64,000 nucleotides of DNA. Origin: an uncultured Christensenellaceae bacterium. Its GTDB lineage: Bacteria; Bacillota; Clostridia; Christensenellales; Borkfalkiaceae. This document shows, one piece after another, positions 1 through 64,000 of this stretch. Location: contig CAJUJO010000001.1 in the NCBI GenBank assembly GCA_910586675.1, positions 6,377 to 70,376 of the forward strand, given 5' to 3'. Below the pieces are notes generated by a model. The model saw nothing but the letters and a program-made list of their open reading frames with translations. It ran no database searches and was not told where the DNA came from. The translations under genes were made by a program, and so were the position numbers. How positions within the stretch are numbered: position 1 is the first letter of the stretch; the number at the start of each line of letters is the position of its first letter.

Positions 1-2
1 GC

Positions 3-119
3 GTCGCCGTGGAGGTGGATTTCGAGCAATCGCAATCACTCGGCGCCGATTTATTTATCGGAAAGGATAGCGGGGGCTTGATATTTTATTTGAAGAATGG
101 TATAATCAAAGCGCTATGA
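3..119 (+). CDS. 3' end of an upstream gene (partial); identity unknown, possibly ComEC/Rec2 by synteny with holA
   Basis: Frame 3 is open from the window edge (..VAVEVDFEQSQSLGADLFIGKDSGGLIFYLKNGIIKAL*). Its TGA at 117-119 overlaps the holA ATG at 116 (ATGA). The comEC guess is synteny only. Confidence 0.35.
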   Translation, partial: VAVEVDFEQSQSLGADLFIGKDSGGLIFYLKNGIIKAL

Positions 120-1096
120 AATTCGTGCAGCTCGCAAAGAGCCTGAAAGAGAAAATCGAGCCCGTGTATCTCGTCGAAGGGGAAGAGGCGTTTTTTCGCG
201 ACCATGCGGTCAAGGCGGTGCGCGAAGCGTGCGCGCTGTCGCAGCCTTCGCTCAACGACGTGCGCTACGAGGGCGAAGCGTTAAAAGGGGAAAAGCTCTC
301 CGCGTTCCGCGACGCGCTCTATTCCCTCCCTTTTTTCGACGAAAGGCGGATTGCGCGGGTTTACGAATGGTATCCGACGGAACGGGAGTGGGAAACGGTT
401 ATGAAGGGGTATGCGGAAAAGCCCTGTCCTTCCACCGTTCTTCTCGTCGTGAACGCGGGTAAAAAGGGCGCGTACGAGATAAAGCGCAAGGCGGGCGTAA
501 CCTACGTGGACTGCTCGCGCGAGAGCGAGGAAACACTATCAAAATGGCTGTTCGGGGTCATGCGCCGCGCGGGGTTGAACGTTTCCGCCGACGCCGCTCA
601 AACGATGGTGCGCTATTGTAATTCCGACGCGGCGCGCATGAAAAAGGAAACGGAAAAGCTGGCGCTCGTTCTGGGCGAGGGCGGAACGGTTACGCGCGCG
701 GAGATAGAGGAATATATCGCCAAGGATACCGAATATAAAATATATGAGCTGACGCAAGCGGCTTCGCGCGGAAATTTTTCCGCCTTTTCGGAAATTCTCG
801 ACGAGCTTCTCAAAAAGGGTTACGACGAAAATGCGGCGCTCGCATCCCTGACGGCGCATTACAGGACTCTGTATGAGGTTTCCGCCATGCGTGGGTCGGA
901 CGCGGATACGGCAAAGGCGCTCGGCATAAAGCCGTACGCCGTGCAGAAGAACAGGGAACAGGCGGCGCGCCTTGGCAGGGAAAAGGTCGAGGAACTGTAT
1001 CTGCGCTTATACGAGCTTTCGAGCGGGGCGAAGAGCGGCGTTTACACCAAAACCAACGCACTTTCCGCCGCGATTGCAAAAATTTTTTTCGGATAG
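116..1096 (+). CDS. holA: DNA polymerase III delta subunit
   Basis: 326 aa. The N-terminal PVYLVEGEE motif and overall helical clamp-loader delta pattern fit, as does the position before cdaA and after a putative comEC. Confidence 0.85.
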   Translation: MKFVQLAKSLKEKIEPVYLVEGEEAFFRDHAVKAVREACALSQPSLNDVRYEGEALKGEKLSAFRDALYSLPFFDERRIARVYEWYPTEREWETVMKGYAEKPCPSTVLLVVNAGKKGAYEIKRKAGVTYVDCSRESEETLSKWLFGVMRRAGLNVSADAAQTMVRYCNSDAARMKKETEKLALVLGEGGTVTRAEIEEYIAKDTEYKIYELTQAASRGNFSAFSEILDELLKKGYDENAALASLTAHYRTLYEVSAMRGSDADTAKALGIKPYAVQKNREQAARLGREKVEELYLRLYELSSGAKSGVYTKTNALSAAIAKIFFG

Positions 1097-1119
1097 AACA
1101 AAATAAGAAGAAAAAGTTT

Positions 1120-1148
1120 TTGCTTTTTTCACAAAAAACAAGTATAAT
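1120..1148 (+). promoter_or_regulatory. sigma-70-like promoter for cdaA
   Basis: TTGCTT (1120-1125), 17-nt spacer, TATAAT (1143-1148), about 28 nt upstream of the cdaA start. Confidence 0.5.
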
Positions 1149-1175
1149 AAAATACAAAGGATTCTAGGAGCGGTT

Positions 1176-1997
1176 ATGCACACGGGAGCGGAAATTTGGG
1201 AGGCGGTTAAAAACGTCTTTTTACAATTTCACTGGACGTACGTCGTGGAAGGAATTATATTATTCCTTTTGATGTATTACGTCATTAAGGTACTGTACGA
1301 GAACAACGCCAAGCGGCTGATCGCCGTTTATGCTTCTCTCGTCCTTTTGATGGGCGTCGTCGCCGTCTTTTCTGCGAATTTCGACGTTACCTTTTATTGC
1401 GTGTTCCTCATGCTGCTGTCTTTCTTTTTCCTTATGCTGTTCAATATCGAAATCAAGCGCAGCGTGTGGCGGATCGCAAAACCCACTGCTGCCCAGCCGG
1501 ACGCGGCGGCAAAAACGCGCATTTCCGTCCGTGCGGACGAGTGCATTGCGGGAATCGTAAAGGCGGTTCAAAGCCTTTCCAAAAACAATATCGGCGCGCT
1601 CATCGTACTTTCCAACGGTAATCTCCCGCGGGAAATCGTAGAGAGCGGCGTAACGCTCAACTCCGCCATTTCCAACCAACTTATCGAAGGTATCTTTATT
1701 CCAAAAGCGCCCCTTCACGACGGCGCGATGATCATCTTCGGGGATAAAATTCAGGCGGCGGGGTGCTTCCTTCCTCTTACCCAGCGGGAATTTCCCAAGG
1801 ACTACGGAACCCGCCACCGTGCAGGGATCGGCGTTACCGAAGTTGCCGACGTCATGACGGTGATCGTTTCGGAAGAAACGGGAATCGTTTCCGTCGTAAA
1901 GCGGGGCGTGATCACCCGCTACGTCGATTCAGACGGATTGAAGAAATTTTTACGCGAATATTATTGGAAGGAATTTAACGCGGAGGGTAAGAAATGA
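1176..1997 (+). CDS. cdaA: diadenylate cyclase CdaA (c-di-AMP synthase)
   Basis: 273 aa with three N-terminal TM helices and a DisA_N/DAC domain carrying LHDGAMII and GTRHRAGIGVTE motifs. Confidence 0.9.
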   Translation: MHTGAEIWEAVKNVFLQFHWTYVVEGIILFLLMYYVIKVLYENNAKRLIAVYASLVLLMGVVAVFSANFDVTFYCVFLMLLSFFFLMLFNIEIKRSVWRIAKPTAAQPDAAAKTRISVRADECIAGIVKAVQSLSKNNIGALIVLSNGNLPREIVESGVTLNSAISNQLIEGIFIPKAPLHDGAMIIFGDKIQAAGCFLPLTQREFPKDYGTRHRAGIGVTEVADVMTVIVSEETGIVSVVKRGVITRYVDSDGLKKFLREYYWKEFNAEGKK

Positions 1998-2104
1998 AAT
2001 TCAAAGAAGCGTTGAAAAAGGCGTTTACAAGGTACATCCCGCTTAAAATTCTGGCGGTCGTGCTGGCGGTCATAACCGTCATCCTCATCAATTCCATTTT
2101 ATGA
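1994..2104 (+). CDS. 36-aa single-TM micro-protein resembling the N-terminal anchor of CdaR/YbbR
   Basis: Read directly from the sequence: MKFKEALKKAFTRYIPLKILAVVLAVITVILINSIL*. Its ATG overlaps the cdaA TGA (ATGA) and its TGA overlaps the next ATG at 2101 (ATGA). It is below the ORF-track size cutoff. Confidence 0.45.
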   Translation: MKFKEALKKAFTRYIPLKILAVVLAVITVILINSIL

Positions 2105-3267
2105 AAAGTTGTATCAGAATACCGAGAATTCTGCTCCCGCGGAAGGGCTATCGCAAGTGGTCGGTCATCGCATGCGATCAGTTCACTTCCGACAGGGCGT
2201 ATTGGGAACGCGTCGCACGGAATACGGGCGGCGCGCCTTCTTCACTCCGCTTTATTCTTCCCGAGGTCTACCTCGGCGAAGAGGACGAGGAGCGCATTCG
2301 CGACATTCACGCGAGCATGTATACCGCGCTCGAGGATGAGTGGATGTATAAGCTCGACCGCGGCTTTGTCTTAACCGAGCGCACGACGACTTCGGGCACG
2401 CGCAGGGGGATCGTCGCTTGCATTGATTTGGAAGCGTACACCTGCGGGGCGGGGGAGAGTTCTCCTATCCGCTCCTCGGAAGAGGTGGTAAAGGATCGCC
2501 TTCCGCCGCGCGTGGCGCTTCGTCGGGGCGCAGTGTTGGAATTTCCGCACGCTATCGTATTTTACAGGGACAAAAAAGACAGGGCGATGCATTTTCTAGA
2601 AGAGGAGGAGCTTGAACGGCTTTACGACTTCGACCTCATGGAGGGCGGCGGACATCTGACGGGATATTTTATTCCCGAAGATATCGCGGCGGAGATTATC
2701 CCCGATTTGCAGGGAAAGGGGGAGCCGAGCTTTGCGGTTGCCGACGGAAACCATTCCGTTGCGGCGGCAAAGGCTTATTGGGAGGAAATCAAGGCGGATA
2801 TGCCCGAACGGGAGAGCCGCAGCCATCCCGCGCGCTTCATGCTCGTCGAGTTGGTGAACATATACGACAAGGCGGTGATTTTCCATCCCATTCACAGACT
2901 GGTAAAAGAGGTCGATTCCGCAGCATTCTGCGATTGGTTCATGAAGGAGCTTCCTTGCCGGAGAGAGGGGAATCTGCTCTTCCCCGCGCTTCCCGCTTCT
3001 CCCGAAACGGTGGAACGGGTAGACGGAGCAATTGAAGCGTTCATGCGCGCGAATACGGGGAAAGTCGATTACATTCACGGCGACAAAGAAATCGCGGAAT
3101 TTTCGCGCGCGGACAACTGCGCGGGAATCGCGCTCGAAGTCATTGACAAGGACGAATTTTTCGCCTATCTGAAAGGCGGGAAAAATCTTCCCAAAAAGAC
3201 CTTTTCCATCGGAGAAGGCGCCGAGAAACGCTACTACACGGAGGGGCGGGAAATCAGTTATGATTAA
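2101..3267 (+). CDS. DUF1015 family protein
   Basis: 388 aa. KDRLPPR..FPHAIVFYRD and ADGNHSVAAAKAYW match my recollection of the conserved DUF1015 DRL and ADGHHR blocks. Confidence 0.65.
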   Translation: MKSCIRIPRILLPRKGYRKWSVIACDQFTSDRAYWERVARNTGGAPSSLRFILPEVYLGEEDEERIRDIHASMYTALEDEWMYKLDRGFVLTERTTTSGTRRGIVACIDLEAYTCGAGESSPIRSSEEVVKDRLPPRVALRRGAVLEFPHAIVFYRDKKDRAMHFLEEEELERLYDFDLMEGGGHLTGYFIPEDIAAEIIPDLQGKGEPSFAVADGNHSVAAAKAYWEEIKADMPERESRSHPARFMLVELVNIYDKAVIFHPIHRLVKEVDSAAFCDWFMKELPCRREGNLLFPALPASPETVERVDGAIEAFMRANTGKVDYIHGDKEIAEFSRADNCAGIALEVIDKDEFFAYLKGGKNLPKKTFSIGEGAEKRYYTEGREISYD

Positions 3268-4606
3268 AGTTTGCAAGTTCGGCGGCACGTCCATGGCGGA
3301 CGGGATCAATATGAAGCGCGTTGCGGATATTATCGCAGCAGATAAGGCGCGCCGCTTCGTCGTCGTATCCGCGCCCGGAAAGCGGTTCGGCGGCGATACC
3401 AAAATCACCGATCTGCTCTATCGGACGCATACCGACGTTAAGGAGACGGGGCATTGCGGCGAAGCCTTTCAAAAGGTGTGCGAACGGTTTTGCGGCATTG
3501 TTTCCGAATTGGGGCTTTCCCTCGATATGCAAACGATCTTGGATGACGCGCGCAGAGAAATCGAAGAGGAGAAGAGCGAGGACTTTACCGCATCCCGCGG
3601 GGAGTACCTTTCCGCCCGCGTGATGGCAGCGCTCCTCGGGTTCGAGTTCGTGGACGCGCGCGCCGTCGTGAAATTCGGCGAAAACGGAAATCTGGACGGG
3701 GAGCTCACCTTCCGCCTTACCGCGGAAGCGCTCAAAGGCAAGCGCTGCGCCGTCGTTTCCGGCTTTTACGGAGAGGACCGTAAGGGGAAGGTTAAAACCT
3801 TTTCCCGCGGCGGGAGCGACGTTTCGGGCGCTATCGTCGCGCGCGCGGTGGGGGCGGACTGCTACGAGAACTGGACGGACGTAAGCGGTTTTCTCGCCTG
3901 CGATCCGCGCATCGTGGAAAACCCCGAAAATATCCGCATGCTGTCTTACAAAGAGCTGCGCGAACTCTCCTATATGGGCGCGAACGTTTTGCACAGCGAG
4001 TCTATTTTCCCCGTGCGCGAAGCCGATATTCCCATCAGGATCAAGAATACCTTCCGCCCCGAGGACGAGGGAACGGATATCGTACCTACGGCGAAATACC
4101 GCTTCGGCGGGCGCGTCGTTACGGGAATTGCCGGCAAGAAGGATTTTACCGTCATCTTTGTGGAAAAGTCGATGATGAACTCGGAAATCGGGTTTGCACA
4201 TAAGGTGCTCGGCGTGCTGGAACGGCACGGAATTTCCTTCGAGCATATGCCTTCGGGTATCGATACGATGTCTTTTGTCATCGACAGCGCGCTTTTGAAA
4301 AACGGCGTGCTGGAAATCATAACCAAGGAAATCGAGCAGGCGGTTAATCCCGACGTCGTGCGCGTGTTCGACGATATATCCCTCATCGCGGTGGTGGGGC
4401 ACGGAATGAGCAGGAGCGTGGGTACAAGCGCGCGGCTGTTCGATGCCATCGCGCGGGCGGGCGTAAACGTAAGAATGATCGATCAGGGCTCTTCCGAGCT
4501 GAACATCATCGTCGGCGTGGATAACGAAAATTATGAACGCGCCATCCGTGCCGTGTACGAAGAATTTTTTACGAAAAAGACGGCTGACTTCGGGTATCAG
4601 GCGTAA
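3260..4606 (+). CDS. lysC: aspartate kinase
   Basis: 448 aa with an N-terminal KFGGTS motif, an amino-acid kinase fold pattern and C-terminal ACT-like repeats. Overlaps the preceding gene by 8 nt. Confidence 0.9.
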   Translation: MIKVCKFGGTSMADGINMKRVADIIAADKARRFVVVSAPGKRFGGDTKITDLLYRTHTDVKETGHCGEAFQKVCERFCGIVSELGLSLDMQTILDDARREIEEEKSEDFTASRGEYLSARVMAALLGFEFVDARAVVKFGENGNLDGELTFRLTAEALKGKRCAVVSGFYGEDRKGKVKTFSRGGSDVSGAIVARAVGADCYENWTDVSGFLACDPRIVENPENIRMLSYKELRELSYMGANVLHSESIFPVREADIPIRIKNTFRPEDEGTDIVPTAKYRFGGRVVTGIAGKKDFTVIFVEKSMMNSEIGFAHKVLGVLERHGISFEHMPSGIDTMSFVIDSALLKNGVLEIITKEIEQAVNPDVVRVFDDISLIAVVGHGMSRSVGTSARLFDAIARAGVNVRMIDQGSSELNIIVGVDNENYERAIRAVYEEFFTKKTADFGYQA

Positions 4607-4657
4607 AAAATGCAAATCAAAGGGTATCTGTTATAAAGATTTCCGTGGAAAACAAAT

Positions 4658-4698
4658 AGCGCACTGCTTCATTACGAAGTAGTGCGTTATACTTTTTT
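4658..4698 (+). terminator. rho-independent terminator after aspartate kinase
   Basis: 13-bp stem AGCGCACTGCTTC / GAAGTAGTGCGTT (two G:U pairs), ATTAC loop, followed by a T-rich tract ending in TTTTTT. Confidence 0.7.
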
Positions 4699-4793
4699 CA
4701 AATCCAGAAGGTCAAATTGAAATTTAGACTTGCATTTTTTTTCACAATGAGGTAGGCGCTTTTTGACTTTATGAAATACACCGTAACTATTTT

Positions 4794-5555
4794 TTATAGC
4801 AGAACCGACCAATCTCCGTAATCGAATTTGCCCGCGCCGTGCTTTAATTTTCTTTGTATTTTTAATATGCGAAAAGCGTCCCGCATGCGAACGGCGATTT
4901 CCGGTTTTATATCGAGGGAATGGTGTGCGGGAAACAGCCGTTTTGCGGGTAGCGCGGAAACCGCTTCCAGCGAACGGAGATAGGCTTCGGGATCGGTGGA
5001 AGGGTAGTAAGCGAACAAAGTGCCCTTATAAATTAAATCGCCCGTGAAGAGATACCCCCGTTCCGCTTCCCAGAAACACATGTGCCCCGGTGAATGACCG
5101 GGCGTGTGCAATACGGTAATTTTTCTTCCCCCCAGGTCGATTGTTTCGTTGCCGCGTAAAATTTCGGTCGGCCTACCTTGAAAGATTTCGTAATCGTTTA
5201 CGTCGAAGCCTTCGGGCAAATCGCAGCGTTCTTTGACCATTTCCCGAACGGTTTCGGCGGAAAGCGGAAATTTGCCGTTCAGCCACTCGAGCTCCGCTTC
5301 GTGCGCGTAGAATTCGGGGAAATATTTATGCCCGCCGATATGATCCCAGTGGATATGCGTCGCAACCGCCGTAATCGGTTTTTCTGTAAGCGCTTTCACC
5401 GTTTTGAAAATATCGCAAATACCGAGCCCCGTATCGATCAGAAGGCAGCGCTGTTTGCCTTCCAGCAAGTAGCAGTGCGTCTCTTCCCAATGGCGGTATT
5501 CGCTAATAACGTGCGTATTGTCGTCGATTTTTTCGACGGTAAACCAGTCGTTCAT
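4794..5555 (-). CDS. MBL-fold metallo-hydrolase
   Basis: THIHWDHIGGH (HxHxDH) and HTPGHSPGH motifs. I prefer the start at the MNDWFTVEK Met because it makes an ATGA overlap with the upstream NTase stop. The longest ORF runs to 5588. Confidence 0.85.
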   Translation of the reverse strand: MNDWFTVEKIDDNTHVISEYRHWEETHCYLLEGKQRCLLIDTGLGICDIFKTVKALTEKPITAVATHIHWDHIGGHKYFPEFYAHEAELEWLNGKFPLSAETVREMVKERCDLPEGFDVNDYEIFQGRPTEILRGNETIDLGGRKITVLHTPGHSPGHMCFWEAERGYLFTGDLIYKGTLFAYYPSTDPEAYLRSLEAVSALPAKRLFPAHHSLDIKPEIAVRMRDAFRILKIQRKLKHGAGKFDYGDWSVLL

Positions 5556-6214
5556 TGTTTGAATTCCCCCAACGCTTCCTTTGCCCATTCGAGCAGATTG
5601 CTCGTCGCCGCGTCGAGGTCGGAGACGTCGCCTCTTTTTAATGTGCGCGCAGTTTCAAGAATACGTTTTTCGCGCGGCGCTGCCGCCGAGAGGAGCTCCG
5701 CCGTCCTTCTGTAATATATCCCCGTGCGTGCAAACGCAGCGGCTTGTATGGCGAATACGGCGGATTTGTAGGCAGCGCGCACAACTTCCTCGCTCTGTTC
5801 ATGGAGAAAATTATGAACGCAGGCGTGGTAAACATTGCCCGCGCCCGTCCGAACGGCGCGCGCTACGGCGGCGCCGTCTATTTTTCCGAGGATAAAATCG
5901 AGCGTGCCGAATACAGGCACGGTATCGTAATAGAAGTGAAACAGATCGGAAGATTCCCATACGAGCAGTTCTTCCCTTCCCGCAATAAAACCGCAGATAA
6001 GGTCCCTGCAAGGTAATTGATCGAGCGTGTCCCGATAGATATTCAAGTCGCTTTTTTCCAGTTTATCGAGAATCAAAACGACGTCGATGTCGCTTCTCTC
6101 CGTCGCTTCGCCGCGCGCGAAGCTGCCCTGCAATCCCAAAAAGCAAACGCGCCCGCCGAAGGCGCGTTTTACTTGCTCCGTATAAATTTTCAGCCATTCC
6201 GCAATGTCCGTCAT
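5552..6214 (-). CDS. nucleotidyltransferase-domain protein with a helical C-terminal domain (KNTase/ANT-like architecture)
   Basis: 220 aa with the GSFARGEATERSDIDVVLIL minimal NTase motif (GS..D.D) followed by an all-helical C-terminal half. Confidence 0.7.
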   Translation of the reverse strand: MTDIAEWLKIYTEQVKRAFGGRVCFLGLQGSFARGEATERSDIDVVLILDKLEKSDLNIYRDTLDQLPCRDLICGFIAGREELLVWESSDLFHFYYDTVPVFGTLDFILGKIDGAAVARAVRTGAGNVYHACVHNFLHEQSEEVVRAAYKSAVFAIQAAAFARTGIYYRRTAELLSAAAPREKRILETARTLKRGDVSDLDAATSNLLEWAKEALGEFKQ

Positions 6215-6271
6215 ATGATTCCCCGCCTGTAATTTTATAAATAAAAACGGCGGGGATTCCCCGCCGATATT

Positions 6272-6592
6272 TTATTCCGCTTTGAAGGGAAGAAGAGCCG
6301 CGACTCTCGCGCGCTTGATTGCGCTTGCAAGCTCTCTCTGGTGTTTCGCGCAAGTGCCCGTCATTCTGCGGGGCAGGATTTTGCCGCCTTCCGCAACAAA
6401 CTTTTTGAGCTTTGCGACGTCCTTATAGTCGATCTTTTCCGTCTTTTCCTGGCAGAAAAGGCAAACCTTTCTGTAAGATTTTTTGTAGTTCTTCTTCGCA
6501 GGCCTTTCTTTGTTTTCTTTTACTTCTTTATTTTCCGTATTTTCGGTGTTTTCCGTTACCTCTGCGGCAACTTCCTGAACTGTCTCTTCCAT
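6272..6592 (-). CDS. rpsR: 30S ribosomal protein S18 with an acidic N-terminal extension
   Basis: The core [18 protein letters not shown]...[16 protein letters not shown] is diagnostic. AAGGAG RBS 7 nt upstream of the ATG. Confidence 0.95.
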
Positions 6593-6616
6593 GATAGTCT
6601 CCTTATTTTCTTATAA

Positions 6617-7042
6617 TCAGAAGGGAATGTCTCCGTCGTCGTCGAACGATTGAAGCGTGGGCTTCTTCTTTGCGGGCGCGGAGGAGGGGGCGGGGGCATC
6701 GTAAAAATCGTCGCCCGAGCCGGAGCTCTTCGCGGTGAGGAATTCGATGTCTTGCGCGATCACGTCCACCGCCGTGCGCTTTACGCCCTGGTTGTCCTCA
6801 TAGTTGCGGATCTGAACGCTGCCCGAAACGGCGACCTTGTGTCCTTTTTTGGTATAGCGCGCAACGGTGTCCGCCAAACCGCGCCAAGCCGTTACGTTAA
6901 AGAAATCGGTCTGCCGTTCGCCGTCTGCGGAAGTATAGTTCCTGTTTACGGCAATTGCGAAATGGCATACGCTTACCCCGCCCGAGGTTTCGGTAAGCTC
7001 GGGGTCGCGCGTTAAATTCCCGATTAAAAATACCTTGTTCAT
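6617..7042 (-). CDS. ssb: single-stranded DNA-binding protein
   Basis: 141 aa with an N-terminal OB fold (MNKVFLIGNLTRDPEL) and the acidic tail DDDGDIPF. Confidence 0.95.
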   Translation of the reverse strand: MNKVFLIGNLTRDPELTETSGGVSVCHFAIAVNRNYTSADGERQTDFFNVTAWRGLADTVARYTKKGHKVAVSGSVQIRNYEDNQGVKRTAVDVIAQDIEFLTAKSSGSGDDFYDAPAPSSAPAKKKPTLQSFDDDGDIPF

Positions 7043-7054
7043 GTGTTCCTCTCT

Positions 7055-7339
7055 TTACGCAACTTTTGTGATCATGCGTCTCAATACGTCGCCCGAAAGC
7101 CCCGCAACGCGGTCGAGTTCGGCAACGACAGCTCCGTCTGCAACGAAGGTCATGAGCGCGAAGAAAGCGTCCGCCTTGTAACGAATGGGGTAAGCCGTCT
7201 TTTTAACGCCCCACTTGTCGGTCGCTTCTACGTTTCCGCCCATGGAAGTTACGATGTCCGCGTATTTTTTGAGTTCCGCTTCTCTCGCTTCTTCCGTCAT
7301 CTCGCTGTTCAAAAGAATGAGCATTTCGTACTTTTGCAT
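7055..7339 (-). CDS. rpsF: 30S ribosomal protein S6
   Basis: MQKYEMLILL.. start preceded by GGGAGGTG. The ORF-track start at 7384 is a 15-codon upstream extension without an RBS. Confidence 0.93.
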   Translation of the reverse strand: MQKYEMLILLNSEMTEEAREAELKKYADIVTSMGGNVEATDKWGVKKTAYPIRYKADAFFALMTFVADGAVVAELDRVAGLSGDVLRRMITKVA

Positions 7340-7417
7340 TTTTTTCACCTCCCGGTCTATTCGGCATACCATATCGGCATGCAAGGTTGTAAGCGGATTT
7401 TTTCCGCTTATTTTACT

Positions 7418-7446
7418 ATTTTACAATAATTTCCCTATTAAGTCAA
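7418..7446 (-). promoter_or_regulatory. sigma-70-like promoter for rpsF-ssb-rpsR
   Basis: On the minus strand: TTGACT (7446-7441), 17 nt, TAAAAT (7423-7418). This leaves a leader of about 75 nt containing the hairpin AAGCGGA-AAAAA-TCCGCTT. Confidence 0.55.
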
Positions 7447-7493
7447 CGCCTTTTTCCGTCCATTTCAAAAATATTTACCTTTTACCGTTAAAT

Positions 7494-9842
7494 TTATGCC
7501 CCCCTGCCCGAAAGCTTCTGCACCGCTTCGATCGTCTGCACAATGGTAAGCTGGTTGAGATTCTGTACTGCGGTTCCGTCCGAAAGCGTGATGGGTACGA
7601 GAAATTTAACAAAGGGATTGGTTTCCAGCGTACGGTGAAAGTAAAGCTCCCACAGGGCGGTGGCGGTAACGCGCGCCGTCGTCGTACCGACGAGGCTGCT
7701 CATATCCAGCACGTTCGTGTCCGTCTTATATTCTATCGATCCGTCCGCTTTCTCTTCGGTGAGGAGCAGGAACCAAACGCCCGTCAGAAAGCGGTCGAGC
7801 CGGACGATTGCGCCGCCCTTTTCGTATTCGTAGCATTCGGTAACGTCCTCTTCGCCGTAAACAGCGGTATATTCGTTTACTCCGTCCTCGGGAACGTAGT
7901 ATTGCAGGCAGGCCTGCCGCTCCGTCTTGATAAAGTATTCGTCTTCGCCGCGGCGGAGATAAACCTTAACGGGGTTGCCGTCTTTGTCCTGCACGGTTCC
8001 CGATTCGGTTACGGTGAAAACGACTTCCGCGCCGTCTGCGCCCGTATAGAAATAGCTGACCGCGACGCGTTCCAAATCGACGCGCGATTTTCCGTTCCGA
8101 TAGTAGAAGCCGAGACCGTCTTCGTAAATGCGGAAGGTCTGCAAGGAAGCGCCGCTTTCCGTTTCGACGGTCATGGTGATCGTGTAAAAGTTTTCTCCCG
8201 TCTCGGGGTCGGTATCCGTGCCGATCGAAGCGCCCGCGGGCAGTTCGTCCAGCCCGTTCGTTTCGTAATTGACGATTTGGAATTTATATTGCGGAACGAC
8301 CGTCTGTTCCGTTTCGGCATAGTAGCGCGGGACTCCCGCCGTCGTTTCCTTGCGAATGGAAATGGTTTCGGGAAGAAGGGTATACGCGCCGCCCTCCTCG
8401 TGCGTAAAAAAGCCTTTGAGGGCGCGCACGTCGGAACCGTTTATTGTGTAGTACGTTTTCACGGCGGAAGGGTCTGCAATCGCCTGCGGGCGTTTGTCCG
8501 TGCCCGCAGCGTTGTACGATTCCTCCGTGTAGTGCGCCGCGTAATCGGCATACATGTCGAGGTAGGTTACGCCGCCGTTGATTTCCATGTAAGAGAAAAT
8601 CTCCGCGCCGAACACCTGTTCCACGGTGAGTGTCTTCAAATCTTCGGAAAGGGTGCCGATGGAGCTGTCTTTCAGGGGTTTTAACAGTTTATTCGATTCG
8701 ATTGCCGTTTCGCCGAGAATATCGCCGAGACGGAGTTTGTCGATTTTTGTATGGAAGTCGCCGAGGGTAACGTTTTTGAGCGATTGCAGAATCATGGGAG
8801 AATCTTCGTCGATTATAAGCAGGTCGCTCAAAAGGAGGGTATCCATTTTGGTTTGGTCGGTCAAATCTTTAATGCGCCATTCGCCGATGGCGTTCATAAG
8901 GGCGGAGGTGTTGTTTTCCATGCCGATGACCTGTTTGAGCTTGAGCCGTTCGATGCGCCCCGACTGCGAAAGCTCTTCGACCGTCCAGTCTTGGATAGCC
9001 TTTAAGAATTCGGGCGAGCTTTCGCCCACTTCCAGAATGTCGGACACGGCGAGCCCGCCGATAAACGAGGTGTCGCTCGTGAGCGTCTCGATTGTCGTCG
9101 CGCCCCTGCCCGTTTCGGTGGGCGTAATCGCCATTGTTTCTGGGTCTACCGTGTAATCTTCGCCTTCCTGTCCGTAGCAGATCGCCTTTATAAGGCTACT
9201 CGAATTGCCGTCCACTTTAAGCGCCTTTCCGAGCTCCGTTTTGAGAAGAACCTCGTTCTGCATGTATGCGCCGAACTCGGAAAAGGGGACGTTCATGAAC
9301 TCGTTTACGTCGATCTGAATGCCCAGCGTTTCCAACTGTTGGGTTACGGAGCCGAGCATGTTTTCCACGACGGGGGTGTATTTTCCGATTTTGCCCAAGC
9401 TGTCCAGTCCGGAAGAGAGGTCGTTGATAAATTCTCCGCCGATTTCCGCGAGCGACTTTTCCGCGTAGTCTTCCTTGATGAGCGAGGCGTAGTTTTCGCC
9501 GAGAATGCTCTTTGCGGAAAACTTGGTGAGCGCGAAATAGCCGCCGCCCACGAGCCCGCCGAGCGCCGCCAAAAGCCCCAGAAAGAAGGCGAGACATACG
9601 GCGATGATATTCCAGAGGAAGCTCCGCCCTTCGCGCTTTTTGCGCGGGGCGATGGCGCCGTTTGCGACGAGCTGCGCTTCCAGCGCGTCCTGCCGCTCGT
9701 ACAGATCTTTCCTGTAAGCCTTGCGTTCCTTTCTTGGCATCTTTTTCAATTCTTTTTCGGTGTACGGGCGGGGCGCGTTTCCGCTTTGCCGTCCGTCGTT
9801 TGCGTACGGAGCTTCGTCGTACCGGTTGTGTTTCTTTTTCAT
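7494..9842 (-). CDS. large membrane-anchored protein of unknown function with internal ~35-aa repeats
   Basis: 782 aa. Basic N-terminus, one TM (about aa 75-105, FLWNIIAVCLAFFLGLLAALGGLVGGGYFAL), then a large Asp/Glu/Thr/Tyr-rich extracytoplasmic region. GAGGAG RBS. No motif I can name. Confidence 0.8.
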   Translation of the reverse strand: MKKKHNRYDEAPYANDGRQSGNAPRPYTEKELKKMPRKERKAYRKDLYERQDALEAQLVANGAIAPRKKREGRSFLWNIIAVCLAFFLGLLAALGGLVGGGYFALTKFSAKSILGENYASLIKEDYAEKSLAEIGGEFINDLSSGLDSLGKIGKYTPVVENMLGSVTQQLETLGIQIDVNEFMNVPFSEFGAYMQNEVLLKTELGKALKVDGNSSSLIKAICYGQEGEDYTVDPETMAITPTETGRGATTIETLTSDTSFIGGLAVSDILEVGESSPEFLKAIQDWTVEELSQSGRIERLKLKQVIGMENNTSALMNAIGEWRIKDLTDQTKMDTLLLSDLLIIDEDSPMILQSLKNVTLGDFHTKIDKLRLGDILGETAIESNKLLKPLKDSSIGTLSEDLKTLTVEQVFGAEIFSYMEINGGVTYLDMYADYAAHYTEESYNAAGTDKRPQAIADPSAVKTYYTINGSDVRALKGFFTHEEGGAYTLLPETISIRKETTAGVPRYYAETEQTVVPQYKFQIVNYETNGLDELPAGASIGTDTDPETGENFYTITMTVETESGASLQTFRIYEDGLGFYYRNGKSRVDLERVAVSYFYTGADGAEVVFTVTESGTVQDKDGNPVKVYLRRGEDEYFIKTERQACLQYYVPEDGVNEYTAVYGEEDVTECYEYEKGGAIVRLDRFLTGVWFLLLTEEKADGSIEYKTDTNVLDMSSLVGTTTARVTATALWELYFHRTLETNPFVKFLVPITLSDGTAVQNLNQLTIVQTIEAVQKLSGRGA

Positions 9843-9854
9843 ATTTCTCCTCGA

Positions 9855-10166
9855 TTACAGGCGCACGGCGATGAATTCGCACGCCCCGCTTAGTTCGTAT
9901 TCTCCAATCGCTTCGGCGAGAAAAATATCTCCCGCTGCAAAAGGCGTCTCTCCGCGCGACCATTTGACGAATCCGCCGCCCGAAAGTATTTTGATATAGT
10001 CTTTCGTTTCGGTAAAGAGTTTATACCTCTTGTCCGAGCAAACTTTCAACGCGCTTCCGCATACGCGCTTCTCCGCGCCCTGTACGCGTACGGGGGCGGA
10101 AAAATCCGCGTCCGCATAGTCGAACGGAACGGCTTGCCTCGCTTCGATTTTCTGTAACATACCCAT
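9855..10166 (-). CDS. stand-alone cupin beta-barrel resembling the C-terminal domain of type I mannose-6-phosphate isomerase
   Basis: 103 aa. The ending ..GGGFVKWSRGETPFAAGDIFLAEAIGEYELSGACEFIAVRL matches my recollection of the C-terminal PMI pattern (G.G.l....t.p...GD.F..pA..g.f.i.G.c.li). No N-terminal catalytic part is present upstream. Confidence 0.5.
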   Translation of the reverse strand: MGMLQKIEARQAVPFDYADADFSAPVRVQGAEKRVCGSALKVCSDKRYKLFTETKDYIKILSGGGFVKWSRGETPFAAGDIFLAEAIGEYELSGACEFIAVRL

Positions 10167-10172
10167 GGATAT

Positions 10173-10201
10173 ATTATATTACGGAATAGCGTAAAATGCA
10201 A
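10173..10201 (-). promoter_or_regulatory. sigma-70-like promoter placed for a leaderless transcript of the cupin gene
   Basis: Minus strand: TTGCAT (10201-10196), 17 nt, TATAAT (10178-10173), then 6 nt (ATATCC), then the ATG at 10166. There is no SD sequence. Confidence 0.5.
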
Positions 10202-10248
10202 GCAAAAACGGATAGGCAAGCCGAATGCAAAAGACGGGGGCGGGGGCG

Positions 10249-11424
10249 TTATTCGTCCGAATCGGGCGGGAACGCCGCGTTTTCTTCGGGCGGAGCGATG
10301 CCGCGGAAGGAGTCTAGTTTTCTGCCGATGCTGTCGGTGCGCTTGGCGGCGCTGTCCACGGTGTCCTGTGCCTCCTGCAATTTCTTGCGCGTCTTATCCA
10401 AGAGCGCCGCAAATTTTACGAAATCGGAACGGAAGGCGTCGAGCATGAGCCGCAGCTCGCCCGAACGCTTTTCGATAGCCGCCGTGCGGAAACCCGTTTG
10501 CAAGGTGGAAAGGAGCGCGCCGAAGTTGGTCGGTCCGCACGGCATGACCCGCCGCGCGTGCAGAAAGTCGGAAAGCCCCGCCATTTTCAGTACCTCGGCG
10601 TACAGCCCTTCTACGGGCAGATACATGACGGCAAAATCGGTCGTCGCGGGCGGCAGGATGTATTTTTTGGAAATGGAATCCGCCTGCGTCTTTACGGCGC
10701 GTTCTAAGTTCTTGCGGGCGCGTTCCTCCGCCTCCTTGTCGCCCCGTTCGCCCGCTTCGCACAGGCGCTGATATTCTTCGACGGGGAATTTGCTGTCTAC
10801 GGGCAGATATACCGTTTCACCGTCCTTGGAGGGGAGGAGGATGGCAAAGTCGCACAGCGTGTTATCAAGCGGGTTGAGCTTGACCGAAGCGCGGTACTGT
10901 TCGGGCGCGAGCATCTGTTCGAGCAGGGTATTCAGCTGCGCTTCGCCCCAGGTCCCGCGCAGTTTTACGTTGGAGAACACGCGCTTGATGTCGGCAACGT
11001 TATCGGAAACGCTCTTCATCGCGCCCACGCTCTCGTACATCTTTTCCAGGCGTTCGGAAATGCGCGCGTAGCTCTCGGATAGCTTTCCGTCGAGCGAGGA
11101 GGTCAGCTTGTCGTCCACCGTGCGGCGGATGCGCTCTAAGTTGTGCGCGTTGGTTTCCACGATGTATTTGATGTCTTCGGAAAGGCGGTTTTGTATGTTG
11201 TTCAAGCGCTGTTCCGTGGCGCGGCTTAAATTTTCCGTCGTGCGGGCGTTGAAGTCGGCAAGGTTTCCGATGGCGTCCGTCTTTTCTTCCAGACGGCGCA
11301 GGCTTTCTTTTACGGACGCGTCGTCGCCGCGCGCGGGTGGGTTCTTTTTCAGCGCGATATATACGAGCATGACGGCGCAAAATGCCGAAAGGACGACGGC
11401 TATCACCAAAAGTGCGGTATTCAT
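10249..11424 (-). CDS. rmuC: DNA recombination protein RmuC
   Basis: 391 aa with an N-terminal TM, a coiled-coil region and an RmuC nuclease-like core (LRGTWGEAQL..LE). Confidence 0.88.
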   Translation of the reverse strand: MNTALLVIAVVLSAFCAVMLVYIALKKNPPARGDDASVKESLRRLEEKTDAIGNLADFNARTTENLSRATEQRLNNIQNRLSEDIKYIVETNAHNLERIRRTVDDKLTSSLDGKLSESYARISERLEKMYESVGAMKSVSDNVADIKRVFSNVKLRGTWGEAQLNTLLEQMLAPEQYRASVKLNPLDNTLCDFAILLPSKDGETVYLPVDSKFPVEEYQRLCEAGERGDKEAEERARKNLERAVKTQADSISKKYILPPATTDFAVMYLPVEGLYAEVLKMAGLSDFLHARRVMPCGPTNFGALLSTLQTGFRTAAIEKRSGELRLMLDAFRSDFVKFAALLDKTRKKLQEAQDTVDSAAKRTDSIGRKLDSFRGIAPPEENAAFPPDSDE

Positions 11425-12779
11425 GTTTCCTCCTCCGTGTAAAGCTTCGCCGCGCGGCGAAGCAGATAGGTTTTATTGTTTCGCGCGCCGTTTTCGGCGC
11501 AGTGAAAGAGCAGTTCCTTCAACGCTTGCCCCGTGCGTTCGGGTTTCACGCCCGCTTTTTGCAGCTCCGCGCCGTTTACGGCGAGCTCGCTTAAACGCAT
11601 CGGCACGCCTTCCCGCTTCATATCCGCGAGGATTGCCCGCCATTTGACGACGGCGGGCGCGGGGGAGAAATCGTCCTTGCAGGCGGTGTAATCCGCCTGT
11701 TTGAGGGTAAGCAACCTTTCAAGAAGGTCGTAATTTTCGATCATTTCGCGGCGGACTTTATTTTTTTTCATTTTGCCGTCCAAATCGCGCATGTGCAGCC
11801 GCACGAGCCGCGCCGTTTCGGAAATCAGTTTAGCGGGCGCTTTCAGGCGGGAAAGAATTTCTCTTGCCATACGTTCGCCCTCTTCGGCGTGCGCGTAAAA
11901 GTTTCCGTCGCGCGCCATGCAGAAGGGCTTGCCGACGTCGTGCAAAAGGGCGGCGAAGCGAATCTCTTCGGGCGCGTAAGCGCAGCAGCGCAGGGAGTGT
12001 TCGAGCACGTCGTGGTCGTGAAAGTCGGGGCGTTGGCGCATTCCGTCGCCCATTGCAAGCTCGGGTAGGATATGCGCGAGCACGCCCGTTTTGTTCAGGA
12101 CGGAGAGCCCGCGGTAGGGCGCTTCCTTCAAATCGTGCTTTTCGTCGGACGAGAGAATGAGTTTCAGCTCGGCAAAGACGCGCTCGGGCGCGATGTCATC
12201 TATGAGCGCGCAGTGTTTTTTCGCGCCGCATAAAGCTTCACCGTCGGGCGTGAAACCGAGCTGCGCCGCGAACCGCGCCAGCCGCATGAGACGGAGCCCG
12301 TCCTCGCCGAACACCTTGTCCGCGGGCGCGACGGTGCGCAGAATTTTCTTTTTTATATCCGCAATTCCGCCGAGCGGGTCGCGCAGCGCACCCTCCGCGA
12401 TATCGTAATAGACGGCGTTTGCCGTAAAATCCCGCCTTTTCGCGTCCGTTTCCATGTCGTCCGTAAATATGATTTCCGCGGGGGTATGAACGCCGCGCAC
12501 GTATTTGTCCGAACGGAATCGGGTAAATTCATAGCCGCGTCCTTCTTTGTCGGTCAATTTAACCGTACCCGTGTTCTTGTAAACCGAACGCGCGGAAAAA
12601 CCGCACCGCTTCGCTGCGGCGAGAATTTTTTCTTCGGGGAGCGGAGAGCAAATATCCCAGTCGGCGTTTTCGGGCAGGGGATAGCCGCACAAAAAGTCGC
12701 GCACGCTCCCGCCCACGAGGTAAAGGGGGCGGCACAGCTCCGCCAGCTTGATTAAATTATCGGGAAGAATCGCACGCAT
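11421..12779 (-). CDS. cca: CCA-adding tRNA nucleotidyltransferase / poly(A) polymerase family with HD domain
   Basis: LVGGSVRD and the RRDFT motif, plus a C-terminal HD domain (LLHDVGK). I prefer the ATG at 12779 (GAGG upstream) over the TTG at 12818. The stop overlaps the rmuC ATG (ATGA). Confidence 0.85.
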   Translation of the reverse strand: MRAILPDNLIKLAELCRPLYLVGGSVRDFLCGYPLPENADWDICSPLPEEKILAAAKRCGFSARSVYKNTGTVKLTDKEGRGYEFTRFRSDKYVRGVHTPAEIIFTDDMETDAKRRDFTANAVYYDIAEGALRDPLGGIADIKKKILRTVAPADKVFGEDGLRLMRLARFAAQLGFTPDGEALCGAKKHCALIDDIAPERVFAELKLILSSDEKHDLKEAPYRGLSVLNKTGVLAHILPELAMGDGMRQRPDFHDHDVLEHSLRCCAYAPEEIRFAALLHDVGKPFCMARDGNFYAHAEEGERMAREILSRLKAPAKLISETARLVRLHMRDLDGKMKKNKVRREMIENYDLLERLLTLKQADYTACKDDFSPAPAVVKWRAILADMKREGVPMRLSELAVNGAELQKAGVKPERTGQALKELLFHCAENGARNNKTYLLRRAAKLYTEEET

Positions 12780-12831
12780 GGGCGCCTCGATGAAAAATTT
12801 ATAAAAACAGTATACCAAATTATAAAAAAAA

Positions 12832-12860
12832 TTGCAATTCTCCGTGAAATATTATATAAT
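12832..12860 (+). promoter_or_regulatory. sigma-70-like promoter for the PP2C phosphatase gene
   Basis: TTGCAA (12832-12837), 17 nt, TATAAT (12855-12860). Confidence 0.55.
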
Positions 12861-12892
12861 AGCCCAAGAAGGTTTTTTCAGAGGTCGAAAGG

Positions 12893-13951
12893 GTGAATTT
12901 ATACAGAAGCGTGCTCAACAATATTCCCACGGCGGCAATCGTCGTGGATAAAAATTTACGGGTGCGCTACGCGAACAAGGCGTTTCTCGATTATTTCCCT
13001 TCGATGAGAAGCAAGGGGACGCTCAAAGACGTTACCGGCTGCGGCGAGCAGACGGGCGTCTGCGGCGACGGAATTCGCTGCGTATATTGCCCCTTGCGCA
13101 ATTTGTTCCTCGACGCGGCGGCGCACGGGGGCCTCGCCTTCCGCAAGCTCATCATGAAGAGCGGCGACGGAACCAACCTCGCCTTCCGCATCAAAGTAAA
13201 GCCCTTGGGAAAGCTCTTTCTCGGCATCGTGGACAACGCGTACGAAATGGAGATCGCGCGGGAGATGCACTCCGCGCAGGATATTCAGCAGCGCTTATTG
13301 CCGCCCGCTTCGGGCGGCGGGCGCGTGCCCTACTCCTTTATGTACATTCCCTGCCGCGAAATCGGCGGGGATCTTCCCGACGTATACGAGGTCAACGGCG
13401 AGACGATGGGCTTGATCGCCGACGTTTCGGGCCACGGCATTTCCGCGGGAATGCTCTCCGCGTTCGTCAAAGCGGGGTGGGACAGGGGGGAGCCATCACC
13501 CTCGCTCGCCTTAAAAAAACTGAACGCAAAGTTTCAGGAGCTCAATCTAGACGAGCGTTCGTACGTTACCGCCGTCGCCGTGCGCATTGACGCGGAGCGG
13601 CGGGAAATCTGTTATTCGGTCGCGGGGCACAACGCGCCAATACTGCTCAAAAGCGGGCACGGGATCGACGAGATCGTGATGAACTCCCCGCCCATTTCCA
13701 CCTGGATTCCCGAATTCGGGTACGAGGACAGGCATATCGGATTCCGTTCGGGCGATATTTTGGCGCTCGTTACCGACGGCGTAACCGAAAGCAAGAACGA
13801 AAAGGGGGAGATGTTCTCGATCGAGCGAGTGGAAGGAATTTTGCAGCGTTCGGAAAACGCCGAGCAATTTATCGAGCGCTTGAAATCGGCAATCACCGAA
13901 TTTTGCGGAAAGTTCGAGGACGACGTTACCGCGATCGCATTCGATTTGTAA
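12893..13951 (+). CDS. SpoIIE/PP2C-family serine phosphatase with an N-terminal PAS-like, four-Cys sensor region
   Basis: 352 aa with a GTG start. The C-terminal part carries GGDLPDVYEV...GLIADVSGHGISAGM (PP2C/SpoIIE). The N-terminal part has C50-x6-C57-x5-C63-x2-C66. Confidence 0.85.
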   Translation: MNLYRSVLNNIPTAAIVVDKNLRVRYANKAFLDYFPSMRSKGTLKDVTGCGEQTGVCGDGIRCVYCPLRNLFLDAAAHGGLAFRKLIMKSGDGTNLAFRIKVKPLGKLFLGIVDNAYEMEIAREMHSAQDIQQRLLPPASGGGRVPYSFMYIPCREIGGDLPDVYEVNGETMGLIADVSGHGISAGMLSAFVKAGWDRGEPSPSLALKKLNAKFQELNLDERSYVTAVAVRIDAERREICYSVAGHNAPILLKSGHGIDEIVMNSPPISTWIPEFGYEDRHIGFRSGDILALVTDGVTESKNEKGEMFSIERVEGILQRSENAEQFIERLKSAITEFCGKFEDDVTAIAFDL

Positions 13952-13965
13952 TTCATTGATAAAAT

Positions 13966-14007
13966 AAAAAGAACCGCTTGGGAAAGCGGTTCTTTTTGGT
14001 TTTTTTG
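13966..14007. terminator. bidirectional rho-independent terminator
   Basis: AAAAAGAACCGCTT-GGGA-AAGCGGTTCTTTTT flanked by A and T runs, between convergent genes. Confidence 0.7.
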
Positions 14008-14009
14008 AC

Positions 14010-14246
14010 TTACATAAAGAGAGGTCTCATGTTGAACAGCGTAAAGATAATGTCGAGAATCCAACCGATACCGAGACCGTAGAAAATCCAAAGAATACCG
14101 AGGATTACTTTCAATACGTTTCCTTCGATAACGCCGTCGACGAGACGAATGATACCGAGCACGCAGTCGAGGAATATTGCCAGAAGAACGCGCAGGATCC
14201 AAGGCAAAGATTGGAAAGAATTGCCTAAACTACCTCTTTTAGCCAT
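14010..14246 (-). CDS. small two-TM membrane protein (Pmp3/YqaE-like topology, uncertain)
   Basis: 78 aa from MAKRGSLG.. (AGGAG 8 nt upstream) with two hydrophobic helices. G+C is visibly lower than in the neighbouring genes. Confidence 0.55.
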   Translation of the reverse strand: MAKRGSLGNSFQSLPWILRVLLAIFLDCVLGIIRLVDGVIEGNVLKVILGILWIFYGLGIGWILDIIFTLFNMRPLFM

Positions 14247-14281
14247 AACTTTTACATCTCCTTTCATAATTTTATAGTTTC

Positions 14282-14310
14282 ATTTTACACGCACGGATAG
14301 CGATTGTCAA
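14282..14310 (-). promoter_or_regulatory. consensus-like sigma-70 promoter for the small membrane protein gene
   Basis: Minus strand: TTGACA (14310-14305), 17 nt, TAAAAT (14287-14282). Confidence 0.6.
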
Positions 14311-14366
14311 GTGAAAAAGAAAAATAACGCAAATTTGTTTTTTGTTTCACGCCGTTTACAATCGCG

Positions 14367-14900
14367 TTACAAGGTTTCCTTTCGGAAAACGTTTCCCGTT
14401 TCTAAATCTTTCCACAGCAATTGATTTCCCTCCGCGGCGAGATAGGAATGCGGAGAATTTTCCTTCGGAATGGAAACGGAGCCGCAGTTCACGTAAAGGC
14501 AATCTTCTCTCTGTTCAAACGCGGGCACGTGAAAATGCCCGTTAATGAGAATTGTTTCCTTTGTAAGACGGGCGGGCATCTTGTGCCCGTGCGTTGCGAC
14601 GGCGGTGCGCCCGCCGAGGGAGAGAAGGCAGAAGTCGGCTTCGATGGGGAATTCCAGAACCATGCCGTCTACGTCGCTGTCGCAGTTTCCGCGCACGCAT
14701 AAAACGCGGTCTTTCAAACCGTTCAGAATCGCCGCGCACTCCAAAGTATTATATTCCGCCGGAAGGGGGTTTCGTGCGCCGTGATAGAGTAAATCGCCCA
14801 AAAGTAGCAGTTTTTCCGCCTTTTCTTCTAAAAAACGTTCTTTTAAGCGGCGGCACCAGTATGCCGAGCCGTGAATATCAGAAGCGATAACGAGTTTCAT
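14367..14900 (-). CDS. yfcE: YfcE/MJ0936-family metallophosphoesterase
   Basis: 177 aa with DIHGS, GDLLYHG, RGNCDS and GHxH motifs. Confidence 0.85.
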   Translation of the reverse strand: MKLVIASDIHGSAYWCRRLKERFLEEKAEKLLLLGDLLYHGARNPLPAEYNTLECAAILNGLKDRVLCVRGNCDSDVDGMVLEFPIEADFCLLSLGGRTAVATHGHKMPARLTKETILINGHFHVPAFEQREDCLYVNCGSVSIPKENSPHSYLAAEGNQLLWKDLETGNVFRKETL

Positions 14901-15699
14901 GATTCGATTCCTCTTGCAGCAGTTGTTTTATTTTTTTGATTACGCCGCCTTCGCTGTTCGGCGGCACGGTGCGGCGTATGATCTTTTTGAGGGGCGGATA
15001 TGCGTTTTCGGGCACGTATGCCTTCCCGCATTCCAGCAACATTTCGTAATCGTTCATGTGATCGCCGAACGCCATGCACTCTTCCCGTTTGAACCCGAAA
15101 TGCTTCCGAATCAATTTTACCGCTTCGCCCTTGCCGGCGGATGGTGCGGAAACGTCGCACCAGTCTTTGCCCGAAAGAATGGTTCTGAGGCGCGGAAGGC
15201 GTGGCGGCAGGATTTTGATACAGCGGTCGGCGGCGGAAAGTTCGTCGTAAACGGCGATTTTGCATATCTCCTCCTTTCCGATCGCCTCGTCTAAATCGGA
15301 TATCTTCATGCAGTTGGTATAAGACAGCATGGCGTATTGGAAAAAAGGCATTTCGTTGTTTTCTATGTAAGCGAAGTCCGTTCCGCACAGCATGGGAAAC
15401 AGATGCGGGATAGCGCGGATCTCGTCCAACGCGTCTTTTAAGTACGTCTCCTTGATCGGATCGAGGAGCAGCGTTTCCTCTCTGTATTTGACGAGCGCGC
15501 CGTTTTCGCAGATAAAAACCACCTTATCTGCGACGGGGGCGAACAGCTTACGTAAGTTCGCATACTGCCTTCCGCTCGCGGGAGCGAAAAGGATATTCCG
15601 TTTTGCCAGCTCTTCGATGACGGAAAAAATCTCTTCGGGAAGTTTTTTGTCTTCGTCGAGGAGGGTGCCGTCAAGGTCGGTCGCGATGAATTTTATCAT
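14878..15699 (-). CDS. Cof-type HAD-IIB phosphatase
   Basis: 273 aa with the DLDGTLL motif I and the GDxxND motif (GDHMNDYEM). Confidence 0.85.
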   Translation of the reverse strand: MIKFIATDLDGTLLDEDKKLPEEIFSVIEELAKRNILFAPASGRQYANLRKLFAPVADKVVFICENGALVKYREETLLLDPIKETYLKDALDEIRAIPHLFPMLCGTDFAYIENNEMPFFQYAMLSYTNCMKISDLDEAIGKEEICKIAVYDELSAADRCIKILPPRLPRLRTILSGKDWCDVSAPSAGKGEAVKLIRKHFGFKREECMAFGDHMNDYEMLLECGKAYVPENAYPPLKKIIRRTVPPNSEGGVIKKIKQLLQEESNHETRYRF

Positions 15700-15714
15700 G
15701 TAGAGTCCTATCGT

Positions 15715-17178
15715 CTACGCCATCGGCGCGAACAGTCTGAAAAGGGGGGAGAGCAGCTTTTCCGCGGCGGAAGCCTTTTTCACGGGCGAGCCCGCTTTCC
15801 ATGCGGCGAGGAAATCTTCTTCGAGCGCCTGCGCAAAAGATTCGTCCGAAATCAAAACGCCGCACTCCGCCTGTAAATACATGCTGCGGTAATCGAGATT
15901 GTATGAAGAAACGACGGAAAGACGTCCGTCGCACACGCAGTTTTTGGCGTGCAGAAATCCGTCCGTGTATTCGCGCACCTTTACACCGTGCGTTTCCAGC
16001 TCCCGCGCGTACGAGCGGGTGAGCAGAAACACTGTTTTTTTATCGGGAATATGCGGAATCATAAGCCGCACGTCCGCGCCTGCCGCCGCAGCCGATTGCA
16101 GCGCGCCGAGGAGCGTTCTGTCGAGGGCGAGATAGGGCGTAAAGGCGTAAATTTTTTTCGTTGCCGAGGAAAAAAGACGGCGGTAAACGCGCGCGCCCGT
16201 TCTTCCGTTTTTCCGTTCCCCGCCGTCGCAGAAGGGCGCGCAGGGCACGGCGCCTTCCGTTTTCGGCGCTGTCGAGAGCAGTTCAAAAAGAGCGCTTTCG
16301 TCTTTCGGGAAACGTTTGCTCCAAGATTTTGCAAACAGGCGGCAGAATTGAACTGCGGGTTCGCCCGTCAAGCGAACCGCGGAATCCTTCCAATGCCCGA
16401 AGCGTATCTTTTCCCCGACGTATTCGTCGGCAAGGTTGATTCCGCCCGTGTATGCGATCGCGCCGTCGATCAGCGCGAGCTTGCGGTGGTCGCGCCGATT
16501 GAGCGTGCCGTCGGGCAGAATGCGTACGGGGTGGTAGGAAAAGCATTTTATACCCCGCGCGGCAAGCTCTTTCGGATAATGTCGCGGCAGAGTAAGGCAG
16601 CAGCCGAAGTCGTCGTAGATAAGGCGCACGTCTGTTCCCGCTTTCGCTTTTTCTTCGAGGACGGCGAGCACAGCGTTCCAGAACGCCCCCCGTTCGACGA
16701 TGTAGTAGTCCATCCAGATAAAGCGCTTTGCCTCCGTCAGGTCGGAAAGGAGTTTATCCCGCATGGCGGCGCCGTTCGGGAAATAGTCCGCGGAAGCGGC
16801 GTTTCCGCCCGTAAGTCCGCACAACCGTTCGGCAAGGAGTGCGTATGCACCCATCTCTTCGTCCGCGTGGATTGGCCGTTCGGGCGTATCTCGGGGCAGA
16901 GTTTTGTCCGCCTTGTTCCGCCAAAAAAGGCAGAAGAGCGCGCCCGTCCAAGGCAGGAGAAGGATCAGAATCAGTTTTCCCGCCTTACTTTCGGGCAGCG
17001 CGGCCGAACATGCGACGGTCAATGCGCAAATAAAAGCGAAAACGCGCTCCGCCGCCGCGAGCGCGCCGAATACGCGGGGCAGATAAAAGGCAAGAAAAAC
17101 GCCCGATAGCGCAATGATCGTCGTTATAAAAGCGCACGGGAACAGTCTTCCGCCGAAAAAGTAACGTAGTTTTCGCAT
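15715..17178 (-). CDS. cls: cardiolipin synthase (PLD superfamily)
   Basis: 487 aa with N-terminal TM helices and two HKD motifs (HRKLALIDG and HAKNCVCDG). Confidence 0.9.
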   Translation of the reverse strand: MRKLRYFFGGRLFPCAFITTIIALSGVFLAFYLPRVFGALAAAERVFAFICALTVACSAALPESKAGKLILILLLPWTGALFCLFWRNKADKTLPRDTPERPIHADEEMGAYALLAERLCGLTGGNAASADYFPNGAAMRDKLLSDLTEAKRFIWMDYYIVERGAFWNAVLAVLEEKAKAGTDVRLIYDDFGCCLTLPRHYPKELAARGIKCFSYHPVRILPDGTLNRRDHRKLALIDGAIAYTGGINLADEYVGEKIRFGHWKDSAVRLTGEPAVQFCRLFAKSWSKRFPKDESALFELLSTAPKTEGAVPCAPFCDGGERKNGRTGARVYRRLFSSATKKIYAFTPYLALDRTLLGALQSAAAAGADVRLMIPHIPDKKTVFLLTRSYARELETHGVKVREYTDGFLHAKNCVCDGRLSVVSSYNLDYRSMYLQAECGVLISDESFAQALEEDFLAAWKAGSPVKKASAAEKLLSPLFRLFAPMA

Positions 17179-17220
17179 ATGTATTTTTTCGGCGGGTTTC
17201 CCGCTGTCGCGGGTAATTGA

Positions 17221-18228
17221 TTATACGAGGTCGATGATGTTCAGATCCTCTGCGTTTTTGACGGGCGAGGAAAGCGTTTCCATAAACGCGGCGATATTCT
17301 CCGATGCGTAGCGTTTGGCGGGGAAAATAGAAGTATCCGCCGCCTTGTTGGCGATCAGATTGATGGCGGTAGGAACGTATTCCTCGCCGTCGGTAATGCC
17401 GTAAACGGTGAGCCGCTTTTTGAGCGCGAGGTCGAGATTGACGGAAAGTCCGCGGGAATAGAAACCGCAGAAAACGGCGCTCGCATTGCGCGCGCACACT
17501 TTGAACGGGAGCGTTTTATCGTTCATGTTTGCGGAAACGACGAAGATTGCGCCGTCGCAGAGCCGCCCGCCCGTCAGCTCGCCGACGTTGTCCATCAGCG
17601 TTTCGTCGGCAAAAACGGTATAATATACGCCGTTCGCCCGCGCGAAGTCCAGTCTGTTCTGATGCGTGTCGATAAGAATGGGGGAAGCCTGCTGGTAGAT
17701 AAGGAGCTGGCAGATAATGAGCCCGAGCATGTTTCCTCCCACGACGGCGATATGCTGTCCTTTCTGGGCGCCGAGCGCGTCAACCGTCGCCTTTGCAAGC
17801 GCAACGAGCTCGATAAGAAGCGCGCTCTCGTCGTTTACGGAATCCGGAAGGGCGGTCATTTCGTCGGGGCTTATATAGACGAAATCGCGCAGATACCCCG
17901 CCGCGGTCGCGCCGCGCGTGATGTAGTCGCCTTCGGAAAAATTTTTCTTCTGCGTGCCCGTGTCGGGTGCGGGCAGGAAGGTGTGCAGCATGACGCGGGT
18001 TCCCTTGGGAAACTCGGGGTTGTCGTTTTCTTCCGCGACAATGCCCACGGCGAAGCGCCCCGGGATGAGCGGATAATTCACTTTAATTTCCCCGCCGAGG
18101 ATTTCGGCACCCACGGTGTCGATCAAAACCTTGGTAATGCGGATTTTCAGCTTGCCCTCCTCGGGAGCGGGCATGGGCGCGTCTTCCCGCATGAGGTTGC
18201 CCGCGGCGATCAGTTTCCACACGTTCAT
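17221..18228 (-). CDS. medium-chain dehydrogenase/reductase-like protein lacking the canonical catalytic Zn ligands
   Basis: 335 aa with GroES-like N-terminal and Rossmann-like (VVGGNMLG) layout. The GHE position reads GRF, and there is no Cys/His at the first Zn-ligand position. Confidence 0.65.
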   Translation of the reverse strand: MNVWKLIAAGNLMREDAPMPAPEEGKLKIRITKVLIDTVGAEILGGEIKVNYPLIPGRFAVGIVAEENDNPEFPKGTRVMLHTFLPAPDTGTQKKNFSEGDYITRGATAAGYLRDFVYISPDEMTALPDSVNDESALLIELVALAKATVDALGAQKGQHIAVVGGNMLGLIICQLLIYQQASPILIDTHQNRLDFARANGVYYTVFADETLMDNVGELTGGRLCDGAIFVVSANMNDKTLPFKVCARNASAVFCGFYSRGLSVNLDLALKKRLTVYGITDGEEYVPTAINLIANKAADTSIFPAKRYASENIAAFMETLSSPVKNAEDLNIIDLV

Positions 18229-18387
18229 GAGGAACTCCTTCCAAAATAATGTTATCTTTATTTTTTGATATTATACCGCACAAAAGTGCATTTTGCAAGC
18301 GATTGAGCGGAAAAACCCTTTTTCGGCATTTTGCGCAAAAAATTTTTTTACATTATTATAAGATTTTGCGTTTGCCCTTAAAAACAG

Positions 18388-18416
18388 TTGACGAAAGGGC
18401 GGGAAACGGATATAAT
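18388..18416 (+). promoter_or_regulatory. sigma-70-like promoter for rpmE
   Basis: TTGACG (18388-18393), 17 nt, TATAAT (18411-18416). Confidence 0.6.
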
Positions 18417-18463
18417 GATTTATGTTTTTTCAAAGCGAAGACTAATTTCAGCGAGGTGAGTAT

Positions 18464-18667
18464 ATGAAAGCCGAAATTCATCCCAACTATCACGAGGTTA
18501 CCGTGGTGTGCGCTTGCGGGGAAACTTTCAAAACGGGCACGACGAAGGACGTCGAGGTTCTGAAAGTGGATATCTGCAGCAAGTGCCATCCCTTCTTTAC
18601 GGGAAGACAGAAGCTCGTGGATACCGGCGGACGTGTCGATAAATTCAAGAAAAGATACGGAATTTAA
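18464..18667 (+). CDS. rpmE: 50S ribosomal protein L31 (Cys-containing, Zn-type)
   Basis: [12 protein letters not shown]...[20 protein letters not shown] is diagnostic. Confidence 0.95.
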
Positions 18668-18674
18668 CAAAGCG

Positions 18675-18701
18675 CAGCCTCGGTTCCTCCGGGGCTGTTT
18701 T
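18675..18701 (+). terminator. rho-independent terminator after rpmE
   Basis: 9-bp stem CAGCCTCGG / CCGGGGCTG (one G:U pair), 5-nt loop, TTTT. Confidence 0.6.
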
Positions 18702-18946
18702 GCTAACGATTTTCCAAGCGTTCACGAAACAGCGTTTATGGAACTATGTTGCGAAACGGGGAAGTATCCCGTTCAAGGAAAAATTTCCGATTATCTCAAC
18801 GGGCACAATTTGCCGCATGTTTGCGGCTTGTCTTTGGGAGTTCAAATAACAGGAACAGGGCGGGTTTGAAGAAAAACGCTCGTTCGCATCACGGAAATTC
18901 TATTCTATGAAAAAGATTTTCGTGAACCTAATTCGGCAGGTTGGTA

Positions 18947-20779
18947 ATGAAGAAAAAAACGCAGAGAACTTATATCGGCGGTCAGGCGGTCTTGCAGGGC
19001 GTCATGATGCGCGGAAAAAGGAGCATGGCTACCGCCGTGCGCGATGATAACGGCGTCGTCCAGATGGAGGCGAAGCGCATCACCCCGCCCGAAAAGCGGA
19101 GCGTGTGGTCGCGCCTTCCCTTCGTGCGCGGCATCGTCAATTTCGTTGCCTCTCTTATCGACGGAATGAAGGCTCTTTTGCGCAGTTCCGACGTTGCGAT
19201 TACCGAAGAAGAAGCGCCCTCCAAGCTCTCTAAATGGATGGCTGAAAAGTGGAAAATCAGCGTTTCCGCCGTGCTCACCGCCGCCGCGGCGGTTTTCGGC
19301 GTGCTTTTGGCGCTCGCGCTATTCATGTTCCTGCCGCAGTACGCAACCGATTGGATCGCCAAGCTGTTTCCCGTCGTCGCGCGGGACGGCGAGGGACTTG
19401 CGGGATTGTGGTACAGCCTGATCGAGGGCGGCTTCCGCTTGCTCATCTTCATTCTCTACATTCTGTTCACCCTTATTTTCCGCTCCATTCGGGAGACGTA
19501 CCGTTATCACGGCGCCGAACATAAGACGATCAACTGCTATGAGTACGGTATGCCGCTCACGGTGGAGAACGTGAAAAAGAATTCCCGCCTGCACGACAGG
19601 TGCGGCACGACCTTTCTCTTTATCGTGCTAATCATCTCCATTCTCGTTCTTGCCGTCGTCAACTGGGTTCTCGCGCCCTATATCGCGACACCGTATCCTA
19701 TGCTCAATTCGGCGATTTTGCTCGTCATAAAGCTGTTGCTTCTTCCCGCCGTCGCGGGAATATCTTACGAGCTTTTGAAGCTGTTTTCCCTTTCGCAGTC
19801 GCCGATTTTGCTGCCGTTCAAGGCGCCGGGGTATCTCTTGCAGATGCTCACCACGCGCGAGCCTTCCGACGATATGATAGAGTGCGCGATCGCCGCCTTC
19901 GAGAAGGTGCTTCAAATGGATAAAGATCCCGATGTGCCCGAGATGACGTTTGCGACGGAGACCAAACTGAGCAAATTGCAGGCGATGATGAAGAAGAGCT
20001 TTGCCGAAAAGGAGATCGACGAAGCGGACGCCGAATGGATTTTAAGCTTAGCGCTCAATGTTCCGAGGAGCAAACTTTCCGAGGAAAGGATCGTTACCCG
20101 CAAGGAATGCCGCGCCGTGCTCGACGTATTTGAAGAACGGCTTACGGGCAGACCGCTTTGGTATATCATCGGCGATACGGAATTTTACGGATACAAAATC
20201 AAGGTGGACGAGCGGGTGCTCATTCCCCGCCCGGAAACGGAAATCCTCGTCCGTCAGGTCGTTCCCGCATTGCAGGACGGCGATAAAGTGCTCGACCTGT
20301 GCACGGGCAGCGGTGCGATTGCGGTTGCCGTTGCGTGCGAAGCGGCGAAGGATAAGACCGTTGCGGTAACGGCGGTCGACATTTCCGAGGACGCGCTCGA
20401 AGTTGCGCGGGAAAACGCGCGCGTCAACAAGGCGAACGTCAATTTTATCAAATCCGACTTATTTGAAAACGTGCGGGGCAGGTTCAACGTTATTACCGCC
20501 AATCCTCCTTACGTGAGAAGGCGGGAGATCGACGGGCTACAACGCGAAGTGCGCGATTTCGAGCCGCGCATCGCGCTGGACGGCGGTGAAGACGGGTTGG
20601 ATTTTTACCGCAGGATCGCCGAAAAGTTTTCGCGTTACCTTGTCCGCGGCGGAATGCTCGTCGTGGAATGCGGCGAGGATCAGGCGCAGGAAATCGTGAA
20701 GATTTTTTCCCGCTGCGATTATGCGATGATCGTCAAGGATCTCAACGGCAAAGAACGGTTCGTAAAGATCGTCGTTTGA
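18947..20779 (+). CDS. prmC: fusion protein: DUF1385 (YqhQ-like membrane domain) + release-factor glutamine N5-methyltransferase PrmC
   Basis: The N-terminal ~320 aa has [15 protein letters not shown] and multiple TM helices (DUF1385). The C-terminal ~280 aa has the SAM motif [11 protein letters not shown] and NPPY. ATG at 18947; the ORF track starts two codons earlier at a TTG. Confidence 0.85.
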
Positions 20780-20789
20780 GGTTTGCGCC

Positions 20790-21866
20790 ATGCTGAAAAA
20801 ATTACAGAACATTGCCGCGCGGTACGAGGAGCTCGGCGGGCTGCTCGCCTCGCCCGAAGTCCTCGCCGACATGGACTTATGGAAGAAATATTCCAAGGAG
20901 CGCGCCGAGCTTGCGGAAATCGCCGAAAAATACGGCGAATACCGCGATAAGGAAGCGCAGATGAACGCCGCCTTTGCCGAAGCGGAGCATGAAACGGGGG
21001 AGATGAAAGAGTTTTTGCTGGAAGAGGCGCGCCTTTTAAAGCAGACTCTTTCGGACATTACCGCGCAATTGAAGATCCTGCTTCTCCCCAAGGATAAGAA
21101 CGACGACAGAAACTGCACACTGGAACTGCGCGCGGGCGCGGGCGGCGAGGAAGCCGCGCTCTTCGTCTATTCCCTTTACCGCATGTATATGGGATATTGC
21201 GAGAAGCACCGCCTGCAATGGGAGGTCGTCGACCTCAACGAGACGGAGCTGGGCGGCATGCGCGAAGCGATCGTCAACGTGAGCGGAAAGGGCGCGTACA
21301 AGCTGCTCAAATACGAGAGCGGTGTGCACCGCGTGCAGCGCGTTCCCGAGACGGAATCGCAGGGCAGGATTCACACGTCCACGGCGACGGTCGCCGTCCT
21401 TCCCGAAGCGGAGGACGTCGAGGTGGAAATCGCCGAAAAGGACATCCGCGTCGATTTGTTCCGCTCCTCGGGCGCGGGCGGGCAGAAGGTCAACAAGACG
21501 GAAACGGCGATCCGCATCACGCACTTTCCGACGGGCATCGTCGTAACCTGTCAGGACGAGCGCTCCCAGCTGAAAAACAAGGACAAGGCGTTCCGCGTGC
21601 TACGCACCCGCCTTTACGACTATTATAACGGCAAAGCCGACTCCGAAGAGGCGAGAAACAGAAGGAGCCTCGTCGGAACGGGCGACAGGAGCGAACGCAT
21701 CCGCACTTACAACTTTCCGCAGAGCCGCATTACCGATCACAGGATCGGGTTGAGCCTCTTTTCCATGGAAGCATTCATGGCGGGGGATCTGGACGAGATG
21801 ACGGAAGCGCTCGCCCGCGCGGACAGGGAAGCACAACTTACCGCGGGCACCGCAGAAACGGTTTAA
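20790..21866 (+). CDS. prfA: peptide chain release factor 1
   Basis: 358 aa with the GGQ motif ([20 protein letters not shown]) and the RF-1 N-terminal pattern. Confidence 0.95.
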
Positions 21867-21892
21867 TTTTTTAACATACAGGAGAAGCGATC

Positions 21893-23092
21893 ATGAATGA
21901 GAGGCTTGCGCGGAGAATCCGCACCATTTCGCCCTCGCTTACGCTCGCCGTGAGCGCCAAGGCGAAGGCGATGAAAGCCGCAGGCGAGGAAGTCATCAAC
22001 TTCGGCGTGGGGGAACCGGATTTCAACACGCCCGCGCATATCGTAGAGGCGGCGGAGCACGCACTCGAAGCGGGGCACACAAAGTACACGCCCTCTTCCG
22101 GGCTTCTCGAACTGCGCCGCGCCATCTGCGACAAGTTCAAACGCGACAATAATCTGGAATACGAAAGCTCGCAGATCATCGTGAGCAGCGGCGCCAAGCA
22201 CTCCATTTTCAACGTGTGCTTCGCGCTCCTCGACGAGGGCGACGAGGTCATTATTCCCGCGCCCTATTGGCTTACCTATCCCGAAGTGGTAAAGGTGTGC
22301 GGCGGCGTGCCCGTCGTCGTCAAGGCGAAAAAATCCAACGGTTTCAAAATTACGCCCGAGCAGCTCAAAGAGGCCATCACGCCCAAGACCAAGCTGTTCA
22401 TCTTCAATTCGCCGAGCAATCCCACGGGCGCCGTGTATTCGGAAGAGGAAGTGCGCGCGCTTGCGAAGGTGTGCGAGGAAGCGGACATCTTTGTTCTCTC
22501 CGACGAAATTTACGAAAAGCTCGTCTACGGGCAGGTCAAGCCCTTTTCCATGGCGGCTTGCTCGGATAAAATGAAGGAGCTCACCGTAACCGTTAACGGC
22601 GTTTCCAAGACGTACGCCATGACGGGTTGGCGAATCGGCTATCTCGCCGCCCCTAAGGACATTGCCAAGGCGATCGACTCCTTCCAGAGCCATGCGACGA
22701 GCAACGCCAATTCCATCGCGCAGTATGCGACGATCAAGGCGCTCAACTCGCCCGAAGCGGCGGTTGAAGAGATGGTCGCTATCTTCGCAAAGCGCAGGGA
22801 AGCCATGTTAAAACGCATTGCGGAAATGCCCGACGTGTCGTGCGTCGTGCCCGACGGCGCGTTTTACGCCATGCTCGTGGTGCGGAGCGCCTACGGCAAG
22901 CGTTTCGGAAGCAAGCTGATCGACGGCTCCGTGAGCTTTGCCGACTGTCTGCTCGACGCGGCGAAGGTTGCCGTCGTGCCCGGTATATCCTTCGGCGCGG
23001 ACGAATGCATCCGCATTTCCTATTCCCTTTCCATGAGCGATATGCTCGAAGGATTGGATCGCATCGACGCATTTATGCGCAGCCTGAAATAA
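21893..23092 (+). CDS. PLP-dependent aspartate/aromatic aminotransferase (class I)
   Basis: 399 aa with the SKTYAMTGWRIGY PLP-lysine motif and INFGVGEPDF near the N-terminus. Confidence 0.9.
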   Translation: MNERLARRIRTISPSLTLAVSAKAKAMKAAGEEVINFGVGEPDFNTPAHIVEAAEHALEAGHTKYTPSSGLLELRRAICDKFKRDNNLEYESSQIIVSSGAKHSIFNVCFALLDEGDEVIIPAPYWLTYPEVVKVCGGVPVVVKAKKSNGFKITPEQLKEAITPKTKLFIFNSPSNPTGAVYSEEEVRALAKVCEEADIFVLSDEIYEKLVYGQVKPFSMAACSDKMKELTVTVNGVSKTYAMTGWRIGYLAAPKDIAKAIDSFQSHATSNANSIAQYATIKALNSPEAAVEEMVAIFAKRREAMLKRIAEMPDVSCVVPDGAFYAMLVVRSAYGKRFGSKLIDGSVSFADCLLDAAKVAVVPGISFGADECIRISYSLSMSDMLEGLDRIDAFMRSLK

Positions 23093-23118
23093 ATTTTCCG
23101 CGAATTTTCGTAAAACTC

Positions 23119-23147
23119 TTGAAATCTACACAAAAACTTGATAGAAT
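23119..23147 (+). promoter_or_regulatory. sigma-70-like promoter for the small P-loop gene
   Basis: TTGAAA (23119-23124), 17 nt, TAGAAT (23142-23147). Confidence 0.5.
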
Positions 23148-23190
23148 ATAAATACAATAAAGAAGCGCCGCAAGGCGTCAGGAGGACAGC

Positions 23191-23598
23191 ATGATCAAAA
23201 TTATTTGCGGCCCCAAGGGCAGCGGAAAAACCAAGAAGATAATCGACGCGGCGAACGCGGCGGTGGAAACGGCGAAGGGACACCTCATCTTCGTTACCGA
23301 TACCAAGAGATATATGTACGACTTAAAGCGCGAGATCCGTTTTATCGACGTTACCGATTACGCCGTCGCGGGCGAGGAGGCGCTGTGCGGCTTCGTGAAG
23401 GGCGCGATCGCGGGCGGATACGACAACGAATACGTGTTCGTGGACGGCGCGGCGCGCATCGCGGGAAAGAACGTAAAGGATATGTCGGCGTTCTATTACA
23501 TGCTCGACAGAGTTTCCCTTCTCCGCAATCTGCAAATTTACGTAACGTGCAGCTGTGCGGAAGAGGAGCTTCCCGAGTTCGCAAAGAAGTACCTTTGA
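23191..23598 (+). CDS. minimal P-loop NTPase of unknown function
   Basis: 135 aa with Walker A GPKGSGKT at residues 7-14 and a Walker-B-like YVFVDG. It has its own promoter and a weak downstream hairpin. Confidence 0.6.
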   Translation: MIKIICGPKGSGKTKKIIDAANAAVETAKGHLIFVTDTKRYMYDLKREIRFIDVTDYAVAGEEALCGFVKGAIAGGYDNEYVFVDGAARIAGKNVKDMSAFYYMLDRVSLLRNLQIYVTCSCAEEELPEFAKKYL

Positions 23599-23724
23599 TC
23601 GGCGGGAAATTATTTTTGAAAATTTGACCTTTCCGAACCGTCCCTTTTTTGCAAAGGGGCGTTTTCGGATATTTACGGCTTACGGCGCTTTCGCTCATTT
23701 TCGGCGGGCGTGGAAGGAGAAATT

Positions 23725-25215
23725 ATGTATTTTGTCAGCACAAGGGGGAACGAGAGAGTTACGGGCGCGCAGGCGATCGTGCAGGGGCTTGCGAAGGACG
23801 GCGGTCTTTTCGTGCCCGAATTTTTTCCCGCCGTCAAGCAGGACGAGCTTGCGCTCATGCTGGAAATGGACTACCCCGAGCGCGCCGCGCACATTTTGCA
23901 TAAATATCTGGACGAGTACGACAAAGAAGAGCTTCTTTCCGCGCTGAAAAAGGCGTACGCGCAATTTGAAGGGAACGACCCCGCGCCGCTCGTCAAGGTG
24001 GAAAACGGCATGTTTATGCTGGAACTCTTCCACGGCCCCACGTGCGCGTTCAAAGACATGGCGCTCACCGTTCTGCCCTACCTACTGCGCAAGGGGTGCG
24101 ACATCTGCGGAATCAAGGAAGAGATTCTCGTCCTCGTCGCGACGAGCGGCGATACGGGTAAAGCGGCGCTCGAAGGCTTTAAGGACGCGGCGGGCGTCAA
24201 AATCATGGCCTTTTATCCCGAGGACGGCGTTTCCAAAATGCAGAAATTGCAGATGTGCACGCAGGAGGGCGATAACGTTAACGTCGTCGCCGTCAAGGGT
24301 AATTTCGACGACTGTCAGACGGCGGTCAAGCGTATTTTCCATTCGGATCGGTGTAAAGAGGAATTGAAGGAGAAAAACGTGCTTCTCTCCTCGGCGAACT
24401 CCATTAACTTCGGGCGGCTTGCGCCCCAAATCGCCTATTACTTTTCCGCCTATCTCGATTTGGTTTCTTCCGAGCAGATTGCATTGGGAGACAAAGTAGA
24501 TTTTACCGTGCCCACCGGCAACTTCGGCAATATCCTCGCGGCGTACTACGCAAAGCAGATGGGGCTTCCCGTCGGAACGCTCGTTTGCGCTTCCAACAAA
24601 AACAACGTGCTTACCGACTTTATTCAGAGCGGCACGTACGATTGCAAGCGCTCCTTCTATAAGACCATGTCGCCGTCCATGGACATTCTGGTTTCCTCCA
24701 ACCTCGAACGGCTCATTTACGAAATATCGGGGCGCGATGCGGCAATCACCAAGGAGAGAATGGAAAAACTCTCGTCGTCGGGCAGGTACGAAATTACGGC
24801 GGCGGAAGCGCAAAAAATACGCGCTTCCTTCTTTGCGGGCTGCACGAGCGAGGACGACACGGTGGAGTGCATGTACGAATTCTTCACCGAGTACGGTTAT
24901 CCCATGGACACGCATACGGGCGTCGCCATGAACGTCGCCCAAAGGTACGAGGAAAAGCGCGCGGAAGAAAAATGGGAAGAGCGCCCCATGGTTGTAGTTT
25001 CCACCGCAAGCCCGTATAAGTTCCCGCAGGACGTATTGTATGCGCTTACGGGGAACGACGTAAAAGACAGCTTCAAGGGCATAAAGCGCATCAATCTTTT
25101 AACGGCGATGAAGGTGCCCGAGAACTTGAAGGCGCTTCGCTATAAGCCCGTGCGGTTCAAACAGACGGCGCATGCGGACAAGCTGTATCAGGAAGTTCTT
25201 AAATTTATCGGTTAA
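23725..25215 (+). CDS. thrC: threonine synthase (long form)
   Basis: MYFVSTRG start after a GGAGA RBS, with the FHGPTCAFKDMAL PLP-lysine motif. The ORF-track start at 23710 is a GTG five codons upstream. Confidence 0.9.
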   Translation: MYFVSTRGNERVTGAQAIVQGLAKDGGLFVPEFFPAVKQDELALMLEMDYPERAAHILHKYLDEYDKEELLSALKKAYAQFEGNDPAPLVKVENGMFMLELFHGPTCAFKDMALTVLPYLLRKGCDICGIKEEILVLVATSGDTGKAALEGFKDAAGVKIMAFYPEDGVSKMQKLQMCTQEGDNVNVVAVKGNFDDCQTAVKRIFHSDRCKEELKEKNVLLSSANSINFGRLAPQIAYYFSAYLDLVSSEQIALGDKVDFTVPTGNFGNILAAYYAKQMGLPVGTLVCASNKNNVLTDFIQSGTYDCKRSFYKTMSPSMDILVSSNLERLIYEISGRDAAITKERMEKLSSSGRYEITAAEAQKIRASFFAGCTSEDDTVECMYEFFTEYGYPMDTHTGVAMNVAQRYEEKRAEEKWEERPMVVVSTASPYKFPQDVLYALTGNDVKDSFKGIKRINLLTAMKVPENLKALRYKPVRFKQTAHADKLYQEVLKFIG

Positions 25216-25228
25216 AAAATGTGCAGGC

Positions 25229-25255
25229 GGACTTTCTTCGGAAAGTCCTTTTTTT
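25229..25255 (+). terminator. rho-independent terminator after thrC
   Basis: GGACTTTC-TTCG-GAAAGTCC followed by TTTTTTT. Confidence 0.75.
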
Positions 25256-25318
25256 GTGCAAACGGGGTGAAATTTGCTTTAATTTCCCATGAAGCGCGCA
25301 ATACTTTTCGTTTCCGCG

Positions 25319-25347
25319 TTGCAATTTGGAAAATAATGTGGTATAAT
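25319..25347 (+). promoter_or_regulatory. sigma-70-like promoter for trpS
   Basis: TTGCAA (25319-25324), 17 nt, TATAAT (25342-25347). The leader to the ATG is only about 43 nt. Confidence 0.6.
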
Positions 25348-25390
25348 TTGGAATGATACTGATCAATTGAAAGGCTTAGGTTAGAGGATT

Positions 25391-26386
25391 ATGGAAAATA
25401 AAGTGCTCTATTCGGCGGTTCAGCCGAGCGGAAATCTCACCATAGGCAATTATGCGGGAGCCATCCGCAACTGGGTGAGGATGCAGTCGGAGTTCGACTG
25501 TTTTTTCGCCATTGCCGACATGCACGCCATAACCGTCCGTCAGGAGCCCGCTCTTTTGCGCCGCAGAACGGCGGAGCTCGCGGCACTCTATCTCGCCTGC
25601 GGAATAGATCCCGAGCGTTGCACGCTCTACGTGCAGTCGCAGGTCTCCGCGCATGCCGAGCTCGCCTGGGCGCTCAATTGCATCACTTACGTCGGCGAAA
25701 TGGAGCGCATGACGCAGTTCAAGGATAAATCCCGCAAACATGCCGACAATATCAATATGGGGCTCATGGACTATCCCGTGCTCATGGCGGCGGATATTCT
25801 GTTGTATCAGCCCCACTACGTGCCCGTCGGCGCCGATCAGAAGCAGCATGTGGAGATCACGCGGGACATCGCGATCCGCTTCAATAACCGCTACGGGGAA
25901 ACCTTCCGCGTGCCCGAACCTTACATCATGAAAGAAGGCGCGAGCATCAAGTCCTTGCAGGAACCCGCGAAAAAGATGAGCAAGTCGGATGAAAACGCAA
26001 ACGCGTCCGTTTACCTTACGGACGACAAAGATACGATCATACGCAAGTTCAAGCGCGCCGTAACGGACAGCGACAACGAGATTCGCGTGTCTCCCGAAAA
26101 GGCGGGTATTTCCAATCTTCTGAATATCTACGCCTCTTTTGCAGGCTGTTCGTTGGCGGAGGCGGAAAATACCTTCCGCGGCAAGGGTTACGGCGATTTC
26201 AAGCTCGCCGTCGGCGAAACGGTTGCCGACGCGCTCGCACCCGTACAGGAGGAACAGCGGCGTTTGCTTTCCGATAAAGAATATTTGAACTCCGTCTTGC
26301 AGGCGGGCGCGGAGCGCGCGTTCAAAGCGTCGCGCAAAACGCTCTCCAAAGTGTACCGCAAAATCGGGTTTTATCGGGGGGAATGA
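25391..26386 (+). CDS. trpS: tryptophan--tRNA ligase
   Basis: 331 aa with the class I signatures PSGNLTIGNY (HIGH-like) and KMSKS. Confidence 0.95.
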   Translation: MENKVLYSAVQPSGNLTIGNYAGAIRNWVRMQSEFDCFFAIADMHAITVRQEPALLRRRTAELAALYLACGIDPERCTLYVQSQVSAHAELAWALNCITYVGEMERMTQFKDKSRKHADNINMGLMDYPVLMAADILLYQPHYVPVGADQKQHVEITRDIAIRFNNRYGETFRVPEPYIMKEGASIKSLQEPAKKMSKSDENANASVYLTDDKDTIIRKFKRAVTDSDNEIRVSPEKAGISNLLNIYASFAGCSLAEAENTFRGKGYGDFKLAVGETVADALAPVQEEQRRLLSDKEYLNSVLQAGAERAFKASRKTLSKVYRKIGFYRGE

Positions 26387-26387
26387 T

Positions 26388-27254
26388 TTGTTCGGATACG
26401 TTCGTTACGACCTCCCAAATTTATTCGTCAAAGATCTGATGCTCTACAAAGCTATGTACTGCGGGCTGTGCAAGGGCATAGCGGCTTCCTGCGGGCAGGC
26501 GGCGCGCGTCGGGCTTACCTATGACGTAACCTTTCTTTCCGTTCTTCTGCATAATATGACGGGAACGGACGTAAAGGTAGAAAAGCAGAACTGCTTCGAG
26601 CACCGCTTGAAAAAGCGCCCGATCGCTCTGGTCGACAGTCTGACGGAGGAGCTCGGCGCGCTCAATACCGTGCTCTGCTACTTCAAGTTGACCGACGACG
26701 TGCAGGACGGCGGAAAGGGCAGGGGCAGGCGTGTGTGGTTCAAAAAGGGCTATAAACGCGCAAAAAAGAAGTACCCGGAGCTCGTCTCCCTCATAGAAAA
26801 TTACATGGCGCGGCAGGCGGAAACGGAGAAGGCAAAGACGGCTTCGCCCGACATAGCGGCGGATCCTTCCGCCTGTCTTATGCGCGAGCTTTCCGCATAC
26901 TTTCTCAAAGAAAAGGCGGGGGAAGGCTCCTCTCAGCTCTTTTACGCCATCGGCAAGTGGGTGTACCTCATCGACGCGCTCGACGATTACGATAAGGACG
27001 TAAAAAAGAAACAGTACAATCCCTTTGTATTGAGCTACGGCGCAAAGTCGCGCGCGGAGCTTATGCAGGCGAGCGGACAGGAAATCGCTTTTTTGTTCGA
27101 CACCATGTTCTTCGACATGCGCGAAGGGCTGGGAAAAATAAAGTTTTACTTCAACCGCGATTTGACGGATAACGTAATTTTACGCGGTTTGCCCGCCGAG
27201 ACGGCGCGTGTCATGAAGGGCGAAAAGCCCAAAAAGATGAGCGAAAAAATCTGA
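26388..27254 (+). CDS. conserved hypothetical protein (DUF5685-like as I recall it) with an N-terminal Cys cluster and two Asp-rich motifs
   Basis: 288 aa. TTG start 1 nt after the trpS stop, with a GGGGGG SD inside the trpS 3' end. MFGYVRYDLP..YCGLCKGIAASCG; DDVQD at 103-107; DALDDYDKD at 196-204. Confidence 0.6.
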   Translation: MFGYVRYDLPNLFVKDLMLYKAMYCGLCKGIAASCGQAARVGLTYDVTFLSVLLHNMTGTDVKVEKQNCFEHRLKKRPIALVDSLTEELGALNTVLCYFKLTDDVQDGGKGRGRRVWFKKGYKRAKKKYPELVSLIENYMARQAETEKAKTASPDIAADPSACLMRELSAYFLKEKAGEGSSQLFYAIGKWVYLIDALDDYDKDVKKKQYNPFVLSYGAKSRAELMQASGQEIAFLFDTMFFDMREGLGKIKFYFNRDLTDNVILRGLPAETARVMKGEKPKKMSEKI

Positions 27255-27261
27255 GGGAAGT

Positions 27262-27636
27262 ATGTTTCACTGCGACGAAGATTCCCAAGAATACGAACGG
27301 TTTCGGTCAATTTGGGAAATACTGAATTCCGACCTTCCGAGCGATTCCGACTTGGACGAAGCGTGGAAACGTCTGGAAGCAATGAAGGAAAGGGACGCCG
27401 AATGGCACTATGCTAGCGCGGCGGTCTGCTTCCGCAAATGCTGGTATCTCGAATGCAAAAGGCACTTAAAAAAGGCGATGAGGCTGAACCCGCAGGCGGG
27501 GAAGTATAAGGAAGCGTTCGACGGGCTCACGGCAATGGCGGATGAAGCCGCCAAGGGCAACAAGCGAATGCCTTCCCGGGAGTTCGACGGCTGCGCGGAG
27601 ACCTGTCTGGAAGGTTGCTGCACGTCGTGCTGTTGA
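27262..27636 (+). CDS. hypothetical protein with a cysteine-string C-terminus (paralogous module shared with the next gene)
   Basis: 124 aa with a GAGGGA RBS. Ends GCAETCLEGCCTSCC (6 Cys in 15 aa). Shares the ER[DN]AEWHY...KY+.A.D.L module with the 27658 ORF. Confidence 0.6.
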   Translation: MFHCDEDSQEYERFRSIWEILNSDLPSDSDLDEAWKRLEAMKERDAEWHYASAAVCFRKCWYLECKRHLKKAMRLNPQAGKYKEAFDGLTAMADEAAKGNKRMPSREFDGCAETCLEGCCTSCC

Positions 27637-27657
27637 TAAAATATAGACGAGGAAATC

Positions 27658-28266
27658 ATGAATAAAGAATATTACGAACTTTTACAGGTAAACGAGGATT
27701 GTACCGACGAGGAAATCGAAGCGAGCTACAAAGCGCTCAAAGAGAAGTACAATCAGGAAAAGTGGCAGGACGGCGAAGCGGGCATGAATGCAGCGAAGAT
27801 GCTGGGCAAGCTCGACGCCGCGTATGCCGAAATCATGGCGGACCGCAAGGAAAAAAAGCAGAACACGAGCGGGGCTTCCGCCTTCGACGAGGTGTCCGAG
27901 CTCATCAAGAAGGGGGATATTTCGGGCGCGCAGGCGCGGCTGGATTCCTTCAACGAGCGGAACGCCGAATGGCATTATCTGCAATCGGTCGTGTTCTATA
28001 AAAAGAACTGGATGAACGAGAGCAAGAAACAGCTGGAAATCGCCATTCAGATGGACGCGACGAATACCAAATACCGCGACGCCTACGATAAGTTGAAAGC
28101 CCGCGCCGACTATCAACAGCAGACGGGCGGCGCGCCCAACACCAACCCCAACGTCAATACGGGCGACGAACAGATGGGCGGGAACTGGTGCGCGAACTGC
28201 GCGAGCTTCTGCTATACCTGGATGTGCGTCAACTGCCTGTTTAACCTCTGCTGCAACTGTCGGTAA
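27658..28266 (+). CDS. J-like domain protein (HPD replaced by NQE) with a cysteine-string C-terminus
   Basis: 202 aa. YYELLQVNEDCTDEEIEASYKALKEKYNQEKW follows the J-domain helix II pattern but lacks HPD. Ends WCANCASFCYTWMCVNCLFNLCCNCR (8 Cys in 26 aa). Confidence 0.7.
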   Translation: MNKEYYELLQVNEDCTDEEIEASYKALKEKYNQEKWQDGEAGMNAAKMLGKLDAAYAEIMADRKEKKQNTSGASAFDEVSELIKKGDISGAQARLDSFNERNAEWHYLQSVVFYKKNWMNESKKQLEIAIQMDATNTKYRDAYDKLKARADYQQQTGGAPNTNPNVNTGDEQMGGNWCANCASFCYTWMCVNCLFNLCCNCR

Positions 28267-28796
28267 TGAAAAAACCGTCCAAATCGTTTGAAATAGCGCT
28301 TTCGGCAATCGCCTGTGCGGTCGCGGCGGCGTTCTTAATGCTCGGCTCGCTCAATCCGTTTTTGCTTGCGACGGGCTATCTCGTCGGCGCGTTCGCCCTC
28401 ATGACGCCTCTCTCCAAGGGGTTCGTGTGGGGGAGCGCGCTCGCCTTTTTGGGCGCGTGCTTGCTTGCGCTCCCTTTGAGTTTGTGGAAAATCGTGCCCT
28501 TCGCCGCATTTTTCGGAATTCACCCGATCGTCAACTATCTGCAAAAAAAATACGTAAAAAAAAGTCTTTTCAATTGGCTCGTTTTCGCCGCGAAAGCCGT
28601 CTGGTTCGATTGCGCCATGCTCCTTTCCTGGTACGTTCTCACTTCCATGGCGGGAATGACCTTTCCCGATTGGATCACGGAATTTCTCTATCTCGTTATC
28701 TTTGCGGGAGGTACGCTCTTTTTCGTTGCATACGATTATATGATAATACTCTGTCAGAGGTCTGTTGACCTTGCGGTACGCAGAATACGGAGGTAA
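28266..28796 (+). CDS. five-TM integral membrane protein of unknown function
   Basis: 176 aa. Its ATG overlaps the TAA of the J-like gene by 1 nt, and its stop lies 2 nt before the next ATG. Confidence 0.65.
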   Translation: MKKPSKSFEIALSAIACAVAAAFLMLGSLNPFLLATGYLVGAFALMTPLSKGFVWGSALAFLGACLLALPLSLWKIVPFAAFFGIHPIVNYLQKKYVKKSLFNWLVFAAKAVWFDCAMLLSWYVLTSMAGMTFPDWITEFLYLVIFAGGTLFFVAYDYMIILCQRSVDLAVRRIRR

Positions 28797-28798
28797 TC

Positions 28799-30184
28799 AT
28801 GGAAAAGAATGCGGAATTTACCGGCGTTTGCGAAGCGTTCGGCTCCAACGGCGAGGGGATCGTTAAAAGCGGCGGCTTCACGGTGTTCGTGCCGCAGCTC
28901 CTTCCCGGGGAGAAGGCGCGCGTCAAAGTGCTCAAAACAAAGGGAAATATCGCATATGGCAGGGCGGAGGAAATTTTTACGCCCGCCGAGGACAGGGTGC
29001 GCCCCAAGTGCGCCGTCTTTTCCCGCTGCGGCGGCTGTCAGCTGCAGCACTTGCGCTACCGCGCGCAGCTGAAATATAAGTCCGACCTCGTGCGCGACGC
29101 TCTGCGCAAAATCGGCGGTATTTCTTCGGAAGTGCCCCTCTGCGAGCGCAGCGACAGGGAATACGGTTACAGAAATAAGTTACAGCTCCCGATCGGGCGC
29201 TGTGCGGAGGGCAATGCCGTCGGGTTCTATGCCGAGCGCTCCCACCGCATCGTCAGAACGGAGGAATGCCCTATTCATCCCGCATGGGCGGAAAGGGTTA
29301 TCTCTGCCGTAACCCGTTTCATGGATACGTGCGGGTTGGACGGCTACGACGAACGCACGGGAGAAGGGCAGCTCCGCCATATCGTCGTGCGGGAGCTCAA
29401 AGGGAAATTTATCGTTACGCTCGTTACTGCCGCGCGCGAACTCAAAGGAATTGATTTCTTCGTCCATCTGTTGGACGAAATATTCCCCGAATATTCGCTG
29501 TATCTCAATCTTAACGCAAAGAATACCAACGTCGTGTTCGGCGAGGAATTTATCCTCGTCAAGGGGAAGGGCGTTTACGAGTGCACGGAAAACGGAATCA
29601 CGTTCGAGGCGGGGGCGAGCACGTTCGTGCAGGTCAACGAGGGCGTGCGCACGAAGCTCTACGAAAAAGCCGTTTCGTTCGCGGAAGAGGGGGAAACGGT
29701 GATCGACTGCTACGCGGGCGGCGGACTGATGACGGCGATGTTTGCTCGCAAGTGCGGGCGGGCGTTCGGGATCGAAGTTGTGCCCGAGGCGAGCGTCTGC
29801 GCCGACAGCCTAAAAGCAAAAAACGGACTTGCGGATAAAATGTTCAACGTCTGCGGAAAGGTGGAAGAAAAGCTTTCGCTAATCCTTTCCCGCGAGAAGG
29901 GCGCCGCCGTCGTGCTCGACCCGCCCCGTTCGGGCGCGGAGCGGAGCGTGCTCAAAGAGCTTATTGCGCAGAACGTTCGGAAGGTTATCATGATTTCCTG
30001 CAATCCCGCGACGCTCGCACGCGATTTGGGTATTTTAACGGGGAGTTTGAAGGAAACGGAGTCGGGCGAGCTCGTCAAATCGGAGACGGCGGACGGGAAC
30101 TATAAAATAGATTTTATTCAGCCGTACGACATGTTCCCGCAAACCAAGTGGGCGGAGACGTTGGTCGTGCTTACGCGCAAATAA
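28799..30184 (+). CDS. 23S rRNA (uracil-5)-methyltransferase, RumA/RlmD family (TRAM + Fe-S + SAM MTase)
   Basis: 461 aa with an N-terminal TRAM-like domain, the CGGCQLQH Cys cluster, the DCYAGGG SAM motif and a C-terminal nucleophile region (SCNPATLARD). Confidence 0.9.
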   Translation: MEKNAEFTGVCEAFGSNGEGIVKSGGFTVFVPQLLPGEKARVKVLKTKGNIAYGRAEEIFTPAEDRVRPKCAVFSRCGGCQLQHLRYRAQLKYKSDLVRDALRKIGGISSEVPLCERSDREYGYRNKLQLPIGRCAEGNAVGFYAERSHRIVRTEECPIHPAWAERVISAVTRFMDTCGLDGYDERTGEGQLRHIVVRELKGKFIVTLVTAARELKGIDFFVHLLDEIFPEYSLYLNLNAKNTNVVFGEEFILVKGKGVYECTENGITFEAGASTFVQVNEGVRTKLYEKAVSFAEEGETVIDCYAGGGLMTAMFARKCGRAFGIEVVPEASVCADSLKAKNGLADKMFNVCGKVEEKLSLILSREKGAAVVLDPPRSGAERSVLKELIAQNVRKVIMISCNPATLARDLGILTGSLKETESGELVKSETADGNYKIDFIQPYDMFPQTKWAETLVVLTRK

Positions 30185-30201
30185 CAAAAGGGGAGACGGT
30201 T

Positions 30202-30384
30202 ATGAAAAAATACACCTATTTAACGGAATCTGTTTCGTACGCGTTCAGCAAAAAGAATCTTGTTGCCAAGCTGGACGAGTTGATTGGAACAAGGGCGCAG
30301 GAGGGCTGGCGGCTCTTTCAGTTTGAGTTCAGCGATTGGATGGGCGCGTGCGTCGTCGTGTTTGAAAGGGAATTCGAGGAATAA
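30202..30384 (+). CDS. DUF4177-like small protein
   Basis: 60 aa from MKKYTYL.. (GGGGAGA RBS), with LDELIGTRAQEGWRLFQFE..VVVFEREF. The ORF-track start at 30148 is an extension overlapping the upstream gene. Confidence 0.6.
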   Translation: MKKYTYLTESVSYAFSKKNLVAKLDELIGTRAQEGWRLFQFEFSDWMGACVVVFEREFEE

Positions 30385-30397
30385 CGGAGAAAATATT

Positions 30398-30739
30398 ATG
30401 CCTTTTATCGATTGCAAAATAACAGAGCAGCTTTCCGATGACAAGAAAGAAATCGTAAAAACCAAGCTGGGACAAGCCGTGTCGCTGCTGCATAAGAGCG
30501 AAAACTAATTAATGGTCGGCTTGTGCGGCGGATACGATCTGTTCATGGCGGGCAAAAAATTACGGAAGGGCGCGTACGTTTCGGTCAGTCTGTACGGCAA
30601 TGCGACCTCCGCCGACTATGAAAATATGACGGGAGCCATATGCTCCATTCTGCGCGAAGAGCTATCCATACCCGCGGAGTCGGTGTACGTAACTTATCAC
30701 GGCATTGCCGACTGGGGTTGGAACGGCTCTAATTTCTGA
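30398..30739 (+). pseudogene. MIF/tautomerase-superfamily gene interrupted by an in-frame TAA at codon 37
   Basis: MPFIDCK.. (Pro-1) ..LHKSEN-TAA-LMVGL..VYVTYHGIADWGWNGSNF. Both halves are in the same frame (30398-30505 and 30509-30739). The stop at 30506-30508 aligns with the conserved Tyr of MIF (..PQYIAVHV..). Confidence 0.7.
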
Positions 30740-30845
30740 TAACAAAAACAAGTTTAACTTGTTGCGTTTCGGGCAATTCTTTTAACGATAGCGCGGCGTA
30801 AAATGCCGTGCCGAGAAAATAAAACGATTTGGAGAAAAACAGTTT

Positions 30846-32054
30846 ATGTACAACACGATACCGCTTGCCGAAGATTTATTTTACGTCGGCGCGAGTAATC
30901 GGCGGCTCTCTCTGTTCGAGGGCGCCTATCCCGTGCCGCGCGGCGTTTCCTATAATTCCTATTTGCTGATTGACGGAAAGACCGTTCTTTTCGACACCGC
31001 CGACGCTTCGGTGGAAGATTTGTTTTTGGAAAACGTCGAGCGCGCGCTCGGCGGGAGAGAACTCGACTATCTCGTCGTTCATCACGCCGAACCCGACCAT
31101 TCCGCATGCGTTTGCCGCATTCTGGAACGGTATCCTTCCGCCGTCGTGCTCGCTTCCGCAAAGGCGATTCAGATGTTGAAGAATTTCTGCGGGGAGCTGC
31201 CCGCGCGTTCTGTTGCCGTCAAAGAGGGGGATACGGTCAGCGTCGGAAAATATACGCTGCAATTTATTTCCGCGCCGATGATTCACTGGCCCGAGGTCAT
31301 GTTCACGTATATTCCCGAACGGGAAATGCTGTTTACCGCCGACGCGTTCGGCACGTTCGGCGCGCTCGATGGGAGCGTGTTTGCCGACGAGCTACATTTC
31401 GAGCGCGACTTTTTAAGCGAGGCGCGCAGGTATTATTTCAATATCGTGGGCAAGTACGGCGCGCAGGTGCAGAGCGCGCTCAAAAAGCTATCGGACAAAC
31501 CGCTTTCGCTCGTCTGTCCGCTGCACGGCCCCGTCTGGCGGAGCGGTTTTTCTTCCTATCTCGAAACATACGGGAAGTGGAGTGCTTATCTCCCCGAAGA
31601 GAGAGGCGTCGTGATTTTTTACGCTTCCGTTTACGGACATACGAAAAATGCGGCGGAGCTCCTCGCTTCCGCGCTCGCCGCGGAAGGCGTACGGGAAGTG
31701 CGAACATACGACGTTTCGGTTACGCACGGCTCGGAGATGCTCGCCGAAGCCTTTCGCTATTCTCACGCGGTGTTCGCTTCCGTAACGCTCAATGCGGGGA
31801 TATTCCCCGCCATGGAACAATTGATAAACGAATTGAAAGCGCATAATTTCCAAAATCGGAAATACGCTATCATTGAAAACGGTTCGTGGGCGCCGCAGGC
31901 AGGCGCTTTGATCGAAGCGCAGCTTTCCGCGCTGAAAAATACCGAAAAGGTCGGGGAAACGGTGAAAATGATTTCCGCTCTTTCGGAGCAGGGCGCGGCG
32001 GATTTGCGCGTTTTAGCAAAAAATATCGCGGACGATGTCTGCGGTAAAATATAG
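30846..32054 (+). CDS. fprA: flavodiiron protein (FprA family; MBL-like diiron + flavodoxin domains)
   Basis: 402 aa with the HHAEPDHS diiron motif and a C-terminal flavodoxin-like domain ([12 protein letters not shown]). Confidence 0.9.
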
Positions 32055-32065
32055 GAGGTATTGTT

Positions 32066-32221
32066 ATGAAATTTATTTGCAATGTGTGCGGCTATGAGTA
32101 CGACGAAGATCTCGGCGATCCCGATAACGGTATCGCGCCCGGAACGAAATGGCAAGACGTTCCCGACGATTTCACCTGTCCGCTGTGCGGCGTGGGGAAA
32201 GAGGACTTTTCCGCCGAATAA
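32066..32221 (+). CDS. rubredoxin
   Basis: Read directly from the sequence (below the track cutoff): [51 protein letters not shown]. Two CxxCG knuckles, and a GGAGG RBS 6 nt upstream. Confidence 0.9.
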
Positions 32222-32293
32222 GTTCGGCAACGGTGCAAACGGCCGCCTTCGGGCGGTCGCTTGCGTTAAAAAAGGTATTTTCCCGAAAAACGG

Positions 32294-32322
32294 TTGAAAC
32301 AAAATAAAAAGTGTGATATATT
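32294..32322 (+). promoter_or_regulatory. sigma-70-like promoter (extended -10) for lon
   Basis: TTGAAA (32294-32299), 17 nt, TGaTATATT (-10 at 32317-32322). Confidence 0.5.
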
Positions 32323-32354
32323 TATAGGACGGAACAGACGGACGGGAGGAAGCA

Positions 32355-34682
32355 ATGGCAGAAACAAATCCTATAAAGACTTTGCCGGTCATTCCCATGC
32401 GGGCGCAGGTCGTATTTCCCAATACGAGCGTTGCGTTCGACGCGGGCCGCGGGGTGTCGCTCGCGGCGATCGAGCGCGCCGACTCGCGCGATAAGCTGGT
32501 ATTTATCGTCAAACAAAAAAATTCCGAACAGGAAATTCCCGATGCGGACGGTTTATTTGAAGCGGGCACGGTCGCCCGTATCCGCCAGACGACCCGCCTT
32601 CCCGGAGACCGCGTCCGCGTATACGCCGAAGGGCTGTACCGCGCGCGTGCGAAGGAGTATCGCGCGGAGGACGGCTGTATATTGACGGAAGCGGAAGAGA
32701 TCCGTTCCGTGCACGGCGACCTTACGTTGGAAGAAGCGTATTTCCGCACGGCGAAGGAGCTGGTGCGCGAAATCGTCGCGGGAGACGGTAAATTTTCCAA
32801 AGAGTTTGAAGCGACCGTTTCCGTATTGACGGATATCGACGCCTATATCGACGCGTGCGCGCACAACATGCGCCTGAAAGAGGAGACAAAGCAGCAATTG
32901 CTCGGCGAAGACCGCCTCTTGCGACGGCTCAAACTGTTCGAGCAGTGCCTCAACGACGAGTTGGAAATAACGCGTTTGGAGCGGAAAATCGCGCAGGACG
33001 TCCGCCGCAATATCGATAAGTCGCAGAAGGAATATTTTCTGCGCGAACAACTCAAAGCCATTCATGCGGAACTGGGCGATGACGTAGAGGAAAATATAAA
33101 GTTAAAGGAAAAAATTCTGGAAAAGAAGCTCCCCGCCGAGGTGGAAGAAAAGGCGTTGCAGGAGCTCGGCCGAATGGATAAAATGCCGCCCTCTTCGCCC
33201 GAATACACCGTGCTCCGCAACTATGCCGACTGGCTCATCGACCTTCCCTGGAACGAGGAGACGGAGGATACCGAATCGCTCGCGGATGTGGAAAAGGTCT
33301 TAAACGCCGACCATTACGGTCTGGAAAAAATCAAAGAGCGCGTCGTGGAGTACCTCGCCGTGCTTAAGCTTACGGGCGAGTTGAAAGCGCCCATTCTGTG
33401 TTTGGTCGGGCCGCCCGGCGTGGGCAAGACGAGCGTCGCCCGTTCGATCGCGCGCGCGCTCGGCAGGAAGTTCGTCCGCATGAGTCTGGGCGGGCTAAAA
33501 GACGAGGCGGAGATCCGCGGGCACAGGCGCACGTATATCGGCGCGATGCCGGGGCGCATCGTCTACGAGATGAAGAACGCCGGCTCGGTTAATCCCGTGT
33601 TTCTGCTCGACGAAATCGACAAACTTTCGTCCGATCTGCGCGGCGACCCTTCGAGCGCGCTCTTAGAGGTGCTCGACCCCGAGCAGAACTGCACCTTCCG
33701 CGACCGCTACCTGGAAGTGCCGTACGACCTATCCAAGGTCATGTTCATCGCCACGGCAAACGCGCTCGACACCATTCCTTCGCCCTTGCGCGACAGAATG
33801 GAAATCATCGAGCTTTCGGGCTATACGCCCGACGAAAAGGAGGAAATCGCAAAGCGTTACCTCGTTCCCAAAAAGCGCAAGGAGAACGGGCTTACCGAGG
33901 GCAATTTACGCTTTACCGAAGGCGCGATTTCCGACATGATAGACGGTTACACGATGGAGGCGGGGGTGCGTGGATTGGAACGCACCATCGGCACCGTTTG
34001 CAGAAAGTCCGCCGTGCGGATCGCAAAGGGAGAAAACAAGCGCATCACCGTAAATTCCGCCAACCTCGAAGATTTCCTCGGCGCAAAGCGATTCCTGCAC
34101 GAGAACGACCTGCCCGAAGCGGACGAGGTGGGCGCGGCAACGGGGCTTGCCTGGACGGCGGTCGGCGGCACGACGCTCACCATCGAGGTTTCCGCCATGC
34201 AGGGCAAGGGGGATATTCTGCTCACGGGCAAGCTCGGCGACGTTATGAAGGAGTCCGCCCGCGCGGCAATCAGCTATCTGCGCGCCCATGCCGACAAGTA
34301 CGGCATCGATACGGACGAGTTTGAAAAGAAGGACATCCACATTCATATTCCCGAGGGGGCTACTCCCAAGGACGGGCCGAGCGCGGGCATTACCATGGCA
34401 ACCGCCATCCTTTCGGCGTTTACTGGTCAGCCCGTGCGCCGCGACGTGGCGATGACGGGAGAAATCACGCTGCGCGGCAAGGTGCTCCCCATCGGCGGAT
34501 TAAAGGAAAAGGCGCTCGCCGCCAGCCGCATCGGAATCAAAGACGTCATCATTCCCGAAGAGAATAAAAAGGACGTGGAGGAAATTCCCGAAAACGTCCG
34601 CAAAAACATTAATTTCATCTGCGTGAACGACGTCGATCAGGTGTTCCGCAACGCGGTAACGGGGCTTTCGTATGGTAATTAA
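32355..34682 (+). CDS. lon: ATP-dependent Lon protease (LonA)
   Basis: 775 aa with a LON N-domain, AAA+ Walker [10 protein letters not shown] and the C-terminal protease motif [14 protein letters not shown]. Confidence 0.97.
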
Positions 34683-35253
34683 GGGCGCTAAATTCATCAC
34701 TTCGGCAGCGCGGGAGGAACAGTTTCTCCGCCCCGAAAAGCCCATGATCGCCGTGTGCGGAAAGTCCAACGCGGGCAAGAGCACGCTCATCAACATGCTC
34801 GCGGGGCAAAAGCGCCTGGCGAAGACGAGCGCGGAGCCGGGCAGGACGCGCCTCGTCAACTATTTCGATTTCGGGCAGTTCTGGCTCGCCGACTTGCCCG
34901 GGTACGGCTACGCCGCCGTGTCCCGTGCGGAAAAAGAAAAATGGGCAAAGACGCTCGACAGCTTTTTTGCGCGCAAAGAGGACGTCGCGCACGTGTTCGT
35001 TTTGAGCGACATCCGCCGCGACCCTTCGGAGGACGATATGCAGATGCTGGAATATCTCAGCTATCATATCATTCCCTTTACCGTGATTGCGACCAAGAGC
35101 GACAAGCTCTCCCGCATGAAGGCGAAGGAACGAATGCGAAAAGTCGCGCAGGGGTTCGGGCTGGGAACGGATAACGTGATCGCCGTATCGGGAACGACGG
35201 GCGAAGGAAAAGAAGAGCTGTTGAAAAAAATAGGGGAATTTCTCGGTTTATGA
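34672..35253 (+). CDS. engB: ribosome biogenesis GTPase EngB/YsxC
   Basis: 193 aa with G1 GKSNAGKST and G3 DLPGYG. Overlaps lon by 11 nt, the classic lon-engB pairing. Confidence 0.9.
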   Translation: MVIKGAKFITSAAREEQFLRPEKPMIAVCGKSNAGKSTLINMLAGQKRLAKTSAEPGRTRLVNYFDFGQFWLADLPGYGYAAVSRAEKEKWAKTLDSFFARKEDVAHVFVLSDIRRDPSEDDMQMLEYLSYHIIPFTVIATKSDKLSRMKAKERMRKVAQGFGLGTDNVIAVSGTTGEGKEELLKKIGEFLGL

Positions 35254-35264
35254 TCGAGATAAAA

Positions 35265-35297
35265 GAACGCCCGCGCGACTTGCGCAGGCGTTCTTTT
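35265..35297 (+). terminator. rho-independent terminator after engB
   Basis: GAACGCC...GGCGTTC outer stem with an inner GCGC/GCGC stem, followed by TTTT. Confidence 0.65.
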
Positions 35298-35338
35298 ATA
35301 AAAAATTATTTCCGTTTTTGTGAGCGGCATAAAATAAG

Positions 35339-36274
35339 TTGACTTTTTTGCGGGAATGCGGGAAAATAAAGGGCGTCGGAAAAGCACAAATAGATTTACG
35401 GACGGAAAACGTTTTGGATTATCTTGCAATCATCGTCATCACATTCATATCGGGGGTCGTCGGAACGGGCTTGGGCGGCGTCATCGGCGCGGTGCTCAAA
35501 CGCGACTCCAATAAAATCGTAAGCCTTCTGCTGTCGTTTGCGGCGGGGATCATGCTCGCCGTCGTCTGCTTCGATTTAATGAGCGAGCCCGTCCGGATGA
35601 TGGAAGAAGGCAGGCTGCCCGCGTATACGCCGCTTATCGTGGCAATCGCGGTCGCCGTCGGGTACGGGCTGGTCTTTTTGCTCAATTACTTTATTGACAA
35701 ACGCACCAATCACGAGGTGGAGCATATCGACGAAAACCACCCCGCCACCGCCGACGATTTGGACGAGCTCATTCACGCCGACCATTACAGGAAGCACGAA
35801 CAGGCGAGGTCAAAGCTGTTTGTCGCCGGTCTGGTCATGATGGCGGCGATTGCGCTCCATAACCTGCCCGAAGGCATGGTGATCGGTGCATCGTACGCCG
35901 CGGAAGATAATTTGGTGCAAACGCTGTTTGCCTCTTCCGGTTTTATCATGGCAATCGTCATCGGGCTCCATAACATACCGGAAGGAATGGCGGTCTCCGT
36001 TCCGCTCATCTCGGGCGGAATGAAAAAGGGCAGGGCAATCGCCCTCACCGCCCTGAGCGGCGCGCCCACGGTGCTCGGCGCTTTGATCGGGTATGCGCTC
36101 GGCGGGATCAGCGATATTATGCTCGTTCTGTCTTTGGGGTTTGCGAGCGGCGCAATGCTCTACGTCGTATTCGGCGAGCTTCTTCCCGAGGCCATTCTCA
36201 TGTGGAAGAGCAAGCTCCCCGCATTCTCTCTCTTTATCGGCGTTTTGGCGGGATTCCTGCTCGTGATGTTTTAA
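35339..36274 (+). CDS. zupT: ZIP-family divalent metal transporter (ZupT-like); start uncertain
   Basis: GLHNIPEGMAV and LHNLPEGMVIG motifs and eight predicted TM helices. The coordinates are the longest ORF (TTG start). The real start is probably internal (for example TTG at 35414), because 35339-35344 also reads as a -35 box TTGACT. Confidence 0.8.
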   Translation: MTFLRECGKIKGVGKAQIDLRTENVLDYLAIIVITFISGVVGTGLGGVIGAVLKRDSNKIVSLLLSFAAGIMLAVVCFDLMSEPVRMMEEGRLPAYTPLIVAIAVAVGYGLVFLLNYFIDKRTNHEVEHIDENHPATADDLDELIHADHYRKHEQARSKLFVAGLVMMAAIALHNLPEGMVIGASYAAEDNLVQTLFASSGFIMAIVIGLHNIPEGMAVSVPLISGGMKKGRAIALTALSGAPTVLGALIGYALGGISDIMLVLSLGFASGAMLYVVFGELLPEAILMWKSKLPAFSLFIGVLAGFLLVMF

Positions 36275-36281
36275 TTTCAAT

Positions 36282-36316
36282 AAAAAATCCGTCCGTTTTC
36301 AACGGACGGATTTTTT
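36282..36316. terminator. bidirectional rho-independent terminator
   Basis: AAAAAATCCGTCCGTT-TTCA-AACGGACGGATTTTTT between convergent genes. Confidence 0.75.
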
Positions 36317-36328
36317 GTTTCCGGTTCG

Positions 36329-37018
36329 TTATTTATAATTTTTTAACAATTCTTCTTTTTTGTCGTCAAATTCTTGTTCCGTGATCAGCCCCGAATTTCG
36401 CAAATCCTGCAATTCTTTTATTTTATCCGACAATAACGCATTTTCCGTTTGACGGGTTTCTTTCGTACTCTTTTCTTTGAAGAGGGTAATATCTTCCATG
36501 GATATTTTACCTGCCGCCAGATTTTTCAGCGCCAGTGAAAAAATCAAGAATGCAACGGAAAATATTACATTGCCGATTACGAACAAATAGAAGCCCGCTT
36601 CCGTTTGCGTTTCGAGATAGGAGAAATCTTGTTCCGGAATTTCATAAAAGACGCATGCGACGGCTATGAATATTATGGAAATCAATACAAAGATAATCGA
36701 TAAAATCGGATAGACGGAATATTTTTTCGCCCTCTCGCGCCAGTCGGGCTTTGCAAGCGACGATACGCAAAACATGCACAGCATTAGCGCCGCCGCCCAA
36801 AACAAGAGGAAAATGATTGAAAACAGGGGCGATAGCTTGAATATTCCGACCGTCTGTTTGAATTCGTCGATTACGGTCGGATTATAGCTGCAAAAGGGGC
36901 ATAAAAAGGATATGATAGAGAGTAACATACCGAAAATCATTACATAAAACAATATCCCTGTTCGGCTTTTATAGCCAATTAAAATAGCCATTTCTTTTCG
37001 ATTGTTTTCTTTTTCCAT
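36329..37018 (-). CDS. multi-TM membrane protein with a C-terminal SHOCT domain
   Basis: 229 aa from MEKENN.. (AAGGAG 7 nt upstream). About five TM helices, then ..LQDLRNSGLITEQEFDDKKEELLKNY (SHOCT pattern). G+C is markedly lower than in the flanks, by eye. Confidence 0.75.
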   Translation of the reverse strand: MEKENNRKEMAILIGYKSRTGILFYVMIFGMLLSIISFLCPFCSYNPTVIDEFKQTVGIFKLSPLFSIIFLLFWAAALMLCMFCVSSLAKPDWRERAKKYSVYPILSIIFVLISIIFIAVACVFYEIPEQDFSYLETQTEAGFYLFVIGNVIFSVAFLIFSLALKNLAAGKISMEDITLFKEKSTKETRQTENALLSDKIKELQDLRNSGLITEQEFDDKKEELLKNYK

Positions 37019-37039
37019 ACTAAATCTCCTTCGCATTAT

Positions 37040-37055
37040 TATCCCCAAGGGGATA
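37040..37055. promoter_or_regulatory. inverted repeat in the divergent promoter region, candidate operator of the adjacent XRE regulator
   Basis: TATCCCC-AA-GGGGATA (7-bp arms) lying between the SHOCT gene start (37018) and the HTH gene start (37111). An extended -10, TGcTAATAT, lies just downstream. Confidence 0.35.
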
Positions 37056-37110
37056 TTTTCTTTATTTTACTCCCATGGTGCTAATATGTCAAGTATATCG
37101 GGAGAAAAAT

Positions 37111-37320
37111 ATGAAAATAATTTTTACGGAACGGCTGAAAGAGCTCATGGAGGAGCACGGGCTCAATCAGGTGCGCCTTGCGGAAAAGGCGGGAGTGAAA
37201 CAAAACACGATCAGCTCTTGGCTGTGCGGCAAGAAAGAGCCGAGCATCACTTCACTGTGGCTGCTCGCCGATTTTTTTAACGTAGAGATTGATTATCTCG
37301 TCGGCAGAAAAGAATATTAA
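37111..37320 (+). CDS. XRE-family helix-turn-helix transcriptional regulator
   Basis: 69 aa from MKIIFTERLKELMEEHGLNQVRLAEKAGVKQNTISSWLCGKKEPS.. (GGGAGA RBS). Typical Cro/C1 HTH. Confidence 0.85.
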   Translation: MKIIFTERLKELMEEHGLNQVRLAEKAGVKQNTISSWLCGKKEPSITSLWLLADFFNVEIDYLVGRKEY

Positions 37321-37373
37321 AATCGGTTTTTATAACGGGATGCAAAAAATCTTTCCTTATAAATCAAAAACGC

Positions 37374-37402
37374 TTGCCAATGTTTCCGTAATATGGTAAA
37401 AT
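37374..37402 (+). promoter_or_regulatory. sigma-70-like promoter (extended -10) for rpsB-tsf
   Basis: TTGCCA (37374-37379), 17 nt, TGgTAAAAT (-10 at 37397-37402). The leader is about 105 nt. Confidence 0.55.
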
Positions 37403-37512
37403 ACCATCGCTGTAAATACGCACCCTTTGCGTGCCGCCCTCCGTGTCCGTAAATTTTTCATGCGGATAACGGGCGGAACCACACAAACAAGGGGAGGTAA
37501 ACGGAGGAAATT

Positions 37513-38289
37513 ATGGCAGTTATCACTATGAAGCAGCTTCTCGAAGCGGGCGTCCACTTCGGACACCAGACGAGAAAATGGAACCCCAAGATGAAGAAGT
37601 ACATCTTCGCGGCGCGCCACGACATTCACATCATCGACCTCGAACTGACGGCGAAGCTCATCGAAGAAGCGTACACGTTCATCGTGGAGCAGGTGAAGGC
37701 AGGCAAGAGCGTGCTCTTCGTCGGCACCAAGAAGCAGGCGCAGGACGCCATCAAGGAAGAGGCGGAGCGCTGCGGTCAGTACTACGTCAACTCCCGTTGG
37801 CTGGGCGGATGCCTTACCAACTTCAAGACCATTCGCGGCAGGATCGACTATCTCGAAAAGCTGGAAAGAATGGAACAGAGCGGCGAGTTCGAGCTTCTTC
37901 CCAAAAAGGAAGTCATCGGGCTGAAAAAGGAAATGGACAAGTTGCAGGAAAACCTCGGCGGCATCAAGAACATGCGCGGCATGCCCGGCGTGATGTTCGT
38001 CGTCGACCCGCATAACGAGGATATCGCGGTCGCCGAAGCGCGCAAGCTGAACATTCCCATCGTCGCAATCACCGATACCAACTGCGATCCCGACCTCATC
38101 GACTACGTGATTCCCGGCAACGACGACGCTATCCGCGCCATCAAGCTCATTTCTTCGGTCATCGCAAACGCGGTCATCGAAGCCAACCAGGGCGAGACGC
38201 CCGTCTATCCCGTTGCGGAAGGGGAAAAGGCGCCCGAGAGCATCGAGGAAGTCGTGGCGGCAGCGGAAGAGAGCGCCGTTTCCGAATAA
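37513..38289 (+). CDS. rpsB: 30S ribosomal protein S2
   Basis: [27 protein letters not shown] is diagnostic. Confidence 0.97.
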
Positions 38290-38324
38290 GCGGATAATTC
38301 TTTATAGTTTAAGGAGATAATAAA

Positions 38325-39236
38325 ATGGCATTTACTGCGAAAGACGTTATGACGCTCCGCGAACAGACGGGCGCGGGGATGATGGATTGCAAGCGCGCCC
38401 TTGTCGACGCGGACGGAGATATGGATAAGGCGGCGGATCTGCTGCGCGAGCGCGGAATCGCAAAGGCGGCGAAGAAGGCTTCCCGCATTGCGGCGGAGGG
38501 CATCGTTTGCGCGTACGTTGCAAACGGAACGGGCGTTCTCATCGAAGTCAACTGCGAATCCGACTTCGTTGCCAACGGCGAGAAATTCCACACCGTCGTC
38601 GAGACAATTGCAAAGCACGTTGCGGCGCACAAGCCCGCGAGCGTGGAAGAGCTCCTCGCACAGACGATGGAGGGCGGAAAGACGGTAGAGCTTTACGTTC
38701 AGGAACAGGTTGCGGTCATCGGAGAGAAAATTTCCGTTCGCCGTTTCACCGTATACGAAAGCAAGGGGCTCATCGAAACGTATATCCACATGGGCGGCAC
38801 GCTCGGCGTTATGCTCGATTTCGACTGCCCCGTGAACGAGACGACCAAGGAGCTCGCGCACAATATCGCCCTTCATACGGCGTTTTCCAAGCCTCAATAC
38901 AAGACGGCTGCGGAAGTTTCCGCGGAAACGCTGGAAAAAGAGAAGGAAATTTTGAAAAAGGAAGTCCTCAACGAGGGCAAGCCCGAAGCCATCGCGGAAA
39001 AAATCGTTCTCGGCAAAATCAAAAAGTTCTACGAAGAGAACTGCTTGCTCGATCAGAAGTTCGTAAAGGACGACAAGGTTACTATTTCCCAGCTTATTGC
39101 GGACGCGGCGAAAAAGGCGGGCGCGCCCGTTTCCCTTAAAGCCTTCTGCTTCTACGTGATGGGTCAGGGCTTGGAAAAGAAGAACGAGGATCTGAGCGAG
39201 GAAGTCGCAAAACAAGTGGAATCCATGAAGAAATAA
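38325..39236 (+). CDS. tsf: translation elongation factor Ts
   Basis: An N-terminal UBA-like region (VMTLREQTGAGMMDCKRAL) plus duplicated EF-Ts core domains. Confidence 0.97.
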   Translation: MAFTAKDVMTLREQTGAGMMDCKRALVDADGDMDKAADLLRERGIAKAAKKASRIAAEGIVCAYVANGTGVLIEVNCESDFVANGEKFHTVVETIAKHVAAHKPASVEELLAQTMEGGKTVELYVQEQVAVIGEKISVRRFTVYESKGLIETYIHMGGTLGVMLDFDCPVNETTKELAHNIALHTAFSKPQYKTAAEVSAETLEKEKEILKKEVLNEGKPEAIAEKIVLGKIKKFYEENCLLDQKFVKDDKVTISQLIADAAKKAGAPVSLKAFCFYVMGQGLEKKNEDLSEEVAKQVESMKK

Positions 39237-39256
39237 TTTCGATTATGTTTTTACGA

Positions 39257-39290
39257 AAGACTTCTCCTGAAATAAGGGAAGTCTTTTTTT
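39257..39290 (+). terminator. rho-independent terminator after tsf
   Basis: AGACTTCTCC-loop-GGGAAGTCT followed by TTTTTTT. Confidence 0.7.
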
Positions 39291-39402
39291 ATCCCGCGCG
39301 ATTCCGCGAATTTTTTGTAAAATTTTCCTTTCTTTTTATATTTTTTCGTGCTTTTTTTCCGCGGGTATGGTATACTGTTAAAAACGGTATAAGGAGAGAG
39401 CT

Positions 39403-40110
39403 ATGCAGCCGAAATACAAACGGATTCTGCTCAAACTTTCGGGCGAAGCGCTCGCGGGGGATAAGCGGTTCGGGCTGGACAGCGACGTCATATCCATGGT
39501 CGTCGATCAGCTCGTGCAGGTGCATGAAATGGGCGTGGAGATTGCGCTCGTCATCGGCGGAGGCAACTTCTGGCGGGGCAGGCAGGGGACCAAGATGGAC
39601 CGCACGACCGCCGATCATATGGGCATGCTCGCCACGGTCATGAACTCGCTCGCCATGATGGACGCGATCGAGCAGAAGGGAATTCCCACGCGCGTGCAGA
39701 CGGCGCTCAACATGATCTCCGTCGCCGAGCCGTACGTGCTCAGAAAGGCGCTTCATCACTTTGAAAAGGGGAGAATCGTCATCATGGCGTGCGGCACGGG
39801 CAATCCGTATTGCTCCACCGACACGGCTGCGGCGCAGCGCGCCTGCGAGATCGACGCCGACGTTCTGCTTATGGCGAAGAATATCGATGGAATTTACGAC
39901 AGCGACCCCAATACCAATCCGAACGCCAAGAAGTTTGAAAAGCTCACCTTCGGCGACATCGTAAACAAGGGGTTAAAGGCTATGGACGCGACGGCGGCGA
40001 CCATGTGCATGGAAAACGACGTACCCGTGCTCGCGTTCGCGCTCAATGAAAAAAATTCTATTATCCGCGCCGTGTGCGGCGAAAATTTAGGCACGCTTAT
40101 ATCCAACTGA
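39403..40110 (+). CDS. pyrH: UMP kinase
   Basis: 235 aa with ILLKLSGEAL and the GGGNFWRG motif. Confidence 0.95.
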   Translation: MQPKYKRILLKLSGEALAGDKRFGLDSDVISMVVDQLVQVHEMGVEIALVIGGGNFWRGRQGTKMDRTTADHMGMLATVMNSLAMMDAIEQKGIPTRVQTALNMISVAEPYVLRKALHHFEKGRIVIMACGTGNPYCSTDTAAAQRACEIDADVLLMAKNIDGIYDSDPNTNPNAKKFEKLTFGDIVNKGLKAMDATAATMCMENDVPVLAFALNEKNSIIRAVCGENLGTLISN

Positions 40111-40124
40111 AAAGGAGAAAAATC

Positions 40125-40697
40125 ATGATTGAGAACGAGAAAGTTGAAGAATTGTTTTTAGCGCTGGAAGACAAGCTGGAAAAGACGGTGAGCGTCCTTG
40201 CGGACGAATACGCCACCATTCGCGCGGGACGCGCTAATCCGCACGTGCTCGATAAATTGCAGGTGGAAGCGTACGGCGGAATGAGCCCTTTGAACCAGCT
40301 TGGCAACGTGTCCGCAGCAGACGCGCGCTGTCTCGTCGTCAGCCCGTGGGATAAATCGCTGCTCAAATCCATCGAAAAGGCCATTCAACAGTCCAATTTG
40401 GGGCTGAATCCCACCAACGACGGCAACGTCATCCGCCTCGTCTTTCCCGAACTTACCGAAGAGCGCAGAAAGGAGCTCGTCAAACAGGTGAAGAAGATGG
40501 GAGAGGATTCCAAGGTCGCTGCGCGCAACGTGCGCAAGGAAGCGATGGACGGCTTGAAGAAGATGAAGGCGAATAAGGAGCTCTCCGAAGACGAGCACGC
40601 GGGGCTGGAAACGGACGTGGAAAAAAAGATTTCCTCCGCGATTGAAGAGATCGAAAGATGCGTCGCGCAGAAAGAGAAGGAGCTGATGACCGTCTGA
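40125..40697 (+). CDS. frr: ribosome recycling factor
   Basis: 190 aa from MIENEK.. (AAAGGAGAAA RBS), with RAGRANPHVLD and LNP..DG..IRL motifs. Confidence 0.95.
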   Translation: MIENEKVEELFLALEDKLEKTVSVLADEYATIRAGRANPHVLDKLQVEAYGGMSPLNQLGNVSAADARCLVVSPWDKSLLKSIEKAIQQSNLGLNPTNDGNVIRLVFPELTEERRKELVKQVKKMGEDSKVAARNVRKEAMDGLKKMKANKELSEDEHAGLETDVEKKISSAIEEIERCVAQKEKELMTV

Positions 40698-41401
40698 TGA
40701 AGTCGGAACAGGGGCAACTCCCCAAGCACGTCGCAATTATCATGGACGGAAACGGACGCTGGGCGAAAAAGCGACTCTTGCCGCGCAGCGCGGGGCACCG
40801 CGCAGGATTAAAGCGTATGATTTCCCTTTCGGAACACATATTCCGCAGGGGAATCCCGTATGTTACTCTGTATGCGCTATCCGCGGAAAATCTTAACCGT
40901 CCGCAAGAGGAGCTCGACGCGCTCTTTTCCCTCTTCCGCGAATACTTTACGCAGAACGCGGAAACGCTGCGGAAAAAGGGGATACGGCTCAACGTAATCG
41001 GCGATACGGCGCTCCTTCCCGCGGACGTAACCGAGATGATCGCTGCGGGAATCGAAAAGACGGCGGAAGGGAAGGCGGGCGTTTTAACGCTTGCCATCGG
41101 TTACGGTTCCCGACAGGAAATCGTAAGCGCCGTAAACGAAGCGGTGCGGGCGGGGAAGCCGGTTACGGCGGAAGAGTTTTCCCTTCTGCTCGGAACGGGC
41201 GGCATGCCCGATCCCGATCTGCTCATCCGCACGGGCAGGGAGCTCCGCCTTTCCAATTTCCTCTTATGGCAGTCGGCCTATACAGAGCTGTATTTTACCG
41301 ATAAGCTTTTCCCCGATTTTAAGAACGCGGACGCCGATAAAGCCATCCGCAGTTATTTATTGCGCGAACGGAGATACGGCTCCGTCGGAAAAAACGATTA
41401 A
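40697..41401 (+). CDS. uppS: undecaprenyl diphosphate synthase (cis-isoprenyl transferase)
   Basis: HVAIIMDGNGRWA motif. The ATG overlaps the frr TGA by 1 nt. Confidence 0.95.
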   Translation: MKSEQGQLPKHVAIIMDGNGRWAKKRLLPRSAGHRAGLKRMISLSEHIFRRGIPYVTLYALSAENLNRPQEELDALFSLFREYFTQNAETLRKKGIRLNVIGDTALLPADVTEMIAAGIEKTAEGKAGVLTLAIGYGSRQEIVSAVNEAVRAGKPVTAEEFSLLLGTGGMPDPDLLIRTGRELRLSNFLLWQSAYTELYFTDKLFPDFKNADADKAIRSYLLRERRYGSVGKND

Positions 41402-41432
41402 ACCGCCCGTTTGCGGGCTTGTAGGTAGGTAT

Positions 41433-42425
41433 ATGAATAACAACACAGCGGAAGAAAATTCGGAGATAAACGTGTCTCCCGTAAAGCCTCCGCGCGGTTC
41501 CGATCTGAAAAAGCGGACGATCACGGCGGCGGTCTATATCCTCGTGCTCGTTGCCTTTTTCGTCTTAAAAATTACCGTAAATCTCGTATGTTTCGACGCA
41601 CTCGTCCTCGTCTTTTCGGGGCTGGGCACGTATGAAATGCTTCGCGCGTTCCGCGGCAAGCTGCATAAATCGCAGCAGGTCGTCGTCATGGTGTTCGCAC
41701 TTGCGATTATTCTCACGTACGCGGTTACCGACGCGGTTTATACGCAGATTTTCAAAGTTTCCCTCGATCCGACGACGGGGCGCAACTACGCACCGCACAT
41801 AACCTTCGTGGTATTCATCGCGGGGCTTTCCGTTTTGTTCGGACTTTTGGTGTTCGCGCATCAAAACGTAACGTTGGAATCGACGGGCTGCGCGTGCCTT
41901 TGCTATCTCTATCCTTCGGTGTTTCTGCTTGTGCTTTCTTTCTGTAATCACATGCCGGAAAGTTCGGAAATCGCCATTTTGTTCGTGTTCGTCATCTGTC
42001 CGTTTGCCGATACCTTCGCCTTCCTGTTCGGGAAGCTGTTCGGTCGGTACCTTCCCGCGAAGATAGCGCCCTCCATCAGTCCCAACAAGACGGTGATCGG
42101 CTGCTTCGGCGGACTTTTGGGCGGCGCGGTCGGCGCGGTCGTCATCTTCTTCATCTATTACTGGCTGGGTCAATATTTCGAGTTCGGCGCGCTTACGCTC
42201 GATTGGATCAATCTCGTCTTCTATATCGGATTGGGCGTGCTGACCGCAGCGTTTACCGAATTCGGCGACCTCGTGGAGAGCGGCATCAAGCGCAAGCTCG
42301 GCATCAAGGACATGGGGAAGGTGCTTCCCGGACACGGCGGCGTGCTGGATCGGATCGATTCCACGCTGTATGCGAGCCTTATTGTCTGTCTCGTCGTCGT
42401 GGTTAAAATCATGATTACCGGTTAA
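41433..42425 (+). CDS. cdsA: phosphatidate cytidylyltransferase
   Basis: C-terminal signature SGIKRKLGIKDMGKVLPGHGGVLDRIDS and multiple TM helices. Confidence 0.9.
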   Translation: MNNNTAEENSEINVSPVKPPRGSDLKKRTITAAVYILVLVAFFVLKITVNLVCFDALVLVFSGLGTYEMLRAFRGKLHKSQQVVVMVFALAIILTYAVTDAVYTQIFKVSLDPTTGRNYAPHITFVVFIAGLSVLFGLLVFAHQNVTLESTGCACLCYLYPSVFLLVLSFCNHMPESSEIAILFVFVICPFADTFAFLFGKLFGRYLPAKIAPSISPNKTVIGCFGGLLGGAVGAVVIFFIYYWLGQYFEFGALTLDWINLVFYIGLGVLTAAFTEFGDLVESGIKRKLGIKDMGKVLPGHGGVLDRIDSTLYASLIVCLVVVVKIMITG

Positions 42426-42485
42426 AGGACATATAATACTATCGATTACGTCCGCATATGCGGACGTTTTTTATCCGAGGCTTTT

Positions 42486-43616
42486 ATGGTAAACATTGCA
42501 CTCATCGGCTGTACGGGCAGCATTGGTCGGCAGGCCTGCGAAATCGTCCGCCGCTATCCCGAACGGTTCCGCTTTTCCGCGCTCGTCTGCGGAAAAGATA
42601 AGCGGGCGCTTTCCGCGCTTTGCGCGGAGTTCCGCCCCGATTTTGCCGCTCTTGCAAGCGGGGAAGAAATTCCCGGGCTCTCGCAAGGCACGCGGCAGTT
42701 GAAGGGGGAAGAAATTTTAAGCCGCGTTTTTGAAGGCTGCGGCGTCGCTATGATCGCAGCGGGCGGGTTTGCGGGGCTTTCCTATACGCTTCGCGCGGTG
42801 GAAGAGGGGAAACGAATTGCGCTCGCGAACAAAGAATCGCTCGTGTGCGGCGGGGAACTCGTCATGCGCGCCGCCGAAGAGAAGGGGATAGATCTTGTGC
42901 CCGTGGACAGCGAGCATTCGGCTATTTTTCAGGCGCTTTCCTTCCGTCGCGATACGCCTTTTAAGCGGCTCGTGCTCACGGCGAGCGGAGGACCTTTCCG
43001 CAATTTCACCGAAAAGGAGCTTGCGAACGTTACCGCGGCGGACGCTCTCAAACATCCCACGTGGAATATGGGCGCGAAAATCACGGTAGACAGCGCCACC
43101 CTCCTGAACAAGGGGTACGAGGTGATCGAAGCAAAGTGGCTGTATCATACGGAGTTCGATAAAATACAGGCGGTCGTGCACCCCGAAAGCATCGTGCATT
43201 CCCTCGTGTATTTCGAGGACGGCGCGGCAATCGCGCAGATGGGGTATCCCGATATGAAACTTCCTATTCAGCTTGCGCTTACCTATCCGCAGCGTTTGCC
43301 CTGCTGCCGGCAATTGGATTTGGAAAAAATCGGAACGCTTCGGTTCGAGCGCCTGCAAGAAGAAAAGTTTCCCTGCTATGCGTTGGCGCTCGCGGCGGGA
43401 AGAAGCGGGGGTACGGCGCCGACGGTGCTCAACGGCGCGGCGGAAGAAGCCGTCCGCGCATTTTTGCGGGGGGGAATATCTTTCCCAGCAATCGCAGAAA
43501 CTATCGGGGAGGTTTTAAGCCGTATCCCGCGCGAAGAAGCGGAGAGCTTGGAAGTCCTGCAACGGGCGGACGACTTAGCGCGGAAAACGGCTGCGGAAAT
43601 CATCTATGTTAAATAA
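42486..43616 (+). CDS. dxr: 1-deoxy-D-xylulose 5-phosphate reductoisomerase
   Basis: 376 aa with GCTGSIG, ANKESLV and DSEHSAIFQ motifs. Confidence 0.95.
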   Translation: MVNIALIGCTGSIGRQACEIVRRYPERFRFSALVCGKDKRALSALCAEFRPDFAALASGEEIPGLSQGTRQLKGEEILSRVFEGCGVAMIAAGGFAGLSYTLRAVEEGKRIALANKESLVCGGELVMRAAEEKGIDLVPVDSEHSAIFQALSFRRDTPFKRLVLTASGGPFRNFTEKELANVTAADALKHPTWNMGAKITVDSATLLNKGYEVIEAKWLYHTEFDKIQAVVHPESIVHSLVYFEDGAAIAQMGYPDMKLPIQLALTYPQRLPCCRQLDLEKIGTLRFERLQEEKFPCYALALAAGRSGGTAPTVLNGAAEEAVRAFLRGGISFPAIAETIGEVLSRIPREEAESLEVLQRADDLARKTAAEIIYVK

Positions 43617-44904
43617 TCTTTTATCGGCGGCGGACGTCTGGCGGACGATAGGCTCCGTTTTGCTCGCCATTTTGATTTTGCTTGTCATGATAACGATCCA
43701 CGAATTCGGGCATTACATCGCGGGCAAGATCTTTCATTTCAAAATCAACGAATTTTCCATCGGGTTCGGACCCGCGCTCTTTAAGAAAAAGAACAAAAAG
43801 ACGGGCGAGTTATTCGCCGTCCGTCTGATTCCGCTCGGCGGTTACTGCGCGTTCGATGGCGAAGACGGGCTGGAAGAAGAGGAGAATGGAAAAAAGGAAG
43901 CGCTTCCCGAACCTTTTGACGAAGCTACCGAAACGGGGATGAAGGAGAGCGCGGAGCGCGTCGAAGGGGATGACCCGCAGCAGAACGCGGAAGTTCCGCA
44001 GGCGGAAACGGTAGAACAAAAAGAGCCGCACCCCGACGCATTTACAAAGAAGCCCCCTTGGCAGCGCATTATCGTGCTCGTGGCGGGCGCGATCATGAAT
44101 TATCTGCTCGCGCTTGTCCTTATCATGATCGGAATTACCGCATACGGGCAGACGATGGTCATGGCGTACGAAGTAAAAGCGGGGGAAGGCGCATACGCCG
44201 AATACAGCTTACAGGATCGGGATGTCTTTTTGCAAGCCGAAGGGAAAAATCTATACCTTACGACGGACATCGCCCGCGCCGTGAACGGCAAAAAACAGGG
44301 CGATTTGGTGAAGTTCCGCGTTTCCCGCGTGGTCGGTAAGACGACGGACGGTAAAAATATCCGCGAAGAGCAGGAAATATCCGTTATGCTCCGTGCGGAT
44401 GCCGCGGTTACAAACAGTTCTGATTTGAAAAGCGTATGGGATGCGCTCGGCATCCGGAATACCGCGGAAGAGGGCGTAGAGGGCGGCGGACTTCAACTGT
44501 ATTCCACCGTTTACCGTTTCGGATTCTGGGAGAGCGTTGGGCGTTCGTTCGTATACTCTTTCAAAATCGCAGGTTCGATCTTTCAGGTGCTCGGCGAGCT
44601 CCTCACGGGCAGATTAGGGCTTTCGGCGTTCGGAGGCCCCGTTACGACCATTACGATGACTTCACAGATGGTTTCGCAGGGTTTCCGTTCTTTCCTTGAA
44701 ATTGCGGGCTTTATCGGCGTCAATCTCGCCGTGTTTAATCTTTTGCCCATTCCCGCCCTCGACGGCAGCAAGGTGATTTTTACCGCAATCGAATGGGTGC
44801 GCAAAAAGCCCATAAGCCGCAAAGTCGAAGCAATCATCCACGGCGTGGGATTTATTCTTCTGCTCGGGTTCGCCGTGCTCGTCGATATTCTGCAATTCAT
44901 ATAA
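43606..44904 (+). CDS. rseP: RIP zinc metalloprotease RseP/RasP (M50, site-2 protease)
   Basis: HEFGHY zinc motif in TM1, NLLPIPALDG, and a central PDZ-like region. Overlaps dxr by 11 nt. Confidence 0.9.
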   Translation: MLNNLLSAADVWRTIGSVLLAILILLVMITIHEFGHYIAGKIFHFKINEFSIGFGPALFKKKNKKTGELFAVRLIPLGGYCAFDGEDGLEEEENGKKEALPEPFDEATETGMKESAERVEGDDPQQNAEVPQAETVEQKEPHPDAFTKKPPWQRIIVLVAGAIMNYLLALVLIMIGITAYGQTMVMAYEVKAGEGAYAEYSLQDRDVFLQAEGKNLYLTTDIARAVNGKKQGDLVKFRVSRVVGKTTDGKNIREEQEISVMLRADAAVTNSSDLKSVWDALGIRNTAEEGVEGGGLQLYSTVYRFGFWESVGRSFVYSFKIAGSIFQVLGELLTGRLGLSAFGGPVTTITMTSQMVSQGFRSFLEIAGFIGVNLAVFNLLPIPALDGSKVIFTAIEWVRKKPISRKVEAIIHGVGFILLLGFAVLVDILQFI

Positions 44905-45092
44905 CGAATGCGCGCAGCAGCGCTCCGCTTTACCGGCGGGGCGCTGATTGCATTCAAAAAACGCAATATCCCCGATAAACGAAATAAGCGGACGTTAAGC
45001 AAAATTCAAAAAGCTTTTCTGCGGAAGTTGTGAAAATACTCAAGCTATTTCCGTGGAAGAAGCGGAAAAGTAAAAAATTAGGGGTAAAAAAT

Positions 45093-45124
45093 AAAAGCCC
45101 GCGGGGTAACCCGCGGACTTTTTT
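45093..45124. terminator. bidirectional rho-independent terminator
   Basis: AAAA-G-CCGCGGG-GTAA-CCCGCGG-AC-TTTTTT between convergent rseP and thiT. Confidence 0.7.
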
Positions 45125-45135
45125 CTTCGGGAAAT

Positions 45136-46350
45136 TTATTCCTGCGTTTCCGCTTTTTCTTCCCGTTTCCGTTCGGCGACGTTGAATCTCCGCGCCTGCT
45201 TCACCAAGGAAGGGGAGCTGAACGCGAGCACGCCCGCCGCGATCACGACGGCGACGTCGACGAATACGAAGGAGTTATATCCCAGCGAATACACCCAAAC
45301 CTCCATGCCCGCTTCCGCGGCATAGGCGGAAAAGGCGAACACGCCGGAAAGCACGTGGCTTATGAAGCGGAACGCGCTCGCAACGACTGCGCCGAGCGCA
45401 AATTGAATCTGAGGCAGCTTTTCCAGCTTCTTCGCATTTGCGAACAAGCCCGCAAGCCCGATTCCCGCGAACGCGACGGGGTAGTCTAGCATAAACTGCG
45501 CGGGATGAATGATCCAGGGATCCTGAACGGCTTGCAGCACGCCGTAAATCAGTCCTGCGAACACGCCCTTTCTGGTGCCGAACATATACGAGTAAATCAT
45601 CAGCGGCAACAGGGAAGCGACGGTTACCGAACCGCCCTGCGGCATCTGTGCGATTCTTAAGTAGGAAAGGGCAAAGGAGAGGGCAATGCAAATGGCGGCG
45701 TAAGCGATAGACTTGGAATCGAAGTCCTTTTTGCCCTTGTCGAAGAGGAATCCGAGCGCGGCGATTGCGCCGAGCAGGAGCGCTGCCGAAATATAAAGCA
45801 CGATTTGGTTGACCGTTGCAACATCGGAGTTAAAATAACCGTCTCCGTCAACGTTCTGCGCGTAATGTACGCCGATACAGACGAGCAGGGCTATGAGCGC
45901 CGCGCCCACAAGGCTTGCGCATACGATCGCCGTAATCTTGAAGGGCTTTTTCCCGAAGTAAGAGGAAGCGTAAACGACTGCCGCGCCGAGGAGCAGCGTT
46001 CCCGCGAGCACGGCTGCGGGGGCTAGCAGGAGCGCTTCCACGCGCCCTTTTTCGGCGAGCTCGGCAAATTCCAACGACAGCATGGCAAGAATGACGGTTA
46101 CGGCGAAGCCGACGGCGAGCGCCGCCGCCGTTTTCATGTAGCCGCCGAGCGCTTCCTGTTTTTTGGACCGTACTACGAAGCCGACGGCGATTAAAACGAC
46201 GGCGAGCGCGATCGCGGCGTACAGGAATACGCTCGTCAGGCAGTTTTTGGCGTATTCCGTCCAAACTTCTTTGTAAAGGTAGCCGAGCGTATTGCCGCTT
46301 TCGTCCTTTACTTCGTCCGCATACGAGGCGAGCAGGGAATTGAGTAACAT
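45136..46350 (-). CDS. thiT: thiamine ECF-transporter S component ThiT fused to a ~205-aa five-TM N-terminal extension
   Basis: The C-terminal ~195 aa has MPQGGSVT, MLDYPVAFAGIGLAGLF and HVLSG..F....A.......WVYSLGYN, as in ThiT/YuaJ. It lies downstream of a TPP riboswitch. The N-terminal half has five extra hydrophobic helices. Confidence 0.85.
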   Translation of the reverse strand: MLLNSLLASYADEVKDESGNTLGYLYKEVWTEYAKNCLTSVFLYAAIALAVVLIAVGFVVRSKKQEALGGYMKTAAALAVGFAVTVILAMLSLEFAELAEKGRVEALLLAPAAVLAGTLLLGAAVVYASSYFGKKPFKITAIVCASLVGAALIALLVCIGVHYAQNVDGDGYFNSDVATVNQIVLYISAALLLGAIAALGFLFDKGKKDFDSKSIAYAAICIALSFALSYLRIAQMPQGGSVTVASLLPLMIYSYMFGTRKGVFAGLIYGVLQAVQDPWIIHPAQFMLDYPVAFAGIGLAGLFANAKKLEKLPQIQFALGAVVASAFRFISHVLSGVFAFSAYAAEAGMEVWVYSLGYNSFVFVDVAVVIAAGVLAFSSPSLVKQARRFNVAERKREEKAETQE

Positions 46351-46390
46351 AAAAAACCTCCGAAAAATTTTCTATTTCTACCCGCCCGAT

Positions 46391-46422
46391 AAGAAAAGCC
46401 GCCCGCAGACTTCTGCGGGCGG
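46391..46422 (-). terminator. intrinsic terminator forming the expression platform of the TPP riboswitch
   Basis: Minus strand: CCGCCCGCAGAAGTCTGCGGGCGG followed by CTTTTCTT, located between the aptamer and the thiT start. Confidence 0.6.
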
Positions 46423-46431
46423 AATTATCCT

Positions 46432-46525
46432 TAGAAAATCCTGTACTTTCGTTCAAGTATTACCTTGTCCGATTCAAATGGTATCATCTCAGCCGATTGC
46501 CCGGCACCCACGACGGATATGAAAT
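46432..46525 (-). promoter_or_regulatory. TPP (THI-box) riboswitch aptamer
   Basis: Minus strand: ..GUGGGUGCCGGGCAAUCGGCUGAGAUGAUACCAUUUGAAUCGGACAAGGUAAUACUUGAACGAAAG... It carries the conserved GGGUGC, CUGAGA, ACC..UGAA and UAAUAC elements upstream of a thiamine transporter. Boundaries are approximate. Confidence 0.75.
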
Positions 46526-46534
46526 TGTAATGAA

Positions 46535-46563
46535 ATTATATTCCTTATTTGCGCGAAAGTCAA
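46535..46563 (-). promoter_or_regulatory. sigma-70 promoter for the TPP riboswitch-thiT transcript
   Basis: Minus strand: TTGACT (46563-46558), 17 nt, TATAAT (46540-46535). Confidence 0.6.
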
Positions 46564-46592
46564 TTGTTTTTTCCTTCGGTTTGTAGTATAAT
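46564..46592 (+). promoter_or_regulatory. sigma-70-like promoter for the yfbR-like operon, back-to-back with the thiT promoter
   Basis: TTGTTT (46564-46569), 17 nt, TATAAT (46587-46592). Confidence 0.5.
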
Positions 46593-46610
46593 CGAAAAAA
46601 GAGGTGCATT

Positions 46611-47192
46611 GTGAAAAAGTTTTACGCATATATCGACAGAATGAAATTTATTAAACGCTGGCAACTCATGCGCTCCGTTCGGGAAGAGAACATTATGGAG
46701 CATTCCCATTCCGTCGCCGTGCTCACGCACGCGCTTGTTTCGATCGAAAACGGCGTGTTCGGCGGAAGAGTGAACGCCGAAAAGGCGGTGCTTTACGCGC
46801 TCTATCACGAGGTGAGCGAGGTCATGACGGGCGATATGCCCACGCCTGTGAAATATTTCAACAACAGCATTCACGGTGAATACGAGAAGCTGGAAAAGCT
46901 CGCCGTCGATAAGATAGCCGATACGCTCCCGCCCGAGTTGAAAGGGGAGCTCTACCCCTATTTGCAGGCGGATAAATCGTCGGAAGAATACAAATTCGTC
47001 AAGGCGGCGGATAAGCTTTCCGCCTATCTCAAATGTCTGGAAGAACTGCGTTCGGGCAATCACGAATTCACGCAGGCGGAAAAATCGGTCGGGCAGGCGC
47101 TCGCGGATATGAAGATGCGCTCGGTCGATTACTTTTTCGAGCATTTCATTCCCGCGTTCGCGCTCACGCTCGACGAGCTTGAGGGGCTTTGA
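46611..47192 (+). CDS. yfbR: HD-domain 5'-deoxynucleotidase (YfbR-like)
   Basis: 193 aa with a GTG start. RMKFIKRWQLMR..EENIMEHSHSVAV and YHEVSEVMTGDMPTPVK fit the YfbR pattern. Confidence 0.85.
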   Translation: MKKFYAYIDRMKFIKRWQLMRSVREENIMEHSHSVAVLTHALVSIENGVFGGRVNAEKAVLYALYHEVSEVMTGDMPTPVKYFNNSIHGEYEKLEKLAVDKIADTLPPELKGELYPYLQADKSSEEYKFVKAADKLSAYLKCLEELRSGNHEFTQAEKSVGQALADMKMRSVDYFFEHFIPAFALTLDELEGL

Positions 47193-47195
47193 AAA

Positions 47196-47948
47196 ATGGG
47201 CAAATTCCGAAAAAAGATCGCGCCGACGGCGGAAGGCTTGCAGCGCGCGCGGGAGCAGGAACGGCTCCGCGCCGAAAGCAAATCGCTTTGCGCCGAGGAA
47301 GACGTTTCGAAGCATAAGGACAGGCGGATCGCGGCGATCGTATTCTTTGCCGCGGCGGCGTTGCTGTTTGCGGTTTCCGTTGCGTTTACGGGGATCACGA
47401 TCGCCCGTATGCGAAGTTACGAGCTCGATTTTGTGCGCACGACGGGCACGGTTACCGATGATCGAATAATAGGCAGCCCGGGAAAGAAATTTATCGTTCT
47501 CGTCTTTACCTATTCTTACGGCGGGGCGGAATATTCCTTTGCGGATAACGTCCCGTTTCAAGGATTGCTCTCCGAAGCGATGAACACGGAAACGGAAATT
47601 TACGTTAATCCGAAAAAACCCGCCGAAGCGGTTCGCGTGAGTTCGTCGGGTGCGTTTTCCATTATTCCGACGGTGATTTTTGCTATTTCTGCGTTTTCGT
47701 TTATGATTGCCGTATGTTTGTCGGGCGGCGGATACCGGCGGCGCGCGCTCCTCGGCTATCTGCCCGTGTTTGCCGCGGGGATTGTATTTATGCTTCTGTT
47801 TTGGCTGGGACTTCCAAACGACGGCTTTGGCGCGGTATTTTCGCGCATGGGCGGCGCGACGGGGTATCTGTCGCTTTCCGTGCTTGCTGCGGTTGCCGCC
47901 GCGATTGACGGGGCAATAACGCTCCGATTCCGTAAAAAGAGAATATGA
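47196..47948 (+). CDS. DUF3592-like membrane protein (paralog 1)
   Basis: 250 aa. Charged N-terminus, a TM, the beta-rich block RMRSYELDFVRTTGTVTD...EIYVNPKKPAEAVRV, then three TM helices. Confidence 0.65.
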   Translation: MGKFRKKIAPTAEGLQRAREQERLRAESKSLCAEEDVSKHKDRRIAAIVFFAAAALLFAVSVAFTGITIARMRSYELDFVRTTGTVTDDRIIGSPGKKFIVLVFTYSYGGAEYSFADNVPFQGLLSEAMNTETEIYVNPKKPAEAVRVSSSGAFSIIPTVIFAISAFSFMIAVCLSGGGYRRRALLGYLPVFAAGIVFMLLFWLGLPNDGFGAVFSRMGGATGYLSLSVLAAVAAAIDGAITLRFRKKRI

Positions 47949-48733
47949 AAAAGAAAGAAAGCATTCAAAACGAAAAGCAGCGCCTTCACCAAGAGGAGGC
48001 GGCGCGATTGCGCGAGGAAAAGCGGTTAAGGCGCAGAAAGGAGAAAAAGCAGGCGGCTGTCGTCATGCTCCTCGTAGGTTTGGGTGCGTTCGTCGTTTCC
48101 CTCGTTTTTTTCGGGCTGCACGTAGCCCGTATGCGCGACTTTGAGCTCAATTATGTCCGTATGTACGGCACGGTAACCGATTTCAAAATCCACCACGCTT
48201 CGGGTACGCATTCGATGGGTACGACGCATTACAGCTACGTTTTTACCTATCGTTACGAGGGGAAGACGTACAAGGCGACCGATTCGGAAGCGTATAGCTG
48301 GCGAAACGAGGAGATGCTCGGCGAAAAGGTGGAAATTTACGTCAACCCTGCACAACCCGAACGTGCGGCTCGGGTAAAGACGGCGGACGGCTATTCCATC
48401 ATGGCGGCGGTGCCGTTTGTTATTTCGCTGCTTGCATTCTCCGTCGGCGGGCTGACCCTCGTCGGGCTCAAAGGGGGCGGATATGCAAAGCGTATTCTGT
48501 TCGTATGGCTGCCCGAATTGCTGTTTTGCGCGGCATATATACTGTTGTTCGCGCTGGGGCTCCCGCACGACGGGGTTGCCGCAATCTATGCGCGCACAAG
48601 GGGCGCAATCTGGGTTTCCGTCGGCGGCGGCGCTGTGATAGTTGCCGCGGCGATTGACGGTCTTATTACTTACAAATCAAGACCGAAGGATATCGACGGG
48701 CGCGTTGCTTCATGGCGTCGCTTAAAGAAATAA
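47945..48733 (+). CDS. DUF3592-like membrane protein (paralog 2)
   Basis: 262 aa with the same architecture (RMRDFELNYVRMYGTVTD...EIYVNPAQPERAARV...AAAIDGLIT). ATGA overlap with paralog 1. Confidence 0.65.
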   Translation: MKKKESIQNEKQRLHQEEAARLREEKRLRRRKEKKQAAVVMLLVGLGAFVVSLVFFGLHVARMRDFELNYVRMYGTVTDFKIHHASGTHSMGTTHYSYVFTYRYEGKTYKATDSEAYSWRNEEMLGEKVEIYVNPAQPERAARVKTADGYSIMAAVPFVISLLAFSVGGLTLVGLKGGGYAKRILFVWLPELLFCAAYILLFALGLPHDGVAAIYARTRGAIWVSVGGGAVIVAAAIDGLITYKSRPKDIDGRVASWRRLKK

Positions 48734-48759
48734 AGAAATAAACCTCCCCGCACGTTGAT

Positions 48760-48796
48760 ATGCACCCCAAAGGTTTGTCTAACTTTTGGGGTGCAT
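48760..48796. terminator. bidirectional terminator hairpin
   Basis: ATGCACCCCAAA-13 nt loop-TTTGGGGTGCAT between the convergent DUF3592 and mnmG genes. Confidence 0.65.
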
Positions 48797-48798
48797 GT

Positions 48799-50658
48799 TT
48801 ACTTTTTCAAGCTCAAATAAATCATCAAGACGGCGATGTCGGCGGGGTTTACGCCCGAGATGCGTTCCGCCTGCCCCAAATTCAAGGGGCGGACGCGCTG
48901 TAATTTCTCCCGCGCTTCCAGCCGCAGTCCGTCGATTTTTAAATAATCTATGTCGTCGGGCAAGGGCTTTTCTTCCATTTTGCGCGCCTTTGCGATTTGC
49001 TCTTCGCTCGCTTTCAAATACCCCGCATAGCGGATCTCCGTTTCCGCGCTGTCCTTTACGGCGGCGGGAACGTCTTCTAAGATGCCGAACGCTTCCGCAA
49101 CTTCCGGAAGGGGGATTCCCCTGCGGAGCAGATCGGCATAGGAAATTCCTCCCGAAAGGGGGGGATATCCGTATTTTTGTACGAGCGCGTCGGCAATTTT
49201 TCTGTCGGCGCGGGTATCGAGGAAGGCTATCGTATCGCGCAGCAGCTGTTTTCGCGCGAGAAACTTCCGATAGCGTTCTTTTGTGGCAAGCCCGCATTCA
49301 TATCCGATTTCCGTTAATCTCATATCGGCGTTATCCTGCCGCAGGGAAATGCGGAATTCCGCGCGCGAGGTCATCATGCGGTAGGGTTCGTCCGTGCCCT
49401 TCGTTACCAAATCGTCGATGAGCACACCGATATACGCCTGATCCCGCCGCAGGACAAGGGGCGGCATTCCGCGCAATTTCAAGGAAGCGTTCAAGCCCGC
49501 AATCAAGCCCTGCGCCGCCGCTTCCTCGTAGCCGCTCGTGCCGTTGATTTGTCCCGCCGTGTAAAGCCCTTCGATATTTTTATATTCGAGGGTGGGAAAT
49601 AAATCGAGCGTATCGATGCAGTCGTATTCGATGGCGTACGCATAGCGGACGATTTCGCAGTTTTCAAGCCCCGCTACGGTGCGGTACATCTGTTTTTGCA
49701 GGTCGTGCGGGAGGGAGGTGGAAAGCCCCTGCACATACACCTCCGTCGTATCCGCGCCCTCGGGTTCGAGGAAGAGCTGGTGCCGTTCCTTGTCGCGAAA
49801 GCGTACGACCTTCGTTTCGATAGAGGGGCAGTATCTGGGCCCCGTCGAAGAAATTTGTCCGTTATACAGCGGCGCGCGGTCGAGGTTGTTTAATATGACT
49901 TCGTGCGTCTTTTCGTTGGTATATGCAAGGTAACAGGGCGTCTGCGTTTCGGGCGATTCTTCGTTGAGAAAGGAAAAGGGCGGAACGTCTTCGCCCGCTT
50001 GAATTTGCAGGCGGGAATAATCCACCGTCCGTCCGTCCAGCCGCGCGGGGGTGCCCGTTTTGAAGCGGCGCACGCGGAAGCCGAGTTTTATCAGATTATC
50101 GGTCAAAAGAGTGGCGCTTGCAAAACCGTTGGGGCCGCTGGCCTTTACGACTTCGCCCGTGATCGTCTGCGAATTAAGGTAAACGCCCGTCGCGATCACG
50201 GCGGCGCGGCAGGAGATGATTCCCCCGTAAGCCGTTTTCACGCCCGTAATCCTTCCGTTCTCGGTGAGGATTTCCGCCGCTTCGCCCTGCAAGATGCGCA
50301 GATTTTCCGTATGCTCGAGCGTGCGTTTCATTTCGCGGTGGTAGGCGTTTTTATCCGTCTGTGCGCGGAGCGACTGCACCGCCGCGCCCTTGCCCGCGTT
50401 GAGCATGCGAATCTGAAGGGCGGTTTTATCGGCGTTTACGCCCATTTCTCCGCCCAAAGCGTCGATTTCGCGCACTAAATGCCCCTTCGCCGTTCCGCCG
50501 ACGGAGGGGTTGCAGGGCATAAAGCCGATGGAATCGAGGTTGAGGGTGAGCATGACCGTCTTTAAGCCCGTCCTAGCGAGTGCGAGCGCGGCTTCGCAGC
50601 CCGCGTGCCCCGCGCCGACGACGACGGCGTCGCATGCTCCTTCGGAAAAAGTATTCAT
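48799..50658 (-). CDS. mnmG: tRNA uridine-5-carboxymethylaminomethyl synthesis enzyme MnmG (GidA)
   Basis: 619 aa with the VVVGAGHAGCEAALA FAD motif and full-length GidA-like sequence. Confidence 0.97.
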   Translation of the reverse strand: MNTFSEGACDAVVVGAGHAGCEAALALARTGLKTVMLTLNLDSIGFMPCNPSVGGTAKGHLVREIDALGGEMGVNADKTALQIRMLNAGKGAAVQSLRAQTDKNAYHREMKRTLEHTENLRILQGEAAEILTENGRITGVKTAYGGIISCRAAVIATGVYLNSQTITGEVVKASGPNGFASATLLTDNLIKLGFRVRRFKTGTPARLDGRTVDYSRLQIQAGEDVPPFSFLNEESPETQTPCYLAYTNEKTHEVILNNLDRAPLYNGQISSTGPRYCPSIETKVVRFRDKERHQLFLEPEGADTTEVYVQGLSTSLPHDLQKQMYRTVAGLENCEIVRYAYAIEYDCIDTLDLFPTLEYKNIEGLYTAGQINGTSGYEEAAAQGLIAGLNASLKLRGMPPLVLRRDQAYIGVLIDDLVTKGTDEPYRMMTSRAEFRISLRQDNADMRLTEIGYECGLATKERYRKFLARKQLLRDTIAFLDTRADRKIADALVQKYGYPPLSGGISYADLLRRGIPLPEVAEAFGILEDVPAAVKDSAETEIRYAGYLKASEEQIAKARKMEEKPLPDDIDYLKIDGLRLEAREKLQRVRPLNLGQAERISGVNPADIAVLMIYLSLKK

Positions 50659-50672
50659 ACTGGGTTAAAATA

Positions 50673-52019
50673 TCATTGTTTCAGAATGGCGCTCTTGATG
50701 TCGTTCACGTCTTTCAAAACGGCATCGTTCACGCGCATGAGCTCGGCAATTTTGTCGCGCGCGTAGATGACGGTGGAGTGGTCTCTCCCGCCCATTTCCT
50801 TGCCGACGGAGATAAGGGGCAGGGCGAGCATTTCGCACATGAGGTAGGTGCAAATCTGGCGCGCCCGCACCAGCTCCTGCCGCTTGTTTTTGCCGATGAG
50901 GTCGGCTTTCGTGATGTTGTAATAGGAGCACGTGGCGCGGATAATGGCGTCGGGCGTGGCTTCCTCCTGCTCGTCGGCGTTGCCTATGGACTCTTGCAGT
51001 GCCGTCGCGGCGAGCTTTAAGGAGATAGGTTCTTCGTGCAGCTTGCTTGCGAAGATGACGGTGTTCAGCCTGCCTTCGAGCGTGCGCACGTTGTTGTCGG
51101 TATTCTTCACGAGGAAGGCGAGCACCTCGTCGGGCACAATATATTTCTTTTCCAGCGCCTTGCGCTTTAAGATGGCGATCTTCGTTTCCAAATCGGGCGG
51201 CTGAATGTCGGCGATCAAGCCCCCTTCGAATCGGGTGCGCAGGCGCTCTTCCAGCGTTGTGAGCTCCTTTGCAGGGCAGTCGGAGGAAATTACGATCTGT
51301 TTATGCTGGGCGAACAGCTCGTTAAAGGTATGGAAAAAGGCTTCCTGCACGCCGTACTTTCCCGCCCAAAATTGAATGTCGTCGATGATCAGCACGTCCA
51401 CGTTGCGGTAGCGGTTGCGGAAGCGCATTTCGTTGTCCCGTCCGCCGCCCTTCTTTGCGAAACTGTCGATATATTCGTTCAAGAATTTTTCGCTCGTCGT
51501 GTAGATGACTTTGAGCGAGGGCTTCTTTTCCGCGATTTCGTTGGCGATCGCCTGCATGAGGTGGGTTTTACCCAGCCCCGTGCCGCCGTAAATGTAAAGG
51601 GGATTGAAGTTTTCCCCCGGCGCTTCGGCGACCGATTTCGCCGCCGCAAACACGAATTTGTTGGAGGAGCCGACGACGTACGAATCGAAGGTATAGCGTT
51701 TATCGAGGACGACGGTCGTCTCTTCCACGGCGTCGGGCATTTCTCGAAGGGTATATTCCTCGCTCCCTTCCACGACGACGACGAAATCGACAAGCCCCAC
51801 GTCGGCGGAAACAACCGCCTCGCGCAGCTTTTCGGCAAGGCTTTTGGAGATGAGGCTTGCGGTGAGCTCCGTTTCCGCCTGCAACACGATTTTACGGTTC
51901 ACCACGTCCACGGGCACGAGGTTTTCGATGAACGTACTGTAAGAAATGGTATTCACGAGCGTCTTTGCCCGCTCGCGGATTTTATCCCATAAAAAATCAA
52001 ACTGTGCTTTTTCCGTCAT
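50673..52019 (-). CDS. dnaA: chromosomal replication initiator protein DnaA
   Basis: 448 aa with Walker A GGTGLGKTHL, the AAA+ core and the domain IV signature (..GGRDHSTVIYA..). Confidence 0.97.
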   Translation of the reverse strand: MTEKAQFDFLWDKIRERAKTLVNTISYSTFIENLVPVDVVNRKIVLQAETELTASLISKSLAEKLREAVVSADVGLVDFVVVVEGSEEYTLREMPDAVEETTVVLDKRYTFDSYVVGSSNKFVFAAAKSVAEAPGENFNPLYIYGGTGLGKTHLMQAIANEIAEKKPSLKVIYTTSEKFLNEYIDSFAKKGGGRDNEMRFRNRYRNVDVLIIDDIQFWAGKYGVQEAFFHTFNELFAQHKQIVISSDCPAKELTTLEERLRTRFEGGLIADIQPPDLETKIAILKRKALEKKYIVPDEVLAFLVKNTDNNVRTLEGRLNTVIFASKLHEEPISLKLAATALQESIGNADEQEEATPDAIIRATCSYYNITKADLIGKNKRQELVRARQICTYLMCEMLALPLISVGKEMGGRDHSTVIYARDKIAELMRVNDAVLKDVNDIKSAILKQ

Positions 52020-52117
52020 TTTACCCTCTGAAACGCTTCCGTTTTGCCGTTATTTTTGCTATAATTATAGTACAAAACGCCTTAAAAAGAAAGTGTTTTT
52101 GCGGAAAATTCGGTCAA

Positions 52118-53203
52118 ATGTTCATAAAAAAATTAACGCTCGTCAATTTCAGAAATTACGAAGGGGAAACGTTCGCCTTTTCCGAAGGCGTCAACGTGCT
52201 TTCGGGCAGGAACGCGCAGGGCAAGACCAACTGCGCGGAAGCCGTGTTTTACCTGTGCACGGGCGCATCCCTCCGTATTCGCCACGACAGACAGCTCATC
52301 CGCCACGGGGAGAGCTGCGCTTCTCTTCGCGCCGAAGCGGAGAGCCGGTACGGAAGCGTTGTTCTGGAAGCGGACGTTTTTGAGAATAAGCGGGAGCTCC
52401 GCGTGAACGGGAGCAAGGTTTCCCGCACGGCGGACTTCATCGGAAACATGAACAGCGTGTTTTTCTCCCCCGGCGAGCTACGGCTCATTCAGGACGGGCC
52501 GGACGAACGCAGGCGCTTTCTGAACCTTTCCATTTCGCAGACCTCGCGCGCTTATTGCACCGCGCTGCAACGGTATAACAAGATTCTCGAACAGCGCAAC
52601 AACCTCTTGAAGGAGCGGGACGCTTCGCTCATTTTAGAAACCCTGCCCGTGTGGGACGAGCAGCTCGCCCGCTACGCCGCCGTGATCGTGCGGCACAGAA
52701 GGGAGTTTTTGAGCAAACTTTCGCCGCTTGCGGCGGAAGCGCACGCCTACCTTACCGACGGCGCGGAAACGCTTACGCTCGGCAGCGATCGGGAATACGA
52801 AGGGGGCGAGGAGGAGATCGCCGCGCGGCTCGTCCGCGAGCTGGGCGGTGCGTACGAGCGGGATATTCGCCTCGGGTTTACGACGGTCGGGCCGCACCGC
52901 GACGACATCAAAATTTCCATCGACGGAACGGACGCGCGCGGCTACGCTTCGCAGGGGCAGACGCGCACGGCGGCGCTTTCGTTAAAGCTCGCCGAAGTGG
53001 AGATATTCAAGGAAATTTCGGGCGAAGCGCCCGTCCTCGTTTTGGACGACGTGATGAGCGAGCTCGACCTGCCCCGCCGTAAAAAGCTGCTCTCGCGGGT
53101 GAACGGCATACAGTGCATTCTCACCTGCACGCATTCCGAGCGCGTGCTGTACGGCACGGAAACCAATAAGATCCGCATTCAGGGGGGAAGAATCGTTCCG
53201 TGA
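52118..53203 (+). CDS. recF: DNA replication and repair protein RecF
   Basis: 361 aa from MFIKKLTLVNFRNYE, with Walker A GRNAQGKTN, the signature motif SQGQTRTAALSLKLAE and Walker B VLVLDDV. Confidence 0.92.
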   Translation: MFIKKLTLVNFRNYEGETFAFSEGVNVLSGRNAQGKTNCAEAVFYLCTGASLRIRHDRQLIRHGESCASLRAEAESRYGSVVLEADVFENKRELRVNGSKVSRTADFIGNMNSVFFSPGELRLIQDGPDERRRFLNLSISQTSRAYCTALQRYNKILEQRNNLLKERDASLILETLPVWDEQLARYAAVIVRHRREFLSKLSPLAAEAHAYLTDGAETLTLGSDREYEGGEEEIAARLVRELGGAYERDIRLGFTTVGPHRDDIKISIDGTDARGYASQGQTRTAALSLKLAEVEIFKEISGEAPVLVLDDVMSELDLPRRKKLLSRVNGIQCILTCTHSERVLYGTETNKIRIQGGRIVP

Positions 53204-54042
53204 AAGCCGATTTGCATCTGCATTCGGTCTATTCGGACGGAAAATATTCGCCCGAAGAGATCGCCCGCCGCGCAAAGCAAGCGGGACTCAAACTGTTTTC
53301 GCTTACCGATCACGACAATATGGGCGGCAGCGAAGAAGCGGAAGCTGCGGCGCAAAAATACGGGCTTCATTTCGTGCGCGGGTGGGAGGTTTCCTCGTAC
53401 GATGACTGCAAGGTGCACGTTTTGGGGTACGGCTGCCGCGGCGGGGCGGCATATCGGGACTTTCTCGAACGGCGTAAAACGGGCGGATTGCTCCGCGCGC
53501 GGGATATGCTGGAAAAGGCCAATTCTTATTTTTGCACGTCGCTCACGATGAACGACGTCGAGCGCGAGCACTTAAAAAAGGACGCGCCGCTCCATACTAT
53601 GCACGTCGTGCGGGCGTTCGCAAGACGGTTGAGCGTGAAGGCGGACGCGCTCTATTTAAGCGCCTTCGATAGGGGCAAGCCCTGCTATTCCGATTTATAC
53701 CGCCCTTTGCCCGAACACGCGATCGAGGCGATCCGCGCCGACGGCGGGATCTCTTCTTTGGCGCACCCGGGGCGCATTGCCTTGGATTTTGCCGCGAAGG
53801 AAGCGCTCATGCTGCGGCTCGTTTCGGCAGGGCTCGACGGTATAGAATGCGTATATACCACGCATACTGCTGAGGAAACGGCTTATTTCGAGGCGTTCGC
53901 GCGCAGGCGCGGCTTGTTCACGACGGGCGGATCCGACTTTCACGAAGAGGGCGGGCGCGCCGTGTTGGGAAATCCCGCGTTCCGTGCGGACGGGCGATTG
54001 CTCGCAGCGCTCGGGATACCGTTTGGCGGAGGCGGTGAATGA
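53200..54042 (+). CDS. PHP-domain phosphoesterase (TrpH/YciV-like)
   Basis: 280 aa with a GTG start overlapping the recF stop (GTGA). Carries DLHLHSVYSDG and LTDHD motifs. Confidence 0.8.
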   Translation: MKADLHLHSVYSDGKYSPEEIARRAKQAGLKLFSLTDHDNMGGSEEAEAAAQKYGLHFVRGWEVSSYDDCKVHVLGYGCRGGAAYRDFLERRKTGGLLRARDMLEKANSYFCTSLTMNDVEREHLKKDAPLHTMHVVRAFARRLSVKADALYLSAFDRGKPCYSDLYRPLPEHAIEAIRADGGISSLAHPGRIALDFAAKEALMLRLVSAGLDGIECVYTTHTAEETAYFEAFARRRGLFTTGGSDFHEEGGRAVLGNPAFRADGRLLAALGIPFGGGGE

Positions 54043-55352
54043 AGAGAATTTTTACGGTTGCACTGACGCTCCTCTTTGCGGGGAGCGTTTTTCCTTTTTC
54101 GGGTTGCGCTTGGGGCGGGCGCGTAAAGGCTGACGTTACGGTAGAGGGCGTCGTCGTGGGCGGTTTGACGTACGCGGAGGCCGAGCGCGCCGTGCGGGAA
54201 AAAATCGCGGGCGGGCTTGCTCCGCTCACCGTCTGCGCGCCGTCGGGAAACGTAACCTTTGCTTATCCCGAAATTTCCTTTACGGACGACGTGTCCGCGT
54301 TGGTGCGGCGCGCCAAGCGCGGGGACAGACTTGCCGCGCGCATAAGGCGCAATTGGGCGGAAGCGGAGCGCCGTTTGGAAGAGATATGCGCGCAAAATGC
54401 GCGGCAGGCGGTAAATGCCGAACTTACTTTTTCCGCAAAGGGGTTTGAATATTCGGCGGGGGAAAACGGCGTTCGCTGCGATTACAACGCGCTTCTTTCC
54501 GATACGGCAAGGGCGCTGCGGGAAGGCGGGGAAACCGTAATGCTCCGCTGCGGCGAATATGCGCCCGAGATTACGGAGGAATCGCTCCGCGCGCGCACGC
54601 AGGCGCTTTCGGAATTTACCACCTATTACGACGGGGACAATCGCCCGCGCAGCCATAATATCGCGTTGGCGGCGGAACGCGTTTCCGGCACGGTATTGGA
54701 GCCGAACGCGGAATTTTCCTTCAACGCGGCGGTGGGCAAGCGCACTGCGGAAAACGGGTTCGAAGAAGCTACCGTCATTCAGGACGGGGAATTTGCAAAG
54801 GGGATCGGCGGGGGCGTGTGCCAGACGAGCACGACGCTTTTCAATGCGGCGCTCCGCGCGGGAATGAAGATCACCGAAAGCCGTAACCACTCCCTCGCCA
54901 TAAGCTATGTGCCTTATTCGCTCGACGCGATGGTGTCCGAATACAGTGATTTGAAATTCGTAAATCCCTACGCGTTCCCCGTTTATATTCTCGCGCGCGC
55001 GGAGGGCGACGGCGTGAAGTTCGAGTTTTTCGGCATGCCCGACGGCTTGCGCTACGAAACGGAGAGCAGGATTCTGCTCCGCGTGAAGCCGCCCGAAGCG
55101 AAAATCGTGGAAGGGGAGAAAAACGCCGTTCTCCGCGCCGAAAAGGAGGGGATCGCCAGCGAGAGTTATCTGCTCGTTTACAATGGGGACGGAAAGCTTT
55201 TATCCCGCACGCTGATCCGGCGGGACAGCTATGCCGCGGTGCAGGGCATCTATCAGGTCGCCCCTTCGGAGGAAGAGCCGCCTGCGGGGGAAGAAGACGG
55301 CGATTACGGCATATCTCCGCACGGCGAGGGGGAATTTGAGCTTTTCGGTTGA
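54039..55352 (+). CDS. VanW-family protein, probable lipoprotein
   Basis: 437 aa with a signal peptide and lipobox-like FSGC, plus the VanW core GGGVCQTSTTLFNAALRAGMKITESRNHS. ATGA overlap with the PHP gene. Confidence 0.85.
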   Translation: MKRIFTVALTLLFAGSVFPFSGCAWGGRVKADVTVEGVVVGGLTYAEAERAVREKIAGGLAPLTVCAPSGNVTFAYPEISFTDDVSALVRRAKRGDRLAARIRRNWAEAERRLEEICAQNARQAVNAELTFSAKGFEYSAGENGVRCDYNALLSDTARALREGGETVMLRCGEYAPEITEESLRARTQALSEFTTYYDGDNRPRSHNIALAAERVSGTVLEPNAEFSFNAAVGKRTAENGFEEATVIQDGEFAKGIGGGVCQTSTTLFNAALRAGMKITESRNHSLAISYVPYSLDAMVSEYSDLKFVNPYAFPVYILARAEGDGVKFEFFGMPDGLRYETESRILLRVKPPEAKIVEGEKNAVLRAEKEGIASESYLLVYNGDGKLLSRTLIRRDSYAAVQGIYQVAPSEEEPPAGEEDGDYGISPHGEGEFELFG

Positions 55353-55381
55353 AAAAATTGCGTAAAACGGTGAAAAATAAG

Positions 55382-55410
55382 TTGATTTTTCCGTCCGTTT
55401 CGGCTATAAT
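55382..55410 (+). promoter_or_regulatory. sigma-70-like promoter for rplS
   Basis: TTGATT (55382-55387), 17 nt, TATAAT (55405-55410). The leader is about 65 nt. Confidence 0.6.
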
Positions 55411-55479
55411 AGCAAAGACTTCGGGCGTTCCTCTGCCGTTTTCGGGAATGAACGTCGCGTAAATATCGGAGGTAAAGTC

Positions 55480-55824
55480 ATGAATGGTTTGATCGAAGCG
55501 ATTGAAGCGGAAGGCATGAAGGAAACCGTTCCCCAGTTCAACGTAGGCGATACCGTTAAAGTCGGTTACCGTATCATCGAGGGCGGAAAGGAAAGAATTC
55601 AGAACTTTGAAGGCGTCGTCATCGCAAAGAAAAACGGCGGCATCCGCGAAACCTTCACGGTAAGGCGCCTTTCGTTCGGCGTCGGCGTGGAGCGCTGCTT
55701 CCCCGTTCATTCGCCCAAGGTGGCGTACGTGAACGTCGTAAGAGCGGGTAAGGTAAGAAGGGCAAAGCTCTATTATCTGAGAGGGCTTACGGGCAAAGCC
55801 GCAAAAATCAAAGAAGTAAAGTAA
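55480..55824 (+). CDS. rplS: 50S ribosomal protein L19
   Basis: 114 aa; [11 protein letters not shown]...[21 protein letters not shown] is diagnostic. Confidence 0.97.
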
Positions 55825-55842
55825 ATCCGTTGGTTCGGAAAG

Positions 55843-55876
55843 AACAGCGCGCCAAAAGTCAATGGCGCGCTGTTTT
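55843..55876. terminator. bidirectional rho-independent terminator
   Basis: ACAGCGCGCC-10 nt loop-GGCGCGCTGT followed by TTTT, between convergent genes. Confidence 0.7.
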
Positions 55877-55880
55877 ACTT

Positions 55881-56255
55881 TTAATTTCCGTTTCTCTTTA
55901 CCAGGTACCATACCCAGGAGAAGAGAAAGAGAAATACAATCGCGGGAAGAAAAAGGACAATCGATAAGGTTACGCAGCCGATGTCTTTTTCGTATTCGCT
56001 GCGGAAATACCCGTCTACGGGATTATCGTAGGATTTTCTGATTTTTTCGGGCGACGGAAGGGATACGATACCCGTTTTCAGCGTATAGAAAAGGCAATAG
56101 ACCAAATAGGCGAACGCGGGCGCGCCGAGGAGTGCAAAATATATGCGTACGCCCGTCGTTACCGCAATCGCAATGATTGCGGTCAAATATAAAACCGTAC
56201 ACAGCGCGGCGGCTTTCAGCCCGCGGTCTGCAATATCTCGATCGTGATTTCGCAA
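55881..56255 (-). CDS. small multi-TM membrane protein of unknown function
   Basis: 124 aa with a TTG start 7 nt after AGGAG and three to four hydrophobic helices. No recognisable motif. Confidence 0.5.
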   Translation of the reverse strand: MRNHDRDIADRGLKAAALCTVLYLTAIIAIAVTTGVRIYFALLGAPAFAYLVYCLFYTLKTGIVSLPSPEKIRKSYDNPVDGYFRSEYEKDIGCVTLSIVLFLPAIVFLFLFSWVWYLVKRNGN

Positions 56256-56416
56256 AACATTTTCTCCTTTCTTTCAGCAAGAATTCGGCGATTGGGCCGA
56301 TATTATATCTTATCGCGAGCGCGCCGCACGGGGTGCTATTTGTCTTTCAAAAAATCGAGAACGCGTTTTTTCCCTTTCTTTCCCGTTAATTTTTAATTGA
56401 AATTCCGAAAAATCCG

Positions 56417-56445
56417 TTTACAATTTACGCGGAATGCGTTAGAAT
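56417..56445 (+). promoter_or_regulatory. sigma-70-like promoter for the 660-aa membrane protein gene
   Basis: TTTACA (56417-56422), 17 nt, TAGAAT (56440-56445). Confidence 0.5.
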
Positions 56446-56478
56446 AGAAAATATCATATAATAAGGAATAGTTTACCT

Positions 56479-58461
56479 ATGGCAAAAATTTTCGGCAAGT
56501 GGAAAAAATTCTCCGTGTTTGCGCGCGCGTTCGCAATTCTTGCGCTCGTCTTTTTCCTCGTCGGGCTGGGCACGCTCGGATCGGTGCAGTCGACGGGCGG
56601 AAATTTCGAGTTGAGCAGCGCGGAAAAAGCGCAGGTTATTTTCCGCCTCGAAAAGGGCGAGAATCAGAAGCGTCTCAAACAAATTTATATTAACGTGGGC
56701 GCAATCTACAACGAAGTCGGTTCGGTTGCAACGCTCAGAATGGGGCGCTCTACGAGTGCGACGGGCAGCTATTCCATTTACGAGCCGGGGGATGCGAAGA
56801 TTGCCAATCTCTTCCAAAAAGTCGAGGAAGGAAAGGAAAAGGATGAAAAGGCGATAGACGGCGCCGTTTACAACTGGATCGCCCCCTTCGACATGGGGGA
56901 TAACGGCATTTCCCTCGATACCTATAAATATTATAAACTCACGGCGCGCACCTGCAATGTCGTGGTGAACGAGGTCGTGTTCGTCGCCGACGACGATACC
57001 GTCGTGAAAGCGGAGATAGATGCCGCGTCCGTTCTGCCTTACGGCTCGGGTGAAACGGCGGAGACGGCGAGAAAGCGCGCGGAAGCGCTGCTCGACAGGC
57101 AGTATATTCCCTCTCTCGCGCAGTCGTCTTTCTTCCGTTTCGGGGAAGAAGAGGTCTACTCCATGCTCACGGCGGACGAGATCCGCGCGGGGAATACGTT
57201 GCTCCGCCAGCCTTCCGGCGCGCCCGCGCACATGAATTATCATGCGGATAAGGTATACGGCGCTCTGGGAAATGATCTGCTTACGCTCGGCGTGAGTATT
57301 TTCGGCAGAAGTCCGTTCGGCTTGCGCGTTTTTCCGTTTCTCGCGTCCTTCGGCGTTTTGGTGTTCGGCTTTCTGTTCGTGAAGTCTCTTACAAAGAGCG
57401 ACAAGGCGGGCTTTGCCTTCGCGCTTCTGTACGCGCTCTGCGGACTTTCGCTCGGCTTCGGACATCTGGGAACGCCGCTCACGATGGGATTGTTCTTCTT
57501 TACGGCTTCCCTGTACGCTTGTTACGGCTTCTATTCCAAGGGCTTGAAAAAGATAAATTTCAAGGGCGTTCTGCCCCTGCTCCTTTCGGGCTTGTCCGCT
57601 GCGGCGGCAATTTGCGTGCACGGCGCGTTTGCGGTGCCCGTCGTCGGAGTGATAGGGCTGTTCGCGGCTGGAATGGTACGCCAGCAGAAAGCGAAGAATT
57701 TTGTCCTCGATAAGGCGATCGCCGAAGCGGAAGCGCTTCCCGAGGACGCTTCGGGAGAGGAAACGCTTGCGGCAAAGGAAAAGGTCGCCGGTACGCTCAA
57801 CGAATACCGCAACAAAAATATTGCGGCGCCCGCCGTGTACTTTGCGGCGCTTCTCCTCGGCGCGCTGGTAATATCGCTGATTGCGCTCATCCCCATGTAT
57901 TTCACGTATGTGAAAATCTACGATAATCCCGCCTCGCCCTCGCTCAACATCTTCGTTTTTCTGTGGAAGAGCTTTACGGGCGGATTTGTCGGCGCGAACG
58001 TTCTTTCGCAGAGCGCTTCGGGCTGGACATTGTTTTATCCGCTCTTTAAGGGCGCGGGAGAGCTTTACGCGGTTACCGGCTCCTTCGTCAACGTTGCCGC
58101 CCTGCTTGCGGGTGCGTACGGTTTGAGCTTTGCCGTGTTCACTCTCGTCTGCGTGCTCGCCAAGAGGCAGAAGGGCAAGGAAGTGCGCGCTGCCGTACGC
58201 GCTGCCCTCATACCGCTCGCGGGGCTCGCGCTCATGCTCGTTACGGCTGCTTTCGCAAGCGGAAGCGGCGCATTCGTGTTCGGTGCGTATACGTTCGCCT
58301 TTATGCTCGGCGCAAACGCGGTCAAGGAGATATGGCAGTATAAATCGGGCGGAATTGCGCTTGTCGTTTGTACGATTTTGCTCGGCTTGTGCTTTGCTGC
58401 AATGACGCCTTGGCTCTTCTCTATCCCTCTCCCTGCCGCGGTGCAGGCGGTGTTCGGTTAA
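56479..58461 (+). CDS. polytopic membrane protein, possibly a GT-C (PMT/GT39-like) glycosyltransferase with an expanded first extracytoplasmic loop
   Basis: 660 aa. A signal-anchor TM, a ~190-aa soluble insert, then FGEEEVYS...LLTLGVSIFGRSPFGLRVFPFLASFGVLVFGFLFVKSL.., which resembles the DE-loop/TM2-3 region of PMT_2-type enzymes, followed by about 10 more TM helices. Confidence 0.45.
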   Translation: MAKIFGKWKKFSVFARAFAILALVFFLVGLGTLGSVQSTGGNFELSSAEKAQVIFRLEKGENQKRLKQIYINVGAIYNEVGSVATLRMGRSTSATGSYSIYEPGDAKIANLFQKVEEGKEKDEKAIDGAVYNWIAPFDMGDNGISLDTYKYYKLTARTCNVVVNEVVFVADDDTVVKAEIDAASVLPYGSGETAETARKRAEALLDRQYIPSLAQSSFFRFGEEEVYSMLTADEIRAGNTLLRQPSGAPAHMNYHADKVYGALGNDLLTLGVSIFGRSPFGLRVFPFLASFGVLVFGFLFVKSLTKSDKAGFAFALLYALCGLSLGFGHLGTPLTMGLFFFTASLYACYGFYSKGLKKINFKGVLPLLLSGLSAAAAICVHGAFAVPVVGVIGLFAAGMVRQQKAKNFVLDKAIAEAEALPEDASGEETLAAKEKVAGTLNEYRNKNIAAPAVYFAALLLGALVISLIALIPMYFTYVKIYDNPASPSLNIFVFLWKSFTGGFVGANVLSQSASGWTLFYPLFKGAGELYAVTGSFVNVAALLAGAYGLSFAVFTLVCVLAKRQKGKEVRAAVRAALIPLAGLALMLVTAAFASGSGAFVFGAYTFAFMLGANAVKEIWQYKSGGIALVVCTILLGLCFAAMTPWLFSIPLPAAVQAVFG

Positions 58462-58479
58462 GCGGGGAGGATACGGAAG

Positions 58480-60003
58480 ATGATCGCGAAGATAACTTGT
58501 TACACGCTGAGCGGCTTGGAAGGCGTGCCCGTCGAGGTGGAAACGGACGTAAACAAGGGCATCCCCGCCTATGAGATGGTGGGGCTTCCCGATACCGCCG
58601 TAAAGGAATCCAAGGAGCGCGTGCGCTCCGCCATCAAGAACAGCGGCATGCTGTTTCCCATGCACAAGATAACCGTGAATTTTGCGCCCGCGGACATTAA
58701 GAAGGAGGGCGCGATCTTCGATTTGGCGATCGCCGTGAGTTTGCTCAAAGCGAGCGAACAGCTCGTCGGCGCGGACGTACGCGATACCGTATTTTTGGGC
58801 GAGCTTGCGCTCGACGGCTCTCTGCGCCCCGTGAACGGGCTTTTGCCCATTCTCATTTCGGCGAAGGGGCACGGCTACCGCAAATTCATTATTCCCGCGG
58901 GCAACGCGCGGGAGGCGCGCTTTTTGGGCGGCGCGGAAATTTATCCCGCAGATTCGCTTATTCAGGTTGTGCGTCAATTAATCGGCGCACAGCCGCTCGA
59001 AGCGCTTGAAACGGCGGAGTTCGCCGTACACGCGGGCAAGCGGTCTTCTGCCGATTTGAGCTTTGTAAGGGGGCAACCGATGGCGCGGCGGGCGCTGGAA
59101 ATCGCCGTGTCGGGCGGGCATAACCTGCTCATGGTCGGACCGCCCGGAACGGGCAAGACTATGCTCGCGCGGTGTCTGCCCACCGTTATGCCCGATCTGA
59201 CCTTTGAAGAAGCGCTGGAAATCACAAAAATACATTCGGTTGCGGGAATGCTCGGCGAAGAGGGGATCATCACCGAACGCCCCTTCCGCACGCCGCACCA
59301 CACGGCGACGACCGTTTCCATGTGCGGCGGCGGAAACCGCAGCGTTCACCCCGGCGAGATTTCCCTCGCGCACGGCGGCGTGCTCTTTCTGGACGAGCTG
59401 CCCGAATACAAGCGCTCTACCCTGGAAGCGCTCCGCCAGCCGCTCGAAGACGGCGTAATCACCATCGCGCGTTCGGCGGGCGTCGTAACCTATCCCGCGC
59501 GGTTTATGCTCTGCGCGAGCATGAATCCCTGCCCTTGCGGCAATTACGGTTCGGCGAATCTTACGTGCACCTGTTCGCCCGCGGAAATCAGGCGTTACCG
59601 CGCCAAGGTTTCCGGCCCTCTTCTCGACCGTATCGACTTGCAGGTGGAGGTGGACGCCGTCGCCTACGACGACCTTTCGTCCGAAGCGCGCGCGGAAAGT
59701 TCGGCTTCGGTAAAGGAGCGGGTGGACGACGCGCGTAAGATCCAGCGCAACCGCTTCGAGGGGAGCGCTCTTACCGTCAATGCGGAAATGGGCGAGCGGG
59801 AAATAAGGGGGTTCTGCAAGCTGAACGCCGAGTGCGACGCCATCCTTCGCGCCGCGTTCGAGAAAATGAAGCTTTCCGCCCGCGCAAGGGCGCGCATTAT
59901 CAAGGTCGCGCGGACGATCGCCGATCTGGACGCGAGCGAAAATATTCAGCCCAAACACGTGTACGAAGCGGTGTCCTACCGCATTTACGATAAACTCGGT
60001 TGA
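58480..60003 (+). CDS. comM: YifB/ComM-family Mg-chelatase-like AAA+ ATPase
   Basis: 507 aa with a Lon-protease-like N-terminal domain, Walker A GPPGTGKTM and Walker B VLFLDEL. Confidence 0.92.
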   Translation: MIAKITCYTLSGLEGVPVEVETDVNKGIPAYEMVGLPDTAVKESKERVRSAIKNSGMLFPMHKITVNFAPADIKKEGAIFDLAIAVSLLKASEQLVGADVRDTVFLGELALDGSLRPVNGLLPILISAKGHGYRKFIIPAGNAREARFLGGAEIYPADSLIQVVRQLIGAQPLEALETAEFAVHAGKRSSADLSFVRGQPMARRALEIAVSGGHNLLMVGPPGTGKTMLARCLPTVMPDLTFEEALEITKIHSVAGMLGEEGIITERPFRTPHHTATTVSMCGGGNRSVHPGEISLAHGGVLFLDELPEYKRSTLEALRQPLEDGVITIARSAGVVTYPARFMLCASMNPCPCGNYGSANLTCTCSPAEIRRYRAKVSGPLLDRIDLQVEVDAVAYDDLSSEARAESSASVKERVDDARKIQRNRFEGSALTVNAEMGEREIRGFCKLNAECDAILRAAFEKMKLSARARARIIKVARTIADLDASENIQPKHVYEAVSYRIYDKLG

Positions 60004-60014
60004 GGGAAGAAGCT

Positions 60015-61088
60015 ATGGAATATTCCTCTGCGGAACGCGCGCTCCTCTGGCTGTGCGCGTGTACGGATACCGAAGAACGTACCCGCGCCGCTCTTCTGCG
60101 CGCGGCGGGAGATCCCGAACGGTTATTTCGAGATTGGGAAAAATTTTCTTCCGCAGTGATAAAATCGGGTGAAAAGGGTGTATATAATAGTAGCCGCGCC
60201 GCGCGCGAACGGCAGGCGGACGACTTTCTTTGTGAGCTTCGGAATAAAGGATATTTCGCGGTAACGCCCCTTTCGGACGACTATCCGGAATCCCTGCGCG
60301 CTATTTCACCGCCGCCGCTCGTCCTGTACGGAAGCGGCAACCGCGCCCTTCTGAAAGAGCGCAAGTTCTGTATCGTCGGCTCGCGCATAACGCCCCCTTG
60401 GGCGGAAAAGCAGGGGAGAATCGTTTCCGAAAAGATTTCGGAACGGTTCGCCGTCGTAACGGGGCTGGCGGAGGGCGGCGACAGCGCCGCGATCGAAGGC
60501 GCTCTGCCGCGCGGCAAGCTCATCTGCGTGCTTCCCAACGGGTTGGATCAATGTTATCCCGCGGGGCACGCGTCGTTAAAGAAGAAAATCGAAGGAGCGG
60601 GCTTGCTCCTTTCCGAATATCCGCCCGCGGTTGCGCTCAAAAAATATCATTTCCACGCGCGCAACCGCATTCTTGCGGGGCTTTCGGAAGGCGTGCTTGT
60701 CCTTTCTGCGGGGGTTCGGAGCGGCACGCTCATCACCGCGGACTTTGCGGCGGAATACGGGCGGGACGTGTTCGCCTTTCCCCATAACTTAGGCGCTTCT
60801 CAGGGCGCGGGGTGTAACGAACTCATCAAAAAGGGCGCGTACCTTTGCACTTGCGCCGAAGATATTCTCTCCTGTTACGGGCTGGAATGCGCCGCTTCCG
60901 TGCGGGAAGCGCTCACGCCGTCGGAAGAGCGTGTGTTAAACGTATTGCGGGAGGGCGGGGAATTGCACGCCGCGCTCGTCGCGGAACGCGCGGGCATGCA
61001 GGTGTTCGAGGCAATCGCAGCGCTGTCCTCTCTCGAAATCAAAAATTACGCGGTAAAATCGGGCGGAAACCGATATGCGGCGGTATAA
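60015..61088 (+). CDS. dprA: DNA-processing protein DprA (Smf)
   Basis: The Rossmann-like core (IVGSR....GR......L......VVTGLAEGGDSAA.EGAL) fits. ATG at 60015 after GAGGGAAG; the ORF track begins at a TTG at 60000. Confidence 0.9.
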   Translation: MEYSSAERALLWLCACTDTEERTRAALLRAAGDPERLFRDWEKFSSAVIKSGEKGVYNSSRAARERQADDFLCELRNKGYFAVTPLSDDYPESLRAISPPPLVLYGSGNRALLKERKFCIVGSRITPPWAEKQGRIVSEKISERFAVVTGLAEGGDSAAIEGALPRGKLICVLPNGLDQCYPAGHASLKKKIEGAGLLLSEYPPAVALKKYHFHARNRILAGLSEGVLVLSAGVRSGTLITADFAAEYGRDVFAFPHNLGASQGAGCNELIKKGAYLCTCAEDILSCYGLECAASVREALTPSEERVLNVLREGGELHAALVAERAGMQVFEAIAALSSLEIKNYAVKSGGNRYAAV

Positions 61089-61097
61089 AGGAGTTTT

Positions 61098-63308
61098 ATG
61101 GATCTGATCATCGTGGAGTCGCCGTCCAAGGCGAAAACCATTTCCAAGTATCTCAAAGGCAAGTATCGCGTGGACGCGTCGGGAGGGCATATCCGCGACC
61201 TTCCGCAAAAGACGCTCGGCGTTTCTATCGAAAAGAATTACGAACCAAAATACGTCAATTCTCCCGGAAAAGAGGACACGATCAAGCGCCTGACCGAAGA
61301 GGCGCGGAGCGCCGACCGCGTGTACCTCGCGACCGACCCCGACCGCGAAGGGGAAGCCATTTCCTGGCATTTACAGACGGTGCTCGGATTAGACGCGGAC
61401 AAGGACAACCGAATCGAGTTCAACGAGATTTCGCCCAAGGCGGTGGAGCGCGCCCTCAAAAAACCGCGTAAAATCAACTATAATCTCGTGGACGCACAGC
61501 AGGCGCGCCGCGTGCTCGATAGGCTCGTGGGCTATAAGCTTTCGCCCTTTTTGAACAACAAAATTCAGGACGGGCTTTCGGCGGGAAGGGTGCAGTCCGT
61601 CGCGCTTCGGCTCATTGTAGACAGGGAGCGCGAGATTCAGGCGTTCAAGCCCGAAGAGTACTGGACGATCACCGCCGAATTGCAGGATAAAGAGAAGAAA
61701 TTCTCGCCGTTCAAAGCAGCGCTGGAGAAGTTCGAGGGCAAGAAGCTCAAAATCGTCAACAAGGAGCAGGCGGACGCGGCGCTTGCCGCGCTCGGCGACG
61801 GCTCGTACGCCGTCAACGCGGTGAAAAAGAGCATCACCAAATCGCACGCGCCCGCGCCCTTCACCACGAGCACGCTCCAACAGGACGCGTCCAACAAGTG
61901 CGGTATGACCGCGCCCGAAACTATGCTTATGGCGCAGCATCTGTACGAAGGCATCGACGTCGAGGGCGAGGGGCATATCGCCTTCGTAACCTATATCAGA
62001 ACGGACTCCACGCGCGTTTCCGAAGACGCGCAGGCGTCGGCGCTTTCCTATATCGAGGAAAAGTACGGCAGGGAATACTGTCCCGAAAAACCCAACGTCT
62101 ACGCTTCCAAAAAGGGCGCGCAGGACGCGCACGAAGCCATCCGTCCCATCGACCTTGCTCGCACGCCAGAGTCGGTTAAAAAGCTGCTCGATAAAAAGCA
62201 TTACAACATTTATAAACTTATTTACGAGCGTTTCATTGCTTCGCAGATGGCGGAAGCGCAGTACGACTCCATGCAGATCGAGATCGAGAACGGCGCCTAT
62301 GGATTAAAGGCGAGCGGCAAGACGCTCCGTTTTAAGGGCTATACCGCCGTCTATCAGGAGAGCAGGAAAGAGGACGAAGAGGAGACGGGCGGAAAGCTTC
62401 TCCCCGCGCTCTCCGAGGGCGACGGGCTGGACGGCATTTCCCTGAAGCCCGAACAGAAATTTACAAAACCGCCCGTGCGCTATACCGACGCTTCCCTCGT
62501 CAAGGCGATGGAAGACAAGGGGATCGGCAGGCCGTCTACCTACGCTTCCATCATCTCCGTGCTCAACAAGCGCAGGTATGTGGAAAAAGAGGGCAAGTAC
62601 ATGAAGCCCACGGACGTCGCGTACCGCATTACCGATATTCTGCTTCAATATTTCACCGATATTATGGACGTCGGTTTTACGGCGAATATGGAAGAAAAAT
62701 TGGACGAAATCGAGGACGGCGGCAAGGATTGGCGCAGCATCATCGGCGATTTTTATCCGCCGTTTGAAGAAAAACTCCGTTTCGCCAATACGGACGGGGA
62801 TGAGGAAACGGATATTCTGTGCGAGAAGTGCGGTTCCCGCATGATACGCAAATCCAACAAGTACGGCAAATACCTCGCATGTTCCAACTATCCCAAGTGC
62901 TCCAATATCGTCAGCGAGCAGGGTCCCGAGGTGAGCGAAACGCTCTGCCCCAATTGCGGTCAGCCGATGATCGTGCGAATGGGAAAGTTCGGCAAATTCC
63001 TGTCCTGTTCCAATTATCCGGAATGCAAATGCACGCTTCCCTTCGGCGAGAAGGCGGAAGACGTTCTGGAAGGGGTCTGCCCCGACTGCGGAAAACCCAC
63101 AAAAAAACTGAAAAGCAAACGCGGAAAATTCTTTTACGGATGTACGGGTTATCCCGATTGCAAGTTTTTGAGCTGGGATATGCCTACGGGTGAGAAGTGC
63201 CCGCAGTGCGGCAGTGCGGTTATCAAGACGGCGAAGGGGGATTTCAGGTGTTCCAATCGGGATTGCGCCTATACGCCCATGACGCCCGCGGAAGAAAAGC
63301 ATGATTAA
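61098..63308 (+). CDS. topA: DNA topoisomerase I
   Basis: 736 aa with TOPRIM (LIIVESPSKAKTI), a catalytic Tyr region and four C-terminal CxxC zinc-ribbon repeats. Confidence 0.97.
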   Translation: MDLIIVESPSKAKTISKYLKGKYRVDASGGHIRDLPQKTLGVSIEKNYEPKYVNSPGKEDTIKRLTEEARSADRVYLATDPDREGEAISWHLQTVLGLDADKDNRIEFNEISPKAVERALKKPRKINYNLVDAQQARRVLDRLVGYKLSPFLNNKIQDGLSAGRVQSVALRLIVDREREIQAFKPEEYWTITAELQDKEKKFSPFKAALEKFEGKKLKIVNKEQADAALAALGDGSYAVNAVKKSITKSHAPAPFTTSTLQQDASNKCGMTAPETMLMAQHLYEGIDVEGEGHIAFVTYIRTDSTRVSEDAQASALSYIEEKYGREYCPEKPNVYASKKGAQDAHEAIRPIDLARTPESVKKLLDKKHYNIYKLIYERFIASQMAEAQYDSMQIEIENGAYGLKASGKTLRFKGYTAVYQESRKEDEEETGGKLLPALSEGDGLDGISLKPEQKFTKPPVRYTDASLVKAMEDKGIGRPSTYASIISVLNKRRYVEKEGKYMKPTDVAYRITDILLQYFTDIMDVGFTANMEEKLDEIEDGGKDWRSIIGDFYPPFEEKLRFANTDGDEETDILCEKCGSRMIRKSNKYGKYLACSNYPKCSNIVSEQGPEVSETLCPNCGQPMIVRMGKFGKFLSCSNYPECKCTLPFGEKAEDVLEGVCPDCGKPTKKLKSKRGKFFYGCTGYPDCKFLSWDMPTGEKCPQCGSAVIKTAKGDFRCSNRDCAYTPMTPAEEKHD

Positions 63309-64000
63309 AATCATCGGCGCGGGGCTTGCCGGGTGCGAAGCGGCATATTATTTAGGCAGGCGAGGCGTTTCCGTCGAACTCGTGGAAATGAAACCCGTAA
63401 AATTTTCTCCCGCGCACAATTCGGCGTCGTTCGCCGAACTCGTCTGCTCCAATTCTTTGAAGAGCGACGATATCTGGGGCAATGCGTGCGGACTGTTGAA
63501 GGAGGAAATGCGGCGTTTGGGTTCGCTTGTCGTCGAGGCGGCGGACAAGACGCGCGTTCCCGCGGGCGGCGCGCTCGCGGTGGACAGAATCAAGTTTTCC
63601 GCTTATATTACGAAGAAAATAAAGTCGTGCAAGAATATCGAGGTCGTCTGCCGCGAAGAAACCGTTCTGCCCGAGGCGGGAATCGTCGCTACGGGTCCGC
63701 TTACCGAGGGCGGTTTGTATGAGGACATCGAGCGGAAGCTGGGCGGAGTGTTGCATTTTTACGATGCGTCCGCGCCCGTCGTCTCGGCGGACAGCATCGA
63801 TTTTTCCCGCACGTTTACGGGCGACAGATACGGCAAAGGTACGGGTGATTATATCAACTGCCCCATGACGAAAGATGAATATTACGCCTTCGTAACGGAG
63901 CTTCTCTCGGCGGAAAAGGTAACTCTTCACGGCTTTGAAAAACGGGAAATATTTGAAGGCTGCATGCCTGTCGAAGTGATGGCTTCCCGCGGAAAGGAGA
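63301..64000 (+). CDS. trmFO: methylenetetrahydrofolate--tRNA-(uracil-5)-methyltransferase TrmFO (5' partial, runs off the window)
   Basis: Translated by hand: MIKIIGAGLAGCEAAYYLGRRGVSVELVEMKPVKFSPAHNSASFAELVCSNSLKSDD... It overlaps the topA stop by 8 nt and has no stop codon before the window end, which is why it is absent from the ORF track. Confidence 0.9.
   Translation, partial: MIKIIGAGLAGCEAAYYLGRRGVSVELVEMKPVKFSPAHNSASFAELVCSNSLKSDDIWGNACGLLKEEMRRLGSLVVEAADKTRVPAGGALAVDRIKFSAYITKKIKSCKNIEVVCREETVLPEAGIVATGPLTEGGLYEDIERKLGGVLHFYDASAPVVSADSIDFSRTFTGDRYGKGTGDYINCPMTKDEYYAFVTELLSAEKVTLHGFEKREIFEGCMPVEVMASRGKE

Follow-up and report, generated by a model that had tools for sequence, protein, structure and literature searches.

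Bacterial enzymes that prenylate the product of a neighbouring gene have been described for several peptide systems, in which trans-IDS-like proteins such as ComQ, PalQ and ChrPC modify peptides whose genes lie beside their own (PMC13290415; PMC5331326; bioRxiv 10.64898/2026.08.29.745113). The characterised trans-IDS-like peptide prenyltransferases are all directed at tryptophan and carry a glutamine just upstream of the second Asp-rich motif, SARM (PMC13290415). In eukaryotes, lipidation of the cysteine string, in the form of palmitoylation, directs the J-domain protein CSP/DNAJC5 to membranes (PMC4447612), while in plants OR stabilises phytoene synthase (PSY), and CDJ3-5 and DJA5/6 bind iron or Fe-S (PMC9407819). 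Here we examined a block of four genes that follows trpS in a 64,000-nucleotide stretch of DNA from an uncultured Christensenellaceae bacterium, the whole of which we refer to as the window. We conclude, with a probability of roughly 85%, that a trpS-...-rlmD operon in the window harbours a single copy of a gene triad with deep conservation in Clostridia, made up of a DUF5685 enzyme with an isoprenoid fold, an obligate J(-like)/TPR partner with a cysteine tail, and a small membrane protein, and that a 124-aa protein in the block is an additional copy of the partner that has no J-like domain. In the literature, we found no description of a module of DUF5685, this partner and the membrane protein.

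All features of the locus lie on the forward strand. In a signal scan, a terminator-like hairpin 3' of thrC (25229-25248) and a sigma-70-like promoter 5' of trpS (25319-25347) together probably delimit the transcript on its 5' side (25229..25347). The promoter is followed by trpS, encoding a tryptophanyl-tRNA synthetase of 331 aa (25391..26386; Pfam tRNA-synt_1b, E = 9.2e-73), and then by the genes for the 288-aa DUF5685 protein, which starts with TTG (26388..27254; Pfam PF18937), the 124-aa J-less paralogue (27262..27636; BLASTP against the 202-aa protein), the 202-aa partner (27658..28266; J-like domain, TPR-like unit and Cys tail), the 176-aa polytopic membrane protein (28266..28796; AlphaFold (AF2) model), and an RlmD/TrmA-like TRAM-domain RNA (uracil-5)-methyltransferase (28799..30184; Pfam tRNA_U5-meth_tr and TRAM). 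The successive gaps from trpS through the methyltransferase gene are 1, 7, 21, -1 and 2 nt, the stop of the 202-aa frame and the start of the 176-aa frame overlap as TAATG, and a G-rich or GGAGG-like Shine-Dalgarno sequence lies upstream of four of the five starts. On re-check, the ORFs, gaps, TTG start, Cys motifs and missing HPD tripeptide were as the preliminary description of this DNA had given them. From the promoter onward, no intergenic terminator-like site was detected until 3' of the methyltransferase gene, and the terminator-like matches between trpS and the end of that gene all fall inside coding sequence. These signals are consistent with a single transcript running from trpS to the methyltransferase gene. 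No T-box or other Rfam RNA was found within 22000-31000, and the PADLOC anti-phage defence profiles gave 0 matches to the four proteins. The flanking thrC, trpS and rlmD-like genes are ordinary housekeeping genes.

We compared gene order across 80 genome loci and a set of diverse metagenome loci with 30-65% identity, for a total of 160 fetched loci plus spot checks. The partner gene was found 3' of DUF5685 in 79 of the 80 genome loci, either adjacent or, in five of them, after the J-less duplicate, and in every diverse metagenome locus with room for it (77/77). This linkage also holds in independently sampled lineages. As called, the two genes frequently share 17-38 nt. The gene for a homologue of the 176-aa protein comes third in 77/80 genome loci and is present in 52 of the 58 diverse loci with room, with five more recognised by position and topology. 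The link to trpS that had been noted in this one genome is much more widespread (trpS lies immediately 5' of DUF5685 in 46/80 genome loci, and likewise in 49 of 62 diverse metagenome loci with at least 900 nt upstream), but it is not universal. The methyltransferase gene, present in 75 of 80 Christensenellales-type loci but in only some one in three of the diverse loci, is a lineage-level neighbour outside the conserved core. The module originally proposed is therefore real, co-localised and tightly coupled, although its core comprises three genes rather than four. The preliminary description had named three outcomes that would speak against it, and we encountered none of them: the genes are co-localised in related genomes, the Cys-rich tails are conserved in orthologues of both proteins, and no characterised family accounts for the block in Pfam, NCBIfam or fold searches.

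The gene outside this core, that of the 124-aa protein, encodes one TPR-like unit (Pfam TPR_2, 18.4 bits, below the threshold of 27) and a Cys tail, GCAETCLEGCCTSCC (27589-27633). Its suspected paralogy with the 202-aa protein was borne out by BLASTP (E = 1e-17, 31% identity over 114 aa). A separate orthologue, in each case Cys-tailed, occurs in 5 of the 80 genome loci (L002, L003, L011, L016 and L036); the 124-aa gene is thus a duplicate of the partner gene that lacks the J-like part and has been kept only patchily.

The 288-aa protein matches DUF5685 (PF18937) in a Pfam search with 227.5 bits against a gathering cutoff of 26.7 (E = 2.7e-67), its residues 1-271 corresponding to model positions 1-269 of 272, and the family counts 3672 representatives at 50% identity (E <= 1e-3). 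We assessed conservation in 96 diverse homologues, each at most 65% identical to the window's protein. Because the N-terminal MFGY is conserved across this set (M1 and G3 invariant, Y4 in at least 90%), the TTG start is correct; some public gene calls misplace the start at M18, yielding 271 aa. Within the motif C25-x2-C28-x6-C35...C69 that had been pointed out, C25, C28 and C69 (26460-26462, 26469-26471 and 26592-26594) are each found in 96/96 homologues, whereas C35 is lineage-specific (16/96); H72 is kept in 51/96. The resulting Cys3 site, which the AF2 model places on helix 14-35 and hairpin loop 68-76, is presumed to be a metal site, where we infer the metal itself; judging from the topology, it may sit toward the end of the bundle opposite the Asp-rich cavity, and it could be purely structural.

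The two Asp-rich motifs recorded for this protein proved real and near-invariant. The first, D103-D104-V-Q-D107 (26694..26708), is FARM-like by conservation and helix position, lying at the C-terminal end of helix 84-106 (D103 in 96/96, D104 in 71/96 and D107 in 95/96 homologues). The second, D196-A-L-D199-D200-Y-D-K-D204 (26973..26999), is SARM-like by conservation and register and is found where helix 179-199 ends, following G189-K-W-V-Y193 (Y193, D196 and D200 in 96/96, D204 in 95/96 and D199 in 85/96). By sequence reading, its register is that of the canonical GxxFQxxDDxxD, with Gln replaced by Tyr193.

While these motifs had been seen, membership of the isoprenoid-synthase fold had been missed, and it is this fold that provides the main functional clue for the module. 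With the AF2 model of DUF5685 as query (pLDDT 96.3, pTM 0.93), the best 50 Foldseek matches in the PDB all fell into three groups of the isoprenoid-synthase superfamily (prenyltransferases, polyprenyl-PP synthases and terpene cyclases), and the prenyltransferase MoeN5 came first; the 50 have probabilities up to 1.00, TM-scores of 0.31-0.56 and E-values from 1.6e-3, no better than about 1e-3. The protein shares the all-alpha bundle of the superfamily, the DDxxD at the end of helix D, and a second Asp-rich motif in the variant form D196-A-x-D199-D200-x3-D204. The segment 'YFKLTDDVQDG' aligns residue-for-residue with the FARM 'YFLLHDDVIDG' of T. maritima octaprenyl-PP synthase 1vg3, at an E-value of 0.9 that is not significant alone, and when E. 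coli IspA was compared by hhalign, the top segment likewise fell on the FARM, at a non-significant probability of 0.1. Significant sequence or profile similarity to isoprenoid synthases was not found: phmmer against the PDB returned no significant match (best E = 0.91), the DUF5685 profile matched only designed helical repeats there, and other family members searched for prenyl synthase similarity gave no match. As part of the main reading, and with the same high confidence, the model points to DUF5685 as an unrecognised, very divergent branch of the isoprenoid synthases (trans-IDS/class I terpenoid) that retains the two Asp-rich Mg2+/diphosphate motifs and has gained an invariant Cys3 site. 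MoeN5 and the octaprenyl-, GGPP- and solanesyl-PP synthases are its best structural matches and carry DDxxD at the equivalent helix end, but identity is only about 10-17%, DUF5685 is shorter (288 aa), and GGKRxR, KT, the RRG after the FARM and GKxxxxD are unrecognisable in it, while it is further set apart from these enzymes by its Cys3 site and by having an obligate protein partner.

The 202-aa partner consists of a J-like region (residues 4-67), a linker, a TPR-like unit at about residues 100-150 ('ERNAEWHYLQ...') and a C-terminal cysteine string with 8 Cys in 26 residues (177-202; 28186-28263). Pfam DnaJ scores 25.5 bits on this protein, under the gathering score of 27.8, and the HPD position reads NQE. 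The absence of HPD, first noted for this single protein, holds across the window's lineage (HPD in 0 of 78 genome-set orthologues), and the tripeptide occurs in 7 of 77 diverse partners (absent in 70/77). The distant orthologues L081 and L086 have true J domains with HPD (Pfam DnaJ, 69.4 and 61.9 bits), and the J-like domain of the window is therefore homologous but degenerate; it is derived from, or sister to, the HPD-bearing J domains of other clades. The L081 protein additionally matches Pfam TPR_19 (29.1 bits against a threshold of 25), which indicates that partner proteins carry one or two predicted TPR-like hairpins.

The tail of the 202-aa protein, WCANCASFCYTWMCVNCLFNLCCNCR, is kept in orthologues, as is that of its 124-aa paralogue. 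Each of the 70 complete diverse partners carries 7-12 Cys within its last 32 residues. Among 148 unique partners, the last Cys lies 0 residues from the C-terminus in 34, 1 residue in 110 and 2 residues in 4, and the rest of the protein mostly has 0-1 Cys. The string spans 18-30 residues and is always at the extreme C-terminus. Its Cys spacing varies between clades while Cys richness is retained, which better fits a cysteine string or lipidation site than one fixed metal site. With a mean hydropathy of 0.7-1.2, under the level of a membrane helix, the tail alone is predicted to be too weakly hydrophobic to form one. Many tails carry acidic residues and GGD (CCCECMGGDLIPCC) as well as CxxC-type spacings, and no Trp is universally conserved in them.

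The third member of the triad had been predicted to span the membrane five times, and its AF2 model (pLDDT 91.7) indeed shows five long helices plus short ones. Neither the 176-aa protein nor 23 relatives matched Pfam-A or NCBIfam. Only G84, K110 and Y156 are invariant family-wide, and the family has no catalytic-looking conserved residues.

Taken as a whole, the triad may be a system by which bacteria lipidate a protein or tether it to the membrane. The suggestion that the tails are membrane-associated and acylated or metal-binding was raised as a hypothesis in the preliminary description and is kept as one here. Tentatively, and at odds well short of even, we propose an enzyme-substrate pair resembling ComQ/ComX, in which the Cys tail is prenylated and the partner docked at the membrane. 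DUF5685 would bind a prenyl diphosphate (e.g. FPP, from the undecaprenyl pathway) via Mg2+ on D103/D107 and D196/D200/D204 and would move prenyl groups onto the thiols of the partner's C-terminal cysteine string, the pair being encoded by overlapping genes as in ComQ/ComX. The lipidated tail would then tether the TPR/J scaffold, together with its short paralogue, to the membrane beside the 176-aa protein. In clades that keep HPD, the J domain, once tethered, could bring DnaK to the membrane, whereas in the window's lineage the loss of HPD would leave the J-like fold as an interaction module only. Prenylation on C-terminal CC or CXC motifs is found in Rab GTPases, and several enzymes use zinc sites of the Cys3 type to activate thiols for alkyl transfer. 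To our knowledge, no endogenous bacterial protein S-prenylation has been described.

ComQ/ComX, PalQ, the ChrPC P-domain and StheQ/StheX share with DUF5685 the all-alpha isoprenoid-synthase fold, the FARM and a modified second Asp-rich motif, and in both groups the enzyme gene immediately precedes an often overlapping partner gene whose product has reactive or reactive-looking residues at or near its C-terminus; a membrane-protein gene comes next, comP in comQXPA and that of the five-helix protein in the triad. In contrast, DUF5685 has no significant sequence similarity to these enzymes and differs from them in its extra Cys3 site and N-terminal MFGY; its partner is a 200-aa intracellular J/TPR protein rather than a secreted pheromone precursor, the conserved feature of that partner is Cys rather than Trp, and the triad is seemingly a very widespread housekeeping locus rather than a quorum-sensing one. 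Speaking directly against prenylation, Tyr193 is invariant (96/96) where peptide prenyltransferases have the Trp-recognising Gln, the acidic residues and GGD of the tails equally suit metal binding, the J and TPR units are classic chaperone modules that point to a chaperone over a substrate, and the 176-aa protein lacks conserved residues that look catalytic. The likeness to CSP/DNAJC5, a J-type domain and a dense Cys run in a small protein, is analogy only: CSP/DNAJC5 has a functional HPD, an internal string and DHHC acylation, while the partner has mostly lost HPD, bears a TPR unit and a strictly C-terminal string, and is linked to an enzyme with a prenyl-type fold. No homology between the two beyond the J fold was detected with Pfam and NCBIfam.

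The main rival, which we regard as rather unlikely in its turn, is that the tail binds Zn, iron or Fe-S and that the J/TPR protein serves DUF5685 specifically, as its holdase, assembly factor or redox partner, while DUF5685 would itself act on a small-molecule isoprenoid diphosphate. Such a role would suit the chaperone modules and the HPD-bearing distant orthologues (69.4 and 61.9 bits), the CxxC-type spacings with D/E in the tails, the anaerobic hosts, overlapping genes that could supply a stoichiometric complex, and the invariant Cys3 site, which may need metal or cluster insertion. It also has precedents in Cys-rich J or J-like proteins that bind iron or Fe-S, and in another such protein that regulates an isoprenoid-fold enzyme (PMC9407819). 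As in the triad, a Cys-rich DnaJ-related protein is dedicated to an isoprenoid-synthase-fold enzyme in OR-PSY, and CDJ3-5 and DJA5/6 hold iron or Fe-S on a Cys-rich domain, as suggested for the partner tail; however, OR lacks a J domain and combines a DnaJ zinc-finger with transmembrane helices, CDJ3-5 have ferredoxin domains, and none of these proteins shows a C-terminal cysteine string, a TPR unit or a sequence relationship to the partner. The explanation is further weakened by Cys spacing that differs among clades, and by a string ending 0-2 residues from the C-terminus, which a metal domain does not need. HPD is lost in 70/77 and 78/78 partners, which rules out chaperoning through Hsp70 as the general function, and the conserved membrane protein is left unexplained.

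It is improbable that the 176-aa protein is instead an ECF S-component importing a vitamin-like or isoprenoid-related compound, which DUF5685 would process with the partner as an accessory. Fold matches with TM > 0.5 are indeed confined to ECF S-components (RibU 3p5n_A, 5kbw and 5kc0), the best being 3p5n_A (probability 0.92, TM 0.53-0.55), and the family resembles them in its helical-bundle fold (TM about 0.53-0.56), its size of about 170-185 aa, its N-terminal 'KK..S.EIALSA.' helix and its Ala-rich helix 1. These last three features are typical of S-components, whose genes frequently adjoin salvage-enzyme genes. The Foldseek E-value is a weak 0.77, however, no family assignment came from Pfam or NCBIfam, and five long helices, not an unambiguous six, are seen in the model. 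Three invariant residues family-wide, with no conserved ligand-binding residues, make a poor case for a specific ligand pocket, ECF A/T genes were not noticed in an unsystematic look at the loci examined, and the cysteine tail is given no role.

We see equally little prospect that the partner is solely a DjlA/CSP-like co-chaperone recruiting DnaK to the membrane protein, with DUF5685 co-transcribed but functionally separate. Orthologues with HPD do exist, and near them lie a trigger-factor-like PPIase and genes judged Asp23-like by eye, which lend a flavour of proteostasis or envelope stress. Yet HPD is missing in the window's lineage and most clades, and the adjacency of DUF5685 and partner is near-invariant down to 30%-identity divergence while all other neighbours change, which argues for a direct functional tie between the two. 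That unrelated housekeeping genes share the operon by chance, as the ordinary nature of thrC, trpS and the rlmD-like gene might suggest, is hardly credible and effectively refuted by the neighbourhood data, since the triad is kept in the 160 fetched loci and the spot checks across otherwise differing contexts, with genes translationally coupled or overlapping.

Returning to the proposed prenylation, its boldest form is doubtful: the triad would be the first endogenous bacterial protein S-prenylation system, and DUF5685 a new Cys-directed branch of the isoprenoid synthases that multiply prenylates the string of a J/TPR protein. If true, this would give bacteria a 'bacterial cysteine-string protein' that is anchored by lipid and works with a membrane partner of its own, at housekeeping level and widespread in Clostridia.

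The 288-aa protein of the window proved to be a full-length member of DUF5685 (PF18937, 227.5 bits), a family with 3672 representatives at 50% identity in an exhaustive search (E ≤ 1e-3) and 2431 clusters at 90% identity in a word-indexed search. Across 96 representatives that were 26–65% identical to the window protein, C25, C28, C69, D103, E147, Y193, D196 and D200 were invariant, and D107, D204 and N211 were each retained in 95/96. The preliminary description had singled out a motif of C25, C28, C35 and C69; C25, C28 and C69 stand, as an invariant three-cysteine site that DUF5685 has gained, and C35 falls away (16/96). Conservation thus rules out C35, and likewise H72 (51/96), as metal ligands. 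A C-terminal cysteine (K-C-x-K-x-R-[LI]) was also rejected as a fourth ligand, since 24/96 representatives, about a quarter, have a Cys anywhere among their final 12 positions and the window protein has none there. About 15/96 C-termini carry a K-C-x-K-x-R-[LIF]-type motif, such as KCKKIRL or KCAKIRI; that of the window protein lacks it and terminates in KPKKMSEKI.

An AlphaFold2 model built on the 96-representative alignment (pLDDT 96.3, pTM 0.93) folds as an all-alpha bundle that has a small hairpin at its N-terminus. When this model was compared with the PDB using Foldseek, the top 50/50 matches belonged to the isoprenoid-synthase superfamily, among them the MoeN5 prenyltransferase, octaprenyl, solanesyl, GGPP and C45 synthases, terpene cyclases and a UbiA homologue, with probabilities up to 1.00, TM-scores of ~0.5 and E-values from 1.6e-3. 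DDVQD (103–107) is modelled at the C-terminal end of helix 84–106 and D196-A-L-D-D200-Y-D-K-D204 at the C-terminal end of helix 179–199, so that the Asp-rich motifs lie at the ends of two long helices, like FARM and SARM (the first and second Asp-rich motifs). The single sequence-level PDB match (E = 0.9, not significant on its own) paired LCYFKLTDDVQDGG of DUF5685 with the FARM of T. maritima octaprenyl-PP synthase, LHLYFLLHDDVIDGA. Against the PDB, the DUF5685 profile matched nothing but designed helical repeats, spurious hits of the kind that low-complexity helices give; alignment to E. coli IspA with hhalign did not reach significance, other DUF5685 family members yielded no prenyl-synthase similarity, and a motif search of ~1 Mb of fetched locus DNA found no canonical polyprenyl synthase for profile building. 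Sequence-level proof of homology to prenyl synthases therefore failed, with profile methods short of significance. The predicted structure marks DUF5685 out as a very divergent protein of the isoprenoid-synthase fold, one that appears to retain the diphosphate/Mg2+ machinery.

Within the window, trpS (25391–26386) is followed by DUF5685 (26388–27254, TTG start), a 124-aa ORF (27262–27636), a 202-aa ORF encoding the partner protein (27658–28266), a 176-aa membrane-protein ORF (28266–28796) and a TRAM/U5 RNA methyltransferase gene (28799–30184). From trpS to the methyltransferase gene the junctions measure 1, 7, 21, −1 and 2 nt in order, and the ORF map and sequence agree exactly with the ORFs and gaps of the preliminary description, whose choice of a TTG start is borne out by the family-wide invariant N-terminus MFGY. 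Several public gene calls start DUF5685 at Met18 (271 aa), missing the TTG and MFGY (26388–26441). Upstream, a terminator-like hairpin lies 3′ of thrC and a promoter-like site 5′ of trpS (25229–25347); the hairpin, GGACTTTCTTCGGAAAGTCC, is strong and followed by a T-run, and the promoter downstream of it is sigma-70-like (10/12) with an extended −10. These signals suggest that thrC and trpS, though conserved as neighbours, are probably transcribed separately in the window. Control of trpS by a T-box or other RNA was ruled out, as no Rfam match was found in 22000–31000 at E ≤ 0.1.

The 202-aa partner scores 25.5 bits against Pfam DnaJ, just below the 27.8 threshold, and indeed reads NQE in the position of the J-domain tripeptide HPD, as first noted. 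Its close homologues retain both the HPD-less motif E[ED][KR]W.DGEAG and the C-terminal cysteine string QMGGNWC..C...CYT.LCVNCLFNLCC.C[RH], a tail that matched no Pfam family. To sample the family, we used 80 genome loci of Gallimonas/Scatosoma-type Christensenellales (51–76% identity) and 80 far more diverse metagenome loci (30–65% identity to a distant DUF5685 member). The anticipated co-localization in relatives was found, with the partner present in 79/80 genome and 77/80 metagenome loci, the remaining three metagenome contigs ending within 170 nt. The cysteine tails are conserved in orthologues as well: full-length genome-locus partners each have 7–10 Cys in the last 32 residues (HPD in 0/78), and complete metagenome partners have 7–12 (70/70), HPD being kept in 7/77 of the metagenome set. 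In 148 unique partners, the last Cys lies 0 (34 partners), 1 (110) or 2 (4) residues from the C-terminus, the Cys-rich stretch spans 18–30 residues, and there are mostly 0–1 Cys outside the tail. Across the family, partners share a TPR-like unit and this cysteine string, strictly C-terminal. Spacing varies by clade, for instance CC-x2-C-x4-C-x2-CCC-x-C-x7-CC versus C-x2-C-x3-C-x4-C-x2-C-x5-CC-x-C. A tail-anchor transmembrane helix is ruled out by the mean Kyte-Doolittle hydropathy of the tails (0.7–1.2) and by the D, E, N and G within them.

Downstream of distant DUF5685 genes (28–33% identity), the same type of protein occurs wherever the DNA extends, often overlapping DUF5685 by 17–38 nt. 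Among the distant loci fetched singly, the partner carries a canonical J domain with HPD at L081–L083, L086 and L097 (Pfam scores of 69 bits at L081 and 62 bits at L086) and an HPD-less version at L087, L091, L092 and L094. The HPD-bearing partner of L097 (L097:2345–2812) lies 286 nt from DUF5685 and ends just past the TPR unit without a cysteine tail; it could be a frameshift, an assembly artefact or a genuine tail-less variant.

Neither the 176-aa membrane protein nor 23 of its relatives matched Pfam or NCBIfam. A profile built from its orthologues nonetheless picks up the third gene of distant loci (E = 1e-9 to 1e-55), and the gene occurs in 77/80 genome loci and, among diverse loci with at least 600 nt of room, in 52/58; five further diverse loci hold, in the same slot, a profile-undetected protein of equal size with six hydrophobic segments. 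Only G84, K110 and Y156 are invariant family-wide. Some orthologues in the genome loci have long Pro/acidic-rich C-terminal extensions (213–240 aa in total), and one has a ~100-aa loop insert rich in charged residues.

The 124-aa protein is, as had been proposed, a paralogue of the partner (BLASTP E = 1e-17), a J-less copy consisting of a TPR-like unit and the tail. Outside the window it is a separate gene in only 5/80 genome loci (L002, L003, L011, L016 and L036), and on this basis the four-gene module was rejected as the conserved unit. trpS lies directly 5′ of DUF5685 in 46/80 genome loci, and 5′ of it in 49 of the 62 diverse loci whose upstream DNA was long enough; in Scatosoma-type loci thrC, not trpS, directly precedes DUF5685. 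The trpS-linked lineages are very divergent (TrpRS 42–79% and DUF5685 ~30–65% identical). The trpS–DUF5685 gap is 1–6 nt, or the stop and start overlap, in the window, at the trpS-linked loci of the metagenome set (L101–L179) and at L087, L092 and L094. Coupling to trpS is a deep feature but not a universal one. All seven HPD-keeping metagenome loci (L142, L150, L153, L167, L169, L170 and L178) are without trpS, and throughout the minority HPD subfamily that they form with L081–L083, L086 and L097, trpS is never upstream. In its place L150, L167 and L178 have a gene that we take, judging the sequence by eye, to be Asp23-like; at L081–L083 it is a trigger-factor-like PPIase gene that directly adjoins the start of DUF5685. 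Across the window's taxonomic order, but not family-wide, the methyltransferase gene is found alongside. Since adjacency is constant for DUF5685, the partner and the membrane protein while other neighbours vary, these three constitute the invariant unit. A defence system was ruled out, no PADLOC profile having matched.

As to substrate and chemistry, we infer, with a probability of roughly 0.3, an enzyme–substrate pair in the style of ComQ/ComX, in which DUF5685 would prenylate the cysteine string of its partner. By this analogy all three components would be linked, and the prenylated string would lend membrane affinity to a tail that is not itself hydrophobic. Rab prenylation uses C-terminal CC or CXC ends. 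Trans-IDS-like enzymes prenylate peptides encoded by neighbouring genes (PMC13290415, PMC5331326, bioRxiv 10.64898/2026.08.29.745113), and every member of this group of peptide prenyltransferases characterised so far modifies Trp, via a Gln (PMC13290415). DUF5685 differs from these enzymes in having an invariant Tyr in place of the Gln. To our knowledge, protein S-prenylation has no precedent in bacteria, and it is for this reason and the Tyr substitution that our estimate is held so low.

The main rival, itself rather doubtful, would have the tail binding Zn, iron or Fe-S, with the J/TPR protein serving as a dedicated holdase, assembly or redox subunit of DUF5685. OR–phytoene synthase and the J proteins CDJ3–5 and DJA5/6, which carry iron or Fe-S (PMC9407819), provide precedents for it, but it does not account for why Cys spacing varies, why the tail sits strictly at the C-terminus or why there is a membrane protein. 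Uptake of the ECF type is a weaker model and seems improbable: ECF S-components are the only structural neighbours (TM > 0.5) of the AF2 model of the 176-aa protein (pLDDT 91.7, five long helices), but even the best fit, RibU, is a weak match (probability 0.92, E = 0.77). We give similarly little weight to a pure membrane co-chaperone. HPD is needed for classical Hsp70 activation, and because it is absent, the J-like domain of the partner in the window's lineage cannot be a classical Hsp70 activator. That the three genes are unrelated operon neighbours is effectively excluded.

DUF5685 is already catalogued by Pfam, its module occurs in many gut Clostridia, and the family is reportedly also found in C. 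difficile (PMC9403866). In the searchable full-text literature DUF5685 occurs in one paper, as a bare list mention, and PF18937 not at all, and the window's four proteins are nameless in public records; the literature searched contained no description of the DUF5685 fold assignment or three-cysteine site, of an obligate partner with a cysteine tail, of the third-gene family, of the split by presence of HPD or of the trpS linkage. The module is best classed, in our view, as a new isoprenoid-synthase superfamily branch that acts with an adjacent protein partner. DUF5685 now has a fold, both Asp-rich motifs, an invariant three-cysteine site, an obligate, translationally coupled cysteine-string partner and a membrane protein; what was an anonymous DUF thereby becomes a three-component system open to testing, and its deep linkage to trpS merits attention whether the tail is prenylated or binds metal. 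Were the tail a metal or Fe-S site, the module would represent a J-like assembly factor of a new kind, dedicated to an isoprenoid enzyme of anaerobes. S-prenylation, if true, would be categorically new for bacteria: a lipidated tail would mean that protein prenylation and cysteine-string membrane targeting reach bacteria, and would broaden peptide prenyltransferase chemistry from Trp to Cys.

Follow-up and report, generated by a model that had tools for sequence, protein, structure and literature searches.

The dnaA gene in the 64,000-nucleotide stretch analysed here (the window), from an uncultured Christensenellaceae bacterium, is very probably the genome's sole functional copy and the replication origin lies elsewhere: we put at roughly 87% the reading that dnaA and oriC have been split lineage-wide, with oriC kept beside dnaN. 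The lineage, uncultured Clostridia of the gut whose genomes measure ~1.5-2 Mb, consists of Candidatus Gallimonas and its neighbours. The assembly examined is a MAG-like draft of 41 contigs (1.54 Mb, 93% completeness), in which dnaA lies on a contig of 196 kb (C1) and dnaN and the predicted origin on another (C13). The features of the dnaA locus are:

48757-48799, plus strand: hairpin of 19 pairs at the mnmG 3' end, between mnmG and a convergent DUF3592 gene; from its sequence, likely a two-way terminator
48799-50658, minus strand: mnmG (gidA), TIGR00136, 803 bits
50659-50672, minus strand: dnaA-mnmG spacer of 14 bp, TGA tattttaacccagt ATG as read on the minus strand
50673-52019, minus strand: dnaA, full length, 448 aa, with domain I, AAA+ domain and domain IV
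52020-52117, no strand: divergent promoter spacer between dnaA and recF, 98 bp, 65% A+T, with a TATAATTATA palindrome
52118-53203, plus strand: recF, TIGR00611, 345 bits, divergent from dnaA
53200-54042, plus strand: PHP-family phosphoesterase gene (Pfam PHP), overlapping recF by 4 bp
54039-55352, plus strand: VanW-domain protein gene (Pfam VanW, 157 bits; also PG_binding_4), overlapping the PHP gene by 4 bp

The dnaA product belongs to the DnaA family: it scores 462.4 bits against the TIGR00362 equivalog (cut-off 343.9) over residues 11-444, and domains I, III and IV are present, with Pfam matches to DnaA_N (PF11638, residues 10-69), Bac_DnaA (PF00308, 105-270) and Bac_DnaA_C (PF08299, 356-424). 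The closest protein among solved structures is B. subtilis DnaA (8btg, 328 bits), and alignment with it shows the ATPase and DNA-binding motifs to be intact (Walker A, GGTGLGKTHL; Walker B, DVLIIDDIQF; domain IV motif, GGRDHSTVIYA). Across the assembly this gene is the sole match to PF00308, and each of the 41 relatives searched likewise gave exactly one dnaA. Judged by these matches, dnaA is an ordinary initiator gene and would be the only functional copy in the genome, with no rival paralogue.

The surroundings of dnaA depart from the canonical Firmicute cluster: dnaA is followed by mnmG and not dnaN, a divergent recF and not rpmH precedes it, and the flanking DnaA-box clusters are missing. 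The genes dnaN, rpmH and rnpA are located on C13 and are therefore absent from the window, as the first-pass annotation had noted. Coordinates, sequence and gene identities also bear out its description of a minus-strand dnaA with recF diverging 98 bp away, of mnmG beginning 14 bp after the dnaA stop without a Shine-Dalgarno sequence, and of recF overlap-coupled to the PHP and VanW genes. The 14-bp gap holds no DnaA box and neither a promoter-like nor a terminator-like site; in this species dnaA and mnmG probably share a transcript. The PHP protein falls below the cut-offs of the 3',5'-nucleoside bisphosphate phosphatase and RNase RNM models.

Origin signals were sought at this locus by a formal DnaA-box scan (up to 2 mismatches to TTATCCACA, CCAC core intact) and by GC skew. 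The scan returned two isolated weak matches between 46000 and 57000 and none in either dnaA spacer, in agreement with the earlier search by eye, which had found no box cluster near dnaA. GC skew is positive throughout the window and over the entire 196 kb of C1, cumulative skew climbs steadily across 48-54 kb, and neither skew nor gene-strand bias switches at dnaA; the skew switch is located at C13:12388. With neither a box cluster nor a skew minimum near dnaA, and with both present on C13, the first-pass proposal that dnaA has become separated from oriC holds.

The counterpart of the dnaA locus is this segment of C13:

C13:12378-12873: predicted oriC in the 496-bp rsmG-dnaN gap, with box cluster, skew minimum and unwinding module

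The genome's strongest DnaA-box cluster lies here (C13:12451-12690, 6 boxes in 240 bp; at a background of 0.47 boxes per kb, chance alone would yield ~0.001 clusters of this kind). Cumulative GC skew along C13 reaches its minimum at the same place, at 12388, which is 63 bp from the cluster and 11 bp from the start of dnaN. The gene rsmG is transcribed divergently on the upstream side, and rpmH-rnpA-yidD-yidC-jag directly follow dnaN. Read toward dnaN, the gap contains a sigma-70-type promoter, at least six TTGTCCACA/TTTTCCACA-type DnaA boxes, two boxes in tandem (TTGTCCACA-ATTCCACA), a short GC spacer (CGC), DnaA-trio-like repeats (TTATTATTACTATTA), a stretch of 85% A+T and the dnaN ribosome-binding site, so that box pair, GC spacer, trios and AT-rich element occur in that order. 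The trio assignment is based on a sequence pattern; written as a strict regular expression, this pattern was found at 51 of 79 loci. Thirteen aligned congeners keep the box pair, the AT-rich stretch and the trio-like repeats, and the TCCAC cores and TATAAT do not vary among them. From this concentration of signals we infer that the rsmG-dnaN gap is the genome's replication origin and that initiation would fire there. The first-pass annotation was correct that dnaN lies elsewhere, but its suggestion that dnaN has relocated is not supported, because the oriC boxes and skew minimum remain directly upstream of dnaN, both here and in every relative examined.

Could the recF-dnaA spacer nonetheless harbour a working origin or half of one, oriC1-like or cryptic and with divergent boxes, as part of a split or dual origin? 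The spacer is A+T-rich, Firmicute origins are classically two-part (PMC6669920, PMC7561715), and two outgroups carry origin-like features in the same interval: a skew minimum inside the spacer in G035 and 2 boxes in G038. We nevertheless regard this as very improbable, since no box appears at up to 2 mismatches here or in the spacers of 21 of 22 relatives, no skew inflection occurs along the 196-kb contig, the 98 bp must also accommodate two promoters, and the full module of boxes, trios and AT-rich element stands at dnaN.

Comparison with relatives, which the first-pass annotation had proposed, shows the separation of dnaA from an origin at dnaN to be a property of the lineage. The order recF/dnaA-mnmG recurs in 29 species-level MAGs that were assembled independently and come from different studies and hosts (58-86% DnaA identity), and mnmG follows dnaA in every related locus of sufficient length. 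The 14-bp spacing is not conserved: the dnaA-mnmG gap ranges from 6 to 678 bp among relatives, and some gaps hold GC-rich palindromic repeats. The PHP gene is present in most of the 29 loci (missing in L019, L021, L023 and L024), and recF and PHP are followed by the conserved VanW gene. In 22 of 22 relatives the dnaA strand shows negative skew, and dnaA and dnaN occupy separate contigs in all 23 congeners where both were found. On the origin side, the order rsmG-[boxes]-dnaN-rpmH-rnpA-yidC-jag recurs in 80 loci, with a mean of 6.6 boxes per 520 bp against a background of 0.27, and dnaA was not found within 4 kb of the origin in any of them. In twelve congeners, 5-10 boxes immediately precede dnaN; in 4 of the 12 the skew minimum falls within ~120 bp of the dnaN start, the others being noisier.

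These two sets of loci, 29 at dnaA and 80 at dnaN, argue that the layout is not an assembly artefact. A chimeric join at the dnaA edges, or a dnaA binned from another organism, would be conceivable in an incomplete 41-contig draft, but it would have to explain the same recF/dnaA-mnmG junctions in 29 independent genomes, the complementary dnaA-less origin in 80 loci, composition and skew that are uniform across the locus, and the single dnaA in each of 41 genomes; we give it hardly any credence.

How far dnaA lies from oriC had to be estimated by synteny, because the genome is a 41-contig draft. Maps on two congeners give the order oriC-C13-C6 (reversed)-(C19)-C1, which would place dnaA ~140-175 kb from oriC on the rsmG-side replichore; this estimate relies on two draft MAGs that no longer agree once past the C6/C19 segment. 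A hard minimum of ~84 kb follows from the direction of skew and the ends of the contigs. The contig C3 of genome G003 is colinear with C1 and likewise has positive skew. In several congeners the 134-226 kb of oriC contig on the rsmG side do not include dnaA, so the distance is variable or larger in those species. The dnaA gene is on the lagging strand, head-on to replication, and recF is transcribed co-oriented with it.

The position of dnaA might be adaptive and not a neutral relic. With a distance to oriC of ~10% of the chromosome, a head-on orientation and a transcript fused to mnmG, dnaA would rise less and later in gene dosage, and initiator supply would be tied to translational status, replacing a lost DnaA-box autoregulation. 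Throughout the clade, down to 58% DnaA identity, dnaA is head-on, linked to mnmG and served by a promoter without boxes, and ~71-75% of genes are co-oriented with replication, which puts dnaA and mnmG in the minority class. Neutral inheritance, however, equally predicts conserved gene order within one clade, the dnaA-mnmG gap tolerates repeat insertions, congeners seem to differ in how far oriC lies from dnaA, and other families of the order (G033, G036) have unlinked dnaA from dnaN differently, some with dnaA co-oriented. We consider adaptation quite unlikely.

Outgroups indicate how the split of dnaA from the dnaN-linked oriC arose. In outgroup families of the same order (G035, L038), a leftward recF is followed by a rightward dnaA, DnaA boxes and a rightward dnaN, with the skew minimum there, and recF and dnaA diverge in G038 as well. 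The recF/dnaA divergence is therefore older than the dnaA-oriC split, and the first-pass idea that dnaA was inverted in place is not upheld. The arrangement would be described more accurately as a broken junction between dnaA and oriC2, with the recF-dnaA pair now far from oriC-dnaN. A rearrangement very probably severed dnaA from the downstream Firmicute oriC2/incC, leaving oriC attached to dnaN. The 98-bp spacer would supply a promoter free of boxes for dnaA, which is probably transcribed together with mnmG; DnaA would then diffuse to the distant dnaN-linked origin and open it through the box-pair and trio module; initiation would therefore use a one-part origin with dnaA in trans, and dnaN transcription would run through the DnaA-bound origin. 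The dnaA of B. subtilis is autoregulated through DnaA boxes; here, the lack of recognisable boxes suggests a dnaA without such autoregulation.

A bolder reading is that a large clade of free-living gut Clostridia has a self-sufficient oriC2-only origin and a dnaA acting in trans, head-on, co-transcribed with mnmG and without autoregulation, its initiator control thereby rewired; taken as a whole, we think this unlikely. If it were true, gene dosage, fork passage at ~10% of the chromosome and translational coupling would replace the Firmicute dnaA autoregulation loop. The order, in which 6 of 16 other families are also unlinked, would then be a natural experiment, and dnaN, not dnaA, would be the origin's only obligatory cis partner.

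In Bacillota and Clostridia the rnpA-rpmH-dnaA-dnaN context has been described as conserved, and B. subtilis and C. difficile both unwind their origin in the interval from dnaA to dnaN, where boxes, trios and an unwinding element are found (PMC6669920, PMC7561715). The C13 origin shares with B. subtilis incC and C. difficile oriC2 the order of elements toward dnaN, from the upstream boxes through the AT-rich stretch, with trio-like repeats TTATTATTACTATTA where C. difficile has CTACTACTATTACTACTA (PMC6669920, PMC7561715). Unlike in those origins, a divergent rsmG and not dnaA lies upstream, rpmH-rnpA stand downstream of dnaN and not upstream of dnaA, and dnaA, whose promoter has no DnaA boxes, has no oriC1 region beside it, whence the proposal of a one-part origin. 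Unwinding in vitro of the C. difficile origin required both oriC1 and oriC2 (PMC6669920, PMC7561715), so a one-part origin in a member of the Clostridia is something we infer.

In cyanobacteria, too, oriC adjoins dnaN and dnaA lies elsewhere, with the box motif TTTTCCACA (DoriC 5.0 and 10.0; PMC3531139, PMC6323995). That description, an oriC adjacent to dnaN with a distant dnaA, applies here, and most boxes read TTTTCCACA or TTGTCCACA and not TTATCCACA, but the host belongs to the Bacillota, class Clostridia. The C13 origin clearly derives from the Firmicute oriC2, and its resemblance to the cyanobacterial layout does not imply homology.

The E. coli oriC lies between gidA (mnmG) and mioC, ~42 kb from dnaA. 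As there, the initiator here would work in trans, with tens of kilobases between its gene and the origin, and a gid gene adjoins that origin (rsmG being gidB); unlike there, mnmG accompanies dnaA and not oriC. The E. coli dnaA keeps its dnaA-dnaN-recF operon and DnaA-box autoregulation, whereas here dnaN is at oriC and the dnaA promoter is box-free. The gidA adjacency of the E. coli origin is mentioned in PMC6323995. The layout is unusual for Firmicutes and already known in other bacteria, namely cyanobacteria and E. coli.

The genes around dnaA lie as follows (window positions). The first-pass annotation had called these genes, and its calls were all borne out by the ORF list and by family searches.

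48799-50658, minus strand: mnmG (TIGR00136, 803 bits)
50673-52019 (57.0-58.4 kb of contig C1), minus strand: dnaA (TIGR00362, 462 bits, cut-off 344; domains I, III and IV)
52118-53203, plus strand: recF (TIGR00611, 345 bits)
53200-54042, plus strand: PHP phosphoesterase (Pfam PHP), overlapping recF by 4 bp
54039-55352, plus strand: VanW-domain protein (Pfam VanW), overlapping the PHP gene by 4 bp

The spacings reported earlier, 98 bp between dnaA and recF (A+T = 65%) and 14 bp between dnaA and mnmG without a Shine-Dalgarno sequence, were confirmed. The earlier reader had seen no DnaA boxes in either spacer; a formal scan allowing at most two mismatches to TTATCCACA with the CCAC core intact likewise found none there, and only two isolated weak matches between 46 and 57 kb of the window. 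Nor is there a skew switch at dnaA, as had been suspected from gene orientation: GC skew is positive across the window and the cumulative curve climbs steadily past the locus. An origin signature near dnaA was sought with the box scan, skew profiles and promoter and terminator scans, which returned ordinary promoters only. The protein itself is a normal initiator: its score against B. subtilis DnaA (8btg) is 328 bits, and its Walker A, Walker B and domain IV signature motifs are intact. When the genome was searched for further dnaA copies or dnaA-like paralogues, this was the sole match.

Beyond mnmG lie two tandem paralogues encoding DUF3592 membrane proteins (window 47196-48733, plus strand; 250 and 262 aa, 4-bp overlap), convergent with mnmG and sharing with it a 19-pair hairpin at 48757-48799. 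Further out, an ORF of 404 aa (45136-46350, minus strand) has a ThiT/YuaJ thiamine-transporter domain restricted to residues 216-373; its N-terminal extension of ~210 aa has only a weak DUF4199-like match, so the ORF may be a fusion or may have been called too long.

The window corresponds to C1:6377-70376. The draft assembly (1.54 Mb, 41 contigs, 93% complete) holds a single dnaA, and dnaN and rpmH lie together on another contig, C13. There jag, yidC, yidD, rnpA, rpmH and dnaN run in one direction and, across a 496-bp gap, rsmG and a ypsA-like gene run in the other; parB-like and parA-like ORFs, named by eye from N-terminal sequences, lie ~10 kb further out on the jag side. GC skew is strong (absolute value 0.05-0.1) and of one sign on all contigs but C13, where it turns from negative to positive at ~12 kb, with the cumulative minimum at position 12388, 11 bp off the dnaN start codon. 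The gap between rsmG and dnaN carries the top DnaA-box cluster of the genome, with 6 boxes in 240 bp (background density 0.47 per kb; about 0.001 clusters of this kind expected by chance); perfect TTATCCACA boxes are also present elsewhere in the genome. Reading through the gap towards dnaN, a sigma-70-like promoter (TTGAAT-17-TATAAT) comes first, then the boxes, then a tandem pair TTGTCCACA-ATTCCACA followed by CGC and TTATTATTACTATTA, and finally a 47-bp stretch at 85% A+T, GGAGG and the dnaN ATG. In B. subtilis incC, the unwinding region in the dnaA-dnaN gap, and in C. difficile oriC2, a box pair is followed by DnaA-trios (CTACTACTATTACTACTA in C. difficile), an AT-rich unwinding element and dnaN (PMC6669920, PMC7561715), and the C13 elements stand in the same order. 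Based on the skew minimum, the top box cluster and this element order, we place the predicted oriC at C13:12378-12873, outside the window.

Other box clusters (at the C22 end, at C13:25.3 kb, on C27 and on C3) were considered as rival origins and set aside on fewer boxes and on contigs without a skew switch. The second-best cluster of the genome, at C22:26304-26389 (9738-9823 of the excised locus L008), has four boxes in one orientation within 90 bp (TTATCCACA, TTTTCCACA, TTTTCCACA and TTTCCACA), flanked on one side by a divergent set of spoIIGA-, sigE- and sigG-like genes (identified by eye from their translations) and on the other by a strong promoter driving an apparent tRNA gene where the contig ends; it may be one of the regulatory DnaA-box clusters of the kind described in B. 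subtilis. At C13:25344-25374 (L007:5344-5374), ~13 kb from oriC, two perfect inverted boxes 13 bp apart (TTATCCACA ... TGTGGATAA) are located at the 5' end of a gene for a small membrane protein, next to a gene for a 741-aa multi-pass membrane protein that is H+-pyrophosphatase-like (named by eye).

From oriC, the rsmG arm of C13 is 27 kb long and the jag arm 12 kb. The plus strand of C1 has positive skew over 196 kb, so replication should run left to right with C1:1 as the origin-proximal end, and from the C13 extents dnaA must lie at least about 84 kb from oriC (a hard lower bound). Same-genus genomes bridge the contigs: in one (G011), a single 125-kb contig joins oriC, the C13 homologues, C6 (reversed), a short C19 piece and C1:0.5-10 kb, while in another (G003) the oriC contig runs from C13 through reversed C6 to C19 and onward, and a second contig runs from C19 through C31 and C24 to C1:6-71 kb, colinear through dnaA with positive skew. 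From these draft genomes we infer the order oriC, C13 (27 kb), C6 (55 kb), all or part of C19 (up to 32 kb) and C1 (57.7 kb to dnaA), which would put dnaA on the rsmG-side replichore, ~140-175 kb (~9-11% of the chromosome) from oriC. The distance is not fixed, since in some congeners the oriC contig extends on its rsmG side for 134-226 kb with no dnaA. Both dnaA and mnmG are on the lagging strand, and recF, PHP and VanW are transcribed in the direction of replication. Genome-wide, crude ORF calls give 71% of ORFs and 75% of coding bases in that direction, which leaves dnaA and mnmG in the minority class, though not as extreme outliers.

Both halves of this layout recur in relatives. A DnaA-protein scan of GTDB species representatives returned 29 loci (58-86% identity) labelled as uncultured Clostridia, Christensenellaceae or Candidatus Scatosoma. 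Wherever the contig reaches far enough, recF, PHP and VanW diverge from dnaA and mnmG, PHP being absent in four (L019, L021, L023 and L024). Among the 22 loci measured, the recF-dnaA spacer is box-free in 21, dnaA strand skew is negative in all, and the dnaA-mnmG gap spans 6-678 bp. In several relatives that gap is swollen to 300-680 bp (L025:7340-7920, L012:5370-5710, L030:7480-7920) by GC-rich palindromic repeat units such as CCCACCNCTTGAGGGGTGGG and GCAAGGCNNNGCCTTGC, REP- or MITE-like in look; the 14-bp gap of the window has none.

The DnaN scan returned 80 loci, many named Candidatus Gallimonas, with a mean of 6.6 DnaA boxes per 520 bp upstream of dnaN against 0.27 elsewhere, and none has dnaA within 4 kb of dnaN. 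The complete order, ypsA and rsmG diverging across the boxes from dnaN, rpmH, rnpA, yidC and jag, is present in 66; the rsmG-ypsA pair is flipped in four, and the remainder are truncated forms of the common order. The same inversion of rsmG-ypsA beside oriC in two congeners (L093 from G009, L098 from G004) indicates that the genes flanking the origin can themselves move within the genus. When the 220 bp preceding dnaN are aligned for 13 congeners, the TCCAC cores of the box pair and a TATAAT are invariant, and a run of TTAYTA repeats is conserved. In none of 24 same-genus genomes do dnaA and dnaN share a contig (dnaN was unfound in G019), and dnaA is single-copy, intact and at the recF-dnaA-mnmG locus in 41 of 41 genomes tested, so DnaA has been kept in a clade whose origin lacks the gene. 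This recurrence across relatives effectively rules out an assembly or binning artefact as the source of the layout.

Outgroups from other families of the order bear on how the separation arose:

G035 and locus L038: recF divergent from dnaA, which is followed by three boxes and co-directional dnaN; in G035 the skew minimum is within the recF-dnaA spacer and mnmG-rsmG lies ~5 kb downstream, head-on
G038 (closest outgroup, DnaA identity 46%): recF divergent from dnaA on one contig, dnaN divergent from rsmG across boxes and skew minimum on another; split already there
G033, G034 and G036: dnaA and dnaN 30, 9 and 15 kb apart on one contig; boxes adjoin dnaN, as does the skew minimum in G033 and G036
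G027 and G031: dnaA and dnaN on separate contigs; box cluster adjoins dnaN, as does the skew minimum in G027

Thus dnaA and dnaN are unlinked in 6 of 16 other families sampled (loci L101-L114), each with its own layout (9-30 kb apart or on different contigs); all six have the box cluster beside dnaN, and four the skew minimum too. The sequence comparisons suggest that oriC in this order consistently tracks dnaN, not dnaA, with unlinking by several routes. The first-pass annotation had proposed that dnaA was inverted in place and/or separated from oriC and that dnaN had relocated. Of this, the separation stands; relocation of dnaN is not supported, oriC staying with dnaN in all relatives examined, and the outgroups speak against inversion in place, because the divergent recF-dnaA junction and the loss of the box cluster upstream of dnaA are older than the split. 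The origin was probably one-part already (dnaA-dnaN gap only), so a break between dnaA and oriC2, the dnaN-side half of a Firmicute origin, would have been tolerable. A single inversion of the segment from oriC2-dnaN to mnmG in a G035-like ancestor would account for the dnaA-mnmG adjacency, the head-on orientation of both and the retention of oriC with dnaN; it fails on rsmG beside oriC, and gives a separation of only ~8 kb. We could not get from the canonical gene order to the one seen here in fewer than three breakpoints, and commit to no path.

In this arrangement DnaA would have to act in trans on the dnaN-linked origin, which, by analogy with B. subtilis, it may open via the box-pair/trio module. 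The dnaA promoter region has no DnaA boxes. With its promoter upstream of the boxes, dnaN is predicted to be transcribed through the DnaA-bound origin. Co-transcription of dnaA and mnmG is probable in this species, given a gap of 14 bp that carries no promoter-like or terminator-like site; the variable, sometimes palindrome-filled gap of relatives argues against obligatory coupling.

The finding is real, largely explained and of modest weight. Tools that predict origins or annotate MAGs frequently take dnaA as the anchor for oriC, above all in Firmicutes; for this abundant gut lineage such calling would misplace the origin by >100 kb, and dnaN plus skew locates it correctly. The lineage would also offer an example from nature of a Firmicute origin that functions with neither dnaA nor the oriC1 region in cis, which bears on whether two-part origins are obligatory, and the order as a whole gives a series of independent dnaA-dnaN unlinkings, with oriC following dnaN every time. 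The caution on dnaA-anchored calls and the natural one-part origin are its main value. A literature search on oriC or dnaA with Christensenellales found no paper linking them to the order in the library searched.

The layout is not new in kind, as an origin with a distant dnaA is already known in bacteria. The E. coli oriC is next to gidA, with dnaA tens of kilobases off. In cyanobacteria a dnaN-adjacent origin with dnaA elsewhere is the rule, with boxes of the TTTTCCACA flavour (PMC3531139, PMC6323995), and the C13 origin resembles these in adjoining dnaN, in its unlinked dnaA and in box flavour. By contrast, the rnpA-rpmH-dnaA-dnaN context and two-part origin are described as conserved in Firmicutes, including clostridia (PMC7561715), and against that rule the clade is an exception within its phylum.
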